The notes below the pieces were generated by a model, which had not been told where the DNA came from, did no database searches, and was given only the letters and a program-made list of their open reading frames with translations. The position numbers were made by a program, and so were the translations under genes. Positions 1-64,000 of a stretch of 64,000 bases of DNA are shown piece after piece. The stretch is from an uncultured candidate division WWE3 bacterium (lineage in GTDB: Bacteria; Patescibacteriota; WWE3; UBA101185; UBA10185), in the NCBI GenBank assembly GCA_938004185.1, contig CALKWN010000065.1, forward strand, positions 90,371-154,370, read 5' to 3'. The first letter of the stretch is position 1, and every line of letters starts with the position of its first letter.

Positions 1-12
1 AAGATTATAGAC

Positions 13-255
13 ATGGGAAAAAAAGAAGTACTTCTCCGCTCTATCGATACTAGGGAAGAAAAAACTTACATTTTCGATTGTTCTCCCGATAGGGTTTTTT
101 CTTACAAAAATCTTAATTTTGAGTTTGTTTCTTCAGGTTTTATGTTTATCGAAGCGTTGAAGCCGGGTAATACTGTAATAACAAAATGTGCTAATGAGGA
201 ATGTAGCGTGTTAGGCCCGGACTGTATTATCAGAATTGAGTATAAGGGAAGATAG
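13..255 (+). CDS. hypothetical small protein (80 aa)
   Basis: ORF from the six-frame track. It ends 2 nt before the next gene. No recognisable motifs. Confidence 0.3.
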   Translation: MGKKEVLLRSIDTREEKTYIFDCSPDRVFSYKNLNFEFVSSGFMFIEALKPGNTVITKCANEECSVLGPDCIIRIEYKGR

Positions 256-257
256 TT

Positions 258-2432
258 ATGGAAAGTCGATCTACACATACCGTAGTTTTAAGAAAATTTT
301 TATTGAATCTTTTTATTTTTGCTTTTGTCTATTTTTTTGCAGGATTTTTTGGTAAGGACACCATTGCAGCAACGTGTGCACCAGGTGAGTGTGGGGATTG
401 GTGGGCATGCCAGGGAGGGACATTTTGTTGTAATCAGGTCCCGGGTGTGGAGGCTTGTCCCAGTTATTACTGTGAGCACTATTTAAACGCTTGTTGGTAT
501 TTACTACCAAGTGGCGATGGGGTCTGTAAGACTAAAGTTGCAGGTGTGTGTCCCGGAGCGTCATCCGGAAGTTCTCTCGATGTTGGCGGGCGGGAATGTT
601 ACGCATGTGCAGGTATTCCGCCGTGTACCGAAACTTCACCCGATGCAACAACGCTAACATCACCTGCCAATAACTCTGTTTTTTACGACAGGTCTAACAT
701 CACATTTACGTGGAGTGCTATAAGCGATTGGGGGGAGAATTGTGGTTCCAATAACACGAAAAACTACAAACTGTACGTTAAAAGGAATTCCGGGAGCTTT
801 GTTTTGATTACTACAACAACAGGCACGTCTTATACTTACACGCTTCCTATAGAAAACGCTACTTATCAATGGTACGTAAAAACCGACAACGGGGCAAAAA
901 GTTCGGACTCAAGCACGTTTACATTTACAAACTACATGTTTATGAATTTGACTTTACGGGTGCAGGAAGTTTCCTGGTTAACGAATTCCTGCCCCTCCGC
1001 GGATATTTACAGGCCCCTTGCCAATGTATCAGTAACTGTAGTTGTGAGAAGAAGCACGGGTGAGGTAATTAACCATACTGGAAAAACCGACGCAAACGGC
1101 ATTTTGGTTATTCCGGTCAGATACTCTACGACAAGTCCTCCGGTCCTAGATATATGTTTGCAGTACTCCGAAGCTATGTGCCAAGTTTATAATTTGAAAT
1201 GTCGGGATAATGTTTTGCTGGCAGGCGGGCAAAATTGTGCAAGCGTAACGCAGCTGGCAAACACTACTACTCAAAATGTTAATTTTCAGATGTCAAAAGT
1301 GAAGAAGGATTCATGGATCGCTGTTGTTGATAGCGATGGGCTCGCTTCAGAATATTCCAGTTTGGGTCCGTGTACTGCCGAGCAGGTTTTAGGAGGTTTT
1401 TACGGGGCAATGCTGAACATCAATAAACTTCCTGCAAACAGTAACATTTACGCAATATCTTTGCTGGATCAGTTTTTTCCGACGGATGTAGTTGAGGGCT
1501 CGGGCGGCGGATACGCAAAAAATATAGGTGAGTTGGAAACAGTTCAGGAAGATTTGAAGTTCGAAGCTCCGGAAACTGCCAAAACGTTAAACACAATTAG
1601 CGGTTTTATTAAGCCCGGAATATATAGCATGACTGCGGCCGCTTTTAATAGTAGCCCGAATGATTATTTCTTTACCCCGATGGGTTGTGTATACGGACCT
1701 GCCGCGCATACGTGCTCACCGGATGATTCTTATTGTTTCGATCCGTCCAATCCACCGACTTACTGCCGTCCGTGGTGCGAGACTATGGTTGTTTTCAAAT
1801 GTGACCCTACGGATATTTGTTACAGCAAAGATGCCCCGGGAGGTTGTGATCCGTATTGTGTTAATTGGCCTGCGTGCGGATCTATGTCTCTTGCGTACAC
1901 AGGGGATAACGCACCCAGAGCAGCGGTAGTATATGTTGAAGGCACTCCTGCAGACGAACTTGTAATTGATGATTCTATAAGGGCTCTCGATATTCCCGAC
2001 GCATCGACAGCTCCCGGAAATCTTATCTTCATCACACGCGCAAAAATAAGAATAGCATCCAATCTGTCAGCTCCGTTGGCAGGATACGGTATAGGTAGTC
2101 CTTCTCAAATCAATGCTGTCTTAATTTCTTCTACAGGTATAACGGTTGATTCCCAATATACTCCGGCAACTCCCGACAATCCCATAATTTTTGACGGAGC
2201 TCTTATCAGTACTAAAGCCGGATCAGCAACAGACAAAGGTTTGGAACTTCTTCGCGATCTCGGAATAAATAACAACACTTACCCCGCCACGGTAGTTAGA
2301 TACCCGTTAAACCTGCTAAAACAAATAAACGGGCTTATCAAGCTGTATTCCGAGTACGGAATAGACACAGGTTTGGAAAATTATGATATCGAATTTGATT
2401 ACTCCCCTTCCGGAGAGATAGGTGTTCAATAA
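258..2432 (+). CDS. Large secreted Cys-rich protein with an FN3-like domain. Candidate pilus-associated adhesin.
   Basis: 724 aa. N-terminal hydrophobic signal/anchor (FLLNLFIFAFVYFFAGFF). Two Cys-dense regions (CAPGECGDWWACQGGTFCC..., CSPDDSYCFDPSNPPTYCRPWCETMVVFKCDPTDICY...). An FN3-like segment (ITFTWSAIS...YKLYVKRNSG...YQWYVKT). First gene of the pilus locus. Confidence 0.55.
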   Translation: MESRSTHTVVLRKFLLNLFIFAFVYFFAGFFGKDTIAATCAPGECGDWWACQGGTFCCNQVPGVEACPSYYCEHYLNACWYLLPSGDGVCKTKVAGVCPGASSGSSLDVGGRECYACAGIPPCTETSPDATTLTSPANNSVFYDRSNITFTWSAISDWGENCGSNNTKNYKLYVKRNSGSFVLITTTTGTSYTYTLPIENATYQWYVKTDNGAKSSDSSTFTFTNYMFMNLTLRVQEVSWLTNSCPSADIYRPLANVSVTVVVRRSTGEVINHTGKTDANGILVIPVRYSTTSPPVLDICLQYSEAMCQVYNLKCRDNVLLAGGQNCASVTQLANTTTQNVNFQMSKVKKDSWIAVVDSDGLASEYSSLGPCTAEQVLGGFYGAMLNINKLPANSNIYAISLLDQFFPTDVVEGSGGGYAKNIGELETVQEDLKFEAPETAKTLNTISGFIKPGIYSMTAAAFNSSPNDYFFTPMGCVYGPAAHTCSPDDSYCFDPSNPPTYCRPWCETMVVFKCDPTDICYSKDAPGGCDPYCVNWPACGSMSLAYTGDNAPRAAVVYVEGTPADELVIDDSIRALDIPDASTAPGNLIFITRAKIRIASNLSAPLAGYGIGSPSQINAVLISSTGITVDSQYTPATPDNPIIFDGALISTKAGSATDKGLELLRDLGINNNTYPATVVRYPLNLLKQINGLIKLYSEYGIDTGLENYDIEFDYSPSGEIGVQ

Positions 2433-2434
2433 TT

Positions 2435-3316
2435 ATGTCAGGACAGTTTAAAAATATTTTAAAAAATAAAGGTCAGGCGCTACTATTTGTGTTAGTTGCC
2501 CTAACCATAGCAATAACACTGGGAGTTGCTGTAAGCACCAGAACTTTGCAAATGTCCTCAAGAGTTTCAAGAACCGATACATCGGCGCGTGTTTTTGCCG
2601 CAGCTGAGGGGGGATTAGAAATGCTATTGGTGCAAAAATCAAAGTTTTTAAACGACCTGTCTGCCGGAAATGCGGATTGTACTTCGGTCGGTCTCGAGGC
2701 CATTGCAGGAGACAACACTAGGTGCTTATTAAGGTACGAAAAAGCTTCGGGGGATAAAATCGAATCGGTTGCCGTATTAAGTGCAAAAGTATTCAGACAC
2801 ACCGATATTTTGGGCGGAACACCTTACTACGGTTTTACCTTAGCTCCAAACGAAACCAAAAATATTGAACTAACAGGCATGAATTCTATAAGGTTGTGCT
2901 GGGAAAATCCTGACACGGCTGTAGAGTACGTAGTTTACGGAGACACCGTAGTTAGAAATTTTTTGAAGGCCGCCGGATCTGTATCTTTCAGTTCCGATAT
3001 TTCTTCAACGGGTTTTACCGAGCTAAGTTCCCACGCAATAATTGAAGGATATCCCCTACCCTACTGTTCCAACATAAATGTATCGGGAGCATCCGGCATG
3101 AGAGTAAAAAGCATATTTAAGGGTACGAGAGCTGCGATAGTTCCTTTAAATCCGACATCACTGCCTCCCCAGGGTTTCCGTTTATATTCCAGAGGAGAAT
3201 TAAGCCAGGAGGGGGATATTAAGACAACCAAAGCTATAGTTGCTCACAGATCGTACAACAGCGCCCCGTCCTTTTTTGATTATGCAATCTACTCTTACAA
3301 CACCGTACCCAGATAA
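2435..3316 (+). CDS. PilX N-terminal domain-like pilus assembly/minor pilin protein
   Basis: N-terminus GQALLFVLVALTIAITLGVAVSTRTLQMSSRVSRTDTSARVFAAAEGGLE resembles the PilX_N hydrophobic helix plus AEaGle motif. C-terminal motif IAPSFFDYAIYSY is shared with the paralog at 6576..7415. Confidence 0.5.
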   Translation: MSGQFKNILKNKGQALLFVLVALTIAITLGVAVSTRTLQMSSRVSRTDTSARVFAAAEGGLEMLLVQKSKFLNDLSAGNADCTSVGLEAIAGDNTRCLLRYEKASGDKIESVAVLSAKVFRHTDILGGTPYYGFTLAPNETKNIELTGMNSIRLCWENPDTAVEYVVYGDTVVRNFLKAAGSVSFSSDISSTGFTELSSHAIIEGYPLPYCSNINVSGASGMRVKSIFKGTRAAIVPLNPTSLPPQGFRLYSRGELSQEGDIKTTKAIVAHRSYNSAPSFFDYAIYSYNTVPR

Positions 3317-3352
3317 ATTTGTAAGGACAATTTGAGGAAAGTCGGGAATTTA

Positions 3353-3382
3353 TTGACTTATTAATAGAAAAAAGACTATTAT
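3353..3382 (+). promoter_or_regulatory. candidate sigma70-like promoter of the major pilin gene
   Basis: TTGACT (3353-3358), 18-nt spacer, TATTAT (3377-3382). Lies in an AT-rich 146-bp intergenic region. A strong SD (AAGGAGGGGGG) precedes the ATG at 3463. Confidence 0.35.
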
Positions 3383-3462
3383 TTAATGGTACATATTATG
3401 CTGCCTATTTATAAAGAAATTTTTGAAAAAATTTTCAATTTAAGGAGGGGGGTGAGAAGCAG

Positions 3463-3882
3463 ATGAACGAATTAAAGAAGAAACTTAGCTCTGCTTCCGG
3501 TTTTACACTCATCGAGCTTTTGTTGGTTATTGTTATCATCGGTATTTTGTCGGGTATTGTTATCGCAGTTATTAACCCGGCTCAGACCAGACTTAGAGCT
3601 AACGAGACCATATTGAAAGGTAATACCGATAAGGTTTGCTATGCCATGTTTTCATGTGCTACATCGAGAACCGCTCCTCTTACAATGTGTAATACACCAG
3701 CAGGTGTCGAAATTGCATTACCCAACGGTGCTCCGACAGGATCAACCTACAATGTTACTGAGGCGGCTGGCGTTTTAACCGGTACTGGAACATTGGGCGC
3801 ATGTACTTATACATGTACTTACACAGTTTCCACGGGTGTAGCGGTCCAGGCTACAGCGGGCGCAGGTTGTCAGACTCTATAA
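3463..3882 (+). CDS. type IV (major) pilin with class III prepilin signal
   Basis: N-terminus MNELKKKLSSASG|FTLIELLLVIVIIGILSGIVIAVINP: prepilin peptidase site with G-1, F+1, E+5. Cys-rich C-terminus (GACTYTCTYT...AGCQTL). Strong RBS, own promoter, and a terminator downstream. Confidence 0.85.
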   Translation: MNELKKKLSSASGFTLIELLLVIVIIGILSGIVIAVINPAQTRLRANETILKGNTDKVCYAMFSCATSRTAPLTMCNTPAGVEIALPNGAPTGSTYNVTEAAGVLTGTGTLGACTYTCTYTVSTGVAVQATAGAGCQTL

Positions 3883-3895
3883 TTTTTTGATTGTT

Positions 3896-3930
3896 AAAGC
3901 CCCGCGCGCTATGGGCGGGGCTTTGGGTTT
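3896..3930 (+). terminator. intrinsic terminator/attenuator after the major pilin gene
   Basis: GC stem GCCCCGC (3899-3905) pairs with GCGGGGC (3915-3921). It is followed by TTTGGGTTT. Confidence 0.5.
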
Positions 3931-3938
3931 ACGAGCAA

Positions 3939-4463
3939 ATGTCCAAATTCACTAAACGTTTAAATTTCAAGGAACTGGGTTCAGGATTCACTCTGATAGA
4001 GCTGATGATAGCTATGGGGGTAATATCCATTTTAAGTGGGATAATTATTACTGTCATAAACCCCGCAGCATTACGAGCTCGTGGCAGGGATGCACAAAGA
4101 GTTGCGGATCTTAAGAAACTACAAACCGCTCTTGAGCTTTATTATTCAGATAACAGAGCTTATCCCGTGCAAGCCACGTTGGCACCTATAGCTACTCCTC
4201 TTGCAGTGTTAATTCCAAATTACTATAGCGGGACAACATCATCGGATCTTCCTAGAGATCCTAGTTTCACTGGGGGTTATAGCTGTTCCGGGAGTTTTGG
4301 GTACCAATACGCAGGAAGTGTCGGGCTTTATGTGTTAGTGTCTGACATGGAAACTTCTGTTAGTGTTTCTGATTATACTCCATGCAGCAATGTTTCGAAC
4401 TGTAGTACTTTTGGTTGCAGCACATGCGCAAATTTTTGCCATGCCGTACAAAACCCACTTTAA
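3939..4463 (+). CDS. prepilin-type pilin/pseudopilin
   Basis: MSKFTKRLNFKELGSG|FTLIELMIAMGVISILSGIIITVINP. The start was moved to the ATG at 3939; the track's upstream start at 3891 overlaps the terminator hairpin. Confidence 0.7.
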   Translation: MSKFTKRLNFKELGSGFTLIELMIAMGVISILSGIIITVINPAALRARGRDAQRVADLKKLQTALELYYSDNRAYPVQATLAPIATPLAVLIPNYYSGTTSSDLPRDPSFTGGYSCSGSFGYQYAGSVGLYVLVSDMETSVSVSDYTPCSNVSNCSTFGCSTCANFCHAVQNPL

Positions 4464-4950
4464 AAACTGTTTGTTTCTATCCTCTGGTTTAACTCTAATT
4501 GAGTTAGTAATTGTTGTAGCTTTAATATCAATAATGACCGGAATAAGCTATTCATTAATTTCTTCCTCGGTTACTAAACCAGAGGCACGTGACAATAGGA
4601 GAATGTCTGATATTTCGAATTTAGATAGAGCAATAAATGAGTATAGATTGGATAGAGGAGCGTATCCTGGCGAGGCCGGCGTAATATATGGTAGTAATAC
4701 CCTTCCTGTAGGATCTACGGCCATTTACAATGCAAATATGGGCTGGATAAAAGCCGATTTAGCGGAATATTTGGCGAAGAGCCCAATCGATCCCACAAAC
4801 GATGTATCCTATCATTATGAATACACACACAATGTTTCCGGTTATGAGATAAGTTCACGTTTGGAAAGTCTTTTCGATGACTCAAACTCTGACGGTGGAA
4901 ATAATTCGGAAAAGTATGAGTTAGGTAATAATCTTTCGCTCATACCTTAG
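4441..4950 (+). CDS. prepilin-like minor pilin
   Basis: MPYKTHFKNCLFLSSG|LTLIELVIVVALISIMTG. The internal Met was chosen as start; the track ORF began at 4363. Confidence 0.55.
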   Translation: MPYKTHFKNCLFLSSGLTLIELVIVVALISIMTGISYSLISSSVTKPEARDNRRMSDISNLDRAINEYRLDRGAYPGEAGVIYGSNTLPVGSTAIYNANMGWIKADLAEYLAKSPIDPTNDVSYHYEYTHNVSGYEISSRLESLFDDSNSDGGNNSEKYELGNNLSLIP

Positions 4951-4971
4951 TTGTTGTGCTACTATTTATGT

Positions 4972-5535
4972 ATGAAACTGCCCTGTTCCGTCTGTGCATA
5001 TAAAAAAGGTTTCACTTTGATAGAGTTGTTGTTGGTTATTGCAATTATCGCTACTGTTTCAGGTTTAGCAATTCCTACTTTCTCAAGATACACAAAAGAT
5101 CAAAGTTTAAAACAAGCTCAAGAAGTTTTGAAAAGCGAGTTGAGAAGTGTACAAAATAAGGCTTTAGTAGGAACGGGATCAGATAGTATGGATGCTTCGG
5201 GATCAAGAGCAATTGTAGCTTGGGGGGTATATACAAATCACGGTAGTGACGTGAGTGTGGTTGCGAATACAAAGTACAGGGTTTTTATGAGTTCTTATAC
5301 ATCTACAGGAAGCACGGGATGCACCGATGTTACTAGGCAAGCAGATATTCAAGTACTTGATTTGCCTCCAAATATAACCTTCACTAATACATCCTGCATA
5401 ATTTTCAGAATGGAAGACGGTAATGTTTCAAATATTTCTGAATCTTCTTCTATCGATGTAAATCTGGCCGGTCCGGGAGGCTCCACGAAGACGGTGAGGA
5501 TAACACACCCCGGTCTTATAAGGAGTTATAACTAG
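4972..5535 (+). CDS. prepilin-type pilin
   Basis: MKLPCSVCAYKKG|FTLIELLLVIAIIATVSGLAIP. The start was moved to the Met at 4972. Confidence 0.65.
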   Translation: MKLPCSVCAYKKGFTLIELLLVIAIIATVSGLAIPTFSRYTKDQSLKQAQEVLKSELRSVQNKALVGTGSDSMDASGSRAIVAWGVYTNHGSDVSVVANTKYRVFMSSYTSTGSTGCTDVTRQADIQVLDLPPNITFTNTSCIIFRMEDGNVSNISESSSIDVNLAGPGGSTKTVRITHPGLIRSYN

Positions 5536-6002
5536 TGCTCTTAAGTAAAATTTTTAAAAACAGAAAAGGTATGGGTTTGGTAGAAGTCATTGCGGCGCTC
5601 GGTATATCCGTAGTAGTAATAACTTCCCTGCTTTCTCTTACACTGTTTTCACTTAGAACTTCACTTACCAGCTCGCTGCTTATGGAAGGAACAAAAGCTG
5701 CGAATGTCGAAACCGAATTGATAAGGGCTTACAGGGACAGTATTGATTGGGACACTTTTTCGGGGGAGTTTTTATCTTGTACTGACAGCAGTGTGGGGTG
5801 TCATATAGATAAGACATCTTTAAAAGTTACTACGGGATACGAAAGCTTTGTATCGTCAGGAGTCACTGTAACTACAGGATTTTACGTTACCGACAGTGAC
5901 ACTAATATAATTCATGTTACTGTAAAGTCGAGTTGGGATATCGGCGGACAGACAAAAAACACTTATGTATACACCGATTTTACTAATTGGCAGAAAAAAT
6001 GA
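5535..6002 (+). CDS. prepilin-like minor pilin (PilV/PilW-like)
   Basis: GTG start. KNRKG|MGLVEVIAALGISVVVITSLL has G-1 and E+5 followed by a hydrophobic helix. Confidence 0.5.
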   Translation: MLLSKIFKNRKGMGLVEVIAALGISVVVITSLLSLTLFSLRTSLTSSLLMEGTKAANVETELIRAYRDSIDWDTFSGEFLSCTDSSVGCHIDKTSLKVTTGYESFVSSGVTVTTGFYVTDSDTNIIHVTVKSSWDIGGQTKNTYVYTDFTNWQKK

Positions 6003-6574
6003 ACCTAACAAGTATAAAATCAAAAAATAATAAAGGTTTCACTTTGGTGGAACTACTTGTGGTTGTTGCGCTACTTGGTATCTCGCTGGGCGTCACGAGC
6101 GATATCTTAATATCCCTGGTTCGAAGTTACGGAAAAACTCAAGTAAAAAATGAGCTCGAGCAGCAGGCCAGTTTTATCGGATTAAAATTGGAGAAAGAGA
6201 TAAGAAACGCAAATTATGTGGATTCTTACCCCGCCAATACTTTATCGGTAAACAGAATAGAGATAACTAAAAAAGACGGTACTGTAGTAATGTATAGAGT
6301 ACAGGACAATGTTTTATCTGTTTGTTATTCCAGCTGCGGTACGGGAACAAACTGGCGAGCAGTAAACTTTTACGAAACAACCAACACCAAAGGTGCCGTA
6401 AGAGTAGAATGCATTCCCGGTGAGAATAGTGGTTATTGCTTCGGTGTTTCTCAAACAAATCCGCAGGTAATATCGATGTATATAAACATTAGCCCCGCAG
6501 TTAACCCCGGTTCCACAACCTACAGCGGTAGCATACCCATAAGAAACGCCATAACCGTAAGAAACTACAACTAA
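5987..6574 (+). CDS. prepilin-type pilin
   Basis: SKNNKG|FTLVELLVVVALLGISLGV. Confidence 0.65.
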   Translation: MAEKMNLTSIKSKNNKGFTLVELLVVVALLGISLGVTSDILISLVRSYGKTQVKNELEQQASFIGLKLEKEIRNANYVDSYPANTLSVNRIEITKKDGTVVMYRVQDNVLSVCYSSCGTGTNWRAVNFYETTNTKGAVRVECIPGENSGYCFGVSQTNPQVISMYINISPAVNPGSTTYSGSIPIRNAITVRNYN

Positions 6575-6575
6575 A

Positions 6576-7415
6576 ATGAGAAGCATAAGTACTCAAAAAA
6601 ATCGCAACTGCCTGAAAAATAATAGCGGTCAAACGCTGGTAGTGATCGTATTTTTACTTCTATTTTCAACCATGGTCGGTATAACCATTTCAACAAGATT
6701 TGTAAACACACTAAGAGGTTTTGTCAGGACGGACGACAGCGTAAAAGCCTTAAAAGCTGCTGAAGCAATAATAGAACGTATGCTCATAACACCGAATTCA
6801 GTGCTGGAAGGTTACATAGCGGCCGGAAACTGCGACGGAAACTGCCTTTACAGTGTTACGGAGCCTAACGGCAACATTGTCAGTGCTGATGTAACCTTAA
6901 AATATTCGGGAGACACCGACGGCCCGTATACCATTTATATTCAACCCGGTGAGGCAGGCCAGGTAAATATGACCGGGTACGGCACAGGAAAAGTCGTGGA
7001 TATTTGCTGGCACGGTTCTGCTTCGGTTTATGCTGCCTATGCATACGAAGAAAGTGGTGAGACAAAAATCGCTTCTTATGCGGTAAACTCCGTAGCCTCT
7101 CCCTATAACGACAACGGTTTTGATACAGCTGCGGCAAACTATGGTTACCCCAACTGTTTCCCCGTATCTACAACCGGCACGCCCAAATACATAAGACTAA
7201 GAACTTATTACGAGTCCGCTTATGTCACTTCCCTACCCACTCCGGGAGAAACTATTCCGAGACAGGGAATTATACTGGACGCACACGGATATTCCGGGGA
7301 TTCGGTTAAAAACGTGGTTGTCCTTAAAACAGATGCTATTGCCCCAAGTTTTTTTGATTACGCAATTCTGCAAACGAGTACAACTTCCCCGCTAACCAAT
7401 AGTTATAGCCCATAA
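6576..7415 (+). CDS. PilX N-terminal domain-like protein (paralog of 2435..3316)
   Basis: NNSGQTLVVIVFLLLFSTMVGITISTRF...AAEAIIE. C-terminal IAPSFFDYAILQT motif shared with 2435..3316. Confidence 0.5.
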   Translation: MRSISTQKNRNCLKNNSGQTLVVIVFLLLFSTMVGITISTRFVNTLRGFVRTDDSVKALKAAEAIIERMLITPNSVLEGYIAAGNCDGNCLYSVTEPNGNIVSADVTLKYSGDTDGPYTIYIQPGEAGQVNMTGYGTGKVVDICWHGSASVYAAYAYEESGETKIASYAVNSVASPYNDNGFDTAAANYGYPNCFPVSTTGTPKYIRLRTYYESAYVTSLPTPGETIPRQGIILDAHGYSGDSVKNVVVLKTDAIAPSFFDYAILQTSTTSPLTNSYSP

Positions 7416-7465
7416 TTTGTATAAACAGTCTTGTCTATGATGTTAAAGGATAGTAAAATCTTTAT

Positions 7466-8497
7466 ATGCCCATTGTAGGTTTAAATTTCGGTAGAAGTAC
7501 TTTCCGAGCCGTAGAATTGGATAAGAGAAAAGATATCATTACGGTTGCGAATATAGGTACTTACGAAAACCCCAAAGTTAACTTTTTTTCCGATAAAAAA
7601 GAGGACATGGATGTTATTGCCGACCATGTGGGCGAATTTTTTAAAGAAATGGGTTTCGGAACCTCCCATGTAGTAATAGGCTTGGATGAAAGCCAGATTT
7701 TTATGCGTATAATCAAGGTTCCCGCCATGAGCGACAAAGAATTAAGAAGCGCCGTAAGATACGAGGCTGAGCAGTATATTCCCCTTCCCTTAGATCAGAT
7801 AAACCTTTCATATCAAAGATTAGACCCGGACTTAAACGAAAAAGACAAAGTTAATGTTCAGGTTGTTGCCGCCAAAAAAGATGTTCTTGAAAGGTATGTG
7901 ACGATAGCGAAAAAGGCAAAACTCGTACCCTATGCCATTGAGCCCGAAACTATTGCGCTGGGAAGAGTGTTGGGAGATTCCAAGACAGCTCCTCTAGGCA
8001 CAATAATCATGGATATGGGTTTTTCAGGATCGATCCTAGTTGTTACTTACGGCGGATTTGTAAGATTTACAAGAAGCATACCGATCGGAGGAGACATTAT
8101 TACCAAAGCTATTCAGCAGGAGCTTAATCTTGATGTACAGCAGGCGGAAGAATACAAAAAGATCTACGGTATGGATCCAATGCAGGTTGAATCAAAAATA
8201 TTCAACGTAATTAAGCCTGTGGTAGATAACCTTATTTTGGAAATTAAACGTGCAACTGTCTTCTTCACAAAGCACAACAGCTCTGCTAGCATTAAGAGGT
8301 TAATACTAACAGGAGGAACTGCCCTAATGCCTGAACTCTTAACTTATATTGCTAAAAACGTTGATTTTGAAGTGCAGCTGGCCAACCCCTTGGCAAACTT
8401 CCAGTTTTCCTCCAAAATTGAGTCAAAGAGAAAGGATCTTACACTAGACGGGCCTATGTATTCTACGGCCGTCGGTTTGGCCTTGAGGGAAATATAA
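7466..8497 (+). CDS. pilM: type IV pilus assembly ATPase-fold protein PilM
   Basis: 343 aa. N-terminus IVGLNFGRSTFRAVEL and an actin-like fold arrangement. Located directly upstream of pilN/pilO-like genes. Confidence 0.8.
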   Translation: MPIVGLNFGRSTFRAVELDKRKDIITVANIGTYENPKVNFFSDKKEDMDVIADHVGEFFKEMGFGTSHVVIGLDESQIFMRIIKVPAMSDKELRSAVRYEAEQYIPLPLDQINLSYQRLDPDLNEKDKVNVQVVAAKKDVLERYVTIAKKAKLVPYAIEPETIALGRVLGDSKTAPLGTIIMDMGFSGSILVVTYGGFVRFTRSIPIGGDIITKAIQQELNLDVQQAEEYKKIYGMDPMQVESKIFNVIKPVVDNLILEIKRATVFFTKHNSSASIKRLILTGGTALMPELLTYIAKNVDFEVQLANPLANFQFSSKIESKRKDLTLDGPMYSTAVGLALREI

Positions 8498-9073
8498 ATG
8501 GAAAATATTAATCTAATTCCGCAGGAAGAGGTTCAGCTTCAACAGAAGGGCAAAGCTGTTAAAGGTACCAGCGTTCTTTTTATACTCCTTACCGTGATTG
8601 CGATAGGTTTGTCAGGCTACCTGTATTACAAAACATCCGATCTTAAACAAAAAACCAACGATGTTAATTCCCAAATAGATGCACAGAGAGCGAAAATTAA
8701 GTCCATGTCCTCTACCGAAATTCTTCTCAGAAACCTCGATAAAAAATATAACTCTATATCAGGCATGATTGATGGGAGAAACCATTATTCTAGACTGTTA
8801 TCAGAACTCAAAGTAAGACAGCCGCAGGGAATTTCAATTGAATCGGTTGAAGTAAAGGACGGAGTTGTTAATTACACGGGCGACGCCGAAAACTATTTAT
8901 TGATCGCTCAATTTGTAAACAGTTTGTTAAACAAGGATTTTCCTGGCGGCGACCCTGAACTTAAAGATCTTTTTTCAGAAGTTAAACTTAACTCCGTATC
9001 TTTAGATCAAAATAAAACAGAGGTAAGGTTTTTTATAGTGATAGTTTACGATTCATCGAAGTTAAAAATATGA
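8498..9073 (+). CDS. pilN: type IV pilus assembly protein PilN
   Basis: N-terminal INLIP motif, then a single TM helix (VLFILLTVIAIGLSGYLYY), then a coiled-coil region. Start abuts the pilM stop. Confidence 0.7.
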   Translation: MENINLIPQEEVQLQQKGKAVKGTSVLFILLTVIAIGLSGYLYYKTSDLKQKTNDVNSQIDAQRAKIKSMSSTEILLRNLDKKYNSISGMIDGRNHYSRLLSELKVRQPQGISIESVEVKDGVVNYTGDAENYLLIAQFVNSLLNKDFPGGDPELKDLFSEVKLNSVSLDQNKTEVRFFIVIVYDSSKLKI

Positions 9074-9996
9074 ACGAAGAAAGTATAGAAAATAAAATTA
9101 AAGAACTTAATGTAGGCGCTTTTAAAGATGTGCTTTTCGATTTTCTTTTTCCATTAATCGGGTTGGCTATCACCGTTTTGTTGTTTTTCTTTTACATGAA
9201 ACCGACATACACAAAAATGAAAGAACTTGAAACTGAGCTTTCCACTCAAACAACGGTATTGGAGATTTTAAATACAAAAGTCGCCGCCCTGTCCAAGCTC
9301 ACTGATTTTAATGATGTTTTGAAAGAAAATTCCGAAATGGTTGAAAAGCTTTATGTTTCGGAATCTAATGTTCCTCAGCTTTTAGATCAGATACACCAAA
9401 TATCTACAAATGCCGGAATGATGGTGGATAGAATGAATTACTCTTACTCCGACGCCGGAGCCAAAGATGCCGCGGCTCAAGGTAAATCGGCTGATGCGAC
9501 GGCAGAACTTAGAACAGACGATACAAGCGGAATCGTAAATGTAGCGGCTACCGTTATAGGTACTTACGAGCAACTTCAGGTTTTCATGCAGGAAATTGAG
9601 AAGGCGGCCCGTTTTACTTACGTAACAACATTCAGATTCGGGGCTTCGACTGAAGAAGGTAAAGAAGGACAGTTCAGCGTAAACGTAAATGTCGATTCTC
9701 CTTACATGTATGTTCAATCGGTTGCTGTCACGGACGATCCGATAAAACTTGATATTCAAAATCCTAAATTTGTTGAATTTATAAACAGCATAAAAGAATA
9801 TAAATATTACGATTTCCTAAATCAGCAAATTGTTGCGGAAGAAGTTGAGAGCATTGAAGAGCCTGAAGAGGAAACATTGTTCCCCGCCGCCGGTACTTTA
9901 GAAGAAATTCCCGTTGAACAGCCTGTTGTCGAAGAACAGCCTGTTGCAGAAGGAACTGAAGAACCTGCAGAAGAAGAAACACCGTTCGGATTTTAA
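9070..9996 (+). CDS. PilO-like pilus assembly protein with acidic Glu/Pro-rich C-terminal tail
   Basis: Single TM (FPLIGLAITVLLFFFYM), coiled coil, then the tail EEVESIEEPEEETLFP...EQPVVEEQPVAEGTEEPAEEE. Overlaps pilN by 4 nt. Confidence 0.45.
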   Translation: MNEESIENKIKELNVGAFKDVLFDFLFPLIGLAITVLLFFFYMKPTYTKMKELETELSTQTTVLEILNTKVAALSKLTDFNDVLKENSEMVEKLYVSESNVPQLLDQIHQISTNAGMMVDRMNYSYSDAGAKDAAAQGKSADATAELRTDDTSGIVNVAATVIGTYEQLQVFMQEIEKAARFTYVTTFRFGASTEEGKEGQFSVNVNVDSPYMYVQSVAVTDDPIKLDIQNPKFVEFINSIKEYKYYDFLNQQIVAEEVESIEEPEEETLFPAAGTLEEIPVEQPVVEEQPVAEGTEEPAEEETPFGF

Positions 9997-10024
9997 TCGC
10001 AGTTATCAGTCGGTCTTAAATTGC

Positions 10025-10708
10025 TCAATCCCCCAAATTTTTCAGAGGTTTAGAATTTTCTTTTTTCCACTTTTCTATTTCGGCGTGATTGCCTGATAAT
10101 AAAACTTCAGGAACTTTTAATCCTTTAAAGTTTTCGGGTCTTGTGTATTGCGGGTATTCTAACAAGCCTTCGGAGAAAGATTCATTTACTACGGCGTCAT
10201 CTTTTTCAATTACATTCGGTAGCAACCTTGTAATGCTCTCCATAATTACCAGAGCCGGTACTTCCCCTCCCGACAGTACGTAATCACCTATGCTTATTAC
10301 ATCGGTAACATAATTTTCTTCAATTCTTGCATCCACGCCCTCGTAGCGTCCGCAAATAAGAGTAATTTCCTGTTCTTTAGCGAGTTCTTCGGCTAGCGCC
10401 TGGGTGTATTTTTGGCCCCTGGGCGATAAAAGCACTACCCTCTTCTTTCCCGAAGTTACCGCATCTTCCGGAGATTCCCCGTGAATATCGTTTAAAGCTT
10501 TATAAATAGGTTCGGGCATTAAAATCATTCCCGTACCTCCCCCATATGGGCGGTCATCAACAGTGCCCCTGGAATCAATGGCGTAGTCGCGGAGATTCCA
10601 CAGACGATAAGAAGCCGCTTCTTTTTCAACAGCTCTTTTAAAAGGTAAAAATTCAATATGTGGTTGTATGAGTTCCGGAAATAAGGTAAGGATGTTAAAT
10701 CTCATCAT
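10025..10708 (-). CDS. trmD: tRNA (guanine37-N1)-methyltransferase TrmD
   Basis: MRFNILTLFPE...DDRPYGGGTGM matches TrmD (SPOUT fold) signatures. Confidence 0.85.
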   Translation of the reverse strand: MMRFNILTLFPELIQPHIEFLPFKRAVEKEAASYRLWNLRDYAIDSRGTVDDRPYGGGTGMILMPEPIYKALNDIHGESPEDAVTSGKKRVVLLSPRGQKYTQALAEELAKEQEITLICGRYEGVDARIEENYVTDVISIGDYVLSGGEVPALVIMESITRLLPNVIEKDDAVVNESFSEGLLEYPQYTRPENFKGLKVPEVLLSGNHAEIEKWKKENSKPLKNLGD

Positions 10709-10937
10709 CTTCTTTTATGTTAACACTTATTCTTATGTCGTCTCTTATAGCCTTGGCTTTAGCCATATTTCTTATGCTTTTAATATTTCTGCCTTCTTTG
10801 CCTATTAAAGTTCCCATGTCTTCTTTTGCAGCAATAATCGTATAAATGAAAGTTCCGTTTTCCTCAACCTCTTCCACTTCAACGGCGTCGGGTTGGGAAA
10901 CAATTTGCTGGACAATGTATTTTATAAAATCTTTCAT
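10695..10937 (-). CDS. KH-domain RNA-binding protein (YlqC/UPF0109-like)
   Basis: LIGKEGRNIKSIR is a GXXG KH motif. Position between rpsP and trmD is conserved. Confidence 0.7.
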   Translation of the reverse strand: MKDFIKYIVQQIVSQPDAVEVEEVEENGTFIYTIIAAKEDMGTLIGKEGRNIKSIRNMAKAKAIRDDIRISVNIKEDDEI

Positions 10938-10940
10938 ACT

Positions 10941-11312
10941 TTATTCTTGGGGTTCTGCTGTAGTTTCTTCTGCGGTTTCTTCCACAGGAGCTTCTTCGAC
11001 CGGGCTTTCAGAAACTGTACTTTCGGCAGCTTTTTCCTCAGTCCCTTTATCTTTGTTAGGGCTGTACTTAACATATTCGTAGTTACCGTCAATAAGTTTT
11101 TTCACGGCTTCAGAAACGATAGCACCTTTTGAAACCCAATCCATGTATTTTTTCTTGTCGTAATCAAATGAAACAGGTGTATTAGACGGATTAAAGTGCC
11201 CGATTATATCCAACACTTTGCCGTCTCTTTTGGTTCTGGTTTGAGTAGCTACCAGCCTATAAGAAGGTAAGTTTTTTCTTCCTGTTCTTGATAATCTAAT
11301 TGATACCGACAT
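10941..11312 (-). CDS. rpsP: 30S ribosomal protein S16 with acidic C-terminal extension
   Basis: MSVSIRLSRTGRKNLPSYRLVATQTRTKRDGKVLDIIGHFNP. Confidence 0.9.
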   Translation of the reverse strand: MSVSIRLSRTGRKNLPSYRLVATQTRTKRDGKVLDIIGHFNPSNTPVSFDYDKKKYMDWVSKGAIVSEAVKKLIDGNYEYVKYSPNKDKGTEEKAAESTVSESPVEEAPVEETAEETTAEPQE

Positions 11313-11347
11313 AACTGGTTGATTTTAGCAGAAGGTGTTGTGGTTGT

Positions 11348-12067
11348 CTATATTTCCGCCACTTCTTCCGAATTGCCTTTTTCCAATCTTTTTAAACCAT
11401 TTTCCGCGGCCGACTGCTCGGCTCTCTGTTTACTTTTTCCCTCACCTACTCCCCAATTTTCCTTTCCTACAAAAACGCCCATTTTAAAAGTTTTTTCGTG
11501 GTCAGGTCCCCACGAATCGATGACTTGATAAACGGGAGTAACGCCGAATTTATCCTGAGCTGCTTCTTGAAACAAAGATTTGGCGTCCTTATAAACATTA
11601 TTTTCAACCATGCCTCTTACTTTGTAGAAAAGCTCTTTTTCGAGGAATTTTCTGCAGGTTTCAAGTCCTCTATCAAGGTAAAGGGCGCCGAGCACAGCCT
11701 CAAATGTGTTAGCTAAAATGTACTCACGGTCTCTGCCTCCGGTAGCTTCTTCTCCGTTGGAAAGCTGGAGAAGGGCTCCGTAACCCATTCTTTTCGCTTC
11801 TTCGGCGAGTGATGTAGTGCAAACGATGGATGATCTATAGTTTGTCAGATCTCCTTCAGGAGCTTCGGTGTATGAATTGTATAGATAATCGCTGGATAAA
11901 AGCTGCAATACAGCGTCACCGAGAAATTCCAACCTTTCGTTGGATTTACCTTCATATTCATGGTGTTCGTTAAGGTAAGATCTGTGTGTAAATGCGGTTT
12001 TGAAAAGTGTTTCATTTCCCAAATCTTCGCCAATTATTTCTTTCGTTTTTTCGAAATCAAATCCCAT
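11348..12067 (-). CDS. rnc: ribonuclease III
   Basis: ERLEFLGDAVLQL RNase III signature, followed by a dsRBD-like C-terminus. Confidence 0.9.
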   Translation of the reverse strand: MGFDFEKTKEIIGEDLGNETLFKTAFTHRSYLNEHHEYEGKSNERLEFLGDAVLQLLSSDYLYNSYTEAPEGDLTNYRSSIVCTTSLAEEAKRMGYGALLQLSNGEEATGGRDREYILANTFEAVLGALYLDRGLETCRKFLEKELFYKVRGMVENNVYKDAKSLFQEAAQDKFGVTPVYQVIDSWGPDHEKTFKMGVFVGKENWGVGEGKSKQRAEQSAAENGLKRLEKGNSEEVAEI

Positions 12068-12140
12068 CTTTTACTTTCCGGTGCCGGTTCCCAACTTTCT
12101 CCGCGACTTATGTCACGGGTAAAATACGGCGCGGCACTAT

Positions 12141-12377
12141 TTAATCAATTTGTTCACTAATAAGGTCAATTATGTCCTGAACGGTTGAAACGTCGTCCTG
12201 TTCAGAAACTAAATCCACCTTGTATATTTCTTCAAGCTCCGAGAGTATTTCAAGAAGCTCCATTTCTCCGACATTTAAGTCGTCTTCAAAAAAAGAGTTT
12301 TCATGTATATCCGAAGGAGACACTCCTGCTTTTTCTTCAACTACCTTTTTAATTTTGTTTAAGTATTCGCTAGACAT
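12141..12377 (-). CDS. acyl carrier protein-like small acidic protein lacking the phosphopantetheine-attachment Ser
   Basis: 78 aa, ACP-like helical pattern. DLNVGEMELLEILSELEE aligns to DLGADSLDTVELVMALEE with Ser replaced by Glu. Confidence 0.4.
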   Translation of the reverse strand: MSSEYLNKIKKVVEEKAGVSPSDIHENSFFEDDLNVGEMELLEILSELEEIYKVDLVSEQDDVSTVQDIIDLISEQID

Positions 12378-12808
12378 TATTTTTTCTCCAAATGGTTGCT
12401 AATTACAGTACCCAGAACCCCGTTTACGAACTTATGGGAAGTGTCGTTTCCGAATTCTTTTGCAAGTTCCACGGCTTCATCAACGGCAACTTTAACCGGA
12501 GTCTTTTTTCCGAACAAAAGCTCAAATACCGAGATTCTTAATATTACTAAATCAACTTTGGCTATTTTGTCAATAGGCCATTCCGGCGCACTTTCCTCGA
12601 TTATTTTGTCAATTTCTTTTATGTGTTCTCGCACGCCCTCGAAAATGTATTCCGTAAGTTCGGTGTCCTGTTCGCCTATCGGTTCTTCCAGTAAATCTCC
12701 GGCCATCGAAATCGAGTCATTTTTATCAGCTTCGTTAAAAAGCCAACAAAAAATAGAGGCCAAAGCTAGTTTTCTGGAAGTGTGCCTGGGGTCAGCAAGA
12801 GATTTCAT
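12377..12808 (-). CDS. nusB: transcription antitermination factor NusB
   Basis: N-terminus PRHTSRKLALASIF and an overall NusB-like helical pattern. 143 aa. Confidence 0.65.
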   Translation of the reverse strand: MKSLADPRHTSRKLALASIFCWLFNEADKNDSISMAGDLLEEPIGEQDTELTEYIFEGVREHIKEIDKIIEESAPEWPIDKIAKVDLVILRISVFELLFGKKTPVKVAVDEAVELAKEFGNDTSHKFVNGVLGTVISNHLEKK

Positions 12809-12844
12809 TTCACAATTATAACCGAATTAAAGCTCTATGTATTC

Positions 12845-12973
12845 TTCAACATGAGGCCTTTTGTAGGCTTTTTTGTCCGAAGTCTTTACAACATGCACAC
12901 GCTCCCTTTTATAGTGAGCGTTTCTCTTTTTTCTTGTTCTCGATAACGAGTGTTTTCTTTTTGGTACTGCCAT
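12845..12973 (-). CDS. rpmF: 50S ribosomal protein L32 (short ORF missed by the ORF track)
   Basis: Minus-strand translation from the ATG at 12973 gives MAVPKRKHSLSRTRKKRNAHYKRE..., the canonical L32 N-terminus. It is 42 aa with a CxC/C-containing tail. Confidence 0.65.
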
Positions 12974-13165
12974 ACAGAGTGAAATATAAAGGTAAAGGGC
13001 GCCGGTGTCAAATACCGGTTTTTATGTAGGTTTGTAGTAACGGGCGCGTATCTACCGCCCCATATTGCCCCGGAAAAGTTTTGAGCCGCTAATATAAACT
13101 TTGTGGGTTTAATATTAACGGCTCGGTTTAGTCTTGATTATCGACGTTGCAGGAAAATTGTTCCT

Positions 13166-13504
13166 TTAATCGTATCTAAACAGGTGTCTAAATGATATTC
13201 GGCTTTCAGGTGTCGTGTTTCTGTTTCGATGGATCTCAGCGTTTTGAACCGCAGGATAGGCTTCATTTAACCACCAAAGACGTATGGTTTGGAAGCAATC
13301 GGTTCCGTGTTGGCTGAAAAACCACTCCAACTTATCGAAGGAGTCCCTGGAAAGCCGGGATTTGATTTTCAGACTATCGACCTTTTTTCCGTTTTTAATA
13401 ACGGTTGCGACAGCTTTTATGTCTCCGTTGAATGGTGCTATCTCAACGTGAACCTCGGCAGAACAGTTTTCCTTGTTTCCCTTAAAAATCTTTTCTATTA
13501 GCAT
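13166..13504 (-). CDS. hypothetical protein (position corresponds to yceD/DUF177 upstream of rpmF, but no motif support)
   Basis: 112-aa ORF immediately upstream of rpmF. Confidence 0.3.
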   Translation of the reverse strand: MLIEKIFKGNKENCSAEVHVEIAPFNGDIKAVATVIKNGKKVDSLKIKSRLSRDSFDKLEWFFSQHGTDCFQTIRLWWLNEAYPAVQNAEIHRNRNTTPESRISFRHLFRYD

Positions 13505-13595
13505 CAGTACATCTCCTTTTTTGTTTTATTGGTTTATTAAGTTTTCAAGACTATGGGGGAATTTTACTACAACACCCAAAAATGGGCAAGTGGCT

Positions 13596-14144
13596 CTATG
13601 ATAACTTTATTATAGAAAAGGTACTCTGTCCGAATGTCCTACTATCGGTTATCTTCATTCCGGCTTTTTCGGCCATTTCTTCGACATTTTCATCGGTAGA
13701 ATGAAAGTAAAACAGAATACCGTCGTCCTTTAAAATACCTCTTATAAGGTTAAGTAGATGTTGCTGGGCGGTGTCATTATAAAAAGGATCCATGAATACA
13801 AAATCATATGATCTGCCTGTCGAAGCGGCAAATTTTACTGCATTCTTAAGGTAAACCGCACTTTTTTCAGTAAAACCGCACTTTTCAAGGTTATTTTTTA
13901 TAACATCAACACTTTTGCTTTCTCCATCAACAAAATCGCAGTAAGAGGCACCCCGTGACAGTGCTTCGATTCCTAAATTTCCGCTGCCGGCAAAAAGGTC
14001 TAAGCACAAAGAATCCTTAATTTTATCGCCAATTATTGAAAAAACGGCTGATTTTGCAATTTCCTGAACTGCCCTATAACCCGGAATATCCGGCGCCTCG
14101 AGTTTTTTATTTTTTGCTGTTCCTGTAGTTACTCTTAGTTGCAT
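13596..14144 (-). CDS. rsmD: 16S rRNA (guanine966-N2)-methyltransferase RsmD family
   Basis: DLFAGSGNLGIEALSRGA SAM-binding motif and a DPFY-like (MDPFY) motif. Confidence 0.8.
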   Translation of the reverse strand: MQLRVTTGTAKNKKLEAPDIPGYRAVQEIAKSAVFSIIGDKIKDSLCLDLFAGSGNLGIEALSRGASYCDFVDGESKSVDVIKNNLEKCGFTEKSAVYLKNAVKFAASTGRSYDFVFMDPFYNDTAQQHLLNLIRGILKDDGILFYFHSTDENVEEMAEKAGMKITDSRTFGQSTFSIIKLS

Positions 14145-14146
14145 AT

Positions 14147-16156
14147 TTAATTATTGGGAACGAATTCCCCCGCTTCTTCGGCTAGCCTTTCTTTTAAAAG
14201 CGGGTAGTGGTCAAGAAAGGGGTAAATTTCCTGGGCTTCCTCTTTGGCCTCCTCTAACATTCTAACATTGAATACGTCTGCGACCTTGAACTTTTTAAAA
14301 CCATGCTGAAGAGAGCCGAATATATCTCCCTGCCCCCTTACTCGCATGTCAATTTCTGCTAGTTCTGTTCCGTTGTCGATTTTTTCAAGATTTTTTAATC
14401 TCGCATAGGCGTTTCTTGACGATGTGCCTAAAAATGCCAGGCAGAAGCCCTCTTTTTCGCCTCTACCGACCCTTCCCCGCAATTGGTGTAAACTTGCCAG
14501 CCCGTACCTTTCGGCGCTCTCTATAACCATTACGGAGGCTTCAGGTACATCTATTCCCACTTCTATAACAGGGGTAGACACTAAGACCTTAATTTCGCCT
14601 TTTCTGAATTTTTCGACCACACTCTCTTTCTCGGCCGATTTCATCCTACCGTGTAGCAGGCCCATCGAAAACCCATTAAAATAGGTTTTTTTAAGCTCCT
14701 CATATTCGGCTTCGGCGGCCTTAACATTTTCAAAAATTTGATTTTCACTGGTTTCTATTAAAGGGCAGACTATAAAAGTGGGTTCATTTTTTTGTCTAAT
14801 CCATTTGTATGCTTGATCTCTGGCGTTTTCAGGAATTACTTTGGTTGTAATTTTTCTTTTTTCATTGGGGTGGGTTTTTAATACCGAAATTGAAAGGTCT
14901 CCGTAAATGGTAAGGGCAAGTGTTCTTGGTATCGGTGTTGCGGTCATAGCCAGTAAATGAGGTACGGCGCCTTTTCCGGCTAAATCCAGGATTTTTCCCC
15001 TCTGCTCTACTCCGAACCTGTGTTGCTCGTCTATTACTACAAAACCTATTTTGCTAAATTTTTCTTTGGAATATATAAGAGCGTGTGTTCCTATAAGTAT
15101 GTCGTAGTCATCAGTTTCTGGTTTGTTTGAGCCCGTAATGAGAGAAATTTTTACTCCCGTCGGTTCCAGTAAGGTTTTAAAAGTTTCAAAATGCTGTTTT
15201 GCCAGTATTTCGGTAGGTGCCATATACAGCGACTTGTAACCGTTAAGGTGGGTATTATAAGCGATTATAAGGGCAACGATCGTTTTTCCCGTTCCCACAT
15301 CTCCCTCCAGAAGCCTGTTCATGGGGTGTTTATTTTCGGTGTCTTTTAGGATTTCTTGTACGGCTTTTTGTTGGGAGTCAGTGAGTTTAAACGGCAACGA
15401 CGCTATTAAAGTATTAATTTGAGTATTTTTTATTGCCATTGGAGTACCTTTGAGCGTCCTTGTCCACTGATCGCGTCTTTTTTCTACTTTCAATAGTTCC
15501 AGGAATAATTCTTCGAATTCAAAGCGTTCCCGCGCTTTTTCTGCGTTTATGGGTGTATCGGGAAAGTGAATTTGTTTCACACTCCAATTAAATGTGTTCA
15601 AATTACGTTTTTTTATTGTAATTTCGGGTAAAAATTCGGTAAAGTCATTTTCCCCTAATACGACGTCGTTAATCCTAGCCCGAAGCCACTTGGAAGTTAC
15701 TCCGTAGGTTTCGGGATACACAGGTACCAACCGCCCGGTGTTTATGTTTACTTCCCTACTCTCCTCCAGCTCGGGGCTAATAAAAGCCAGTTTCCTATCA
15801 AATAATCCGGTTTTACCGCTTACAGTATATTCACGGCCTGTTTTTAATGTTGATTTAAGGTAGTGCTGGTTAAAAAAAATTAAATTTATTTCGCCCGTGT
15901 GATCGGCAACTAAAACTTTTGTGAGGCGTTTTCCGTTTTTGGTAAATATGTTAGTGACCGAGCCCAGAACCCCCTTGATAGTCGCTGTTTCATTTTCCAG
16001 CAGTTGAGTAACGGATTTTACATTTGAGTAGTCCTCGTATCTGAAAGGAAAGTGATATAACAAATCACGAACTGTCCTAACCTCTAAATTTTCCAAAAGT
16101 TTTTTATACTTAGGTCCGACTTTTGGTACTACACCTACGGGTGAAGATAGTTTCAT
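14147..16156 (-). CDS. recG: ATP-dependent DNA helicase RecG
   Basis: GDVGTGKT Walker A, DEQHRFGVEQR, and an N-terminal wedge/OB region. 669 aa. Confidence 0.9.
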   Translation of the reverse strand: MKLSSPVGVVPKVGPKYKKLLENLEVRTVRDLLYHFPFRYEDYSNVKSVTQLLENETATIKGVLGSVTNIFTKNGKRLTKVLVADHTGEINLIFFNQHYLKSTLKTGREYTVSGKTGLFDRKLAFISPELEESREVNINTGRLVPVYPETYGVTSKWLRARINDVVLGENDFTEFLPEITIKKRNLNTFNWSVKQIHFPDTPINAEKARERFEFEELFLELLKVEKRRDQWTRTLKGTPMAIKNTQINTLIASLPFKLTDSQQKAVQEILKDTENKHPMNRLLEGDVGTGKTIVALIIAYNTHLNGYKSLYMAPTEILAKQHFETFKTLLEPTGVKISLITGSNKPETDDYDILIGTHALIYSKEKFSKIGFVVIDEQHRFGVEQRGKILDLAGKGAVPHLLAMTATPIPRTLALTIYGDLSISVLKTHPNEKRKITTKVIPENARDQAYKWIRQKNEPTFIVCPLIETSENQIFENVKAAEAEYEELKKTYFNGFSMGLLHGRMKSAEKESVVEKFRKGEIKVLVSTPVIEVGIDVPEASVMVIESAERYGLASLHQLRGRVGRGEKEGFCLAFLGTSSRNAYARLKNLEKIDNGTELAEIDMRVRGQGDIFGSLQHGFKKFKVADVFNVRMLEEAKEEAQEIYPFLDHYPLLKERLAEEAGEFVPNN

Positions 16157-16275
16157 TTTAAAGTATGTAAGGCAGTATAGATGTTGCGATTAGAGCCAGC
16201 CCGCTTATTGCGATGACGGTTCTGTAAATGTTTTCTCTTTTGAAAAGCTTTTTTATTTTTTTCTTTATTTCTTTT

Positions 16276-17496
16276 TTAGTCATTTTTTCCTCCGACTTTA
16301 AAATATTTTCTTTTACCGAATTTTACAAGTGTTCCTTCGGCGAATTCAACTTCTTTTTGGAATTCCGTAATTTTTTGGCCGTTTACTTCTACCCCTCCTT
16401 GTGTGATCACTCTTTTTATTTGGCTCGAAGATTGGGAGTTTTGTAAAGCTTTCTGCAAGAATTCGGCAACTGTCATTTTCCCTGTTATAGCAACATTTTC
16501 GGTGTCTTCGTCTGTAATTTCTTTTTTCTGAACGGTTCTTTCGAAATGTTCCTGTGCTTTTGCTGCTTTTTGAGCGCCTTTTATAACTTTTACAATTTCA
16601 AATGCCATCAGCTTTTTGAATTGCATTGGGTTTTCGCCGGCTTGAATTTGTTTGTTTATTTCCCATATGTCTTCCATAGGGATATCGGTTAGTAAGCGCA
16701 TGCCTTTAGTAATGAGCTCGTCGGGGTAAGACATGGCTTTTCCGTACATTACTTCGGGTGTATCCGAAAGATTTATTCCGTTTCCTTTGGTTTTGCTCAT
16801 TGTAAGGGCGTCGGGTGCTTCCATCATTTCGTTTGCGCGCACGAATTTTTCTTTACCTAGGTATCTTTTTACTAGTTCTCGACCCATCATCATGTTAAAA
16901 ATTTGGTCGGTTCCGCCTATTTCAAGGTCTATGTTCATCGCAACACTATCGAACCCCTGCATTAAAGGGTAAATAAATTCGTGCAGTCCTATGGGGTTGT
17001 TTTGTTTAAGTCTTCTTGCAAAAAGGTCCCTTTCCATCATTTGCTGAACGGTGGCGTTTGACATTAGTTTTATAAGGTCTGCCAGACCGAGTTTTGAAAG
17101 CCACTCATGATTACGCACGAATTGCACGGGGTTTTTTCCTTCAAAATCTATAAGTTGGGCTGCTTGTTCTTTCCAACCTTCCATATTTTTTTGAATTTCT
17201 TCTTCGCTTAGTAAAGGTCGGGTGGTCTCCTTATCAGGGTCTCCGGCTAAAGCAGTAAAATCACCCACTAAAAACATTACCTCATGGCCTAATTCCTGGA
17301 GGATTTTGAGAGCGCGGGCTCCCATTGCGTGGCCGACATGAAGATGCGGCCCCGAAGGGTCGTAGCCTTGGTATGCGCGGATTTTTTCTCCCGACATAAG
17401 TTTCTTTTTAAGCTCTTCTTTTGAAGGATAGATTGAGTCGACACCCCTCTCAAGAAAAGTGTTGATTAGTTTTTCATCTGTGCTGACTTTGGTCAT
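16276..17496 (-). CDS. tyrS: tyrosine--tRNA ligase
   Basis: YQGYDPSGPHLHVGH (HIGH), TMSKTKG (KMSKS-like), and a C-terminal S4-like domain. Confidence 0.85.
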   Translation of the reverse strand: MTKVSTDEKLINTFLERGVDSIYPSKEELKKKLMSGEKIRAYQGYDPSGPHLHVGHAMGARALKILQELGHEVMFLVGDFTALAGDPDKETTRPLLSEEEIQKNMEGWKEQAAQLIDFEGKNPVQFVRNHEWLSKLGLADLIKLMSNATVQQMMERDLFARRLKQNNPIGLHEFIYPLMQGFDSVAMNIDLEIGGTDQIFNMMMGRELVKRYLGKEKFVRANEMMEAPDALTMSKTKGNGINLSDTPEVMYGKAMSYPDELITKGMRLLTDIPMEDIWEINKQIQAGENPMQFKKLMAFEIVKVIKGAQKAAKAQEHFERTVQKKEITDEDTENVAITGKMTVAEFLQKALQNSQSSSQIKRVITQGGVEVNGQKITEFQKEVEFAEGTLVKFGKRKYFKVGGKND

Positions 17497-17613
17497 GTTA
17501 ACAGTATATTATAATTTAGGATTGAAGACTATTATTTAAAGCCGGAAAAGGCCTGAAAAAAATTTGAGCCGCCAATACCCCTGAAAAAGATAAGTATAAG
17601 CGGCTCATAAGAA

Positions 17614-17880
17614 CTAAATCATTCCGATCGGTCTAGCTCTGTAGCAAAAAACATAACCGTCGTTGGATGCTTGCGGTAACGAGGTTATTTGATAGACCCC
17701 ACGGTTGTATATTACATACGATCCTACACCGTAATATCCGTTATTGGACATAAGTTCACTTCTGCTGGCAGGTTCCCCGTCGAAAATAATCGGGTTGCGA
17801 AAACTGCCGGGCGGTGATCTTCGGTCAGGCTTTATTGCAAGTATTTTTCTTGCTTTGGAACAGTTTTTAGAACCGTTCAT
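17614..17880 (-). CDS. hypothetical protein
   Basis: ORF only. Confidence 0.25.
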   Translation of the reverse strand: MNGSKNCSKARKILAIKPDRRSPPGSFRNPIIFDGEPASRSELMSNNGYYGVGSYVIYNRGVYQITSLPQASNDGYVFCYRARPIGMI

Positions 17881-18084
17881 GATTCCCTCCTCTTGTTTGG
17901 ATGAGGGCGGTACAAAAATCAGCTTTCAATGGGTGAGCGAACCGAGTTTCTTTTACGTCGCAGCTCCTCCAGTCTGTCTTTTTCCTGTTTGCAAAGACGG
18001 CAGTCTTTGTCGACTGCTTTTTTCTCCAAATTTGCCAACTCGGCTAACTCTTTCCGTTTCAGCTTCATACCCATTTTGTCTCCT

Positions 18085-18339
18085 CTATTTATTTACAGTT
18101 TTTTGTGATACGACAGTATGAACACAGGGAAATTCTTTCCTCGCGAAATCATACCTAAGATAATCTACCTGTAAAATTTTTTTTGTACCGTCGGGTTCGG
18201 TTATCATTATGCCAACTCTCTTTCCTAACTGCGCGTTTGCACAAAGAAGTGTTTTTTCCGAACCCTCCTCTTGGATCAACTCAGCGTTATCCAACAATTG
18301 CGGAGTTCCTCGATATACGAGGCTTAATCGAACTCTCAT
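18085..18339 (-). CDS. hypothetical protein
   Basis: ORF only. Confidence 0.25.
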   Translation of the reverse strand: MRVRLSLVYRGTPQLLDNAELIQEEGSEKTLLCANAQLGKRVGIMITEPDGTKKILQVDYLRYDFARKEFPCVHTVVSQKTVNK

Positions 18340-18400
18340 TCAGTCTCCTTTCTCTTAGAATTTGCACATATTATAACAAAAACGCCGATTAATCAAATGA

Positions 18401-21127
18401 GTGCGGGAGTGGTATAATTTTGTAATGCCGGTTGTAAACTCAAGAAAGTACAAAAGGTATCGTTCAAAAAAGGGCCTTTTAAATAAAATTAAAAAATATT
18501 TTGATTTTTCACACGTCTCCGATGTTTATGAGAAGGCCAAACCGACTAACATGTCTTTAGCCGGTTTGGGCGAAAAAAAGCTTAAAAGACTGACAATTCT
18601 TTCATCTGCCGTGCTTTTTTTAATGGTTGTCGGTTTATTCGGCACCATAATAGTATTTGCCTATTTTTCCAGAGAACTTCCCGACCCTACCAGACTTCTT
18701 GAAAGAAGCTTTGAACTTTCCACAAGGTTTTACGACCGAAACGACAAGTTGATTTACGAGGTTTTCGGTGACAAAAACAGGACTTTAGTAAAACTCGAGG
18801 AAGTTAATCCTTACGTTACTTACGCTACTCTTTCAGTTGAGGATTCGGAGTTTTATCTTCACAAAGGTTACTCGATAAGAGGTATGGCAAGGGCTTTAAG
18901 AAACACCTTTACCGGTGAAGGCCTTCAGGGAGGCTCTACATTAACCCAGCAGGTTATAAAGAACACACTTTTAACCCAGGATAGAACTATCGTCCGTAAA
19001 ATCAAGGAAATGATACTTTCTTTGCAGTTAGAGAATAAGTACAGCAAAGATGAAATTATCCAGATGTATTTAAATGAAACTCCTTACGGAGGTCAGAATT
19101 ACGGTATATACAGCGCCTCAAAGGCGTATTTCAATAAACTTCCTAAAGACTTAACTGTGGCTGAATCGGCTTATTTGGCCGGATTACCTCAAAGACCGAG
19201 TTACTACTCACAGTTCGGCGCCAATCCCGAGGCGGGCCTTGAAAGAAAAGACTATGTTTTGTACTTAATGCATGAGCGCGGGTGGGTTGCCGGAGACAGC
19301 AAACGCCACTACTTAAGCACCGAAGATTACGAGGCGGCAAAAAGCGAGGAATTAAGGTTTGAAACCGCCCGTGTTCCGCTTGAAGCGCCACACTTTGTAT
19401 TTTATGCAAAGTCATACCTTGTAGATTTACTGGGCGAGGATGCCGTTGAAAAAGGCGGATTAAAAGTAAAAACCTCAATAGACTTGGATGTGCAGAAACT
19501 TGCCCAGGATACAGTAACAAACGAATTAGATAAATCAGCAAATTTAAATGTTTGGAATGGCGCGATGGTGGTACTAGATCCCAAAACAGGCCAGATTCTA
19601 GCTATGGTGGGTTCAAAAGGATACAACCTTGATCCCCAGCCTGAAGGATGTGTTTCCGGAACTTCGGGAGAAAATTCGTGCAAATTCGACCCTTACGTTA
19701 ATGTCGCTCTTTCACTAAGACAACCCGGCTCCGCAATAAAACCCGTAACTTACGCTTCCATGCTCCAGCAGGGTTACTCAGCCGCGTATCCCTTTTTGGA
19801 TATGCCTATCGCCTTTGAGGGTTCAGCTCCCGACAAGCCTTACGAGCCGGAAAACTACGACGGAATATTCAGAGGTGTTGTTTCTATGAGGCGTTCGCTG
19901 GCTAACTCATTAAATATTCCGGCGGTAGAGGCGTTAAAAATAGGTGGAATCGACAACATGATTGATCTGGCCGAAAAAATGGGTATTTCCACATTTACGG
20001 ACCGCGACAGATACGGTTTGGCTTTAACACTTGGTGGCGGAGAAACAAGGCTCCTGGAACTGACAGGCGCTTTCTCGGTTTTCGCGGCTGAAGGAATGTA
20101 CAACAAACCCACTCCTATAATAGAAGTGTTGGATTCCAACGGTAAGGTTGTTTATAAAGCACAGCATCAAAGTACTCGAGCTCTCGACGAAGGAACCGCG
20201 TTTTTAATTTCAGATATACTTTCCGACAACGGAGCCCGTTCAGATGTATTTGGGTCTAACAGCCTTTTAAACATTCCCGGCCACACAGTAGCGGCCAAAA
20301 CCGGAACGACCGATGATAAAAGAGATAACTACGCAATGGGATACACTCCTTTTGTTGTCGTGGGTGTGTGGGTCGGTAACAGCAATAACGAAAAAATGAA
20401 TCCTTACATTGCTTCAGGTATTTCGGGGGCGTCTCCTATTTGGAATACCTTCATGAAAGAATACCTTAAGAACAAAGAAGATCAAAAATTCAACATTCCT
20501 TCAAACGTTGAAAAATTCGAGGTTGATAGGCTGACAGGCGGCTTACCTTATGATGATTTTGAAAAAAGAAGTGAATGGTTTGTAAAGGGCACCGAGCCCA
20601 CCGCCAGAAGCGACTGGTTTCAGAGGCTCGAAATATGCGAAATCGACGGCCGCATCGCCAACGAAGGATGTAAGGATGCGGGCAAAACCGACGAGGAAAG
20701 TTTTGTACGCATAACCGCTCCTTACAGCGAATGGCAACCTGCGGTAGATGCGTGGGTAAAAGAAAAATATAAAGATGACGACAAATTCTTCCCTCCCCTT
20801 ATGGTGTCAAAACTGGAATTTGACGGAGACAGTGTTTCAAATAAAGACGATGTTAATGTCGAAATAGTTGGGGTTAAAGACGGTCAAAGCGTTCCGCTTA
20901 AGTTTAGATTAAACGTTGAAATTTCAGCATACAACGATATAAAGGTTGTAAGAATTTACATGGACGACAACAAGATTGCCGAGGACGACAGCAGTCCTTA
21001 TGGTTACAACTTCGAGCTCTCGGCATCGGATATCGGAAGTCACGAATTTAAGGCAACAGTTACGGACGAGGACGGAAACAAGGGTGAGGCAAAAATCAGG
21101 CTCAATGTTATCGGTTACGCAAGATAA
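18401..21127 (+). CDS. class A penicillin-binding protein (bifunctional glycosyltransferase/transpeptidase) with a C-terminal extension
   Basis: GT51 motifs SVEDSEFYLHKG and GGSTLTQQ. Transpeptidase motifs SAIK (SxxK), SLN (SxN) and KTGTT. N-terminal TM. The true start may be an internal Met. Confidence 0.85.
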   Translation: MREWYNFVMPVVNSRKYKRYRSKKGLLNKIKKYFDFSHVSDVYEKAKPTNMSLAGLGEKKLKRLTILSSAVLFLMVVGLFGTIIVFAYFSRELPDPTRLLERSFELSTRFYDRNDKLIYEVFGDKNRTLVKLEEVNPYVTYATLSVEDSEFYLHKGYSIRGMARALRNTFTGEGLQGGSTLTQQVIKNTLLTQDRTIVRKIKEMILSLQLENKYSKDEIIQMYLNETPYGGQNYGIYSASKAYFNKLPKDLTVAESAYLAGLPQRPSYYSQFGANPEAGLERKDYVLYLMHERGWVAGDSKRHYLSTEDYEAAKSEELRFETARVPLEAPHFVFYAKSYLVDLLGEDAVEKGGLKVKTSIDLDVQKLAQDTVTNELDKSANLNVWNGAMVVLDPKTGQILAMVGSKGYNLDPQPEGCVSGTSGENSCKFDPYVNVALSLRQPGSAIKPVTYASMLQQGYSAAYPFLDMPIAFEGSAPDKPYEPENYDGIFRGVVSMRRSLANSLNIPAVEALKIGGIDNMIDLAEKMGISTFTDRDRYGLALTLGGGETRLLELTGAFSVFAAEGMYNKPTPIIEVLDSNGKVVYKAQHQSTRALDEGTAFLISDILSDNGARSDVFGSNSLLNIPGHTVAAKTGTTDDKRDNYAMGYTPFVVVGVWVGNSNNEKMNPYIASGISGASPIWNTFMKEYLKNKEDQKFNIPSNVEKFEVDRLTGGLPYDDFEKRSEWFVKGTEPTARSDWFQRLEICEIDGRIANEGCKDAGKTDEESFVRITAPYSEWQPAVDAWVKEKYKDDDKFFPPLMVSKLEFDGDSVSNKDDVNVEIVGVKDGQSVPLKFRLNVEISAYNDIKVVRIYMDDNKIAEDDSSPYGYNFELSASDIGSHEFKATVTDEDGNKGEAKIRLNVIGYAR

Positions 21128-21170
21128 CAAAAGGCAATTCCCTTGACACATCCGCCCCTTACTGCAATAT

Positions 21171-22217
21171 TTGGTTAGGGATATGAAAAACGATTTAAAC
21201 TCAATTAAACAACAGGCGCAGGAAGAATTGGCGTCTTCCTCTACCTCGCAGGATGCGTCGGAATGGTACTCAAAGTATCTGGGCAAAAAGGGAATTTTAA
21301 GAAATCTAACTTCCGACGTGAAAGGTCTTTCAGAAGAAGAAAAGCGGACTTTAGGCCGTGGTGTCAATGAACTCAAACTGTTTCTTCAAGAAATTTACTC
21401 AAACAGGCAAGAAACCCCCTCAGTACAAGAAAAAGACGAGAAATTAGCGGATTTTTACAAAACTCTGCCGGGCAAAAAACCCGACATCGGGCATCTGCAT
21501 TTAATCACCCAGGCCATACGTGAGATAAATGCCGTTTTTGCAAAATTGGGTTTTGTGCGTGTGCGTTACCCCGAAGTCGAGTGGGACTACTACGCTTTTG
21601 AGGCATTAAACATGCCCGCCACCCACCCCGCCCGTGACGAGTGGGAAACTTTCTTTGTCGACCTTCCAGAAGACAAAAAGATGGGAAAAGTTGTTATTAC
21701 TCCCCATACATCGAGCGGCCAGGTTCGCGAAATGCTCAAAGGCGACCTACCAATTAGAATGATAAACATTTCAAGATGCGGACGCAGACAAATCGACATA
21801 AACCACGTGCCGACCTTTTACCAGTTCGAAGGCCTTTTAATAGACAAAAACATTAGCATCACCCATCTAAAGGGCGTTCTCGAATATTTCATTCATAATT
21901 TTTTTGGTAAGGACACCAAGTTCCGTCTGCGTCCCTATGACTTTAGGTTTACAGAGCCCAGCTTTGAGGTAGACGTAACCTGCAGTATCTGTGGAGGGAA
22001 AGGCTGCCGTTTCTGCAAAGAAGGATGGGTTGAGCTTGGCGGCGCCGGAATGGTTCACCCGAACGTACTAAAAGCAGGAGGTATCGATCCTGAAGAATAT
22101 TCTGGATTCGCTTTTGGCTGGGGAGTTGAAAGAGTTTTGATGATGAGATCAGGATTAAAAATCGACGACATCCGCCACCTGTTGGAAAATAACTTAAAAT
22201 TTTTGGAGCAATTTTAA
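21171..22217 (+). CDS. pheS: phenylalanine--tRNA ligase alpha subunit
   Basis: FEALNMPATHPARDEWETFF and class II aaRS motifs. Confidence 0.9.
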   Translation: MVRDMKNDLNSIKQQAQEELASSSTSQDASEWYSKYLGKKGILRNLTSDVKGLSEEEKRTLGRGVNELKLFLQEIYSNRQETPSVQEKDEKLADFYKTLPGKKPDIGHLHLITQAIREINAVFAKLGFVRVRYPEVEWDYYAFEALNMPATHPARDEWETFFVDLPEDKKMGKVVITPHTSSGQVREMLKGDLPIRMINISRCGRRQIDINHVPTFYQFEGLLIDKNISITHLKGVLEYFIHNFFGKDTKFRLRPYDFRFTEPSFEVDVTCSICGGKGCRFCKEGWVELGGAGMVHPNVLKAGGIDPEEYSGFAFGWGVERVLMMRSGLKIDDIRHLLENNLKFLEQF

Positions 22218-22218
22218 A

Positions 22219-24087
22219 ATGAACGTACTAATACCCCACTCATGGATAAAAGACTTCGTAAAAACAAATGCCGACGTAAAAGAAATTGCGCGAGTTTTGT
22301 CGGCTCATTCGTTTAGTGTTGAGAAAATAATTGACGAAGACGTTTTTGAAATCGAAGTTACTCCCAACCGCGGAGACGCTTTGTCTGTGGCGGGAATCGC
22401 GAGGGAACTGATGGCGGTACTTCCTGCAAACGGGTATTCTGTAGAGTGGGTTAAAAAAGAATTCCCACCTGCTGTATTTTCAGGTAAAGACAGTTTAAAA
22501 GTAAAAATTACCGACAGCACTTTAGTTCCGCGTTTCAGCGCTGTGGTTATAGATAATATAAAGGTAAAGGAATCCCCAGACTACATTAAAAATAGATTAA
22601 ATAAAGTAGGAATAAGGCCAATCAACAACGTCGTGGATGTTACTAATTACTATATGATTGAGCTCGGTCAGCCGATGCACGCCTTTGATTACGACAAAAT
22701 TTCAAAACACGAAATGATAGTGCGCGAAAGCAAAAAAGGCGAAGTTATCACCACTTTGGATGGGGTAAAAAGAACTTTGCCCGAAGGCGTGATAGTTATT
22801 GAAGACGGCGACGGAAGGTTAATAGACCTTTGCGGAATAATGGGTGCTGAAAACAGCGAGGTCGATGAGAATACAGAAAAAGTTTTGCTGTTTGTTCAGG
22901 TTTACGATCCGGTCAAAATTAGAAAAGCCTCGATGAGCCTGGGTCACAGAACCGAAGCTGCACTAAGATTTGAAAAAGGCGTGGACTTCGAGGGCGTTGT
23001 TCCTTCCCTCGTGACTGCTGCGAGAATGTTGGCGGAACTTGGGGGCGGCGAGGTGTCATCAGAGCTTATAGATATTAAAGGCGTCGAATACAAAGAGAAA
23101 AAAATAAAAGTTGATTACGAGAAAATCGACAGGATCGCGGGAATAGACATCGGTAAAGATTTTGTTGACGCGACTTTAGAGTCTTTGGGATTTGAGATTA
23201 AGGGAGGCGAAGCCCTCGTTCCGTCATGGAGATACGACGATATTGAAATTTCAGAAGATCTTGCCGAGGAAGTTGTGAGGATTTACGGATACGAAAAACT
23301 TGAAGGCGTTCTTCCGGGCGGTGCACTTCCCTACTCTGCCGGACGAGACACATTTGTTTTGGAAGACAAGGCAAAAGATTTTTTGAAACACATGGGATTT
23401 TTTGAATGTTATAACTATTCTGCAGTTTCAAAAGAACTCGCGGGGGAAAATGGGGATGCGATAAAGATTAAAAATCCATTAAATGAGGACTTCGAGTATT
23501 TGAGAACAAGCCTGACGCCAAAGTTGTTGGAAGTTTTAAATAAGAACCGTGGATATTCGGATAAAATCAAGGTTTTCGAGCTGGCTCCGGTTTTTCTGCC
23601 TTCAAAAGAAGATTTACCCGAACAGCCGTTACACCTTGGAATAGCGGCTAAAGGCCATAACTACCTCGAATTTAAAGGTTTCGTTGAGGCCTTGCTAGAT
23701 GAACTGAAGATTAAAAAAGAGATTTCTCACAAGATTAGAGAACACGTGAGCGGAATATTTTCCTGCGAGATGTGTTTTGATTGTTTGATGTCGTCTGCGG
23801 TTACACCACTCACCTACTCTACTCTAACCGGCTTTAACTCGATAAAGGAAGATATAACAATTATTGTAAAGGGCGGTTTTAGCTACGGTGACGTAGTCGA
23901 AGAAATAAAAGGAGCCGACGCAAGAGTAAACAAAGTATTGTTTAAGGATATATACGGAGACGCTTTGACTTTATCTATAGATTTTTTGGACAGGCATAAA
24001 CAAATCACCTCGGAAGAAACGAAAAATATCCGTGAGGATATTTTGAAGGGACTCGAGAGGAAGTTTGGAATAAAGCTGAAGGTTTAG
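22219..24087 (+). CDS. pheT: phenylalanine--tRNA ligase beta subunit (short form lacking the N-terminal tRNA-binding OB domain)
   Basis: Immediately follows pheS. B3/4 and B5-like regions. 622 aa against a typical ~800. Confidence 0.8.
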   Translation: MNVLIPHSWIKDFVKTNADVKEIARVLSAHSFSVEKIIDEDVFEIEVTPNRGDALSVAGIARELMAVLPANGYSVEWVKKEFPPAVFSGKDSLKVKITDSTLVPRFSAVVIDNIKVKESPDYIKNRLNKVGIRPINNVVDVTNYYMIELGQPMHAFDYDKISKHEMIVRESKKGEVITTLDGVKRTLPEGVIVIEDGDGRLIDLCGIMGAENSEVDENTEKVLLFVQVYDPVKIRKASMSLGHRTEAALRFEKGVDFEGVVPSLVTAARMLAELGGGEVSSELIDIKGVEYKEKKIKVDYEKIDRIAGIDIGKDFVDATLESLGFEIKGGEALVPSWRYDDIEISEDLAEEVVRIYGYEKLEGVLPGGALPYSAGRDTFVLEDKAKDFLKHMGFFECYNYSAVSKELAGENGDAIKIKNPLNEDFEYLRTSLTPKLLEVLNKNRGYSDKIKVFELAPVFLPSKEDLPEQPLHLGIAAKGHNYLEFKGFVEALLDELKIKKEISHKIREHVSGIFSCEMCFDCLMSSAVTPLTYSTLTGFNSIKEDITIIVKGGFSYGDVVEEIKGADARVNKVLFKDIYGDALTLSIDFLDRHKQITSEETKNIREDILKGLERKFGIKLKV

Positions 24088-24192
24088 GGTTTTTTTATTT
24101 ATATCGGTTGAAGGTTAGATGCCGATTTAATCCAGATTTTATTTTTACTTAATGCTTAGGTAGTATTACGGAAAAAGTGCGGATAGGTGTCT

Positions 24193-27100
24193 TTAATCCC
24201 CGAACCTTATTGCCCCACCCTCGTTGTACAAAACTCTTATCAGATGATCGGTTAAAGGTGCGTTATGTATGGTAACTTCATCAATCTGGCCGTCAAAATA
24301 TCCTGAACCTGCAGAATCTCGGCCGATGTTTAGTGCGGTAGAACTTAGAACAGTAACGGAATCTGTTTCCTCTTGGGTGTCTTCTAAAGTTCCATTTACG
24401 TAAATTTTAATATTTGCTCCGTCGTACGTGCACATTATGTGTGTCCAACTGCTTGCAGTCAGAGAACTTGTAGCTACAGCTGGGGTTTGATAAGTGCCGC
24501 TGGAATATATCTCACATTGCGGATTACCCGACGCATTTGTTGTAAGCTTAAATTCACCAGGTTTATGAATCAGCGTATCAGAGGCTGGAGAGGAATCAGG
24601 ATTAAACCAAGCACCGTAAGAAATGTTGCTGTAGCTAATCCCGTTTGCATGGAACAAGGGTGAGGTGGAACCTACTAGATAGTCATCAACACCGTCAAAA
24701 TCCAGACTTCCGTTAAACTTACCTTCTTTACCTCCGTACCACATCTCCCCAGACGATCCCTCGCAAGTGCCGACAGTAGTATTTCCCGATGACTGTGGGT
24801 AGATTGTTAAATCAATACCAACGGAGGTATCGTCAGAAGATCTACCAGAGTTGTGGGCCGTGCTTCCCGAACACTCATTAAATTTATAGTAGTACTTAGG
24901 TGCAATTCTGTTATATTCCCAAGCTATTTGTGCTTGAGTTCTGGTGTAGTCATAAAGTTTTACATTATCCATGGTTCCGTAAAAATAGCTGGATGCTGCG
25001 GGGGCGTTGGAACCAAAATATAACGGCATATTAGAATTTAGAATTACTCCAGAAGCACCGGTTGCGGGTGCGTGGGACAGTTCCTTATTTAAGTAAGCGT
25101 ATAGAACTGTACCATCTCTAACTAGAGCAAAGTGATACCACTTGTCTGTTGTAATTGAGAGCGTGTTGATAGTTGTATTTGACGACGCCCTCGAAGACGC
25201 GACCCACCTACATTCTATTATGTCGGTGGTAGTTATATAGCATAGATAGCTACTATAAGGATCTGTATTGTCAGATTTTACAAAGAGGTAGTATGTATTA
25301 CCCGCATCCGAAGGTAGTTGGTCAAGTTTAAACCACATCGATACGGTAATACCGTTTACAGGTGTAAGAAGATCGTTATCAGGAACGTTGGTATAGTCGT
25401 TTGTTCCGTCAAAAGCTAACCCACCACCGTTTTTCCCTGTATCCCATGTAGGATCGTTTGTGGCTGGAGAAGATGTATCTCCTAACATACCGAACAAATT
25501 GTTAGCACCGCTATCGTAAAACAATTGCCCTGACATCTCGTCCATTCTCCACTCTGCTACCGGTGGGCTACACGCAGCCGTATCCCCTGGAACACAATAC
25601 ATTCGGTCATACGAATTGCTGGGTGTTACCCCATCACTTTCAGTAGACAAAGCACCCCACTGCGATGTCTTGCCCTGATTCAACAAAACATTCGCCTCGC
25701 CCTGATTAATTTCATAATTAAAAATCGTAACCTCATCAATTGAACCCACAAACTTTCCTGTGTAGTCGTCTCCCCGGCCCCCGATAACAAGGGTGTTGTC
25801 TCCGTCGATACTGCCTGTTGCCGTAAGGTTTGTATTTGAATCGTTAAGTACGCCATCAATGTAAAGGTCAATTTGACTTGTCCCTATTTTTACAGCTGTT
25901 ACACTATGCCACTGGCCGTCGTACACGTCATCATCGCTGGAAACTGTGTCATCAGGTGACCATGTCGAGTCATCGTCAATTCCAAAGATTATGTTTCCTC
26001 CGGAGTTGAAATACAGCGCATACCCTGCGGTTGAGTTTCCACCACGACCAAGTACATACTCGGTACTTGAGGGGTTTGAGGAGGAGTCGGACTTAAACCA
26101 CATGTTTATGGCAAAGCTTTCGTCGTCAAAGACAAAGGCATTGTCATCTACATATGCGTAGTTTGTTCCCCCGTCATAAAATGCTTTATTAAATTTACCT
26201 GAAGTGGTAAATGCTGTGGCAGATGGAGGTGAGGCAACAAGTGTCAGGTTTCGGGAGTTTCCTGTTCGGTCGTAAATTGTTGTGCCTCCGTTTTCGTCGA
26301 ATCTATAGTGAGCGATTGGTGCACCAAGGGTTGAATCGGGTGCTGGGATTTGAGCGTCAAGATCTTTTGTCACTTGTTTTACATCAGGTGCGTATGAATA
26401 TATTTTGAAGTCGTCGAGGCGTCCCTCAAAGTTTTCGCCGGATCCGCCTTCCATTTGAGAGCCGTATGTTTTGCCGAGGAGAAGTGGTTTGTCTTCGGAG
26501 GCGAGTGAAAATGGAGTTGCGTTAGTAGTTGTATTTTCAAGGACACCGTTGACGTAGATTTTTAAATCGGAGCCGTCGAATGTTCCGGAGAGGTGATACC
26601 AGGTGTCTGCGGTCCAGGAGGAGGTGGTTGACGCAACACTAACATCAGATGTGTTCCCATATTTTGCAATTTGATTTACAGTCGTCCCCCCTGCTGTGGT
26701 AAAGGCTCCCCCCACATACAAATACCCGTTATACACACTCAAGGTACGGACCTGATTATTTGTCCCCACAGTAGCCCCTCCTATGGGGAGGCAGGTATCA
26801 GTTGAATCATCGTACTTTGCAATATTATTTACAGTTGTTCCTTCTGATGTGGTACCAGAAAAACCCACATACAAATACCCGTTATATGCTGCGAAAGCAT
26901 AGGTATCGGAGATATCTCCATCGTTTCCACCACATATGGCACTAATTGTATCCGTACTATCATTATATCTTGCAACTCTATTTCCATGGCTTGTAAAGCT
27001 TCCACCTAAATACAAATATCCGTTGTATTCTCCTAATGCGTAAATATAGCCACTTGTACCGGTTGCTCCCGCTATAGCACTGAAGGTATTAGTACTACCA

Positions 27101-30100
27101 TCATATTTTGCAATGTTTCCTGTAGCAGTGCCACCCGCAGAGGAAAAATCACCGGCCAAATACAAGTACCCTTTATATACTGTAAGAGCATAAACTTCTG
27201 CTGAAGCCGGAAAACCTATAGATACCCCCACAGTAGCTCCACCAATAGCAGAGAAGGTATCAGTACCATCATCATATTTTGCTATTCTGTTTACAGTCGT
27301 CCCCCCTGCTGTGGTAAAGTCTCCTCCCAAATACAAATACCCGTTATACACACTCAAGGTACGGACCTGACCATTTGTCCCCACAGTAGCACCGCCTATT
27401 GCACTAAATGTATCTGTTTCATCATCATATTTTGCAATGTAATTTACAGTCGTCCCCCCGGCTGTGGTAAAACTTCCTCCCACATACAAGTGCCCATTAT
27501 ATGCTGCGAGGGACCAGACAATACTACTTGTCCCCACAGTAGCTCCACCAATAGCAGAGAAGGTATCAGTACTATCATCATATTTTGCAATGTTATTTAC
27601 AGTCGTCCCCCCTGCTGTGGTAAATTCTCCCCCCACATACAAATACCCGTTATATACTGCTAGGGCGTGGACCCAATAACTTGTCCCCACCGTCCCCCCA
27701 CCCAACGCACTAAAAGCCTTCGCCGTCGCATCATTCACCACCCACTTCGCTTTCCCATCCGACTTATCCAAAAAGAACTGATAGTCACCCTTATCAACAA
27801 TGCCTTGGTTATAGTCCGCACCGGTAGAAAACTCCTCACCCATCTGCACCCACCCCGAAACAGCAACTCCCGCCTCGGGCGAAATGTACGCACTGCTGTC
27901 TGTGGTAACAAAATCATCAACTCCGTCAAAAGTCGCGCCCGTCCCATACCTTCCCGGAGCCCACGAGGCGCCGTTTGTTAAGGTTCCGGTGAGCTGGTTT
28001 CCGCTCGAGTCGTGTGCGGAAGTTTCTGTGTTTTCTTCAAATTTATAGTAAAGGTCGGGTGGAGGTGAGTGCTGATACAAACTATATATTTCGGAATCGG
28101 AGAGCGCCGTATTGTATATGCGCAAGTCGTCGATAAGTCCGTCGAAGGACTCGTCGGATCCGCCGGCCATTTGCGACCCGTAGGTCTTGCCGATGAGGAG
28201 GTCTCTGTTGTTGGTCGCGAGGGTAAAGGGCGTGGAGTTGGTGGTTGTGCTTTCCAGCACGCCGTTGACGTAGATTTTTAGGTTGGTTCCGTCGAATGTT
28301 GAGGCGAGGTGGTACCAGGTGTCGGGTGTCCAGGTTGAGGTTGAGGTGGAGACGGCGGCGGGGGTGTCGGAAGATGAGCCGTATTTCGCAATTCCATTTA
28401 CAGTCGTCCCCCCGGCTGTTGTCACATGATATCCCCCCAAATACAAATACTCGTCATATACCGCCAAGACTCTAACATGGGGGTCAGTGTTGCCTACCCC
28501 CACAGTAGCCCCACCGATGGCAGAGAAGGTATCAGTACTATCATCATATTTTGCAATTTTATTTACAGTTGTCCCCCCCGCTGCCGAAAACTCCCCCCCG
28601 AGATACAAATATCCTTCATACACTGCTAAGGAGTGGACGGAATAAGTTGCCCCCACAGTAGCTCCACCAATAGCAGAAAAGGTATCAGTACTATCATCAT
28701 ATTTTGCAATATTATTTACAGTCGTCCCTCCTGCCGCTGTCATATCATGTCCCCCTACATACAGATATCCGTTATATACCGCTAGGGATGAGCCCGCGAC
28801 GTATGATCCGCCACTAATTCCTACAGTGGCACCCCCTATTGCAGAAAAGGTATTAGTACTATCATCATATTTTGCAATGTAATTTACAGTCGTCCCCCCC
28901 GCTGTGGCAGTAAAATTTCCCCCTAAATACAAATGTCCGTTATATACTGCTAAGACTCTGACTGTAGGAGGGTCAGCTCCCGGCTCGAAGAGGCCGGGAC
29001 TAGCCCCACCAATGGCAGAGAAGGTATCAGTAACATCATCATATTTTGCAATTCCATTTACAGTCGTCCCCCCTGCTGTAAAAATATCTCCCCCAGCATA
29101 CAAATGTCCGTTATACACTGCCAAGGCATAGACAGAACCACTTGTCCCCACAGTAGCTCCACCAATGGCAGAGAAGGTATCAGTAACATCATCATATTTT
29201 GCAATGTAATTTACAGTCGTCCCCCCTGCTGCGGTAAATTGTCCCCCCACATATAAATACCCGTTATACACTGCCAAGGCATAGACAGAAACACTTGTCC
29301 CCACAGTAGCTCCACCAATGGCAGAGAAGGTATCAGTAACATCATCATATTTTGCAATGTAATTTACAGTCGTCCCCCCTGCTGTGGCAAAGCTCCCTCC
29401 CAAATATAAATACCCTTTATACACTGCCAAGGCATAGACAGAATCACTTGTCCCCACAGTAGCTCCACCTATAGCACTAAACACCTTCGCCGTCGCATCA
29501 TTAACCACCCACTTCGCCTCCCCACCAGACTTATCAAGATAGAACTGGTAGTCCCCTTTATCAACAATTCCCTGGTTGTAGTCTGCGCCTGTTGAAAACT
29601 CTTCATCCATTTGTACCCATCCTGAAACCGTAACCTCATTAGATACAGATAAAGATGGTGAGCTTCCCGCGTTAAGGTAGTCTGTCGTTCCGTCATATGA
29701 AGTAGCTCCCCCGTAAACTCCCCTATCCCACGCCACATCCTCATTTAGAGTTGCATCGTTATCAAACCCTGAAGAATCTGTTGCAGTAGCTCCCGTTGCG
29801 TCATCCATTTTCCAATAGGCAACAAGCCCGTCTGTAGTGTAGCTTGTATGATCATTTCCAAATGCAGCCGACGTCCCGTGCAAGGTGGGAGAGTAGCGGA
29901 TAATATCTGTTTGAAGCTCTGTGAAAGATCTTTCCTCTGCGTAAATTTTGAATTCATCAATATATCCGTCAAAGCGGTTTGAGGCTGAAGTTCCCCCGAT
30001 AGTTAGTGTATTTGTTTCTGTCGCCGGAGCTCCGTCTCCGTTTGTACTTGTTCCCATAAGAACCCCGTCAACATAAATTGAAATCTCATCATCCGAATCA

Positions 30101-32910
30101 TCTTTGTATGTTAATGCTATGTGGTGCCACTGCCCTAATGTTATTGCATCATCAACCGTTATGGTCGCATCCGTCGTTCCAAGATCTATTGAGGCAACAA
30201 TATCGGCGACCGAAGAATCACTTCCCGCGCCGAGCCTTAAATAGCTTGAAGTCCCTTTTTGAAAAATTGCACCCGCACTTCCCTCCCCTGCAGACAAAGG
30301 ACGTATCCAAGCCTGAACGGTAAACTCATCATTTAACTTCTCTCCGAAATTTACGGATTCGTGGTCATCAATTCGTAACATGTCGTTTACCCCGTCAAAG
30401 AGAATACACCCGTTTGATACACAGTAGTCATTTGATGCTACCCATGTGGGATATGTTAGTGTAGGTAAAGTTTCAAGAGCTATTTTTCCAAGTATTGCAG
30501 ATGAATATATGTCGCTATTATTAGTGGTTGCCACAACATCTACCGTTTGTGCCGAGCTTGGAGCTGAAATTGCCGTAGTTATTGCGTAATTTGAAGGCGT
30601 AAGAGTTGAATTTGAAATATCACTTGGTGAGCTATTCGGGTCAGTCTGTAGTTTTATTGAAGATGAGCTTGACGCAGCTCCCGCCGCCTCGTGATAGTAT
30701 GTAGTTGAGGCGTCGTTTCCTATTTCATCAGGGTCAAAGTATGTGTCAAAGTTTTGAGGTGCTGTCCCCGATGACAAAAGTGTGTTGGCCACAAGGTATC
30801 TTGACTCTGTTTTTGTTATTACCGTTCCCGTTTGGGTAGCAACTACCTTGGCGTTATATATATCATAAGTATTTGCAGCGTTACTTACCGAACCCACTAT
30901 TCTGTAGTGTCTTCCGTCTGTAGGTGTAAATGAGACTCTTGTTCTTGTTGGTGTGGTTACACTTGAAACAGCGTTGACTATTGTTTGTTTGTCTGTCCAT
31001 GAACCGAACGAGCCGTTGTCTTCCTGAAGTTTTATTGTAACGGTGTATGTGGTAACAATGGAGTCATATGTTATTTTTATTTGTCCTGGTCGGCCCGGAC
31101 CACCGCTTCTGTTTCTTGATGCTCCTGAACCATCTTTATCTCCTGCACCACCGCCACCACCGCCCGGACCTGTTGCGGGTGCAGAACCATTTGTACCGGT
31201 CGAACCTCCATTACCTCCCGGCCCTCCGTCAGTCACCGCTGTAGCTCCTGTTTGTCCTGTAGCATCGTTTCCGTCAGACGAAGGACCTGCAGATCCGCCA
31301 CCGCCTCCTCCGGTGGAAGCATTATTATCCGCCCCATCACCACCGTTATATTTCGTAGTACCGTTACTTGCCGCAGCGGATCCTCCCGCACCTGGAGAAC
31401 CGCCTTCGGATCCGCCCCCGCCCCCTCCCTTGACATTTACACCCGAAGTATCGAAGGATGAGTCGCCTCCCACACCGCCATTACCGGTGCCTGCTGAGCC
31501 ACCCGCACCTACTGTGTAAGAAAAATTACCGGGACATGACAACGATACAGTGCTGGCTGCATAAGCGCCACCACCACCACCCGCTCCCGCTACCGAGTTA
31601 TCTGTAGTATCCCCACCTCCTGCACCGCCACCTCCCCACGCCTCAACATAAATGTTTGATGCTGTTGAAGGACAGCTCCAACTGTATGTTCCCGCGGTTG
31701 TAAAAGTTTCGGTAGTTGAAGAAGCATCCCCCAGAATCTTCTTCCAACTAACCTCTGCCGAAAAAGTTGTTGTTCCGTCCCAGTTGTCGTCATCGTACTT
31801 CCAATATTTAGGGTAATTTAAGGCTGCTGCTGTAGTATTAGACTTTCCGACCTCGTAATTTCCAAGCTCGATTTGAGCTTCAGTTGCAGTCATTGGTTCC
31901 TCGCCAACATTCTGTATTACTATTATTCTCGCGGACTTAACCTCAGGCGAAGTTCCCCCCGACAAGTTTATATTGTATTCCGTCTCCCCCGCAGGGGGTG
32001 TAAATGCAGTACCTCTTTTTCTGGTAAAGTCAGTTTCAGTAACGGTTACGGTCGTATCCTGCGTTGCAGTACCCGACCTCTCAAGTGCCACCGTCAAAGT
32101 GCCGGATGAAACTTTTGCCACCACCTCAAAATAGTAAGTCTTTGTTCCGCTGTAATTATCCGTGTCGAGCAGCACCAAAGAAGGATCGTCCCCCGACGCC
32201 GTTGCTATATGGTCAATAATATTTATCTCCCGCCGTATTACCTGATCCTGTGTCATTTCTCCCCCAAACGCTGCGTCGTTTAAATTAGATGTTGAATCGT
32301 GGGCAACTAATCCGTACGCCTCATCCATCTTCAAATACACCGAAGGCGAAGGACCTATTTCAATACTTCCAAGGGTTGGTGTACCGCCCGAAGGCGTTAA
32401 GCCGGAAACGGAAGACACCGTACCATCAGTAGTCGAGTGCGCCGTCGGGTTTGAATAATACATAAAAATATTATTTCCCCCGCTTGTTACGCTTGTCAGT
32501 ACAACATCAAATACCGTAGAAGAAGTATTACATCCCGAAACCACGGTGTATTTTAAAAGATCTCCGCCTATTGTGGTAAAAATCACATCATCACAGTCTT
32601 CCTGCATCTTTCCGTCTGCAATAAGTGAGGCGGTATCAACCGTAATACTTACTCTGCTGTCTGTTGAAACATCCGCATTATGTGTAAAAGATACTTTTTG
32701 CCTTTCGTTATACGCGTCATCGTACCAATCGGCTTTTACCCTTGTTGCTTCAAGTATTGAATATATTGTTACGGGAATTGCGACAGCCAAAAAAGCCAGC
32801 ATTATTTTTTTTCTGGATTTCCTGTCGCGTAAAGCAAGAACAAGCTTGTTTTTTGTCTTGTAGATTACCTGAATATTGTCTTTTAGGCGCAGTTTTTCGA
32901 GGGCATTCAT
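24193..32910 (-). CDS. giant membrane-anchored surface protein (2905 aa) with a Gly-rich region, multiple LamG-like domains and two propeller-like repeat arrays
   Basis: Single uninterrupted ORF. N-terminal TM (MLAFLAVAIPVTIYSIL). At least six LamG motifs (WYHLASTFDG..LKIYVNGVL...FDGLIDDLRIYNTALS and variants). ~15 tandem ~50-aa units (TDTFSAIGGATVGTS.SVYALAVYNGYLYVGG.FTTAGGTTVN.IAKYDD). Confidence 0.85.
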   Translation of the reverse strand: MNALEKLRLKDNIQVIYKTKNKLVLALRDRKSRKKIMLAFLAVAIPVTIYSILEATRVKADWYDDAYNERQKVSFTHNADVSTDSRVSITVDTASLIADGKMQEDCDDVIFTTIGGDLLKYTVVSGCNTSSTVFDVVLTSVTSGGNNIFMYYSNPTAHSTTDGTVSSVSGLTPSGGTPTLGSIEIGPSPSVYLKMDEAYGLVAHDSTSNLNDAAFGGEMTQDQVIRREINIIDHIATASGDDPSLVLLDTDNYSGTKTYYFEVVAKVSSGTLTVALERSGTATQDTTVTVTETDFTRKRGTAFTPPAGETEYNINLSGGTSPEVKSARIIVIQNVGEEPMTATEAQIELGNYEVGKSNTTAAALNYPKYWKYDDDNWDGTTTFSAEVSWKKILGDASSTTETFTTAGTYSWSCPSTASNIYVEAWGGGGAGGGDTTDNSVAGAGGGGGAYAASTVSLSCPGNFSYTVGAGGSAGTGNGGVGGDSSFDTSGVNVKGGGGGGSEGGSPGAGGSAAASNGTTKYNGGDGADNNASTGGGGGGSAGPSSDGNDATGQTGATAVTDGGPGGNGGSTGTNGSAPATGPGGGGGGAGDKDGSGASRNRSGGPGRPGQIKITYDSIVTTYTVTIKLQEDNGSFGSWTDKQTIVNAVSSVTTPTRTRVSFTPTDGRHYRIVGSVSNAANTYDIYNAKVVATQTGTVITKTESRYLVANTLLSSGTAPQNFDTYFDPDEIGNDASTTYYHEAAGAASSSSSIKLQTDPNSSPSDISNSTLTPSNYAITTAISAPSSAQTVDVVATTNNSDIYSSAILGKIALETLPTLTYPTWVASNDYCVSNGCILFDGVNDMLRIDDHESVNFGEKLNDEFTVQAWIRPLSAGEGSAGAIFQKGTSSYLRLGAGSDSSVADIVASIDLGTTDATITVDDAITLGQWHHIALTYKDDSDDEISIYVDGVLMGTSTNGDGAPATETNTLTIGGTSASNRFDGYIDEFKIYAEERSFTELQTDIIRYSPTLHGTSAAFGNDHTSYTTDGLVAYWKMDDATGATATDSSGFDNDATLNEDVAWDRGVYGGATSYDGTTDYLNAGSSPSLSVSNEVTVSGWVQMDEEFSTGADYNQGIVDKGDYQFYLDKSGGEAKWVVNDATAKVFSAIGGATVGTSDSVYALAVYKGYLYLGGSFATAGGTTVNYIAKYDDVTDTFSAIGGATVGTSVSVYALAVYNGYLYVGGQFTAAGGTTVNYIAKYDDVTDTFSAIGGATVGTSGSVYALAVYNGHLYAGGDIFTAGGTTVNGIAKYDDVTDTFSAIGGASPGLFEPGADPPTVRVLAVYNGHLYLGGNFTATAGGTTVNYIAKYDDSTNTFSAIGGATVGISGGSYVAGSSLAVYNGYLYVGGHDMTAAGGTTVNNIAKYDDSTDTFSAIGGATVGATYSVHSLAVYEGYLYLGGEFSAAGGTTVNKIAKYDDSTDTFSAIGGATVGVGNTDPHVRVLAVYDEYLYLGGYHVTTAGGTTVNGIAKYGSSSDTPAAVSTSTSTWTPDTWYHLASTFDGTNLKIYVNGVLESTTTNSTPFTLATNNRDLLIGKTYGSQMAGGSDESFDGLIDDLRIYNTALSDSEIYSLYQHSPPPDLYYKFEENTETSAHDSSGNQLTGTLTNGASWAPGRYGTGATFDGVDDFVTTDSSAYISPEAGVAVSGWVQMGEEFSTGADYNQGIVDKGDYQFFLDKSDGKAKWVVNDATAKAFSALGGGTVGTSYWVHALAVYNGYLYVGGEFTTAGGTTVNNIAKYDDSTDTFSAIGGATVGTSSIVWSLAAYNGHLYVGGSFTTAGGTTVNYIAKYDDETDTFSAIGGATVGTNGQVRTLSVYNGYLYLGGDFTTAGGTTVNRIAKYDDGTDTFSAIGGATVGVSIGFPASAEVYALTVYKGYLYLAGDFSSAGGTATGNIAKYDGSTNTFSAIAGATGTSGYIYALGEYNGYLYLGGSFTSHGNRVARYNDSTDTISAICGGNDGDISDTYAFAAYNGYLYVGFSGTTSEGTTVNNIAKYDDSTDTCLPIGGATVGTNNQVRTLSVYNGYLYVGGAFTTAGGTTVNQIAKYGNTSDVSVASTTSSWTADTWYHLSGTFDGSDLKIYVNGVLENTTTNATPFSLASEDKPLLLGKTYGSQMEGGSGENFEGRLDDFKIYSYAPDVKQVTKDLDAQIPAPDSTLGAPIAHYRFDENGGTTIYDRTGNSRNLTLVASPPSATAFTTSGKFNKAFYDGGTNYAYVDDNAFVFDDESFAINMWFKSDSSSNPSSTEYVLGRGGNSTAGYALYFNSGGNIIFGIDDDSTWSPDDTVSSDDDVYDGQWHSVTAVKIGTSQIDLYIDGVLNDSNTNLTATGSIDGDNTLVIGGRGDDYTGKFVGSIDEVTIFNYEINQGEANVLLNQGKTSQWGALSTESDGVTPSNSYDRMYCVPGDTAACSPPVAEWRMDEMSGQLFYDSGANNLFGMLGDTSSPATNDPTWDTGKNGGGLAFDGTNDYTNVPDNDLLTPVNGITVSMWFKLDQLPSDAGNTYYLFVKSDNTDPYSSYLCYITTTDIIECRWVASSRASSNTTINTLSITTDKWYHFALVRDGTVLYAYLNKELSHAPATGASGVILNSNMPLYFGSNAPAASSYFYGTMDNVKLYDYTRTQAQIAWEYNRIAPKYYYKFNECSGSTAHNSGRSSDDTSVGIDLTIYPQSSGNTTVGTCEGSSGEMWYGGKEGKFNGSLDFDGVDDYLVGSTSPLFHANGISYSNISYGAWFNPDSSPASDTLIHKPGEFKLTTNASGNPQCEIYSSGTYQTPAVATSSLTASSWTHIMCTYDGANIKIYVNGTLEDTQEETDSVTVLSSTALNIGRDSAGSGYFDGQIDEVTIHNAPLTDHLIRVLYNEGGAIRFGD
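26630..27720 (-). repeat. intragenic tandem repeat array 2 (8 units of ~150 bp)
   Basis: Same repeat family as array 1. Separated from it by a LamG-like segment. Confidence 0.8.
28375..29500 (-). repeat. intragenic tandem repeat array 1 (7 units of ~150 bp)
   Basis: Recurring near-identical DNA strings (atcatcatattttgcaat...tttacagtcgtcccccctgctg) spaced ~150-160 bp apart. Confidence 0.8.
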
Positions 32911-32976
32911 TCAGACTAATTTTAACTTTTTTGGTGCGTTTTGTGTAGGGGGTTTAAGGCGTTTATACACACAAAA

Positions 32977-34797
32977 TTACTTGGCGTAACCTTCAGCTTG
33001 AAGATTAAAAGCGTTTGCATAATTTCCGTTTAATTTCATGAGCTCTTCGTGGGTGCCTGTTTCAATAATTTTACCGTTATCCATTACAACTATGCGGTCG
33101 GCGTTTCTTACCGTAGAAAATCTGTGCGAAATAATAATTACCGTCTTCTTTTTGAAGAATTCGTAAATCTTATTGAAAATATTGTATTCCGAAACAGGGT
33201 CGATTGCAGCGGTAGGTTCGTCGAAAATGACAATGGGCGAGTTGCGATAGAAGAATCTGGCCAAAGCAAGTTTTTGCCACTGCCCTGTGCTCGGCCTTAT
33301 TCCGCCTTTGTACTTAACACTTAATATCTGGTCGTATTTGTTGTCGTACTTTTCAATAAACTCGTGAGCGTCGGCGGCCTTTGCGGCAAGCATAATTTTA
33401 TCTGTGTCGGGTTCGATGTCTGCGTCACCCAGCATAATATTTTCTTTCACGGTTAAATGAGGGTACGAATTGAAATCCTGAAACAAAACGCCCATATTTT
33501 TGTAAAGCGTAGCAATTTCAAGTTCGTTAATGTTTTTTCCGTCTACAGTTATTTCGCCCGAACTGACTTTGTAAAATCTTGACAGCAACTTTATAAGTGT
33601 GGTTTTTCCCGCGCCGTTTTCTCCTACAATCGCGATTTTTTCGCCGGGTTTAATTTCCAGGGTAAGATCTTCGATTACCGGCTTTGTTGTGTTGGGGTAG
33701 GCAAAAGTAATTTTGTTAAAGACAATTGAAGGTCCTTCTAAATATTTGGGGAGTTGTACAGTGCCGTCTTCAAACGCGGGCTCGGTCTGAAATAGAAGAT
33801 AGGTGTCCTTTAACTGTAAAGAAAACTCGAACAAATCATTAAAGCCCTGAATAACATTCGACATCGAAGTCTGAAGAATTCCTATCGTCCTCATCCAGAA
33901 AACAGTATCTCCGACGGTAATAGCTTTTTCTATAAGGCGCTGAAAAATTTTTACATACCCGAAAAGAATTACAATGTCGTTTAAAAATCCGAAAGAATGA
34001 CCGCCGATTCTACCCTTTTTAAAAATTTTTAGCCTGTTTTCTACTAAGTAACCCTGGAGTTCGGTATATTTTTTATCAAGGTAAGAAAAAGCGTTATTTA
34101 TTCCGATTTCGTGAAGCCTGACCGAGCTTGTTAAGTCGCCCGCGATGTTACCTGCTACCCTTCCCCGCTCTGTGTTGTTGTAATTAAATTGGTAGAGCTT
34201 TCTTCTAATAGATTTATCAAATAGTAAGTAAGGGGTTGAAGCGACCAGAAGTAGGGGAGCAAACCAGGGCATAAATTTTATTGTAATTATTAAAGCCGTC
34301 GCCAGTTTTACAATATCTGCAATTAAAGACACCGACTTTTCCATATACGGCATTATGTTGTAAAGGTATTCATCTGCGCGCGTAATTTTGTTGTTGACTT
34401 CAGGAATTTCGAGAGTTTGTATTCCGAGAGATTTTAATTTAAAGTACTCGGATTTTCTTATATTAAATCTACTTACCACTCTAATATGAGTAGACGAATA
34501 ACCTCTTAGAAAACTTATAATCGTCTCAAAAAAATTATATCCGAGAAGAATTGCAAGATATGGATATAGGTAAGAAAGATTTGCACCGGGCATTTGTGCA
34601 ACATTTATGAGTTCGTCAATTGCTTTGGCAAAAATGTAAGTGTATATAAGGTCCTGCCACTTATTAACTATCGTTGTTGCAATGTAAATTGAAAAATGTA
34701 CCGGGTCGATGCGAAAAATCATTGCCAACGACCATTTACTGATTTTGACAAACTCGTTTAAATCGATTTTGTCTGCAGGTGTAACGGCAGTTTGCAT
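32977..34797 (-). CDS. ABC transporter, fused permease/ATP-binding exporter (MsbA-like type)
   Basis: N-terminal 6-TM domain. GENGAGKTT Walker A, LSTGQWQKLALAR signature, IVIFDEPTAAID Walker B. Confidence 0.85.
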   Translation of the reverse strand: MQTAVTPADKIDLNEFVKISKWSLAMIFRIDPVHFSIYIATTIVNKWQDLIYTYIFAKAIDELINVAQMPGANLSYLYPYLAILLGYNFFETIISFLRGYSSTHIRVVSRFNIRKSEYFKLKSLGIQTLEIPEVNNKITRADEYLYNIMPYMEKSVSLIADIVKLATALIITIKFMPWFAPLLLVASTPYLLFDKSIRRKLYQFNYNNTERGRVAGNIAGDLTSSVRLHEIGINNAFSYLDKKYTELQGYLVENRLKIFKKGRIGGHSFGFLNDIVILFGYVKIFQRLIEKAITVGDTVFWMRTIGILQTSMSNVIQGFNDLFEFSLQLKDTYLLFQTEPAFEDGTVQLPKYLEGPSIVFNKITFAYPNTTKPVIEDLTLEIKPGEKIAIVGENGAGKTTLIKLLSRFYKVSSGEITVDGKNINELEIATLYKNMGVLFQDFNSYPHLTVKENIMLGDADIEPDTDKIMLAAKAADAHEFIEKYDNKYDQILSVKYKGGIRPSTGQWQKLALARFFYRNSPIVIFDEPTAAIDPVSEYNIFNKIYEFFKKKTVIIISHRFSTVRNADRIVVMDNGKIIETGTHEELMKLNGNYANAFNLQAEGYAK

Positions 34798-34807
34798 AAT
34801 AGAGGTC

Positions 34808-35167
34808 TTAGTTTGTTATAAATTTCTTTACGGCTTCAACGACTTTTTCGAAGTCTTTAGGTTCGTTGATAGCCATTTCGGAAAGCGTTTTTCTGTTGAG
34901 TGTTATGTTCGCTTTTTTAAGACCTGCAATAAATCTCGAATATTTTACATTGTATTGGGATAGAGCTCCGTTTAATCGGGCAATCCACAATCTTCTCATA
35001 TCTCTTTTTTTCTGTTTTCTTCCCTCAAAAGCATGCTCACCCGCTCTTATTACGGCTTCCTGTGCTCTTTTGAAAAGTCTGCTTCTGGTTCCTCTATAAC
35101 CTTTTGCCAGTTTTAATACTTTTTTATGTTTTCTGTGGCCTCTAGGCCCTCCTTTTACTCTAGACAT
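34808..35167 (-). CDS. rplT: 50S ribosomal protein L20
   Basis: MSRVKGGPRGHRKHKKVLKLAKGYRG... Confidence 0.9.
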   Translation of the reverse strand: MSRVKGGPRGHRKHKKVLKLAKGYRGTRSRLFKRAQEAVIRAGEHAFEGRKQKKRDMRRLWIARLNGALSQYNVKYSRFIAGLKKANITLNRKTLSEMAINEPKDFEKVVEAVKKFITN

Positions 35168-35382
35168 TACTTTATTCCTTTATCCTTTTTTACCAAAAGG
35201 CTCTTAAAAATTTTTATGTGTCCTCTGTTTGTCTGTTCCTCAAGACCTTTTTTTCTGCATTTTCTCCCAGCGCTCCATTTTCTTTTTAGGTGCCCTGAGT
35301 TAACACTTTTTCTCATAAGTTTTCCTGATTTAGTTATTTTTATTCTTTTTAATAATGTTTTTTTCGATTTCATTTTAGGCAT
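35167..35382 (-). CDS. rpmI: 50S ribosomal protein L35
   Basis: MPKMKSKKTLLKRIKITKSGKLMRK. Start placed at an internal Met of the 35167..35403 ORF. Confidence 0.8.
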   Translation of the reverse strand: MPKMKSKKTLLKRIKITKSGKLMRKSVNSGHLKRKWSAGRKCRKKGLEEQTNRGHIKIFKSLLVKKDKGIK

Positions 35383-35430
35383 TTTTAAAACCCCTTCTCT
35401 CATTTAGAAAGCGTGTCTTTCTAAACTTAC

Positions 35431-35973
35431 TCATTTAGGAAGAAATATTTCCGATACCAAAGGACCCATGCGTTTTGCAGGCCCTTCAGGTTTCGCGTCT
35501 TCCGCCAATCCCTGCTCAATTTTTTTGAGCTTCTCAAAAGCCATTTCAGGAAACATTGCTTGTCTTCCCTTCATTCTTACGGTGACCTTTACTCTATTTC
35601 CGTCATCCAAAAATTCTTTTGCTCTCTCTATGTACCTGTTTATATCCCCTTCTCCGGTTGTAGGAGAAAGTCTTAACTCTTTAAGCTCGCTTTTTTTGCT
35701 TTTAACTTTCGCGGCGCTTAATTTTTTTCTCTCTTCGTACAAAAATTTAGAGTAGTCAACAAACTTTGCCACGGGAATTTTAGCATTAGGCGCTACCAAG
35801 AGAAGATCCAATTCTCTTTCTTTGGCAGCTCTTACGGCCTTAGGTGTATCCATAACACCAAGGTTCTTGCCTTCTTCGTCTATAACCACTACCTGAAAGA
35901 CTCTTATTCTTTCGTTTAAGATGTGCTGGTTATTTATAGACGAATTCCTCCCATAACTGCAATAAATTACCAC
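35431..35973 (-). CDS. infC: translation initiation factor IF-3
   Basis: INERIRVFQVVVIDEEGKNLGVMDTPKAVRAAKERELDLLLVAPNAKIPVAKFVDYSKF. The real start is probably a non-ATG codon downstream of the track start. Confidence 0.8.
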   Translation of the reverse strand: MVIYCSYGRNSSINNQHILNERIRVFQVVVIDEEGKNLGVMDTPKAVRAAKERELDLLLVAPNAKIPVAKFVDYSKFLYEERKKLSAAKVKSKKSELKELRLSPTTGEGDINRYIERAKEFLDDGNRVKVTVRMKGRQAMFPEMAFEKLKKIEQGLAEDAKPEGPAKRMGPLVSEIFLPK

Positions 35974-37766
35974 AAAGACAGGTCTCTGGTCAAATATATT
36001 TCCCTGATTTTACTTATAATTTCGGCTGTCTTTACCGGACCCAGGTTTTCGCCCGTTCTTAAGCGGACGCTGGCGGTTTCGCTTTCTATCTCTTTATCCC
36101 CCACCACAAGCATATAAGGCACTTTTTGCATTTGAGCGTCGCGAATTCTGGCGTTCATGGGTTCGTTTCGGTCGTCCGAATGTACGCGCAATCCTTCTTC
36201 CTTCAACATTTGAGCAAGGTCCGCACAGTATTTTGCATGCTTTTCGCCGATCGGAATGATTACTATTTGTAGAGGTGACAGCCACACAGGCATATTTCCG
36301 GCAAAATGCTCCAGCAAAAACCCTACAAATCTTTCGTCGGAGCCCAATGGTGCGCGATGCTGAATTATTACCGGCTTTTCCTGTCCGTCCTTATCAGTAT
36401 ATGTAAGGCCGAACCTTCCCGGCATGTAAAGATCGATTTGGTTGGTCGAAATGGCATATTCATTGCCAATAGCAGACTTAATTTTGAGATCCATTTTCGG
36501 TCCGTAATGAGCGGCGCCACCTATTTCCGTCTCATATTCGACTCTTGCGGCTTTCATACCCTCTATCGAGAGTTTTTCAGCCTTTTTCCACATTTCTTCG
36601 TCGCCATGGTATTTATCTTTTTTCTCGGGATCGGGCAAGCCCAAAACTATGTGATAATCTTTTAATCCCAACTTGTCGTAGTAATATCGATGCATATCCA
36701 TTATTTCAACAAAAACGTCAATGGCCTGCTCTTCTGAGCAATAAATATGAGCGTCATTCTGAGTAAATACCCTCGGTCGTAAAATTCCGTTCAGGGCGCC
36801 TCTATTTTCATATCTTGCCACCGTGCCATATTCCGCCAGGCGGTAAGGTAAATCACGATAGCTTCTCGGTTTTGACCTAAAAACTAAATGATGGAAAGGA
36901 CAGTTCATGGGTTTTAAGAAATACTCTTCTTCACCCTCGCCCGGTATCTGCACTTTATACATCTCTTCTTCAAAGTAAGGAACATGTCCTGAAATTTCAA
37001 AAAGTGTTCTTTTAGTCATGGGAGGCGTCATTACGCGGTGGTATCCCCACTCTTCTTCGGTCTCTTTGCCCCATTTTTCAAGTTCTTCGCGTATTATTGC
37101 CCCGTTGGGGAGCCAAATCGGAAGACCGGGACCGACTTCGTCGCTAAGCATGAATATTTCAAGTTCTCTGCCGAGCTTTCTGTGGTCGCGCCTTTTCTGT
37201 TCTTCGAGCAATTCCAGGTATTTTTCGAGGTTTTGCTTGTTGTCAAAGGCTGTAGCGTATATTCGGGTAAGCATTTTGTTCTTTTCGTCACCTCTCCAAT
37301 AAGCACCGGCAATAGATAGCAGTTTAAACGCTTTTATTTCTTTGGTATTTTCTACATGAGGGCCGGCGCATAAATCAATATCATAGTATTTATCACCCTC
37401 TTCGCCGAATGTATAAAAAGTGAGTTTTTCACCGTCTTTTGAATGCTCTTCTATTAGCTCAAGTTTAAACGGGTTATTTTTAAACAGTTTCTTGGCTTCC
37501 GCGGCGGTTAAAGTGTGTTTTTTTACGGGCATTGCCGCGTCAATAATTTCCTTCATTACGTGCTCGATTCGGCCGAAATCTTCTTCACTGATTTTGCCGT
37601 CGTAATCGAAGTCGCAGTAGAAACCGTCCTCTATAGGAGGTCCCATGACTTTTTTTGCACCCGGAAATACCGATTCTACCGCGGTATGAAGTACGTGTTC
37701 AGCGGTATGTCTTAAAGGCATTAACGGATCGTTTTTTAATTTATCTATTACCTTTTCTTTAGCCAT
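35967..37766 (-). CDS. thrS: threonine--tRNA ligase
   Basis: Class II core plus anticodon-binding domain. Conserved thrS-infC-rpmI-rplT order. 599 aa. Confidence 0.9.
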   Translation of the reverse strand: MAKEKVIDKLKNDPLMPLRHTAEHVLHTAVESVFPGAKKVMGPPIEDGFYCDFDYDGKISEEDFGRIEHVMKEIIDAAMPVKKHTLTAAEAKKLFKNNPFKLELIEEHSKDGEKLTFYTFGEEGDKYYDIDLCAGPHVENTKEIKAFKLLSIAGAYWRGDEKNKMLTRIYATAFDNKQNLEKYLELLEEQKRRDHRKLGRELEIFMLSDEVGPGLPIWLPNGAIIREELEKWGKETEEEWGYHRVMTPPMTKRTLFEISGHVPYFEEEMYKVQIPGEGEEEYFLKPMNCPFHHLVFRSKPRSYRDLPYRLAEYGTVARYENRGALNGILRPRVFTQNDAHIYCSEEQAIDVFVEIMDMHRYYYDKLGLKDYHIVLGLPDPEKKDKYHGDEEMWKKAEKLSIEGMKAARVEYETEIGGAAHYGPKMDLKIKSAIGNEYAISTNQIDLYMPGRFGLTYTDKDGQEKPVIIQHRAPLGSDERFVGFLLEHFAGNMPVWLSPLQIVIIPIGEKHAKYCADLAQMLKEEGLRVHSDDRNEPMNARIRDAQMQKVPYMLVVGDKEIESETASVRLRTGENLGPVKTAEIISKIREIYLTRDLSLW

Positions 37767-37925
37767 AATTTGCTCCTGTCAGATTAATTTATTATAGAAC
37801 ATAAACGGAAAAAATATATGTTTAACAAGCCAAATATACCCCCGCGGGGGTTGTCGTGGTATAAAAGAATCTGAAATAAGCCATTTGTCTATTTATAAGC
37901 ACTTTTCGGCTTTTAGTCAATAAAA

Positions 37926-38597
37926 ATGATCATAAATGTATACAAACCTAAAGATTGGACAAGTTTTGACGTGGTAGCAAAAACGCGGGGTATCTTCCGT
38001 GAGAAAAAGGTCGGCCATGCCGGTACCTTAGATCCCCTCGCCGAAGGAGTTTTAGTTGTACTTACGGGAAATGATACTAAAAAGCAGGAACAATTTATGA
38101 AAATGAAAAAAGAGTACGTCGCTGAAATTGCCTTCGGTGCCGTATCTCCCAGCTACGACATGGAATTTGTACCCGAATTTACGGGAAACACCGATATAAC
38201 GGAATTACAGAACATTTTATCCGTCTTTACCGGAAAGATTACCCAAATCGTACCGCCTTACTCAGCAAAAAAGATTGAGGGCAAAGAAATGTATAAATTA
38301 GCCAGAAAAAATATTGAAATTCCGGTGCAGTACAAAGAGGTAGAAATTTTTTCGTGCGACGTCGTTAATCAAGAAATCAGGGAAGTTGAAACCTCGGACG
38401 GTAAAAAACCGCTTCCCTGCTCTACTCTAAGGGTTGAATGCTCTTCGGGAACTTACATAAGGTCTCTGGCACACGAAATGGGTGAGAAATTGGAAACGGG
38501 AGCCGTTTTACTGAATCTTGTAAGAACCGCCGTAGGACCCTATCGCGTAGAGGATGCCGTTAAAATCGAAGATCTTCCTTCTCTACAGTCTCGGTAA
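37926..38597 (+). CDS. truB: tRNA pseudouridine55 synthase TruB
   Basis: VYKPKDWTSFDVVAKTRGIFREKKVGHAGTLDPLAEGVLVV. Confidence 0.85.
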   Translation: MIINVYKPKDWTSFDVVAKTRGIFREKKVGHAGTLDPLAEGVLVVLTGNDTKKQEQFMKMKKEYVAEIAFGAVSPSYDMEFVPEFTGNTDITELQNILSVFTGKITQIVPPYSAKKIEGKEMYKLARKNIEIPVQYKEVEIFSCDVVNQEIREVETSDGKKPLPCSTLRVECSSGTYIRSLAHEMGEKLETGAVLLNLVRTAVGPYRVEDAVKIEDLPSLQSR

Positions 38598-39459
38598 CAA
38601 CCCTCAAAATACCGGTTTTCTTTGCGATCGCGATAAAAATTCCGACGAAAACGCTGTAAAGTACATACGAAATTGTCGCGTAAAGTTGAAAAACCCCGAA
38701 CATCAGCACAGCTATAACCGGCCTTACCAATTCTTTATACGGTTCGATAGCGGAATTAACCTGTTCTTCTATCATCGATTTAATATCAACATCAACGCTA
38801 GAAGCATCGGGGGCGGCACTTAATCCCGTTTCAAGACCGTATTGTTTTAAAAGTTCATTTACCTCTTCTTCAGTGTACCCCGAATATATTGTCTGATTTT
38901 CAATAGTTTCCTGAAGCTGCGTATTTACCGAGTTTTTTATCGGTTTTTCGGCTACAGTCGCGACCATTTTTCCGAAATCCAAATCCTTTATGTTGTTTGA
39001 GCCGAGAATAATTATTAAACCCGCCAAAATACTGAATACTAAAAGAATTCCCTTGGCGGCAAACCTTAACACAAGCAAAGCCTCAAACTTTATTAAGATC
39101 TTTTTTATTCTGTAACTTCGGTAAGATTCAAGTGTAATTACGATAAAGGCTATTCCCGCCGCAATTATTGCGTACGTAGGTTGGTAAGCTAAAAGAGGAA
39201 TCATTATCCCCGAGGCAATTGCCAGTGGAGACAAGATATTAAAGTACCAAACTTCCCACGCGCCGACCGTGAGCGAATATGTAAGTATTAGCAATGCCAT
39301 GAGACCTACAATTTGTGCGCTGAATTGCAGATTAATATTGAAAAAATCTCCCTCACCGACATAGTTATTTATAAGAGTTGTAAGTAAAAAAGATTCTCCA
39401 AATAAAACTACTACCAAGAAAAAAAGTTTCACATAATAAACCCAGCTTCTCATATACAT
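38560..39459 (-). CDS. hypothetical polytopic membrane protein
   Basis: Multiple hydrophobic helices. No recognisable motif. Confidence 0.35.
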   Translation of the reverse strand: MYMRSWVYYVKLFFLVVVLFGESFLLTTLINNYVGEGDFFNINLQFSAQIVGLMALLILTYSLTVGAWEVWYFNILSPLAIASGIMIPLLAYQPTYAIIAAGIAFIVITLESYRSYRIKKILIKFEALLVLRFAAKGILLVFSILAGLIIILGSNNIKDLDFGKMVATVAEKPIKNSVNTQLQETIENQTIYSGYTEEEVNELLKQYGLETGLSAAPDASSVDVDIKSMIEEQVNSAIEPYKELVRPVIAVLMFGVFQLYATISYVLYSVFVGIFIAIAKKTGILRVVTETVEKEDLRF

Positions 39460-39501
39460 TTATCGTACATTTATTTTCTTTTATAGTAAATGACGCCCGT
39501 A

Positions 39502-39882
39502 TTAATGGTGGTGTTCTGCGGCATCTGCCTCTGCCTTGGTTTTATGTATTGTTCCGTCGGCATGTTCGGCAGGACTGTAAATGGTGTACAGCTTCATCAC
39601 TTCTGTTTCCGAAGTATTAATTATGTTGTGTTCTGTCCCTGCGGGAATAACTATCGCAAAATCGTCGGCAATAGAAAATGTCTCTCCGTCAAGAATTGCC
39701 TGACCGGTGCCCTGCTCTATCCTTATAAACTGATCGATGTGGTTGTGAATTTCGGTGCCGATTTCTTCACCGGGCTGTAAGGACATTACTACTAGCTGAC
39801 TAAATTCATTTGTGGTTAATACTTTTCGAAAATTTTCATTCGATAATGTTTCTTCCATTATATTTGTTACAAGTTTTGCCAT
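39502..39882 (-). CDS. cupin-domain protein
   Basis: Two-His-containing cupin motif pattern (GTEIHNH...GTEHNI). Confidence 0.55.
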   Translation of the reverse strand: MAKLVTNIMEETLSNENFRKVLTTNEFSQLVVMSLQPGEEIGTEIHNHIDQFIRIEQGTGQAILDGETFSIADDFAIVIPAGTEHNIINTSETEVMKLYTIYSPAEHADGTIHKTKAEADAAEHHH

Positions 39883-40020
39883 AAATTTTCTCCTTTATAC
39901 AAATTTTATACACATACACTTTAACTTTTATATCTGTTTAGTTCAAGTTGAGAGGTTTTATGTTGCGACATAGGGAAAGAAAAATATTGTAACTATATAA
40001 AGAATAAGTAATATTTATCT

Positions 40021-42537
40021 ATGCGCTTCGCAAAATATACTGCCCTTACCCCTGAGAAGTGCGCTTCACTTTTAGGCGGAGATTTAGTTCGCGGTCTCAC
40101 TCAACGGCAGCTTAATTACAATCTTAAAAAATACGGTGCAAACACTTTGCCGGATCACTCTGTTTCTTGGTTTAAGGTCTTAATAAGACAATTTCAGTCG
40201 CCGTTTATTTACATTTTATTTTTCGCGGCCTTCATTTCACTTTTACTAAAAGAAACAACCGACGCATTTTTTATCGCGGTGTTCGTATTTATAAATACAG
40301 TGTTAGGTTTCTTTCACGAATACCGTTCGGAAAAAACCGTACGTTTGTTAAAAAAGTATATTGCTTACGATGCCCATGTAATAAGAGGTGGTATGGCAAA
40401 AAGTTTAGATACCAAAGATTTGGTTGTAGGGGATCTTGTAATTTTAGAAGCCGGTGACATAGTTCCGGCCGATATAAGACTGGTAAGCACAAATGACTTT
40501 TCGGTCAACGAATCCGGCTTAAGCGGAGAATCCATTGTAATAGCAAAGAAATCAACCCCCATGAAAAGAAGTGCAGACCACATTTTTACTGCCGAGAACA
40601 TTGTTTTTTCAGGAACAAGTGTAGTAAGCGGTCACGCAAAAGGATTGGTAATTGCAGTAGGAAAGGACACCCAGCTGGGTAAAATTTCAGGTCTTGCGAC
40701 CGAAACCGCGCGCGAAGGAGCTTTTGAAAAAGATTTAAAAAAGCTAAGCGGGTTCATTTTAAAATTGGTCTTCTCTACCCTACTGCTGGTTTTTATATTA
40801 AATATTTTTGTAAAAACAGACAGCGCCGATATTATTAAGCTTTTACTGTTTTCAATCGCCCTTGCCGTTTCCGTTATACCCGAAGCATTACCTGTTGTAA
40901 CCACATTCGCACTTTCAAACGGAGCATTAAATCTTGCAAAAAACAAAGTTGTAGTAAAAAGGCTGGCATCGATCGAAGATCTTGGTTCGATAGAAGTTTT
41001 ATGTTCCGACAAAACCGGAACACTTACCGAAAACAAACTTGAAGTCCGTGAAGTACTATCTTCCGACATGGGGAAAACATTATTTTACGCAGGTATATGC
41101 AGCTCGGAAATCTTAGATAAGAAAAATGCAACTAATTCATTTGATTTGGCAATTCATGAAAAACTAACCGACAAGGCTCGTGATTTAATGAACAAAGTTC
41201 CTAAAATTATGGAACTTCCTTTCGACCCGGAAAGAAAAAGAAACAGTGTTTTTGTTCAGCTCGGTTCTTCTTATGAGCTTATTGTACGGGGGGCTCCTGA
41301 AGTAATTCTCGATTGCTCGCCTTTAAAAGCCACAGATAAACAGCAGGCGATGAACTGGGTGGCCGCCAGGGGTAGGTTGGGTGAAAGAGTTTTAGCCGTT
41401 GCATCTAAAAAACTCAAAAAGCCCGGAGATTACAGCCCTAAATTTGAAGAGACAGGCCTTGAAATTATCGGATTAATTTCATTTAGTGACCCGTTAAAAA
41501 AATCCACGGTTGCAGCTGTTAGAAAAGCACAGAGGCTGGGTGTTGAAATTAAAATTCTTACAGGAGATAGCAGGGAAATCGCGGGTGCTGTTGCGTTTAG
41601 CGCAGGTTTATCTAATTCTCCCGAAGAAGTTATGACCGGACCTGAGTTAGAAAAACTTAGCCCGGCCGAGCTCGCGGATGTGTGCATGAGATACAGCGTA
41701 TTTGCCCGCGTCTCTCCAGAACAAAAATACAAAATAATTCAAACACTTAAAAACTTTTACTCCGTTGGTTATCTTGGAGAAGGAATAAACGATGCGCCTG
41801 CATTAAAAGTTGCGAATGTCGGAATAGTTGTAAAGGACGCCAGCGATATTGCCAGAGAATCAGCTGACTTAATTTTACTTCACAAAAGCTTAGACGTTCT
41901 TGTCGACGGTGTTCAGGAAGGAAGGAAAGTTTTTGCCAACGTTTCAAAATATATCCGCGCAACCCTGGCTTCAAATTTCGGAAATTTTTACGCGGTCGCG
42001 ATTTCAACTTTATTTATAGATTTTTTACCTATGCTTCCCGTGCAGCTTCTTTTGTTGAATTTGTTAAGTGATTTTCCGATGATTGCAATTTCAGGTGACA
42101 ATGTAGATAGTGCAGAACTTCAAAAGCCGTCAAAATTTAATTTAAGACAGTTTGCGATTGTTGCTACCCTGCTGGGTCTGGTAAGCACCATATTCGACCT
42201 TTCAGTTTTCGGGCTATTCTATGGAAAAGGAGAAGCCACACTTCAGACTTATTGGTTTATTTCTTCCGTGATAACTGAGCTTGTGTTTATTTATTCAATA
42301 AGAACTAAAGGATGGTTCTTTAAAGCGAAGCAATCCTCCACCGCGCTGGCGGTTTTGTCGATTACGGCTCTGGTTGTTACGCTTGCACTGCCGTTTTCGG
42401 TTTTGGGACGGGTGTCCTTTAACTTTGTAACACCCGAACCTTATTATCTCGGGGTATTAGCTTTGGTAGTACTGGGATACTTCACGGTTTCGGAAATCGT
42501 CAAGAAACTTTACTTTTCCAGAGCTGAAGCTAATTAA
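40021..42537 (+). CDS. P-type cation-transporting ATPase (type II/III-like)
   Basis: CSDKTGTLTEN phosphorylation motif, GEGINDAPAL hinge motif, and about 10 TM segments. Confidence 0.85.
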   Translation: MRFAKYTALTPEKCASLLGGDLVRGLTQRQLNYNLKKYGANTLPDHSVSWFKVLIRQFQSPFIYILFFAAFISLLLKETTDAFFIAVFVFINTVLGFFHEYRSEKTVRLLKKYIAYDAHVIRGGMAKSLDTKDLVVGDLVILEAGDIVPADIRLVSTNDFSVNESGLSGESIVIAKKSTPMKRSADHIFTAENIVFSGTSVVSGHAKGLVIAVGKDTQLGKISGLATETAREGAFEKDLKKLSGFILKLVFSTLLLVFILNIFVKTDSADIIKLLLFSIALAVSVIPEALPVVTTFALSNGALNLAKNKVVVKRLASIEDLGSIEVLCSDKTGTLTENKLEVREVLSSDMGKTLFYAGICSSEILDKKNATNSFDLAIHEKLTDKARDLMNKVPKIMELPFDPERKRNSVFVQLGSSYELIVRGAPEVILDCSPLKATDKQQAMNWVAARGRLGERVLAVASKKLKKPGDYSPKFEETGLEIIGLISFSDPLKKSTVAAVRKAQRLGVEIKILTGDSREIAGAVAFSAGLSNSPEEVMTGPELEKLSPAELADVCMRYSVFARVSPEQKYKIIQTLKNFYSVGYLGEGINDAPALKVANVGIVVKDASDIARESADLILLHKSLDVLVDGVQEGRKVFANVSKYIRATLASNFGNFYAVAISTLFIDFLPMLPVQLLLLNLLSDFPMIAISGDNVDSAELQKPSKFNLRQFAIVATLLGLVSTIFDLSVFGLFYGKGEATLQTYWFISSVITELVFIYSIRTKGWFFKAKQSSTALAVLSITALVVTLALPFSVLGRVSFNFVTPEPYYLGVLALVVLGYFTVSEIVKKLYFSRAEAN

Positions 42538-43232
42538 AGTTTTGAAATAGAATACTCAGCTCTCAGAACAGGTTTTTCTATTGTTCCTCCGTACACTGTT
42601 AATGTATTTCCAATTCTTACAATGTCGCCGTGCTCACTTTTTACGGGTTTTAGTTGAAGCGCCGTTTTATATTTGTTAACCCTTAGGTAACCGCTAAGTT
42701 CAATTAAATTATTTTCGTAATCTTGGTAGAGGGCCGGAATATCATAAAGTGATAAATATTGTTCATCTAACGTACCCCTGTATCCGTTTAAAGTTACAAC
42801 CTTATCGTTCGGAAGAAATTCCATATCAAGTAGTGTTGAGGTACCCCACACATCGAAAGTGTTTATTACGCCGGTTTCAGTTGAAAATATTCTGATCCAA
42901 AGGTCCACTCCGCCCATTACATCTGCAAACATAAGGTACTTGCCGGAGTCGGAAACTATATACTTGGACGGCATTCCGCATTTTACCGAGCCGTCACCGA
43001 GCTCGCCTATTTTATGATTCAAGCCGTTCTCGTCTTTAACTATTATGTCGCAATCATCGAACAGCACTTGTTTTATTGTGTTTATTTTTTTATCTACGAT
43101 CACATTTTTTGTTGACGGAAATTTGTTTTTCGGAAAGAGTTTGTTTTTAATTATCGGGAAGTACGGCGAGACGCTAAGAACTACAGCGGCAATTACCGCA
43201 ACTATAACGAACTTTTTTTCGATGGGTTTCAT
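42534..43232 (-). CDS. hypothetical secreted/membrane-anchored protein
   Basis: N-terminal hydrophobic segment. No motifs. Confidence 0.3.
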   Translation of the reverse strand: MKPIEKKFVIVAVIAAVVLSVSPYFPIIKNKLFPKNKFPSTKNVIVDKKINTIKQVLFDDCDIIVKDENGLNHKIGELGDGSVKCGMPSKYIVSDSGKYLMFADVMGGVDLWIRIFSTETGVINTFDVWGTSTLLDMEFLPNDKVVTLNGYRGTLDEQYLSLYDIPALYQDYENNLIELSGYLRVNKYKTALQLKPVKSEHGDIVRIGNTLTVYGGTIEKPVLRAEYSISKL

Positions 43233-43284
43233 GGATTAATTGTACATTAAAAGTTTTAGGTAGCGGATTTTAAGATGAAGTTTA

Positions 43285-43361
43285 TGGTGGGCGGTAATGG
43301 ACTCGAACCAATGACCTCCACAATGTCAATGTGGCGCTCTAACCAGCTGAGCTAACCGCCC
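43285..43361 (-). tRNA. tRNA-Val (anticodon GAC), CCA encoded
   Basis: Manual cloverleaf: GGGCGGT/ACCGCCC acceptor, GCTC/GAGC D-stem, CCACA-TTGACAT-TGTGG anticodon arm, TTCGAGT T-loop. Confidence 0.8.
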
Positions 43362-43403
43362 TAAGTATTTTTTATCTAACGTGCATCTAATCTACATTGA
43401 GCA

Positions 43404-43464
43404 GTGGCGCTCTAAGTTCGCCTTCGGCGAAGTTTGCTGACGCAAAGTCAGCTGAGCTAACCGC
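43404..43464 (-). pseudogene. tRNA-Val 5-prime-part pseudo-copy interrupted by a 34-nt double-hairpin insertion
   Basis: GCGGTTAGCTCAGCTG and TTAGAGCGCCAC match tRNA-Val positions ~3-31. They are split by the insertion (GCTGAC-GCAAA-GTCAGC and TTCGCC-TTC-GGCGAA hairpins). No T-arm or 3-prime half. Confidence 0.4.
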
Positions 43465-43472
43465 TGTCAACG

Positions 43473-44108
43473 TCACTTTTTCTTCGGTTGCATTATCTTG
43501 TCAATCAAACCGTACTTCAAAGTTTCTTCAGCACTCATCCAGTAATCACGTTCCATGTCCTTTAACACTTCTTCAACCGGCTTACCTACATTATCTGCTG
43601 TAATCTGAGCCAACTTGTGTTTAAGTTCTACCATATGTTTTGCTTCGATTTCAATATCGGTAGCCTGCCCCTGCAAGCCTCCAGAAATTATGGGTTGGTG
43701 AATCATTGCGTAGGTATTAGGCAAAGCATATCTTTTTCCCTTAGTGCCGCTGGCTAAAAGCAGTGAGGCCGCGCTGGCCGATAAACCGACATTTATAGTT
43801 ACTATGTCGTTTTTCACGTGTTTTATGGTGTCGTACATGGCGATTCCTGCGTAGACTTCTCCGCCCGGGCTATTAACGTATACTTTTATATCGCGCTCGG
43901 AATCCTGGTTTTCCAAAAACAAGAGCTGGGCAATAAAAGTGTTGGCAACTCCCATGTCGATGGGGCCGGTCACAAAAACTATAAAGTCCTTTAAAAGTCT
44001 TGAATAAATATCGTAGGAGCGTTCCATTCCGCTCGGTTCTTTTTCTACGACTATAGGAACTAAATTGTTATTTATGCTCATGGTGTTTTTCTCCTTCTGC
44101 TTCTTCAA
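43473..44108 (-). CDS. clpP: ATP-dependent Clp protease proteolytic subunit
   Basis: ClpP fold motifs including YVNSPGGEVYAGIAMYDTI. Confidence 0.9.
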   Translation of the reverse strand: MKKQKEKNTMSINNNLVPIVVEKEPSGMERSYDIYSRLLKDFIVFVTGPIDMGVANTFIAQLLFLENQDSERDIKVYVNSPGGEVYAGIAMYDTIKHVKNDIVTINVGLSASAASLLLASGTKGKRYALPNTYAMIHQPIISGGLQGQATDIEIEAKHMVELKHKLAQITADNVGKPVEEVLKDMERDYWMSAEETLKYGLIDKIMQPKKK

Positions 44109-44967
44109 TTAACTTAGTAATAAGTTTATTTTTCTGCAAAACACTTTTTATGTAAAGTCTCTGCATAGGATCTTCGGCTTTTACAAGCTTCGGGTCTCCC
44201 GCGACTTTTATCATTTCTTCCACTTCTTCATCGGAAACTTCGATGTTTTCTTTTTTAATTAATTCTGAGAGGACAAATTCGGATTTAATGTTATTTTCGG
44301 CAATTTTCTCGTAATCTTTTCTTAACTGCTCTCCGGTTTTATTTTGGGATTTTAGATACTGTTCCAACGAGAGCCCTATTGACTGTGCCTGATCCATAAA
44401 TCTGGACAGGAGTCTGTCGGTTTCGTCTTCGAGTATAATATCCGATACTTCCATTTCGGTTGCGGCCAATAACTCTTCCAACACGTCGGAAGTGGACATG
44501 TGAACATGAGGTTCGGCGGCCTTTTCACCTTCTTTAGTGTTCTTTTTAATCTCCTCTTCGGCGTCCTTATACTTTTTATCGAATTTTTGTTTGAGTTTCT
44601 CTTTGTACTCGCCGATTTTTATTTCGGGCCTGATAGCTACGGTTGCGGTAAATTCAAGGTCTTTTTCGGGGTCAAACACTTCAATTTCAACCTTAGGATT
44701 GGACACTGGTACTACAAGGTTTTCCTTTAAAGCTTGGGGATAGTAGGTTTCAAGAAGATCGTTTATCACGTCTCCGTAAAGCTTAGACTCCCCTATTTTC
44801 TCTTTCACTATGTCTTTGGGCGCAGTCCCGGGTCTGAAACCCTCGATTTTTGCTGTTTTAACGGCTTCATCAAGCGTTTTTTCGTAGGCTTTTTTTACAG
44901 AATCAGCCTCGATAGTAACGGTCAATTTTACTGTAGATTTAGGTAGTTTTTCGATTTTGGTTTTCAT
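44068..44967 (-). CDS. tig: trigger factor (short form, ~299 aa)
   Basis: N-terminal ribosome-binding domain similarity (GFRPGTAPK). Conserved tig-clpP order. The length implies loss of the PPIase/C-terminal portion. Confidence 0.7.
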   Translation of the reverse strand: MKTKIEKLPKSTVKLTVTIEADSVKKAYEKTLDEAVKTAKIEGFRPGTAPKDIVKEKIGESKLYGDVINDLLETYYPQALKENLVVPVSNPKVEIEVFDPEKDLEFTATVAIRPEIKIGEYKEKLKQKFDKKYKDAEEEIKKNTKEGEKAAEPHVHMSTSDVLEELLAATEMEVSDIILEDETDRLLSRFMDQAQSIGLSLEQYLKSQNKTGEQLRKDYEKIAENNIKSEFVLSELIKKENIEVSDEEVEEMIKVAGDPKLVKAEDPMQRLYIKSVLQKNKLITKLIEEAEGEKHHEHK

Positions 44968-44999
44968 AGCCTGCTAATATTATCATATGGTGCGGGTTT

Positions 45000-46286
45000 T
45001 TACATAGATTCCGCACCTGCGGTTTCGATAAGCTCTTTTTGTGGCATTTTTATCTTTCTAGGTACTACGAGTAGACACATAATAGATATTATTAATAGAA
45101 TCAGTCCTATAGTGGCAAAAGCTTTATGCGCTCCCAATGAAACTGCCAGTCCTCCGGCAAGAGGTGGACCTATTATGTATCCGATGCTTACGGCCGATTG
45201 TTCCAAACCTATCATGTCGTTTCTGAACTTTCCCAGCCTTGAAACATAATCTTCGTAAGCTGCATAAAGTGCGGGTGTTGCCAAAGACAAAAAAACAGAG
45301 CTTATAAAAACAAGAATAAGCAGAAGGTAAACTCCGTTTAAAAATCCGAAAAGTGATATAAGTGCGGACGCAACAAGGGCGCTTACAAAAGAAGTTCTCT
45401 TTTTACCGAATTTTGCTGAAATTTTCGGAATCGCAAAACCCATAAAAACAGGAGGTATCATGTAAGCCGTTAGCAAAAAACCTCCCACAGGATCCGTAGC
45501 TTTTAGTTCCTCTGCAAAAAGTACTCCAACCGACCAGAAAGAGGCATCCACTAAGGTTGCTGCGAGAGTAAATAGCCATAATGGCCAAACCTTTCCCATG
45601 AGAGTAGCCCAAACCCTCATTGTCCTTAAAAATGAGTGTCTGTCGTTTTCTGATTCCGGTTCTTTTACTTGCTCGTGTTTCTTTTTTGTTCTCGAATTTA
45701 AAAAAAGGAAAACAATATAGGCGCCTACAAAAAATATTAAAGAGGCCGACAGCGAAAGTTTTAGGGAATAAACGATTATAAAGGTTGCGATAAGGGGCCC
45801 CAATAAATACGCAAGAGAATTATTTACACTTATAAGGCCCCACGATTTTGCATAATCACTCTTTGGAACATGTTTATCTATAAAGTGAAACTCAGCAAAA
45901 ATTTTCGTTTCGTAGTAAATGCCCCAAAAAATCATTGCCAACAGGACAAATATTTTGAATGGCGGAAGAAAAATTAATGTAATTGGAAGAAGCACCGCAA
46001 ATAGAACAGTCATCTTTACAAAGTAGGCATAAGGTTTGTTAGGCATTCGCTCACTTGCCAACAGATCGTATATCAAACCGGCCATTGATGACGCCGACAT
46101 AACAAGCCCCACCATAAAAGTGTTGTGAAGAGCACTTTCGAGAAAAACCGGAACAGTGTAGGCGATTATTGCATCTCCCAGTGTTATTAGAAATATTAAA
46201 GCAGCAAATAAAGGAAAGGACGCCGAAGTTTGTCTGCTGAAAACCGCACTTTTTATGGCGGTATGCAAACTTGATTTTGTTCTCAT
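45000..46286 (-). CDS. MFS transporter
   Basis: About 12 predicted TM helices. Confidence 0.65.
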   Translation of the reverse strand: MRTKSSLHTAIKSAVFSRQTSASFPLFAALIFLITLGDAIIAYTVPVFLESALHNTFMVGLVMSASSMAGLIYDLLASERMPNKPYAYFVKMTVLFAVLLPITLIFLPPFKIFVLLAMIFWGIYYETKIFAEFHFIDKHVPKSDYAKSWGLISVNNSLAYLLGPLIATFIIVYSLKLSLSASLIFFVGAYIVFLFLNSRTKKKHEQVKEPESENDRHSFLRTMRVWATLMGKVWPLWLFTLAATLVDASFWSVGVLFAEELKATDPVGGFLLTAYMIPPVFMGFAIPKISAKFGKKRTSFVSALVASALISLFGFLNGVYLLLILVFISSVFLSLATPALYAAYEDYVSRLGKFRNDMIGLEQSAVSIGYIIGPPLAGGLAVSLGAHKAFATIGLILLIISIMCLLVVPRKIKMPQKELIETAGAESM

Positions 46287-46377
46287 AGTTTAATTGTATG
46301 TGATATTGGATTTTTTATGAATGGGTGTTTTTGTGTTGGATTTAAATATACGTGGCTACTAGAATAACACGTAAGTG

Positions 46378-46758
46378 CTATCGGACAGAATATTTTTTAA
46401 AAACAGATGCTATTTCTTTGTGTCCCACAACGTTGTTAGCAACATCTAGCCCCAACATTGATAGTTTTTTTTGTGGAATATTTATTTGTACATCATTTAG
46501 CTCCAAAAAAGTAAGCGCCGCATATAAACCTGTTCTCTTGTTTCCGTCAACGAATGGGTGGTTTTTAATTATTGAATACGCCAGTACCGCTGCTTTTTCA
46601 TGGAGCGTTTTGTACATGTCCGCACCGGATATATTTGTAGCAGGTCGATTCATTGCAGACTCGAGTAAAGGAAGATTAAGTAACCCGTGTTTACCGCCAA
46701 ATCTTTCTATTTGGTAATCGTGGAGAGCTAGGACTTCTTCGACACTTAGATATCTCAT
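46378..46758 (-). CDS. Fic/Doc family toxin
   Basis: HPFVDGNKRTG Fic motif. Confidence 0.8.
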   Translation of the reverse strand: MRYLSVEEVLALHDYQIERFGGKHGLLNLPLLESAMNRPATNISGADMYKTLHEKAAVLAYSIIKNHPFVDGNKRTGLYAALTFLELNDVQINIPQKKLSMLGLDVANNVVGHKEIASVFKKYSVR

Positions 46759-46991
46759 TCTTTAGCTAATTCTTTAAAGGCTTCTTGATACCTATCAGCG
46801 AGAGACTCGGCAACCTTCAAAAATTCCGGAGAAACATTACCGGAATCTTCCTTCTCTATTAACAGCTTGTTCTGAATTTGTTCAACAAATACCTCAGTTC
46901 CAACTCCTATATTGAGTTTTTCAAGTATGTGACTTGGAATAATCAATCCTACGGAATTTCCTATTTTTTTAAGTTTTTGTGCGTATTTCAT
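46755..46991 (-). CDS. AbrB/MazE-fold antitoxin (Phd-like partner of Doc)
   Basis: KIGNSVGLIIP swapped-hairpin motif. 4-nt overlap with the downstream doc gene. Confidence 0.65.
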   Translation of the reverse strand: MKYAQKLKKIGNSVGLIIPSHILEKLNIGVGTEVFVEQIQNKLLIEKEDSGNVSPEFLKVAESLADRYQEAFKELAKE

Positions 46992-47038
46992 AGTAATAAC
47001 ATGTTATAACATGTGGAGATTTAAGTCAATTGTATTAT

Positions 47039-47059
47039 TGGTGGGCGAGAGAGGACTCG
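47039..47059 (-). repeat. 21-nt direct repeat of the tRNA-Leu(TAG) 3-prime end (T-loop C56 to CCA), att-like
   Basis: tggtgggcgagagaggactcg is identical at 47039-47059 and 47220-47240. Confidence 0.8.
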
Positions 47060-47162
47060 GTCACGTGTCTCAACATCTTGTAGTTCGCTAGCGCTCGCAC
47101 AATCTGTAAAGCTCGCGACCCCGTCTCCTTCGCTACGCTCAGTCCGACATTCTCGTCCTCTC

Positions 47163-47214
47163 TCAAAATAAAAAGTTCCCGCTAACCTTTCGTAAACTCA
47201 AGGCTAACGGGAAC
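47163..47214 (-). terminator. candidate intrinsic terminator downstream of tRNA-Leu(TAG)
   Basis: Minus-strand hairpin GTTCCCG...CGGGAAC with inner GCCUU/AAGGU pairing, followed by UUUUUAUUUU. Confidence 0.45.
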
Positions 47215-47219
47215 TTTCA

Positions 47220-47304
47220 TGGTGGGCGAGAGAGGACTCGAACCTCCAATCCTTTCGGAACACGGTTCTAAGCCGTGCGCGTATGCCAGTTCCGCCACTC
47301 GCCC
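47220..47304 (-). tRNA. tRNA-Leu (anticodon TAG), type II with long variable arm, CCA encoded
   Basis: Manual fold: GGGCGAG acceptor, CACGG-CTTAGAA-CCGTG anticodon arm, long variable arm, GGAGG-TTCGAGT-CCTCT T-arm. Confidence 0.85.
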
Positions 47305-47379
47305 ATGTAACTCTATTTTCTTATTTGTTTTTAAATCTGCTTTTTTCGTCCGCACGTCTTACGCCCTGTCGGTCCAAAA

Positions 47380-47413
47380 CCGTGCGCGTATGCCAGTTCC
47401 GCCACTCGCCCAT
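47380..47413 (-). repeat. 34-nt duplicate of the tRNA-Leu(TAG) 5-prime half (positions 1-31 plus 3 nt upstream)
   Basis: ccgtgcgcgtatgccagttccgccactcgcccatg matches exactly, located 76 bp on the 5-prime side of the intact gene. Confidence 0.75.
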
Positions 47414-47520
47414 GCAACTACCCCCTCACTCAAGCGCTAACATATTATACCAACAGAACACTCAACTTCTAGCAAAAAGAAAGGGCGGTTATTAAACCGC
47501 CCTTCCCCACTAATATTCAA

Positions 47521-48093
47521 TTAAATTTGTCCTTCCAGCGTTTCCATTTCACTGTAGAAGAAGTTAACACCTTTCAACCAGTTAACGTGGTTAGGAGGGG
47601 TATAGATCGGCGCAATCTCTTCCGGAGTATCGTACCCCTTAGAAGCATATTTTTCAGCCAATCCTTTACCTACCGTCTCAATTGCTTCGTCAAACGATTC
47701 AAAAGAGATGTAAGAATTACTATGTATTCCCCACCCAAAAGGGTTGTATGACCCGGGAATTATCCGCTTACCGCAGGTGGATTCCATGCAGGATATCGCA
47801 GGCAGCAAACGATAATCTAACCCGTATTTGTCGGCAACTTCAATAAACTTCTTAACATTAGGTTTTAAGGGAGATCCGAGGTCTTCAAAAAAAGCCTCGA
47901 GCACCTTTTCCCTATCTATCTGCTTATAATCAACAGTTACCGTTTCCAAAGCCGCTTCGGGTGCTTCCAAAGAAGCTAATACCCTACTTCGATCTTCGGC
48001 TCTGGCAGAAGTCATTCCCCCCAGTACCGCTACAGCGTAAACTAGCGCAGAAAAGACTATGACCGTCGGTCTAAACCGAGGTTTTTTCTGCAT
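47521..48093 (-). CDS. secreted glucosaminidase-like (FlgJ-type) peptidoglycan hydrolase candidate
   Basis: N-terminal signal/TM. ISCMESTCGKRIIPGSYNPFGWGI resembles the glucosaminidase E-S-x-x-G ... N-x-F-G pattern. Confidence 0.4.
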   Translation of the reverse strand: MQKKPRFRPTVIVFSALVYAVAVLGGMTSARAEDRSRVLASLEAPEAALETVTVDYKQIDREKVLEAFFEDLGSPLKPNVKKFIEVADKYGLDYRLLPAISCMESTCGKRIIPGSYNPFGWGIHSNSYISFESFDEAIETVGKGLAEKYASKGYDTPEEIAPIYTPPNHVNWLKGVNFFYSEMETLEGQI

Positions 48094-48166
48094 ACAAGGG
48101 AGTATTGTACCATACTCAGATCAGTAGTCAAATACTATAGGATTAAATTAAGGGGAGGGGGAGTTT

Positions 48167-48970
48167 CTACTTTGTTTGATAATTCTCAAAAATATCCCTG
48201 AAATACATAACGTCCGCACACCAGGAGCCGTCTGACGGCGGTGTGTAGACCTTCATGATTTCACACGGATCTTCAATGCCGAAAGAGTAGAAGTTATTCC
48301 AGAAATACTTGGATACGGTTTCTATACCGCGGGCGAAGTTTTCAAAAGAATGTTTATTGTCTCCGTAAACTCCCCAGCCCCAAGCATTATAAGTTTCTGC
48401 CCCGTCAATTTTCGGAGTGTTTTTTCCGCAGCTGGATTCTTTAAATGCAACGGAGGCCACAAGCCACCATGGTATGCCGTACTTATCCGCTTCTTCTACA
48501 AATTTACCGCCGAGACCCTCGAGGGGGCAGCTGTATCTGGCAAATACGCCGTCTATTTTATCCGCTCGCGAGTCCTTAGTGTTTATTTGTGAAACCGCAT
48601 AATTGTAGGTTAAAGGTTTGGATGAAAAGATATTGTATCCGTGATTTTCGTAAGGTTCTATTTTAGCAGGAACTACTGCACCGAAAGATGCAACTCCGGT
48701 AAATAAAAAAAGTGCAACCGCGACACCCATTACTGCGTATTTTTGCACCGGCATTGCGTTATAAGTTTCTAAAATTTTTGTTTCTAAATACTTAATATAA
48801 TTTTTCTTTTGAGTTTCGCCACTGATGTTGTAAATGACTGTGGGTTCATCCATTAAAGAACTTATCGGGTCAAACGTTTTTTCTTTTGAATATGTGAACG
48901 CAATTGAAGAAACGCTCTGAGGTTTTAGTGACTTTCCTTCTCTTTTAAAAAATTTGGGGTAGCTGCTCAT
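48167..48970 (-). CDS. paralog of 47521..48093 with N-terminal extension and TM anchor
   Basis: Shared motifs: KESSCGKNTP...NAWGWGVYGDNKHSFENFARGIETVSKYF versus MESTCGKRII...NPFGWGIHSNSYISFESFDEAIETVGKGL. Confidence 0.4.
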   Translation of the reverse strand: MSSYPKFFKREGKSLKPQSVSSIAFTYSKEKTFDPISSLMDEPTVIYNISGETQKKNYIKYLETKILETYNAMPVQKYAVMGVAVALFLFTGVASFGAVVPAKIEPYENHGYNIFSSKPLTYNYAVSQINTKDSRADKIDGVFARYSCPLEGLGGKFVEEADKYGIPWWLVASVAFKESSCGKNTPKIDGAETYNAWGWGVYGDNKHSFENFARGIETVSKYFWNNFYSFGIEDPCEIMKVYTPPSDGSWCADVMYFRDIFENYQTK

Positions 48971-49080
48971 ATATCCGTCCCAAAAAGGATAGCATAAATA
49001 ATTTTACATGTACAAAGTTTTTTCTAACTTAATTAGAATATTTTTCGCTTACTGTAAAAGGCTTGAAATCGGGGTAAAAC

Positions 49081-50031
49081 TTAAATTGTCCTATCCAATA
49101 TTTTTGAAAAATACGAAATAGTTTCTTTAAGTCCGGTATCCAAATTTATTTTAGGTTCCCAATCAAGTTTTTCTTTTGCTAGCGTAATATCCGGTTTTCT
49201 TTGCATAGGATCGTCTTGTGGTAAAGGCTTGTATATAAGTTCTGATTTAGAACCTGTTTGTTGAATAACTTTTTCTGCCAATTCAAGCATTGTAAATTCA
49301 CCGGGATTTCCGATATTTACAGGTCCCGTCAAATCTTCGGAGTTCATTAGTCTATACATGCCTTCAATAAGATCCGAAACATAACAGAAAGATCTTGTTT
49401 GTTTGCCGTCACCGTAAATTTGTATCGGCTCGTTTTTTAGAGCCTGCAAAATAAAATTCGACACTACTCTACCGTCATTCTGGGCCATGCGCGGACCGTA
49501 GGTATTAAAAATACGCATCACTTTTATATCTATTTTGTGTTGTCTGTGATAATCAAAAAATAATGTTTCGGCTACCCGTTTTCCTTCGTCATAACATGCG
49601 CGCGGACCGATTGTATTTACATTTCCTCTGTAGGTTTCTTTTTGAGGGTGTTCCAACGGATCTCCGTAAACTTCGGAAGTTGATGCCTGGAGAATTCTGG
49701 CTTTGTGTTTTTTTGCCATTCCCAACATGTTTATAACACCTATCGTGTTAGCTTTAATTGTTCTTACGGGATTGTATTGATAGTGAATAGGCGAAGCCGG
49801 ACAGGCCAAATTGTATATTTGATCTATTATTGTATCGTCAATGTATAGCGGATCTATGATGTCATGGTTTATAAATTTAAAGTTCGGGTTATCTAGTAAG
49901 TGCTCAATGTTTTTTTTATCGCCTGTAAATAAATTATCGACGCAAATTAGTTTCTCATTTTTATTTATTAAATAATCGCAGAGGTGGCTTCCTAAAAAAC
50001 CTGCTCCCCCAGTTACTAGTATTGTTTTCAT
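49081..50031 (-). CDS. NAD-dependent sugar-nucleotide epimerase/dehydratase (UDP-glucuronate decarboxylase, UXS-like)
   Basis: [15 protein letters not shown] Rossmann motif, YxxxK-type catalytic region. 316 aa. Confidence 0.75.
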
Positions 50032-50035
50032 ACGC

Positions 50036-50584
50036 TTATAGTATCACGGCGTCTTTATTATCGGTAAAGGACAGTTCGTGAATAATTTTATAATCCGTAC
50101 CTTCTTTGTGCTGTAAGGACTCAAACATTATCACTCCCTCGGGAATAAATTCCCAGTTTAGTTCTATATCGGGTAGCTGTAACTCTGAAGATACTTTACG
50201 TGCAATTGTTATGTGCATTTGAAAGTCTCTTTTTTCTTTTGGTCTGTTTAGTTTTTCATGAAGTTTATTTGTGAGTCCGATAAGTGAGTCGTGCGCACTT
50301 CCTTCAGCTCTAAGAAAAGCCCCTCTTTTTACATGCGTAATTTTTTCAAATCTTAAAGGCTCGGTCGGCGATGATATTTGAAGTTTTTTGAAAAGTGTTA
50401 AATCTTTATTAAAATCTTCGGGTTTCCACGGAGGAACCAGCGTGATGTGCAGATTTTCAGGAGGCACCCATTTTATCGGAAGGTACGAGAACTCGGTTTT
50501 TAGCTCCTTAACATTTTGCTTTATGAAGTTTGGGACTGATAGGCCAAGAAAAATTCTTTTGGTCATACATGAAGTATAATTCAA
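50036..50584 (-). CDS. 2H phosphoesterase (LigT/ThpR-like RNA 2',3'-cyclic phosphodiesterase)
   Basis: Two HxT/S motifs (LHITLV and MHITIA). Confidence 0.7.
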
Positions 50585-50587
50585 ATT

Positions 50588-51190
50588 ATGAATATTTTCG
50601 CTATCGTAGGGCCTTCGGGGGTCGGAAAGTCACTTTTGGTCAGTGAGCTGGTTAAGGAAGATTTTTACTCTATTCCTGTTTTCACAGATCGGGCAAAAAG
50701 ACCGGGAGAAAAAAAAGTAGTTGATAGAGAGTACTTGACAGTAGAAGAATTTGATAAATTTTTAGAAAAATTTATTTATTGGTTTGAGTTTCAGGGACAC
50801 AGGTACGGTTATAAAAAATCCGATATTGAAAAGTGTAAGAGGAAAAATTTAAACGCATGTCTCAATATCACTCCCACTCACCTACCCTATCTAATAAACA
50901 AGTTGCCGGAACTGATAACAATTTATTTACGTGTTTTACCCGATAATTATGATTTACTTTTCAAGCGTATGGTTAAAAGAGACATTTCATCAGAGGATTC
51001 TGAGTCAGCCAAAGAGGATAAAATCGACAAGATTAAATCAAGATTAAATCATGCTTTATCTGAAGAGGATAATTTTGGTTCTCTCGAGTTATTATTAAAG
51101 CAGAACAAATTGAGTAGAGTTTTTAATATTACCGGAGACGGCGAGCTGTTTGATGAAGTTTTGCCATACATTTCTTCTGTCTGTGCCTGA
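50588..51190 (+). CDS. guanylate kinase-like P-loop kinase (divergent)
   Basis: IVGPSGVGKSLL Walker A. FTDRAKRPGEKKVVDREYLTVEEFDKF parallels the Gmk SxTTR..GE..G.dYhFv..eeF pattern. Confidence 0.5.
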   Translation: MNIFAIVGPSGVGKSLLVSELVKEDFYSIPVFTDRAKRPGEKKVVDREYLTVEEFDKFLEKFIYWFEFQGHRYGYKKSDIEKCKRKNLNACLNITPTHLPYLINKLPELITIYLRVLPDNYDLLFKRMVKRDISSEDSESAKEDKIDKIKSRLNHALSEEDNFGSLELLLKQNKLSRVFNITGDGELFDEVLPYISSVCA

Positions 51191-51243
51191 ATCTACAGCG
51201 TTCCCGTGCTATAATACCCAAAATATTAAATAAGGAGGAGTAA

Positions 51244-52164
51244 ATGTTTAGTTTTATCACCAAATTGGCCATGTTTAGGGCTGATGCTATGTTAAAAGAC
51301 CTAACGGATGGTCGCAACGTGTTGCACGAAGGTGAGGGGTCCGGTTCTTTGGTCAATGACCGAGAATTAAAAGCTGATACCGAAATCGGTCAAGCCGTTT
51401 CAAAAGTATTCTTAGAAGATTCACGATTCAAGTATGCTGTTGTTGAGGGAGGAACGCCAAATTGCGTGTTTAACTTCAAAGCAAAAGATAGTTACGTAGT
51501 TGGAATTGACCCAATAGACGGATCTCTTGCTTACGAAAAAGCCCGGCTTACAGCAGGTGCTCCATACTCGTTGGTTGTCACAATCGCCAGAGCAAGAAAC
51601 GGTGAAGACATTTTGTTTAAAGATATCGTCGCCTCCCTTGTATACGATTTCCGTGTAAATGGATATTGGATAAGACAGCCAAACAAAGACGGAACTGTAG
51701 GTCACACGATGGTGCGCAGCAGCTTAAGGGGAATGTTAAAAAAAGCTATTCCCGATAAGTCCAAGACTGTTGATTTAGGTAAGCAATTCGTTGTTTTCGA
51801 AAGCTATTATCCGCAAACGCGTGATATTGCTTTTAAGGCTTTCGAGGGCGAAAAAGGCTACCTCAGGAGCTTTTGCTCAGCGGCTTGGGAAATGGCCATG
51901 GTTTCATCGGGAGACTTTTCGGCGCAATTTTGCTTATCGCAGAAAAACCATGAGTTGGGAGCAGCATACAACCTGGTTACCGGTGCAGGAGGCAGTGTTA
52001 TTAACGCAATGTCGGGTGAATCTATTGCCGATGAAGTATGGATGAAATGGACAGGAAAGCTCGGGAAGCAATACGACTGGAATATTCAAACCCCGGTTAT
52101 TGTGGCTTGTAACGAAGCTTACGGAAAGGAAGTGTACAAGAAGATTAAGCCTTATGTAGGTTAA
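51244..52164 (+). CDS. inositol monophosphatase/FBPase-superfamily protein
   Basis: VVGIDPIDGSLAY matches the IMPase DPIDGT motif. A later GAGG segment is present. Confidence 0.4.
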   Translation: MFSFITKLAMFRADAMLKDLTDGRNVLHEGEGSGSLVNDRELKADTEIGQAVSKVFLEDSRFKYAVVEGGTPNCVFNFKAKDSYVVGIDPIDGSLAYEKARLTAGAPYSLVVTIARARNGEDILFKDIVASLVYDFRVNGYWIRQPNKDGTVGHTMVRSSLRGMLKKAIPDKSKTVDLGKQFVVFESYYPQTRDIAFKAFEGEKGYLRSFCSAAWEMAMVSSGDFSAQFCLSQKNHELGAAYNLVTGAGGSVINAMSGESIADEVWMKWTGKLGKQYDWNIQTPVIVACNEAYGKEVYKKIKPYVG

Positions 52165-52196
52165 TCGCAAAAAACCCAAAGTGTTTTTTAAACATT

Positions 52197-53735
52197 TTGG
52201 GTTTATTTTTAGACTTTTATATGTTATTGATCTATCATTTTCTCAACGTTATGGTTGTTAAAAAAACAAAATATATCGCAGAAATTTTTTTATTCGCTTT
52301 TGTTACTTTGATATTTTTATATAAGCTTGATTATCACTATTTTTTTACGGATGAAATTCTTTATGTTCAACGCGGGATTGAGCAAATTGATGGAACATTT
52401 GATGATACTTTACAGGTACCTCCTTTAGTCAAATACATAGCAGGTGCAGTTGCCGTATTATTTAATGAAAATATTTACCTAATGAGATTTGTTTTTGCTT
52501 TAGCCGGTATAGCTAGTGCAGCAATCTTATACTTAATAGTAAAACGCGAGTTCGGCAAAAGCTTAGGGATTTTAGCTGTTTTGACATATTGTACAAGTCG
52601 GATAATTTTTGATTCTTCACGCATGGTTATGCTAGAGCCTTTTATGCACCTTTTTTGGCTCGGTTTTCATTATTTTTACTATCAAACCTTTACAAATAAC
52701 AAAACGAAGCTTTACATATATTCGGGGATACTTATAGGACTGGCCTTAACAGTTAAAGTAACTTCTCTGCTGTTACTACTTTTCATATCGCTCGGTTTCA
52801 TTTACAAAACTATCAACAGAACAGATTCATTTAAAAGTCTTTTTAAGAATTATTTAATAATGGGTGTTTTTTCCGGCGCTGTTGTTGCACTTACATACCT
52901 GCACATGTTTGTTAAAAAAGGTTTCATGTTGTCGGTAGTAGAGACATTGAAATCTATAAGAAATGTTTATATGGACAAAAGTTCTGAAGGAAAAACTCAT
53001 GTCATAGGCAATGTTGTATATGAGAAGTCTCCCTGGTGGGCATACTTCTACTACCACTTTGATCTGAACGGTTTAGCTAGAAGTATCGTCTATCCCGTAT
53101 TTTTAATTGTCGCGTTAGTTAAAAGAAATTTTTTTGTTACTTACTGGTTTGTTTTCCTAGTAATTACTTTTATGTTTCATCAATTCTCAGGAGTTAAAAA
53201 TGTCCGGTACTTTTCTAGCGTTGAACTGTCTTTAATAATTTTATTTATCGCAGGATTTTATAGATTTTGTTCCTTTATAAAAAGTAAAAACAAGATTCTT
53301 ATTGCCAAAATAACTTTGTTAGTTATTTTGATGCTCCCTTTTGTGTGTTACCTGAAAAATCTTAAACCTACAGAATATCTTGGTCTATACATTTACTTTA
53401 AAGAAGAAACAGCCGATTTCACAAAATATAAAAGACTCTACGTTTTCGGGTCGGTAAGAAGTATGAAATGGTACAGAGATATGGTTCCCGACAAAAATAT
53501 GTTTATTTACAGACGTGACTACGAAATAATGTGCTCTGAATTCGGCAATTTCGATTACTTTGCTTTCGACAGACAAGAACTTATGAAGGATCCGGATAAT
53601 CTGCTATATAAATTTGTAAAAGACAATTCATATAGTTTTGAAAAAGTTAATGATGTTTCGGATATGGATGTATACAAAAAGGTAACCCCAATTGAACAGG
53701 AGTTTGAGTGCCCGGTGCTGGAGGTTTACAAGTAA
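52197..53735 (+). CDS. polytopic membrane glycosyltransferase candidate (GT-C fold, PMT/ArnT-like)
   Basis: About 12 TM helices. An early loop carries the acidic motif FTDEILY. 512 aa. Confidence 0.4.
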   Translation: MGLFLDFYMLLIYHFLNVMVVKKTKYIAEIFLFAFVTLIFLYKLDYHYFFTDEILYVQRGIEQIDGTFDDTLQVPPLVKYIAGAVAVLFNENIYLMRFVFALAGIASAAILYLIVKREFGKSLGILAVLTYCTSRIIFDSSRMVMLEPFMHLFWLGFHYFYYQTFTNNKTKLYIYSGILIGLALTVKVTSLLLLLFISLGFIYKTINRTDSFKSLFKNYLIMGVFSGAVVALTYLHMFVKKGFMLSVVETLKSIRNVYMDKSSEGKTHVIGNVVYEKSPWWAYFYYHFDLNGLARSIVYPVFLIVALVKRNFFVTYWFVFLVITFMFHQFSGVKNVRYFSSVELSLIILFIAGFYRFCSFIKSKNKILIAKITLLVILMLPFVCYLKNLKPTEYLGLYIYFKEETADFTKYKRLYVFGSVRSMKWYRDMVPDKNMFIYRRDYEIMCSEFGNFDYFAFDRQELMKDPDNLLYKFVKDNSYSFEKVNDVSDMDVYKKVTPIEQEFECPVLEVYK

Positions 53736-53749
53736 CTCGCACCTTTTAG

Positions 53750-54028
53750 TTAAAGCATACTTCTTACCGTAAGCACGTCTTCCGCCCATCTCAACCTATC
53801 TTTATCGGTTTGTAGCTCATGAATCCTTTTTGTCAGTTGTTTAAGCTTTATTCTTAAATCTTTCTCGTGTTTTACCAGTTCGATTTTGTCAAAATCCTTA
53901 TCAGCGTGGTCTAAAAATGTTTTTACAGAATCGTAGGGAATATCTTTAGAAATATCGCCGGTTGCAGTAACAACTCTGTATAAATCCATTTTTATTGAGT
54001 CGATCACAAATTTTTTGTCTCTGTTCAT
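53750..54028 (-). CDS. hypothetical small coiled-coil protein
   Basis: 92-aa ORF. 4-nt overlap with the upstream small ORF. Confidence 0.3.
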   Translation of the reverse strand: MNRDKKFVIDSIKMDLYRVVTATGDISKDIPYDSVKTFLDHADKDFDKIELVKHEKDLRIKLKQLTKRIHELQTDKDRLRWAEDVLTVRSML

Positions 54029-54357
54029 TTTTCCAGATATTCCTTAGTGAGTTTATAAAGCTTATCTCTAATTTGATTATCTGAAATTTCATAAGTGTAT
54101 TTGTTTAGAGCAGGTTTATAGTTACTCATAGCCATGTACTCGACTTCTTTGGTGCTTATCCTATAACCCCCTCCATATAGATTTTCCAATTTCGACCCCT
54201 GTCTTATTAATTCTTCTTCACAGTCTATGTGATACTCTCCGCCAACCGCGATAATATTTTTTTCTATATCTACGACCGTTTTTATGTAATCTCCGTAGAC
54301 TTCTCTAGCCAACTTAAATTCTTCGGGGGTAATTTTTCTATCCAATACGATAATCAT
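54025..54357 (-). CDS. hypothetical small protein
   Basis: 110-aa ORF. Confidence 0.3.
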   Translation of the reverse strand: MIIVLDRKITPEEFKLAREVYGDYIKTVVDIEKNIIAVGGEYHIDCEEELIRQGSKLENLYGGGYRISTKEVEYMAMSNYKPALNKYTYEISDNQIRDKLYKLTKEYLEK

Positions 54358-54420
54358 AGGTTGATTTTATCACAGGGTTTTGTGAAAAGTTTTGGAGGTC
54401 AATATTGCCAAGAACTTTCA

Positions 54421-54497
54421 TGGTCGGGGTGGGCGGACTCGAACCGCCGGCCTCACGGTCCCAAACCGCGCACTCTAGCCAACTGAGCTACACCCCG
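54421..54497 (-). tRNA. tRNA-Pro (anticodon TGG), CCA encoded
   Basis: Manual fold: CGGGGTG acceptor, CGCGG-TTTGGGA-CCGTG anticodon arm, GGCGG-TTCGAGT-CCGCC T-arm. Confidence 0.85.
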
Positions 54498-54576
54498 AAA
54501 AAAACATATAACACCAATACATTACCAATGCTCATGTTACACTAACGGGTTTCCAGCCACAAACTTATGCGTAAGC

Positions 54577-55845
54577 TTAAATTTCAGGCAAAAACTCCGA
54601 CATCACGCCGTCAAAAGGCAATGATTCATAAATCAATCTGCTGTTATTAATCAAATCAATAACATGCACTTTAATAGTGTACTCGCAACTCTCGTTTAAC
54701 TCGCAGATAGGTGCCGATTCGTCTTTTTTATCTATATTTCTGGAAAACTCCGAAATAACAAAAACGTCATTGTCCAAAAAATAAGCGCGGTCAAAGTAAC
54801 AGTTAGCCCTTACTGAGCAGTCGAGTATTCTCGCGTCGATAATTTTGTCCTCTTTTAATCCGTAAAAATGGACTTCGTTGGATTTATATCCGTTTCGGTC
54901 TATGTTCCTGTAATCGATAAACTCTCTGGAACTGGGAGAAAAAACAACTTTGGGTGCGTCCTTAACAGCTTCTACTGTATTGTTGTAAATATCTCTCATT
55001 CCCTCTTGATCAATTGAATAAACACTCATCCACTTTGTGTTGTAAATTTCATTTTCTTCAAGAAGTCTGAACTCATCCGCCTCAATTTCAAACCCTTTAT
55101 TCTTAAGATTAGTAATCCACCTTTGAAATCCGCTACTCTGCTCAACCTTCGAAGGTAATTTGGAGCGGTCTATGCTTCTCTGCTCTCTTACATTTAACAC
55201 AAGCCCGGTAGCTACAGCGACAAATAAAAGAGCTGCAGCTAAAATATTTGCGTATTTTTTCATAAATCGATTATATCCCACATGTTCTTTAGTTGATAAT
55301 GAAACCGCGCCGGTTCTCAAAATATTCACTTCATCGTTTGTGCAATCAATCAGCGTTGAAGGTTCCGATACAACTTTCCCTGAATCAATGTAGAGGTCAA
55401 TTTTTGTTCCGAAATAGTTTTTGGCCTCTTCAATTGTTTCAGCAGGTTTTGCGCCCGAAGGATTAGCTGAAGTGCTTATAAGAGGGCCGGTTTTATCAAG
55501 TATTTCCAGAAGGTTTTTGTCGTCCGGAATACGGAAAGCAAGCGTGTTATCTTTTTCGGAATCGCGTACCTTAAAAATGCAGGTTAACTTTCCGGGCCAG
55601 AATTTTGAGATAAGTTCATGAGCCCGTTTAGAAATTATGGGACCGAAGGTTTTTAGTTGTTGGGCGTCCTTTACAAGAATAATAAAAGGTTTGGTGTCGT
55701 CGCGTCCCTTAATTTCTGAAATTCTTTTTGTCGCGGAGGAATTACCGGCTTTCGTGTGTATTCCGTACAAGGTATCTGATTTGAAAATACAGATTTTATT
55801 ATTGTTAAGGACAGTTATTATTTCTTCCTGATCCCGTTTATTCAT
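54577..55845 (-). CDS. YrdC/Sua5-domain (threonylcarbamoyl-AMP synthase-like) protein fused to a TM helix and a ~200-aa C-terminal extracytoplasmic domain
   Basis: N-terminal KICIFKSDTLYGIHTKAG...ISEIKGRDDTKPFIILV matches the YrdC fold motifs. TM at ANILAAALLFVAVATGLVL. C-terminal domain has no recognisable motif. 8-nt overlap with the upstream permease gene. Confidence 0.55.
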   Translation of the reverse strand: MNKRDQEEIITVLNNNKICIFKSDTLYGIHTKAGNSSATKRISEIKGRDDTKPFIILVKDAQQLKTFGPIISKRAHELISKFWPGKLTCIFKVRDSEKDNTLAFRIPDDKNLLEILDKTGPLISTSANPSGAKPAETIEEAKNYFGTKIDLYIDSGKVVSEPSTLIDCTNDEVNILRTGAVSLSTKEHVGYNRFMKKYANILAAALLFVAVATGLVLNVREQRSIDRSKLPSKVEQSSGFQRWITNLKNKGFEIEADEFRLLEENEIYNTKWMSVYSIDQEGMRDIYNNTVEAVKDAPKVVFSPSSREFIDYRNIDRNGYKSNEVHFYGLKEDKIIDARILDCSVRANCYFDRAYFLDNDVFVISEFSRNIDKKDESAPICELNESCEYTIKVHVIDLINNSRLIYESLPFDGVMSEFLPEI

Positions 55846-57019
55846 ATCTCAGTGCCACAATAGGGTCTTTCTTCGCGGCTTTAATTGCGGGGTAGGTTCC
55901 AAAGCCGACGCCGACAAGAAATGAAAATCCAAGTGAAAGAAAACACGCCCATAATGGGATTTCTACAGGCAACCATCTCTGTCCTACCAGTGTAGCCAAC
56001 CATGCCGCCGTGAGCCCTATTACGCCACCTGTAATGCTTATAAAAATGGATTCCGAGAGGAACTGGAGTGCAATGTCTTTACCTGTGGCTCCCAGGGCCT
56101 TTACCAGGCCGATCTCACGGGTGCGCTCGGTGACTGATACCAGCATAATGTTCATAATTCCGATTCCGCCCACTATAAGTGAAATTGCGGCTATAGCAGC
56201 CAGGCCGGTTTCAATTATTCCTAAAATACCGTTTATTGTTTCAAGCAGGTCTGCCTGAGTGGAGACCGAGAAATCTTCGTCTTTTAAGTCTTTGAGAAGC
56301 GATAATCTTGTTAGGTTTTTAACATCGTCCACATTTTCGCCTGGCTTTGCTCTTAATACTATGGTTCCGATATTTTTCATGTTCAGTTCGGATTCTATTG
56401 TCGTGTAGGGAATATAAATTATATTGTCGTAGTTGGCACTTTTCGTTTTTAGTGTGCCTATAACCATGTAAGTCGTTCCGTCCATTCTGATTTTTTCGCC
56501 AATCGGGTTGCGCGAGTTGAAAAGTTCTTCTACGACATCAGAACCGATTACGGCTACTCTGGCTTTAGTGCTAATTTCGGTGTTTGTAAAAGATTGTCCC
56601 GAGTCTATTTCAAGAAAGAATAAATCAAGCAGGCTGTCGTTTATTCCGCCGATAACCGCGTAGTAAGATTTTGTTTTGTACTCTACTTTTTTAGAGAGTT
56701 CGTACCACGGAGTAATGTGTTCAATTTTGTCTCCAACATCTGCTTCTATCATTTCTACGTGCTTTTTTTGTAGTTTATTTCCAGTAAAGTTCCTTGAAGG
56801 GTCGCCCGTTAAAGAAATTTTTCCAGGCATTATAAAAAGTAGGTTTGACCCCAACGAGTCGAATTCGTCCTGAACATAATTTTGAAATCCTCTTACTATT
56901 GAAACAAGCGATGCTACGGCAAATACCCCTATAATTACCCCAAGCATTGTTAAAAAGCTTCTTACTTTGTTTTTTTGTAGTGATATGAAAGCAGTTTTTA
57001 TTGTTTCCTGTATTTTCAC
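55838..57019 (-). CDS. FtsX/MacB-family ABC transporter permease
   Basis: N-terminal TM, large periplasmic loop, and C-terminal 3-TM bundle with the VTERTREIGLVKALGA motif. Confidence 0.7.
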   Translation of the reverse strand: MKIQETIKTAFISLQKNKVRSFLTMLGVIIGVFAVASLVSIVRGFQNYVQDEFDSLGSNLLFIMPGKISLTGDPSRNFTGNKLQKKHVEMIEADVGDKIEHITPWYELSKKVEYKTKSYYAVIGGINDSLLDLFFLEIDSGQSFTNTEISTKARVAVIGSDVVEELFNSRNPIGEKIRMDGTTYMVIGTLKTKSANYDNIIYIPYTTIESELNMKNIGTIVLRAKPGENVDDVKNLTRLSLLKDLKDEDFSVSTQADLLETINGILGIIETGLAAIAAISLIVGGIGIMNIMLVSVTERTREIGLVKALGATGKDIALQFLSESIFISITGGVIGLTAAWLATLVGQRWLPVEIPLWACFLSLGFSFLVGVGFGTYPAIKAAKKDPIVALRYE

Positions 57020-57047
57020 GATATTAGTTTAGCATTTTTAGGTGTTT

Positions 57048-58364
57048 TTATTGCCGGTTTTGGTATTTTTCCAGGAATCTGGGGTATATACATTCCGTTG
57101 ATTCCATCTCGTGAGGTTTGCATGTGCTTTTTAAGTAAAAAACAGCGTTGGCTTGAAGACATGCTGAGTAGATAATTAACAAGAATATCGGAATTAGTTT
57201 TTTACCTTTTAGGTTTTTTAATGTTTCATAAGTAAGAATAACCATAATCGGAAGGACGTCTGTCATAAATCTGTACCCGAAGCTACTACCTCCGTCCCAA
57301 CCGTACCATTTTGAATACATTAGAATGTATATGATTACTGCAGGGCTGATAAATCTATAAAGCAAATTATTTTCTGCTCCGAAATATTTGTCTCTGTATA
57401 CACGAAAAATTGCATAGAAAGATAACAATAACAATGGGCTGATAATTAAAATACCTTTTCCCGGAGTAAATAATTGTCCCGCCAACCCCTCCAAAATAGG
57501 GGTTGTCCATTTTATATCTCCTCGTGCCTCGTACCCACTAGATAGGATACCTCCAAAAGCTATCTTGTTGTAAATTAAAAGTGGAATTGTAGGTATAAGG
57601 GCACCCAGTGTATAGAAGATCACGTATTTTTTATGTTTAATCAAAACATAAAGACCTACTAAAACCGATACTATAGCAGTTGTTTGTCTCGTTGCGATAA
57701 GCAAGCCACACAACAGCCCTATAATAAAGAAGCTTCTAACTTTCAGTTCTGTTTGTATCAGCAACAGAATTGTTGTGCACAAAATTGTTACAACTAAAGT
57801 ATGGGTCCAAAGTTCGCGGCTGGAAATGGTCCACATACTTGTTCCAAGTGCGAAGAACGTGGTGATAGGATATAGAAGTTTGCTTTTCCTATCGATTTTT
57901 CTCAAAATTGCGTATAGTAACGAAACAGACACTGCAGAATAAAATGCTGCTGCCACTCTTCCTATAAGAAGGATTTTTAAAATATTTTCATGGTAAGTGA
58001 CAGTTGGTATTTTGTTTAATGCCAGAGGAATAATGTAGAACGGGTAGGCAAATAATCCGGTAAGAACGGGGTACGAGGAGTATCTTCCGCTTTCTCCCTT
58101 TGAAATGTAATACTGAATCTTTTTGTTGCTGTCAAATCGTCTTAAGTGGAATGCAATTGGCGAAAAATCAAAAGTGTTGTGGTTATATAACAAAAAAGGC
58201 AAAAAAGTGTTGGGTACGGCATCGGCAGAGGGAAGTAAGTTTGAATGAGTTTGTTTTAAAATGTCTTTTTTAAAATCTTGTGGTGTGTTAATCAGATAAA
58301 TGGAAAATGTGAGCAAGAAAACAACAACGTATTTTACAAAAGGTTTTTTGATTAATTCCCTCAC
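57048..58364 (-). CDS. polytopic membrane protein, GT-C-like glycosyltransferase candidate
   Basis: About 11 TM helices. 438 aa. Confidence 0.35.
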   Translation of the reverse strand: MRELIKKPFVKYVVVFLLTFSIYLINTPQDFKKDILKQTHSNLLPSADAVPNTFLPFLLYNHNTFDFSPIAFHLRRFDSNKKIQYYISKGESGRYSSYPVLTGLFAYPFYIIPLALNKIPTVTYHENILKILLIGRVAAAFYSAVSVSLLYAILRKIDRKSKLLYPITTFFALGTSMWTISSRELWTHTLVVTILCTTILLLIQTELKVRSFFIIGLLCGLLIATRQTTAIVSVLVGLYVLIKHKKYVIFYTLGALIPTIPLLIYNKIAFGGILSSGYEARGDIKWTTPILEGLAGQLFTPGKGILIISPLLLLSFYAIFRVYRDKYFGAENNLLYRFISPAVIIYILMYSKWYGWDGGSSFGYRFMTDVLPIMVILTYETLKNLKGKKLIPIFLLIIYSACLQANAVFYLKSTCKPHEMESTECIYPRFLEKYQNRQ

Positions 58365-58859
58365 AGATTTAGTTTATCACTAAAGGATTTTCCGAGTGTA
58401 CTTGTAATATATTGAGTGCAGAAACCCTACCCTGTCAATATTTGACAAATCCCTCAAAAATCACTATAAACAACATTAGCCGCTTCTCTTGACAACAAAA
58501 TACGTTCCGTGACTTACCAACACTTTTTGTATTTAGAGAAAATCTAGGAGTTTGCATCCGGATTTTCTAACCGACAGTTAAAACGACACAAATACGACCA
58601 AAACGCATCAGCCCGTCTCCATTTACTCTCCGTCCCTGTGTTTACCATGAATATAGGGGCAAAACTCTAATTATCGTTGCGGAACGATTCGGCTACGGCA
58701 ATGTTTATATCCGGCTTAGATATAAATACCGTCCGAAGTTTTTTTGTCAGAGAGCGTAGAAAGCTAGGAAAAGGAATGTAAGACAATACAGGAAAACCCC
58801 TTCCCCGTATTGTTAAACAGCCTGATCCTAGCCTTCTTTTTTTATAGGGTTTTACAGGA

Positions 58860-60167
58860 TTATTTCTCAATTAATTCAATTTTTGCACCTAGGCTTGTGT
58901 AGTCTTCGATAATATTGGGGTATCTCCTCAGAAGAAACTGCGCGTTGTTAATCGTAGTTTCTACCGGGTCAGCCAGTGCCAAAAGAAAAAGCGCCATAAT
59001 AGCTTGTATTACGTCAGGCGGATAAACTTCCGAACTTTTAAGCTTGGCAGGTCCGGAGATGATAACCCTTTGTGGGTCGCATATAAAAACATTGCCTCCC
59101 ATCGAAGCCAGTTCTCTCGAGAATTCCAAACCCGATTCATACATCCAGTTTTGTATAAGAATTTTGCCGTTTAATTTACATCCGAGGGCTACTATTTGGG
59201 GTAAGGCGTCCACCGGAAATCCCGGCCAAGGTCTGGGCGAGAATTTAGGCAGATCGTCAGTTGCCAAAGGCATTCCGGAATTAACAAGGTCGATTTTTAA
59301 CGGGTTTTTGCCGTCGATCTCCAGATCATTTCCGTTTCTTTTTATGTCAATGTTGAATTTTGATAGGTGTCTTATTACGCCGTCAACAATTTCCGGAACA
59401 TTGGCGTCCTTTAAAATAATGTTACCTTTAGTCAGGGCTGCCGCGACAACGTAACCTACTATATCAATAATGTCAGGCCCCGGTTTATATGAAGATTCTT
59501 TTAAGTTTTCACTGCCTTCAATAATTATTTTATTTGTGCCGATTCCGGTAATTTTGGCTCCCATGTTGTTTAACAAAGTAAGCAGTTCGGTAACGTGAGG
59601 TTCGCAGGCCGCGTCAGTAAGCTCAAAAGTACCGTCAACTCCGGCTGCGTACATTGCAAAATTCTCGGTGGCTGTGACACTGGCTTCAAGTTGCCATATC
59701 CGAACATTTTTCGGGTGATCTTTCACTGTAAAAGTAACTGTATCTGTGTCGAATTCAGTTTCAACCCCACACCCTTTAAAAACATCAAAATGGGCGGACA
59801 ACGACCTTTTACCTAAAACGCAACCTCCCGGGACCGGAATTTTTGCTTTGCCGAATCTAGCGAGTAAGGGACCTGCAAACATTACAGAGCCCCTGAATTT
59901 TTTTGAAGACGGGGATATAACTTCCCATTTATTTACGTTGGTGCAGTCTATTATCAGGTTGTTATAGTCGTTGTTGTCAACTTCCGCGCCCAGCTCTTTT
60001 AGTATTTCGAGAATTTTATCTACGTCTGTGGATTTGGGAACATTTTTGTAAGTTGTTTTGCCTTTTACTAAAATACTTGCTGGAAGAGCAGCGACTATTG
60101 AATTTTTGTTTGCTATGGGAGTGACGGTTCCTGTAAGTTTGTTTCCGCCTGTTACTTTTATTTTCAC
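58860..60167 (-). CDS. murA: UDP-N-acetylglucosamine 1-carboxyvinyltransferase
   Basis: KLTGTVTPIANKNSIVAALPA. Active-site Cys context PGGCVLGKR. EPT fold. 435 aa. Confidence 0.85.
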   Translation of the reverse strand: MKIKVTGGNKLTGTVTPIANKNSIVAALPASILVKGKTTYKNVPKSTDVDKILEILKELGAEVDNNDYNNLIIDCTNVNKWEVISPSSKKFRGSVMFAGPLLARFGKAKIPVPGGCVLGKRSLSAHFDVFKGCGVETEFDTDTVTFTVKDHPKNVRIWQLEASVTATENFAMYAAGVDGTFELTDAACEPHVTELLTLLNNMGAKITGIGTNKIIIEGSENLKESSYKPGPDIIDIVGYVVAAALTKGNIILKDANVPEIVDGVIRHLSKFNIDIKRNGNDLEIDGKNPLKIDLVNSGMPLATDDLPKFSPRPWPGFPVDALPQIVALGCKLNGKILIQNWMYESGLEFSRELASMGGNVFICDPQRVIISGPAKLKSSEVYPPDVIQAIMALFLLALADPVETTINNAQFLLRRYPNIIEDYTSLGAKIELIEK

Positions 60168-60244
60168 GTTTCTATTATATCAGGTTACTTCGTAGCAGAA
60201 GTAACCTTGACAAGTTATTCAAAAAAATTGCAGACCGCAAGCAA

Positions 60245-61303
60245 TTAAAATCCTACAAAAACGACCTCGGGAACAAGCTCAATGCCAAATTTGTTTTTTA
60301 CGGACGATTGAATTACGTGGCTAAATTCCATTATTTCTTGGGCTGTTGAGTTGCCTCTGTTAATGATTGCCAGAGCGTGTTTCGTAGAAAGGCCGGTGTC
60401 CTTATAAATATATCCCTTATGAAATCCTGAATTTTCTATCAGCCAGGCGGCTGCGATCTTAAAAGTTTTGTCAGGATTTTCATAAAGCGGAATGTTAGCA
60501 TCGTATTTTTCTCTAAGTTCCCCGGCTTTTTTTGTTGAAATAGAGGGATTTGTAAAGAACGATCCGGCACTTTTCGAATCCGGATCGTTTTTGCTTACCA
60601 CCATAGACTTTGACTTACGGATTTTTAGAACGGCTTTTCTAATTTCCTTAGGAGATTCCTTTTGTTTTTCCGTCAGGTTTTTGAGCTGATCGTGTATTAT
60701 CGAATTTTTGTTTACATTTTTTGTAAGGACAATTTCAGTTGAGTAAATTATTGTTTGATTATTATTTTTAAATTTGCTGTTTCTGTATGAATAGTCGCAT
60801 TTGTTTTTTGGAATTGTAATAAACTTTTTTGCCGAAATATCGTAAAGTTCTACCGATTTAATTACATCGGAAATTTGTTGACCGTATGCCCCGATATTTT
60901 GAACTGCTGAAGCTCCTACAGTTCCGGGAATTCCGGACATGCATTCTACTCCCCGGTAATTTTTGTTTACTGTGTAAAGGACAAAATCGTCCCATTTTAC
61001 GCCTGCTGCAACATTTATAACTACACTTTGCTTGTTTTCCGATTTTTTAGTTATGGACGTGTTTTTGAATTTTATTGCCAGGCCACCAAAGCCTTTATCT
61101 GATATCAGCATGTTACTTCCCTGCCCTATTACTAAGATTTTAAGATTATTAGTTTCCGCAAATTTTATTGCATTTTGAAGGTCGGTTTTTGTTTTTATTT
61201 CAGCGTAGTATTTTAACGGGCCACCTACTCCCAGTGTTGTCATTTGGGCGGCGGATTTGTTTTTTGTTATTTTTAGGTCTTGCAATTGAGTTTGGTGGGC
61301 CAT
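60245..61303 (-). CDS. murB: UDP-N-acetylenolpyruvoylglucosamine reductase
   Basis: FAD-binding N-terminus (ILVIGQGSNML) and C-terminal AAWLIENSGFHKG. Confidence 0.8.
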   Translation of the reverse strand: MAHQTQLQDLKITKNKSAAQMTTLGVGGPLKYYAEIKTKTDLQNAIKFAETNNLKILVIGQGSNMLISDKGFGGLAIKFKNTSITKKSENKQSVVINVAAGVKWDDFVLYTVNKNYRGVECMSGIPGTVGASAVQNIGAYGQQISDVIKSVELYDISAKKFITIPKNKCDYSYRNSKFKNNNQTIIYSTEIVLTKNVNKNSIIHDQLKNLTEKQKESPKEIRKAVLKIRKSKSMVVSKNDPDSKSAGSFFTNPSISTKKAGELREKYDANIPLYENPDKTFKIAAAWLIENSGFHKGYIYKDTGLSTKHALAIINRGNSTAQEIMEFSHVIQSSVKNKFGIELVPEVVFVGF

Positions 61304-61345
61304 CTGTCAGGATGTGCGAACTACGTATACAAAGGATTGTGTGGC

Positions 61346-62071
61346 TCACATTCCTATATAAAGGCCCCTTCCTGTAATCCCCTTTTTATCGTAAATTGCT
61401 TTTAATCCTGCCTCCTCAAAAGCATTCATATATTCATTTTCAGTAAAAAGGCCAATTTCATGTAGTTCGGTAAAATACTCGACTTTACCATTTGTGGCAA
61501 CTAAAAAATGAAAGTCGATAATTGAAACGTTGTCTTTTCTATCACTGATATTAACCCGGGCTAATTTCATTTCAGGTTTGTTTACAAAAACAGCCGAGGG
61601 TCTTCCGATACTCCATTGATCAGGAGAAAACCAAGGTTCGACAATTATCACACCCCCTGGTTTTAGATGTCTCTTAAAAGTTTTTATGGCTATATTTAAA
61701 TTTTTAACCGTAATGGTGTAACCAATAGCGCTGAATAAGCAGGTAATTACATCAAATTTCTTTTTTATAATAAAATTAACCATATCGCCTTGGTGAAAGG
61801 TAATTTTAGGAAATCTTTTTCTTGCTACCTTGAGCATATTTATATCTACATCTAGGCCTTCAGGTTTATACCATTTAGCTAAATATGGAAAATGCCCTCC
61901 CGTACCGCACCCGATATCTAGGAGGTTGTTACCCTTTGTTTTCTTGTATTTTTCTATAATATCCTGGATTTGCTTAGACTCATTTTCGTAATCTTTACCC
62001 TGAGCTTCATATATTGCATCGTAATATTCTGCCTGTTTTTCGTAACTCTTTTCATACGGAGATTTTTTCAT
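61346..62071 (-). CDS. class I SAM-dependent methyltransferase
   Basis: LLDIGCGTGGH motif I. Confidence 0.7.
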   Translation of the reverse strand: MKKSPYEKSYEKQAEYYDAIYEAQGKDYENESKQIQDIIEKYKKTKGNNLLDIGCGTGGHFPYLAKWYKPEGLDVDINMLKVARKRFPKITFHQGDMVNFIIKKKFDVITCLFSAIGYTITVKNLNIAIKTFKRHLKPGGVIIVEPWFSPDQWSIGRPSAVFVNKPEMKLARVNISDRKDNVSIIDFHFLVATNGKVEYFTELHEIGLFTENEYMNAFEEAGLKAIYDKKGITGRGLYIGM

Positions 62072-62135
62072 GAGATAATTATACTAGGTTACACATGGTT
62101 TTTATATGTTGTCTCAATAACAAATGCAAGGATTT

Positions 62136-62221
62136 TGGTGGGCGAGAAGGGAGTCGAACCCTTATATCCTTGCGGACAAAAGATTTTAAGTCTTTCGTGT
62201 ATACCATTCCACCACTCGCCC
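62136..62221 (-). tRNA. tRNA-Leu (anticodon TAA), type II, CCA encoded
   Basis: Manual fold: GGGCGAG acceptor, AAAGA-CTTAAAA-TCTTT anticodon arm, long variable arm, AAGGG-TTCGACT-CCCTT T-arm. Confidence 0.85.
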
Positions 62222-62241
62222 TAAAACGTGGTTGCCAAATT

Positions 62242-62266
62242 TATCTGGCGCCCCCGGAGGGAGTCG
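62242..62266 (-). repeat. 25-nt direct repeat of the tRNA-Arg(TCT) 3-prime end (T-loop to CCA plus 3-4 nt), att-like
   Basis: tatctggcgcccccggagggagtcg is identical at 62242-62266 and 62356-62380. Confidence 0.8.
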
Positions 62267-62359
62267 GTCACCGGTTCGCGCCTGCTGACGCGCCCGTCGA
62301 CCCCGGCTCGGCACCGTCGTGCCTACGCCGTTCGACTCTGAAAAATACCTAACAATATC

Positions 62360-62435
62360 TGGCGCCCCCGGAGGGAGTCGAACCCCCAACCTCTTCCTTA
62401 GAAGGGAATTGCTCTATCCTTTGAGCTACGAGGGC
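62360..62435 (-). tRNA. tRNA-Arg (anticodon TCT), CCA encoded
   Basis: Manual fold: GCCCTCG acceptor, (A)TTCC-CTTCTAA-GGAAG anticodon arm with one mismatch, GGGGG-TTCGACT-CCCTC T-arm. Confidence 0.8.
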
Positions 62436-62566
62436 ATAGCAAGTGTATTTATACCATTTAAAGGCCGAATCGCTCAATAATTAGTAGGGGCGGTTTGTGA
62501 ACATGCCCGTTTCCTCACCCCCTCCCACTACCCCACCCCGCCTAGACCGTCCCCAACCACAGTGCT

Positions 62567-62905
62567 ATGATTAATCACATGGTCGAACAAATAACAGCAA
62601 TAATCAAACCTTTTCTCGATCCCTGGATAATCTTCGGATTTGCCGCCCAGTTCGTGTTTTTTCTAAGATTTGCCGTGCAGTGGTGGGTATCGGAAAAAAA
62701 GAAGGAAAGTGTAATTCCGGTGGCTTTTTGGTACCTAAGCCTTGTAGGTACTTTCATGATTCTTATCTATTCAATAAAAAGACAGGATATCGTTTTTATC
62801 GCGGCTTCGGTGCTAAATTCAATGATTTATATCAGAAATTTGGTTCTCATTTACAATAAAAAGAAGAGATCGGAACAGAGTTCGGGCGAAAATACTACAT
62901 TGTAG
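62567..62905 (+). CDS. lipid-A-disaccharide synthase N-terminal domain (LAB_N) small membrane protein
   Basis: IIFGFAAQFVFFLRFAVQWWVSEKKKESVIPVAFWYLSLVGTFMILIYSIKRQDIVFI...IYIRNL matches the LAB_N pattern. Confidence 0.55.
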   Translation: MINHMVEQITAIIKPFLDPWIIFGFAAQFVFFLRFAVQWWVSEKKKESVIPVAFWYLSLVGTFMILIYSIKRQDIVFIAASVLNSMIYIRNLVLIYNKKKRSEQSSGENTTL

Positions 62906-62944
62906 AGCCAGGTTTATCTTATTACGCCGGGAAACAGTATTTTA

Positions 62945-63019
62945 TGGAGCGGCGGACCGGGCTCGAACCGGCGACCTTCTCCTTGGAAGGGAGACATTCT
63001 ACCACTGAACTACCGCCGC
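62945..63019 (-). tRNA. tRNA-Gly (anticodon TCC), CCA encoded
   Basis: Manual fold: GCGGCGG acceptor, TCTCC-CTTCCAA-GGAGA anticodon arm, GCCGG-TTCGAGC-CCGGT T-arm. Confidence 0.85.
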
Positions 63020-63091
63020 AAATCTTACCTGACTATTCTACATTATTGGCTGAAAAATCCAAGTCAGCCAACCCCCGCACTTTAGTACGGG

Positions 63092-63541
63092 TTACTCCAG
63101 TTTCTTCAATAAATCTCGCTTTTTCCTCTCGTATTCCTTTTTCGTTATTTTTCCGCGGTTTAGCAACTCGCGATATCTGTTTAGCCCTTTTTCATATAAA
63201 TTCATCTTCGAGGGGTCCAGTTCAGCGTCGTGGTGGAGTTTAGAGTGTGCGTGATACAGTTTTTGGTCCAATATTCTCTTTGTTTTAGCTGCCATTTTCT
63301 TGTTTACGAACTTAACGACAATATCGTCTGTGCCTGTAGTTACAATTTCCAAATGTGAAAAGAAAATTCTTGAATGAAGTGTGGCCTGTGCAATCTGGTT
63401 ATACGATATAGTCATTTCCTTAACCACGAACCAGCTTCTTTTTCTGTAAGTTAAAAGGTCGTCATATACCGAAAGAGTGGGCGGCCAGATTGTCCGGTTG
63501 AAGGTAGGGTTTCCCCTAAGCTTCATAAGTAATATTGACAT
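63092..63541 (-). CDS. hypothetical protein with C-terminal SHOCT-like motif
   Basis: C-terminus ELLNRGKITKKEYERKKRDLL resembles the SHOCT pattern (GxIT.eEyE.kK..LL). Confidence 0.35.
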   Translation of the reverse strand: MSILLMKLRGNPTFNRTIWPPTLSVYDDLLTYRKRSWFVVKEMTISYNQIAQATLHSRIFFSHLEIVTTGTDDIVVKFVNKKMAAKTKRILDQKLYHAHSKLHHDAELDPSKMNLYEKGLNRYRELLNRGKITKKEYERKKRDLLKKLE

Positions 63542-63554
63542 CTCTTACATAATC

Positions 63555-63770
63555 CTAGAAAGTGTCGGAAAAATCAACATCACGTTCGAGTTCAGGTATG
63601 TAATCCACATCCGAAGGGGCCGGAATTTTTTTCTTTCTTTTGTTTTCAAGGACTGACAGGACCTCAGGGTCGAGTTCGCCTTCGGGGGAAACAGCTTCGT
63701 CGCCGTCTTCCTCCAAAATTATGTCATCCTTATTTTCTTTTTTCTTACTTTTCGGCATATTTTTGGGCAT
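63555..63770 (-). CDS. hypothetical acidic small protein
   Basis: ORF only. Confidence 0.25.
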   Translation of the reverse strand: MPKNMPKSKKKENKDDIILEEDGDEAVSPEGELDPEVLSVLENKRKKKIPAPSDVDYIPELERDVDFSDTF

Positions 63771-63837
63771 TGTATTTATAGAATTGTAAACTTTTTACTA
63801 CATCGGACGAAATATATATACGATGTATAATAATAAA

Positions 63838-64000
63838 ATGCAAGAGTCAACTTACGATTTAATAATTATAGGTGGAGGTCCTTCGGGGCTTACAGCTGCA
63901 GTGTATTCTTCACGGGCTATGTTAAAAACTTTGGCAGTTACGGGTAATCCTCCCGGAGGCCAGCTTGCTACAACTTCAGATGTTGAAAATTTTCCGGGTT
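63838..64000 (+). CDS. trxB: thioredoxin-disulfide reductase, N-terminal fragment (continues beyond window)
   Basis: [27 protein letters not shown]...[15 protein letters not shown] is the FAD-binding N-terminus typical of TrxB. Confidence 0.7.

Follow-up and report, generated by a model that had tools for sequence, protein, structure and literature searches.

What has placed a short, very GC-rich segment between a tRNA gene and a second copy of that gene's own 3' end, and whether it is a foreign insert or a part of the tRNA operon, are the questions raised by the tRNA-Arg(TCT) locus near one end of the window, i.e., the whole 64-kb stretch of DNA that was analysed. A sequence-only reading of the locus had described an exact 25-nt direct repeat flanking a GC-rich segment of about 90 bp and had suggested a foreign-looking insert brought by an integrase with a matching attP. 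The parts of the locus are the following, all on the minus strand.

62360..62435, minus strand: intact tRNA-Arg(TCT) with encoded CCA, the host gene of the element (ARAGORN; Rfam tRNA model, 63.5 bits)
62356..62380, minus strand: proximal copy of the 25-nt repeat, consisting of tRNA positions C56-A76 and the 4-nt trailer GATA (100% identical)
62341..62355, minus strand: AT-rich 15-nt spacer, TTGTTAGGTATTTTT in the tRNA sense, with neither a hairpin nor a predicted terminator (from the sequence)
62267..62340, minus strand: GC-rich 74-nt module folding as a three-way junction (MFE fold, covariation, covariance model R1)
62242..62266, minus strand: distal copy of the tRNA-Arg 3' end, C56-CCA plus GATA (repeat identity)
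62136..62221, minus strand: tRNA-Leu(TAA), whose 3' end is an empty site in the window strain (ARAGORN; sister-strain contigs)

The repeat, TATCTGGCGCCCCCGGAGGGAGTCG, is exact as had been claimed (25/25 nt, at 62242-62266 and 62356-62380), and its two copies are separated by 89 bp, that is, the 15-nt spacer and the 74-nt module. The GC content of the module is 73% against a window average of 41%, which bears out the description of a GC-rich segment, and the 60-nt segment with the highest GC content in the 64 kb (80%) falls within it. Read in the tRNA sense, the order is tRNA-Arg(TCT), GATA, spacer, module, C56-A76 with GATA, and tRNA-Leu(TAA), the distal repeat ending 24 nt upstream of the latter gene. 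The window has six tRNA genes, each of them on the minus strand and with an encoded CCA (ARAGORN, Rfam tRNA model), and no promoter or terminator was predicted between tRNA-Arg, the module and tRNA-Leu. On the other side of the gene, about 45 nt upstream of tRNA-Arg and between it and a gene with a LAB_N domain, there is another GC-rich segment (62483-62567; 85 nt, 68% GC, G-rich on the minus strand), which is kept with few changes in a sister strain (L003, 2000-2085).

A second member of the same family is found downstream of tRNA-Leu(TAG) (47220-47304) and is composed as follows.

47039..47219, minus strand: the Leu(TAG) unit as a whole (repeats, fold, R1)
47167-47219, minus strand: terminator-like hairpin with a T-run (inverted repeats)
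47060-47166, minus strand: long-P3 module with the GAGAA variant of the arm (fold z -3.05; R1, 35.8 bits)
47039-47059, minus strand: 21-nt copy of the tRNA-Leu(TAG) 3' end (exact repeat, partner at 47220-47240)

The tRNA-Leu(TAG) repeat is identical over 21/21 nt. Both the Arg and the Leu(TAG) repeats begin at C56 of the T-loop and abut GTCAC on the plus strand, as the sequence-only reading had noted; the junction, marked here by a slash, reads ...GAsTCG/GTCAC on the plus strand and GTGAC/CGAsTCC in the tRNA sense. In a scan of the window, GASTCGGTCAC occurs exactly only at these two sites, and with one mismatch at 4 sites against 0.77 expected. An alignment of the two inserts had been proposed as a check, and the two proved to be related. 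A plain alignment brings out the common blocks GAGnCGGGGTCG and GTGAC adjoining the tRNA piece, and the Leu(TAG) copy is recognised at 35.8 bits (E 5e-8) by the covariance model R1, which was built from A2, an alignment of 33 short-type units that does not include this copy. Across the window R1 finds exactly two copies, Arg and Leu(TAG), and nothing else; the Arg unit, a member of the training alignment, scores 96.8 bits over 62246-62344. The Leu(TAG) unit is of the long-P3 subtype, which is also seen in loci L054, L061, L076, L077, L120 and L139.

Two further tRNA fragments lie on the minus strand of the window, both upstream of a tRNA gene. The one upstream of tRNA-Leu(TAG) (47340-47419) repeats the 8-nt leader and tRNA-Leu positions 1-42 over 50 nt at 92% identity, its anticodon loop reading TTTTGGA where the gene has CTTAGAA; behind it come a GC-rich stretch and an A-run. 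This pseudo-copy of the 5' side has a period of 107 nt and is distinct from the 3' unit. A split tRNA made of this 5' fragment and the 3' fragment was considered and rejected, as the two have about 6 nt of complementarity by eye and positions 44-55 are missing. The other, upstream of tRNA-Val(GAC) (43400-43470), is a 5' fragment of tRNA-Val (acceptor, D-arm and the start of the anticodon stem) with its D-loop split by a 33-nt insert, which forms two hairpins and has GCGTCAGCA in common with the Arg module.

The alignment A2 supports a three-way junction on the tRNA-sense strand, formed by helices P1, P2 and P3. P1 pairs the 5' arm of the module with positions 57-64 of the copied tRNA end; in the Arg unit 62333-62338 pairs with 62261-62266, and the inverted piece of the T-loop (CGACTC) remarked upon earlier at 62333-62338 is one side of this conserved helix. 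Likewise, the GGCAC-GACG-GTGCC hairpin pointed out at 62310-62323 is the conserved helix P2, which is closed by a covarying N1:N2 pair (in A2, CG 16, GC 10, UA 5, AU 1, and one non-pair). P3 extends from the invariant GGGGUCG as far as GUGACC and includes C56, which closes the helix. Paired cells amount to 86.8% in A2 versus 69% in shuffles, and the covariation score is 0.469 versus 0.134 in shuffled alignments and at most 0.092 with slid partners. An independent RNAalifold prediction contains P2a and all of P3 and counts 11 covarying pairs. Several junction and loop bases, namely GAA, GAG and the P3 loop CAGCAG, are invariant.

Only the tRNA-sense strand folds better than shuffled sequence. 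The MFE z scores of three units are -1.7, -2.2 and -3.05 in the sense and +0.14, -0.84 and -0.62 in the antisense direction, the values of the Arg unit being -1.7 and +0.14, respectively. There is an invariant G-U pair, and the number of GU versus AC pairs (67 versus 24) points to the same strand. The GC richness of the module is explained by its conserved helices with covariation and not by a foreign composition; hence, of the earlier description as GC-rich and foreign-looking, the first part holds and the second does not.

The 5' arm complements the T-loop and T-stem that are copied from its own tRNA. The match is specific to that tRNA at positions 59 and 63-65, weakly specific at 66-70 and unspecific at 71-76. 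Two forms of the arm occur, a fully complementary one (..TCGAA) and one that has a tandem G-A variant (..GAGAA), and where the T-loop is of the CAA type the arm is changed in a compensating way.

The family extends well beyond the window. A pattern of the form CGGGGTCG-N24-54-GTGACCGANTCC-N11-CCA, scanned across one genome per species, gave at least 118 stretches in the species-representative genomes. Among the matches listed, most belong to Patescibacteria (Saccharibacteria, Paceibacteria, WWE3, Berkelbacteria, Peregrinibacteria, Gracilibacteria and others) and a minority are labelled Elusimicrobia, Burkholderiales, Bdellovibrionales or Deltaproteobacteria, while the few actinobacterial matches among those listed are due to chance. 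A same-strand tRNA is located within 260 nt upstream (mostly 45-130 nt) in 85 of the 124 matches listed, and the host tRNAs among them include Ala, Arg, Asp, Cys, Gln, Glu, Gly, His, Ile, Leu, Lys, Met, Pro, Ser, Trp, Tyr and Val. The module is followed by a tRNA 3' end from T-loop C56 in every listed match; usually it is the upstream tRNA's own, and about half of the matches listed have an exact 21-nt copy upstream. Tandem pairs are found in L047, L060, L065 and L101 and three units in L077, the window units being single, and at 11 loci or more another same-strand tRNA comes shortly after the unit. The spacer of most relatives carries a terminator-like hairpin, unlike the Arg spacer.

Searches of Rfam 15, including its self-cleaving ribozymes and riboswitches, with all three units, at gathering and E-value thresholds, returned nothing above chance, and a search of viral contigs with the motif freed of the CCA requirement gave 12 matches, all of them chance matches in GC-rich phage contigs. 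The family is large, strongly covarying and without a match among Rfam 15 families, and it resides mainly in the ultra-small CPR bacteria. The suggestion of a recurrent event specific to tRNA 3' ends is upheld by two homologous copies in the window, more than 100 others in other genomes and a third copy in sister strains.

Some loci depart from the common form. In L034 and L036 the distal fragment differs from the adjacent tRNA by 6 and 9 mismatches, which suggests that the neighbouring gene was rearranged or replaced; the L034 fragment may have come from another tRNA-Arg. In L186 (2686-2780) a tRNA-Ala is followed by a 63-nt spacer ending in the hairpin CCCCGTTGAATAACGGGG and by the tRNA 3' end from C56, with no module between them, so the C56 boundary is not exclusive to units with the R1 core.

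The third copy came from sister-strain contigs, which were chosen by an identical neighbouring methyltransferase; four are 100% and six are 96.4-99.3% identical to the window. The latter six carry a unit of 149 bp behind tRNA-Leu(TAA), where the repeat in L003 is identical over 21/21 nt, and the site is empty in the window and in the contigs identical to it. Units are therefore present or absent among close strains. The Leu(TAA) module closely resembles the Arg module, and the differences between them compensate each other in two hairpins (GGCAC/GUGCC in Arg versus GGCGU/ACGCC, and C-G versus U-A at a closing pair). Since all six of the more divergent contigs have the unit, the polymorphism is most simply read as a loss in the lineage of the window, and recombination between the 21-nt repeats would delete a unit cleanly. 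Similar units occur further afield. For example, a Nomurabacteria genome (L102) has a unit resembling an orthologue of the Leu(TAA) element with a similar spacer, and WWE3 RAAC2 (L125) has a counterpart of the Arg unit in the same synteny, Arg(TCT) with its unit and then Leu(TAA). Several of the short-read Logan contigs L005-L010 stop, or are wrongly joined, right at the repeated tRNA 3' end, L010 joining unrelated sequence at GCCCACCA; the tRNA 3'-end repeats are the cause of such assembly breaks at tRNA loci.

The closest known parallel in architecture is the tRNA-linked repeat (TLR) of E. coli, which is also named RtT RNA (Rfam RF00391). TLRs were first described in E. coli in 1978, their origin is unexplained, and most members are without a known function (PMC8144298). 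Their hallmark is a location in tRNA or rRNA operons and a terminal stretch of 18-19 nt equal to the 3' end of the upstream RNA, and strain K-12 has ten loci with one to five copies each, 22 in all (PMC8144298). At the E. coli tyrT locus each RtT repeat of 178 bp consists of a spacer, GGGGAAGGAU-GAGAA, a GC-rich core and AAUCCUUCCCCCACCACCA, the last 19 nt of tRNA-Tyr, and in the consensus structure of Rfam RF00391 the 5' arm pairs with the copied T-stem. The likeness to the units described here is extensive. Both lie directly downstream of a tRNA within the same operon and in the same orientation, the window unit being placed between tRNA-Arg and tRNA-Leu; in both the tail copies the 3' end of the upstream tRNA (18-19 nt in E. 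coli (PMC8144298), 21-25 nt here); both form tandem arrays and have a GC-rich structured core; and in both the arm forms pairs with the T-stem copy and has, in one of its variants, GAUGAGAA after it. The differences are that the copy begins at A58 in RtT and at C56 here, that the core fold is another one, and that the hosts are gamma-proteobacterial families there and CPR bacteria with some other phyla here.

Homology to the E. coli RtT was sought in both directions and not detected. RF00391 scored 18.6 bits (E 0.47) on the Leu(TAG) unit (47039-47177), against a gathering score of 45 and 134-138 bits for genuine RtT repeats, and had no match on the Arg unit; R1, in turn, had no match to the E. 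coli RtT repeats. Hence 'TLR-type' states an architecture and not a descent.

Other known elements resemble the unit in part. 3'ETS-leuZ, an sRNA from a tRNA trailer, and the RNAs RrA, RrB and RrF, the latter encoded downstream of 5S rRNA, act by binding Hfq, CsrA or other sRNAs (PMC8144298). Like the unit, they occupy the 3' trailer of a stable-RNA operon (PMC8144298), but their sequences are unrelated to it. MITEs and REP/BIME elements are also short, structured, multi-copy, strain-polymorphic and without a gene of their own; the unit, in contrast, is tied strictly to tRNA 3' ends in one orientation, and its arms match the individual target instead of being fixed terminal repeats.

The unit is composed of a spacer, a structured module of about 75 nt and the host tRNA 3' end from C56 to CCA, directly after the gene and in the same orientation, and the family has every architectural feature of a TLR. 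On balance the feature is probably, and with moderate confidence, one copy of a TLR-type element that is co-transcribed with tRNAs and is copied and lost at tRNA 3' ends. Lying inside the tRNA-Arg/tRNA-Leu operon, the unit would be transcribed with the tRNAs, and the enzymes that process tRNA ends may cut it out as an RNA of about 100 nt, to which the tRNA-like CCA tail would give a defined 3' end. This would parallel E. coli, where the repeated end of TLRs has been proposed as a processing signal and where three TLRs downstream of 5S rRNA are made when transcription runs past a first terminator, processed, and bound to Hfq and CsrA (PMC8144298). For example, the rrnB RNA arises from transcription that continues past a first terminator and has its 3' end set by the repeat of the upstream RNA's end (PMC8144298). 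As the unit sits in a tRNA operon with no predicted promoter or terminator beside it, the most likely product is an RNA of about 100 nt that would be released by processing and would end in a tRNA-like tail. At Leu(TAG) and in many relatives a strong terminator-like hairpin stands between tRNA and module, so that transcription of the module would need read-through.

New copies of such a TLR-type element would be formed by duplicative recombination or copying at tRNA 3' ends, with flanks corresponding to target positions 56-76, and an existing copy would disappear when its two direct repeats recombine. With regard to the distal copy, a target duplication and a tRNA end borne by the element would look alike. 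A bolder, tentative and rather doubtful proposal is that the module is a programmable tRNA-specific RNA whose arm reads the cognate T-arm and whose single-stranded tail mimics the acceptor 3' strand with NCCA. In this proposal the molecule would have the form of a natural external guide sequence, and the RNA might steer its own copying to tRNA 3' ends or might act in trans on the cognate tRNA or its processing enzymes.

A related alternative is an active, non-autonomous element guided by base pairing, in which the arm recognises the T-arm of the tRNA gene or of the tRNA and a trans-acting enzyme inserts the unit, with a target duplication of 18-25 nt from C56 to the 3' end. The target specificity of the arm, its compensation in step with CAA-type T-loops, and the occurrence of the family at nearly all tRNA types would fit. 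Evidence of recent copying comes from L097, where two different tRNA-Ser genes, separated by 1 kb, have a unit of 131 nt (spacer, arm and core) that is 100% identical between them; positions 56-74 of the respective tRNA flank each copy, and the arm suits just one of these tRNAs. The pair is explained either by a new insertion with target duplication or by gene conversion between two older units, and gene conversion could thus account for it. Besides, no candidate enzyme was found, units resembling orthologues persist across the named lineages, the sole polymorphism looks like a loss, and the module-less unit of L186 has the same C56 boundary. We regard this alternative as unlikely.

Similarly improbable, and the closest to the original suggestion, is that an island mobilised by an integrase left the unit behind as a scar or gave rise to it as a miniature derivative; the proximal tRNA end with the terminator would then be the P' side, the module the P arm and the distal fragment the displaced native end. 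An identity block from C56 is typical of T-loop-type integration, and the block of the unit starts there. Most spacers give the tRNA a terminator, and the unit, like an integrase-borne island, is bounded on both sides by the directly repeated tRNA 3' end, with the intact gene on one side, the fragment on the other and the boundary in the T-loop. The layout of a regenerated gene plus a displaced fragment is also left by integrases, and it corresponds to the 'regenerated target and displaced fragment' that has been reported for tRNA islands (PMC4383910). In addition, the module lies kilobases away from the tRNA, with mobile-element genes in between, in L058, L092, L079, L080 and L096. The unit differs, however, from islands and prophages at tRNA genes in being 90-180 bp long, without a recombinase and with an RNA-like conserved structure; in none of the 85 listed short units are the regenerated tRNA and the displaced fragment separated by a recombinase gene. 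The covariation of the helices on one strand is unexpected for protein-binding DNA, and the identical unit flanked by two different tRNA repeats in L097 likewise speaks against a scar.

The islands present in the same tRNAs have ends that are separate from those of the unit. In L058 and L092 the order is tRNA, recombinase, cargo and module, with 2.9 and 4.4 kb between tRNA and module; the recombinase encoded in this interval is a large serine recombinase, which contains Resolvase, Recombinase and Zn-ribbon domains. Homologues of this recombinase were collected from 80 metagenomic loci; at about 48 of these the gene abuts or overlaps the 3' end of a convergent tRNA, and a search of all 80 (730 kb) found no module. 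The right end of the serine-recombinase element is conserved, CTTGAAATTGTCAAAG ... GTTCGAAC.ATTT.AAGAATAG.CACCA, and shares only its last 5-7 nt with the tRNA, which would place the crossover at the CCA end. In L058, L086 and L092 this right end is upstream of the unit's spacer, so the element was inserted between the tRNA and a pre-existing unit. With 80 module-less homologous loci and a right end of its own (...ACCA) upstream of the spacer, the serine-recombinase element of L058 and L092 was rejected as a vehicle of the module. The same applies to the tyrosine integrase of L079, which together with a CI-like repressor precedes the module: the attR core of this prophage lies upstream of the unit, three homologous prophages are without the module, and in one of these, L226, the matching site is seen empty. 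The module has no recombinase tied to it, and the serine-recombinase elements and the prophage are separate insertions; the idea of a foreign insert from an integrase with a matching attP is thus abandoned.

The large-serine-recombinase elements may merit a description of their own. One scan gave 575 relatives, and the elements were seen in L142-L221, L058, L092, L025, L102, L115 and L132. The stop codon of the recombinase gene abuts or overlaps the 3' end of convergent tRNAs of many identities, and the conserved right end closes with the same 5-7 nt as the tRNA (...ACCA); serine recombinases targeting generic tRNA 3' ends seem unusual. In L092 a stretch of about 190 bp occurs twice in inverted orientation (~2480-2860 and ~4990-5180) on either side of a cargo of HTH, cytidine deaminase-like and GrpB genes inside the element, and the ORFs covering the two inverted copies have a 54-residue peptide in common.

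Finally, that the distal fragment is a retro-copy, made by reverse transcription of a mature CCA-tailed tRNA, is very improbable: in 31 listed loci the fragment has a CCA and the tRNA gene does not encode one, but this excess was rejected as an ascertainment artefact of a search pattern that demanded CCA, since 4 of 5 fragments from CCA-less genes found without that requirement end in CAA, CTA or CAC, the 5' arm contains no complement of CCA, and the Arg repeat of the window runs 4 nt past the CCA into the genomic trailer.

The TLR-type reading has several implications. Repeats of tRNA 3' ends in CPR genomes are not automatically integrase scars and should be interpreted with caution, and the same repeats explain assembly breaks at tRNA loci. 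The units probably represent a new and widespread class of structured RNA outside the families of Rfam 15, and their many natural variants may indicate which parts matter. If the programmable-RNA proposal were true, many tRNA species of CPR bacteria would each have a dedicated companion RNA. The TLR architecture is now seen in a much larger family, in Patescibacteria and some other phyla, that has no detectable homology to RtT, which suggests a solution that is general, possibly ancient, and not a peculiarity of enterobacteria.
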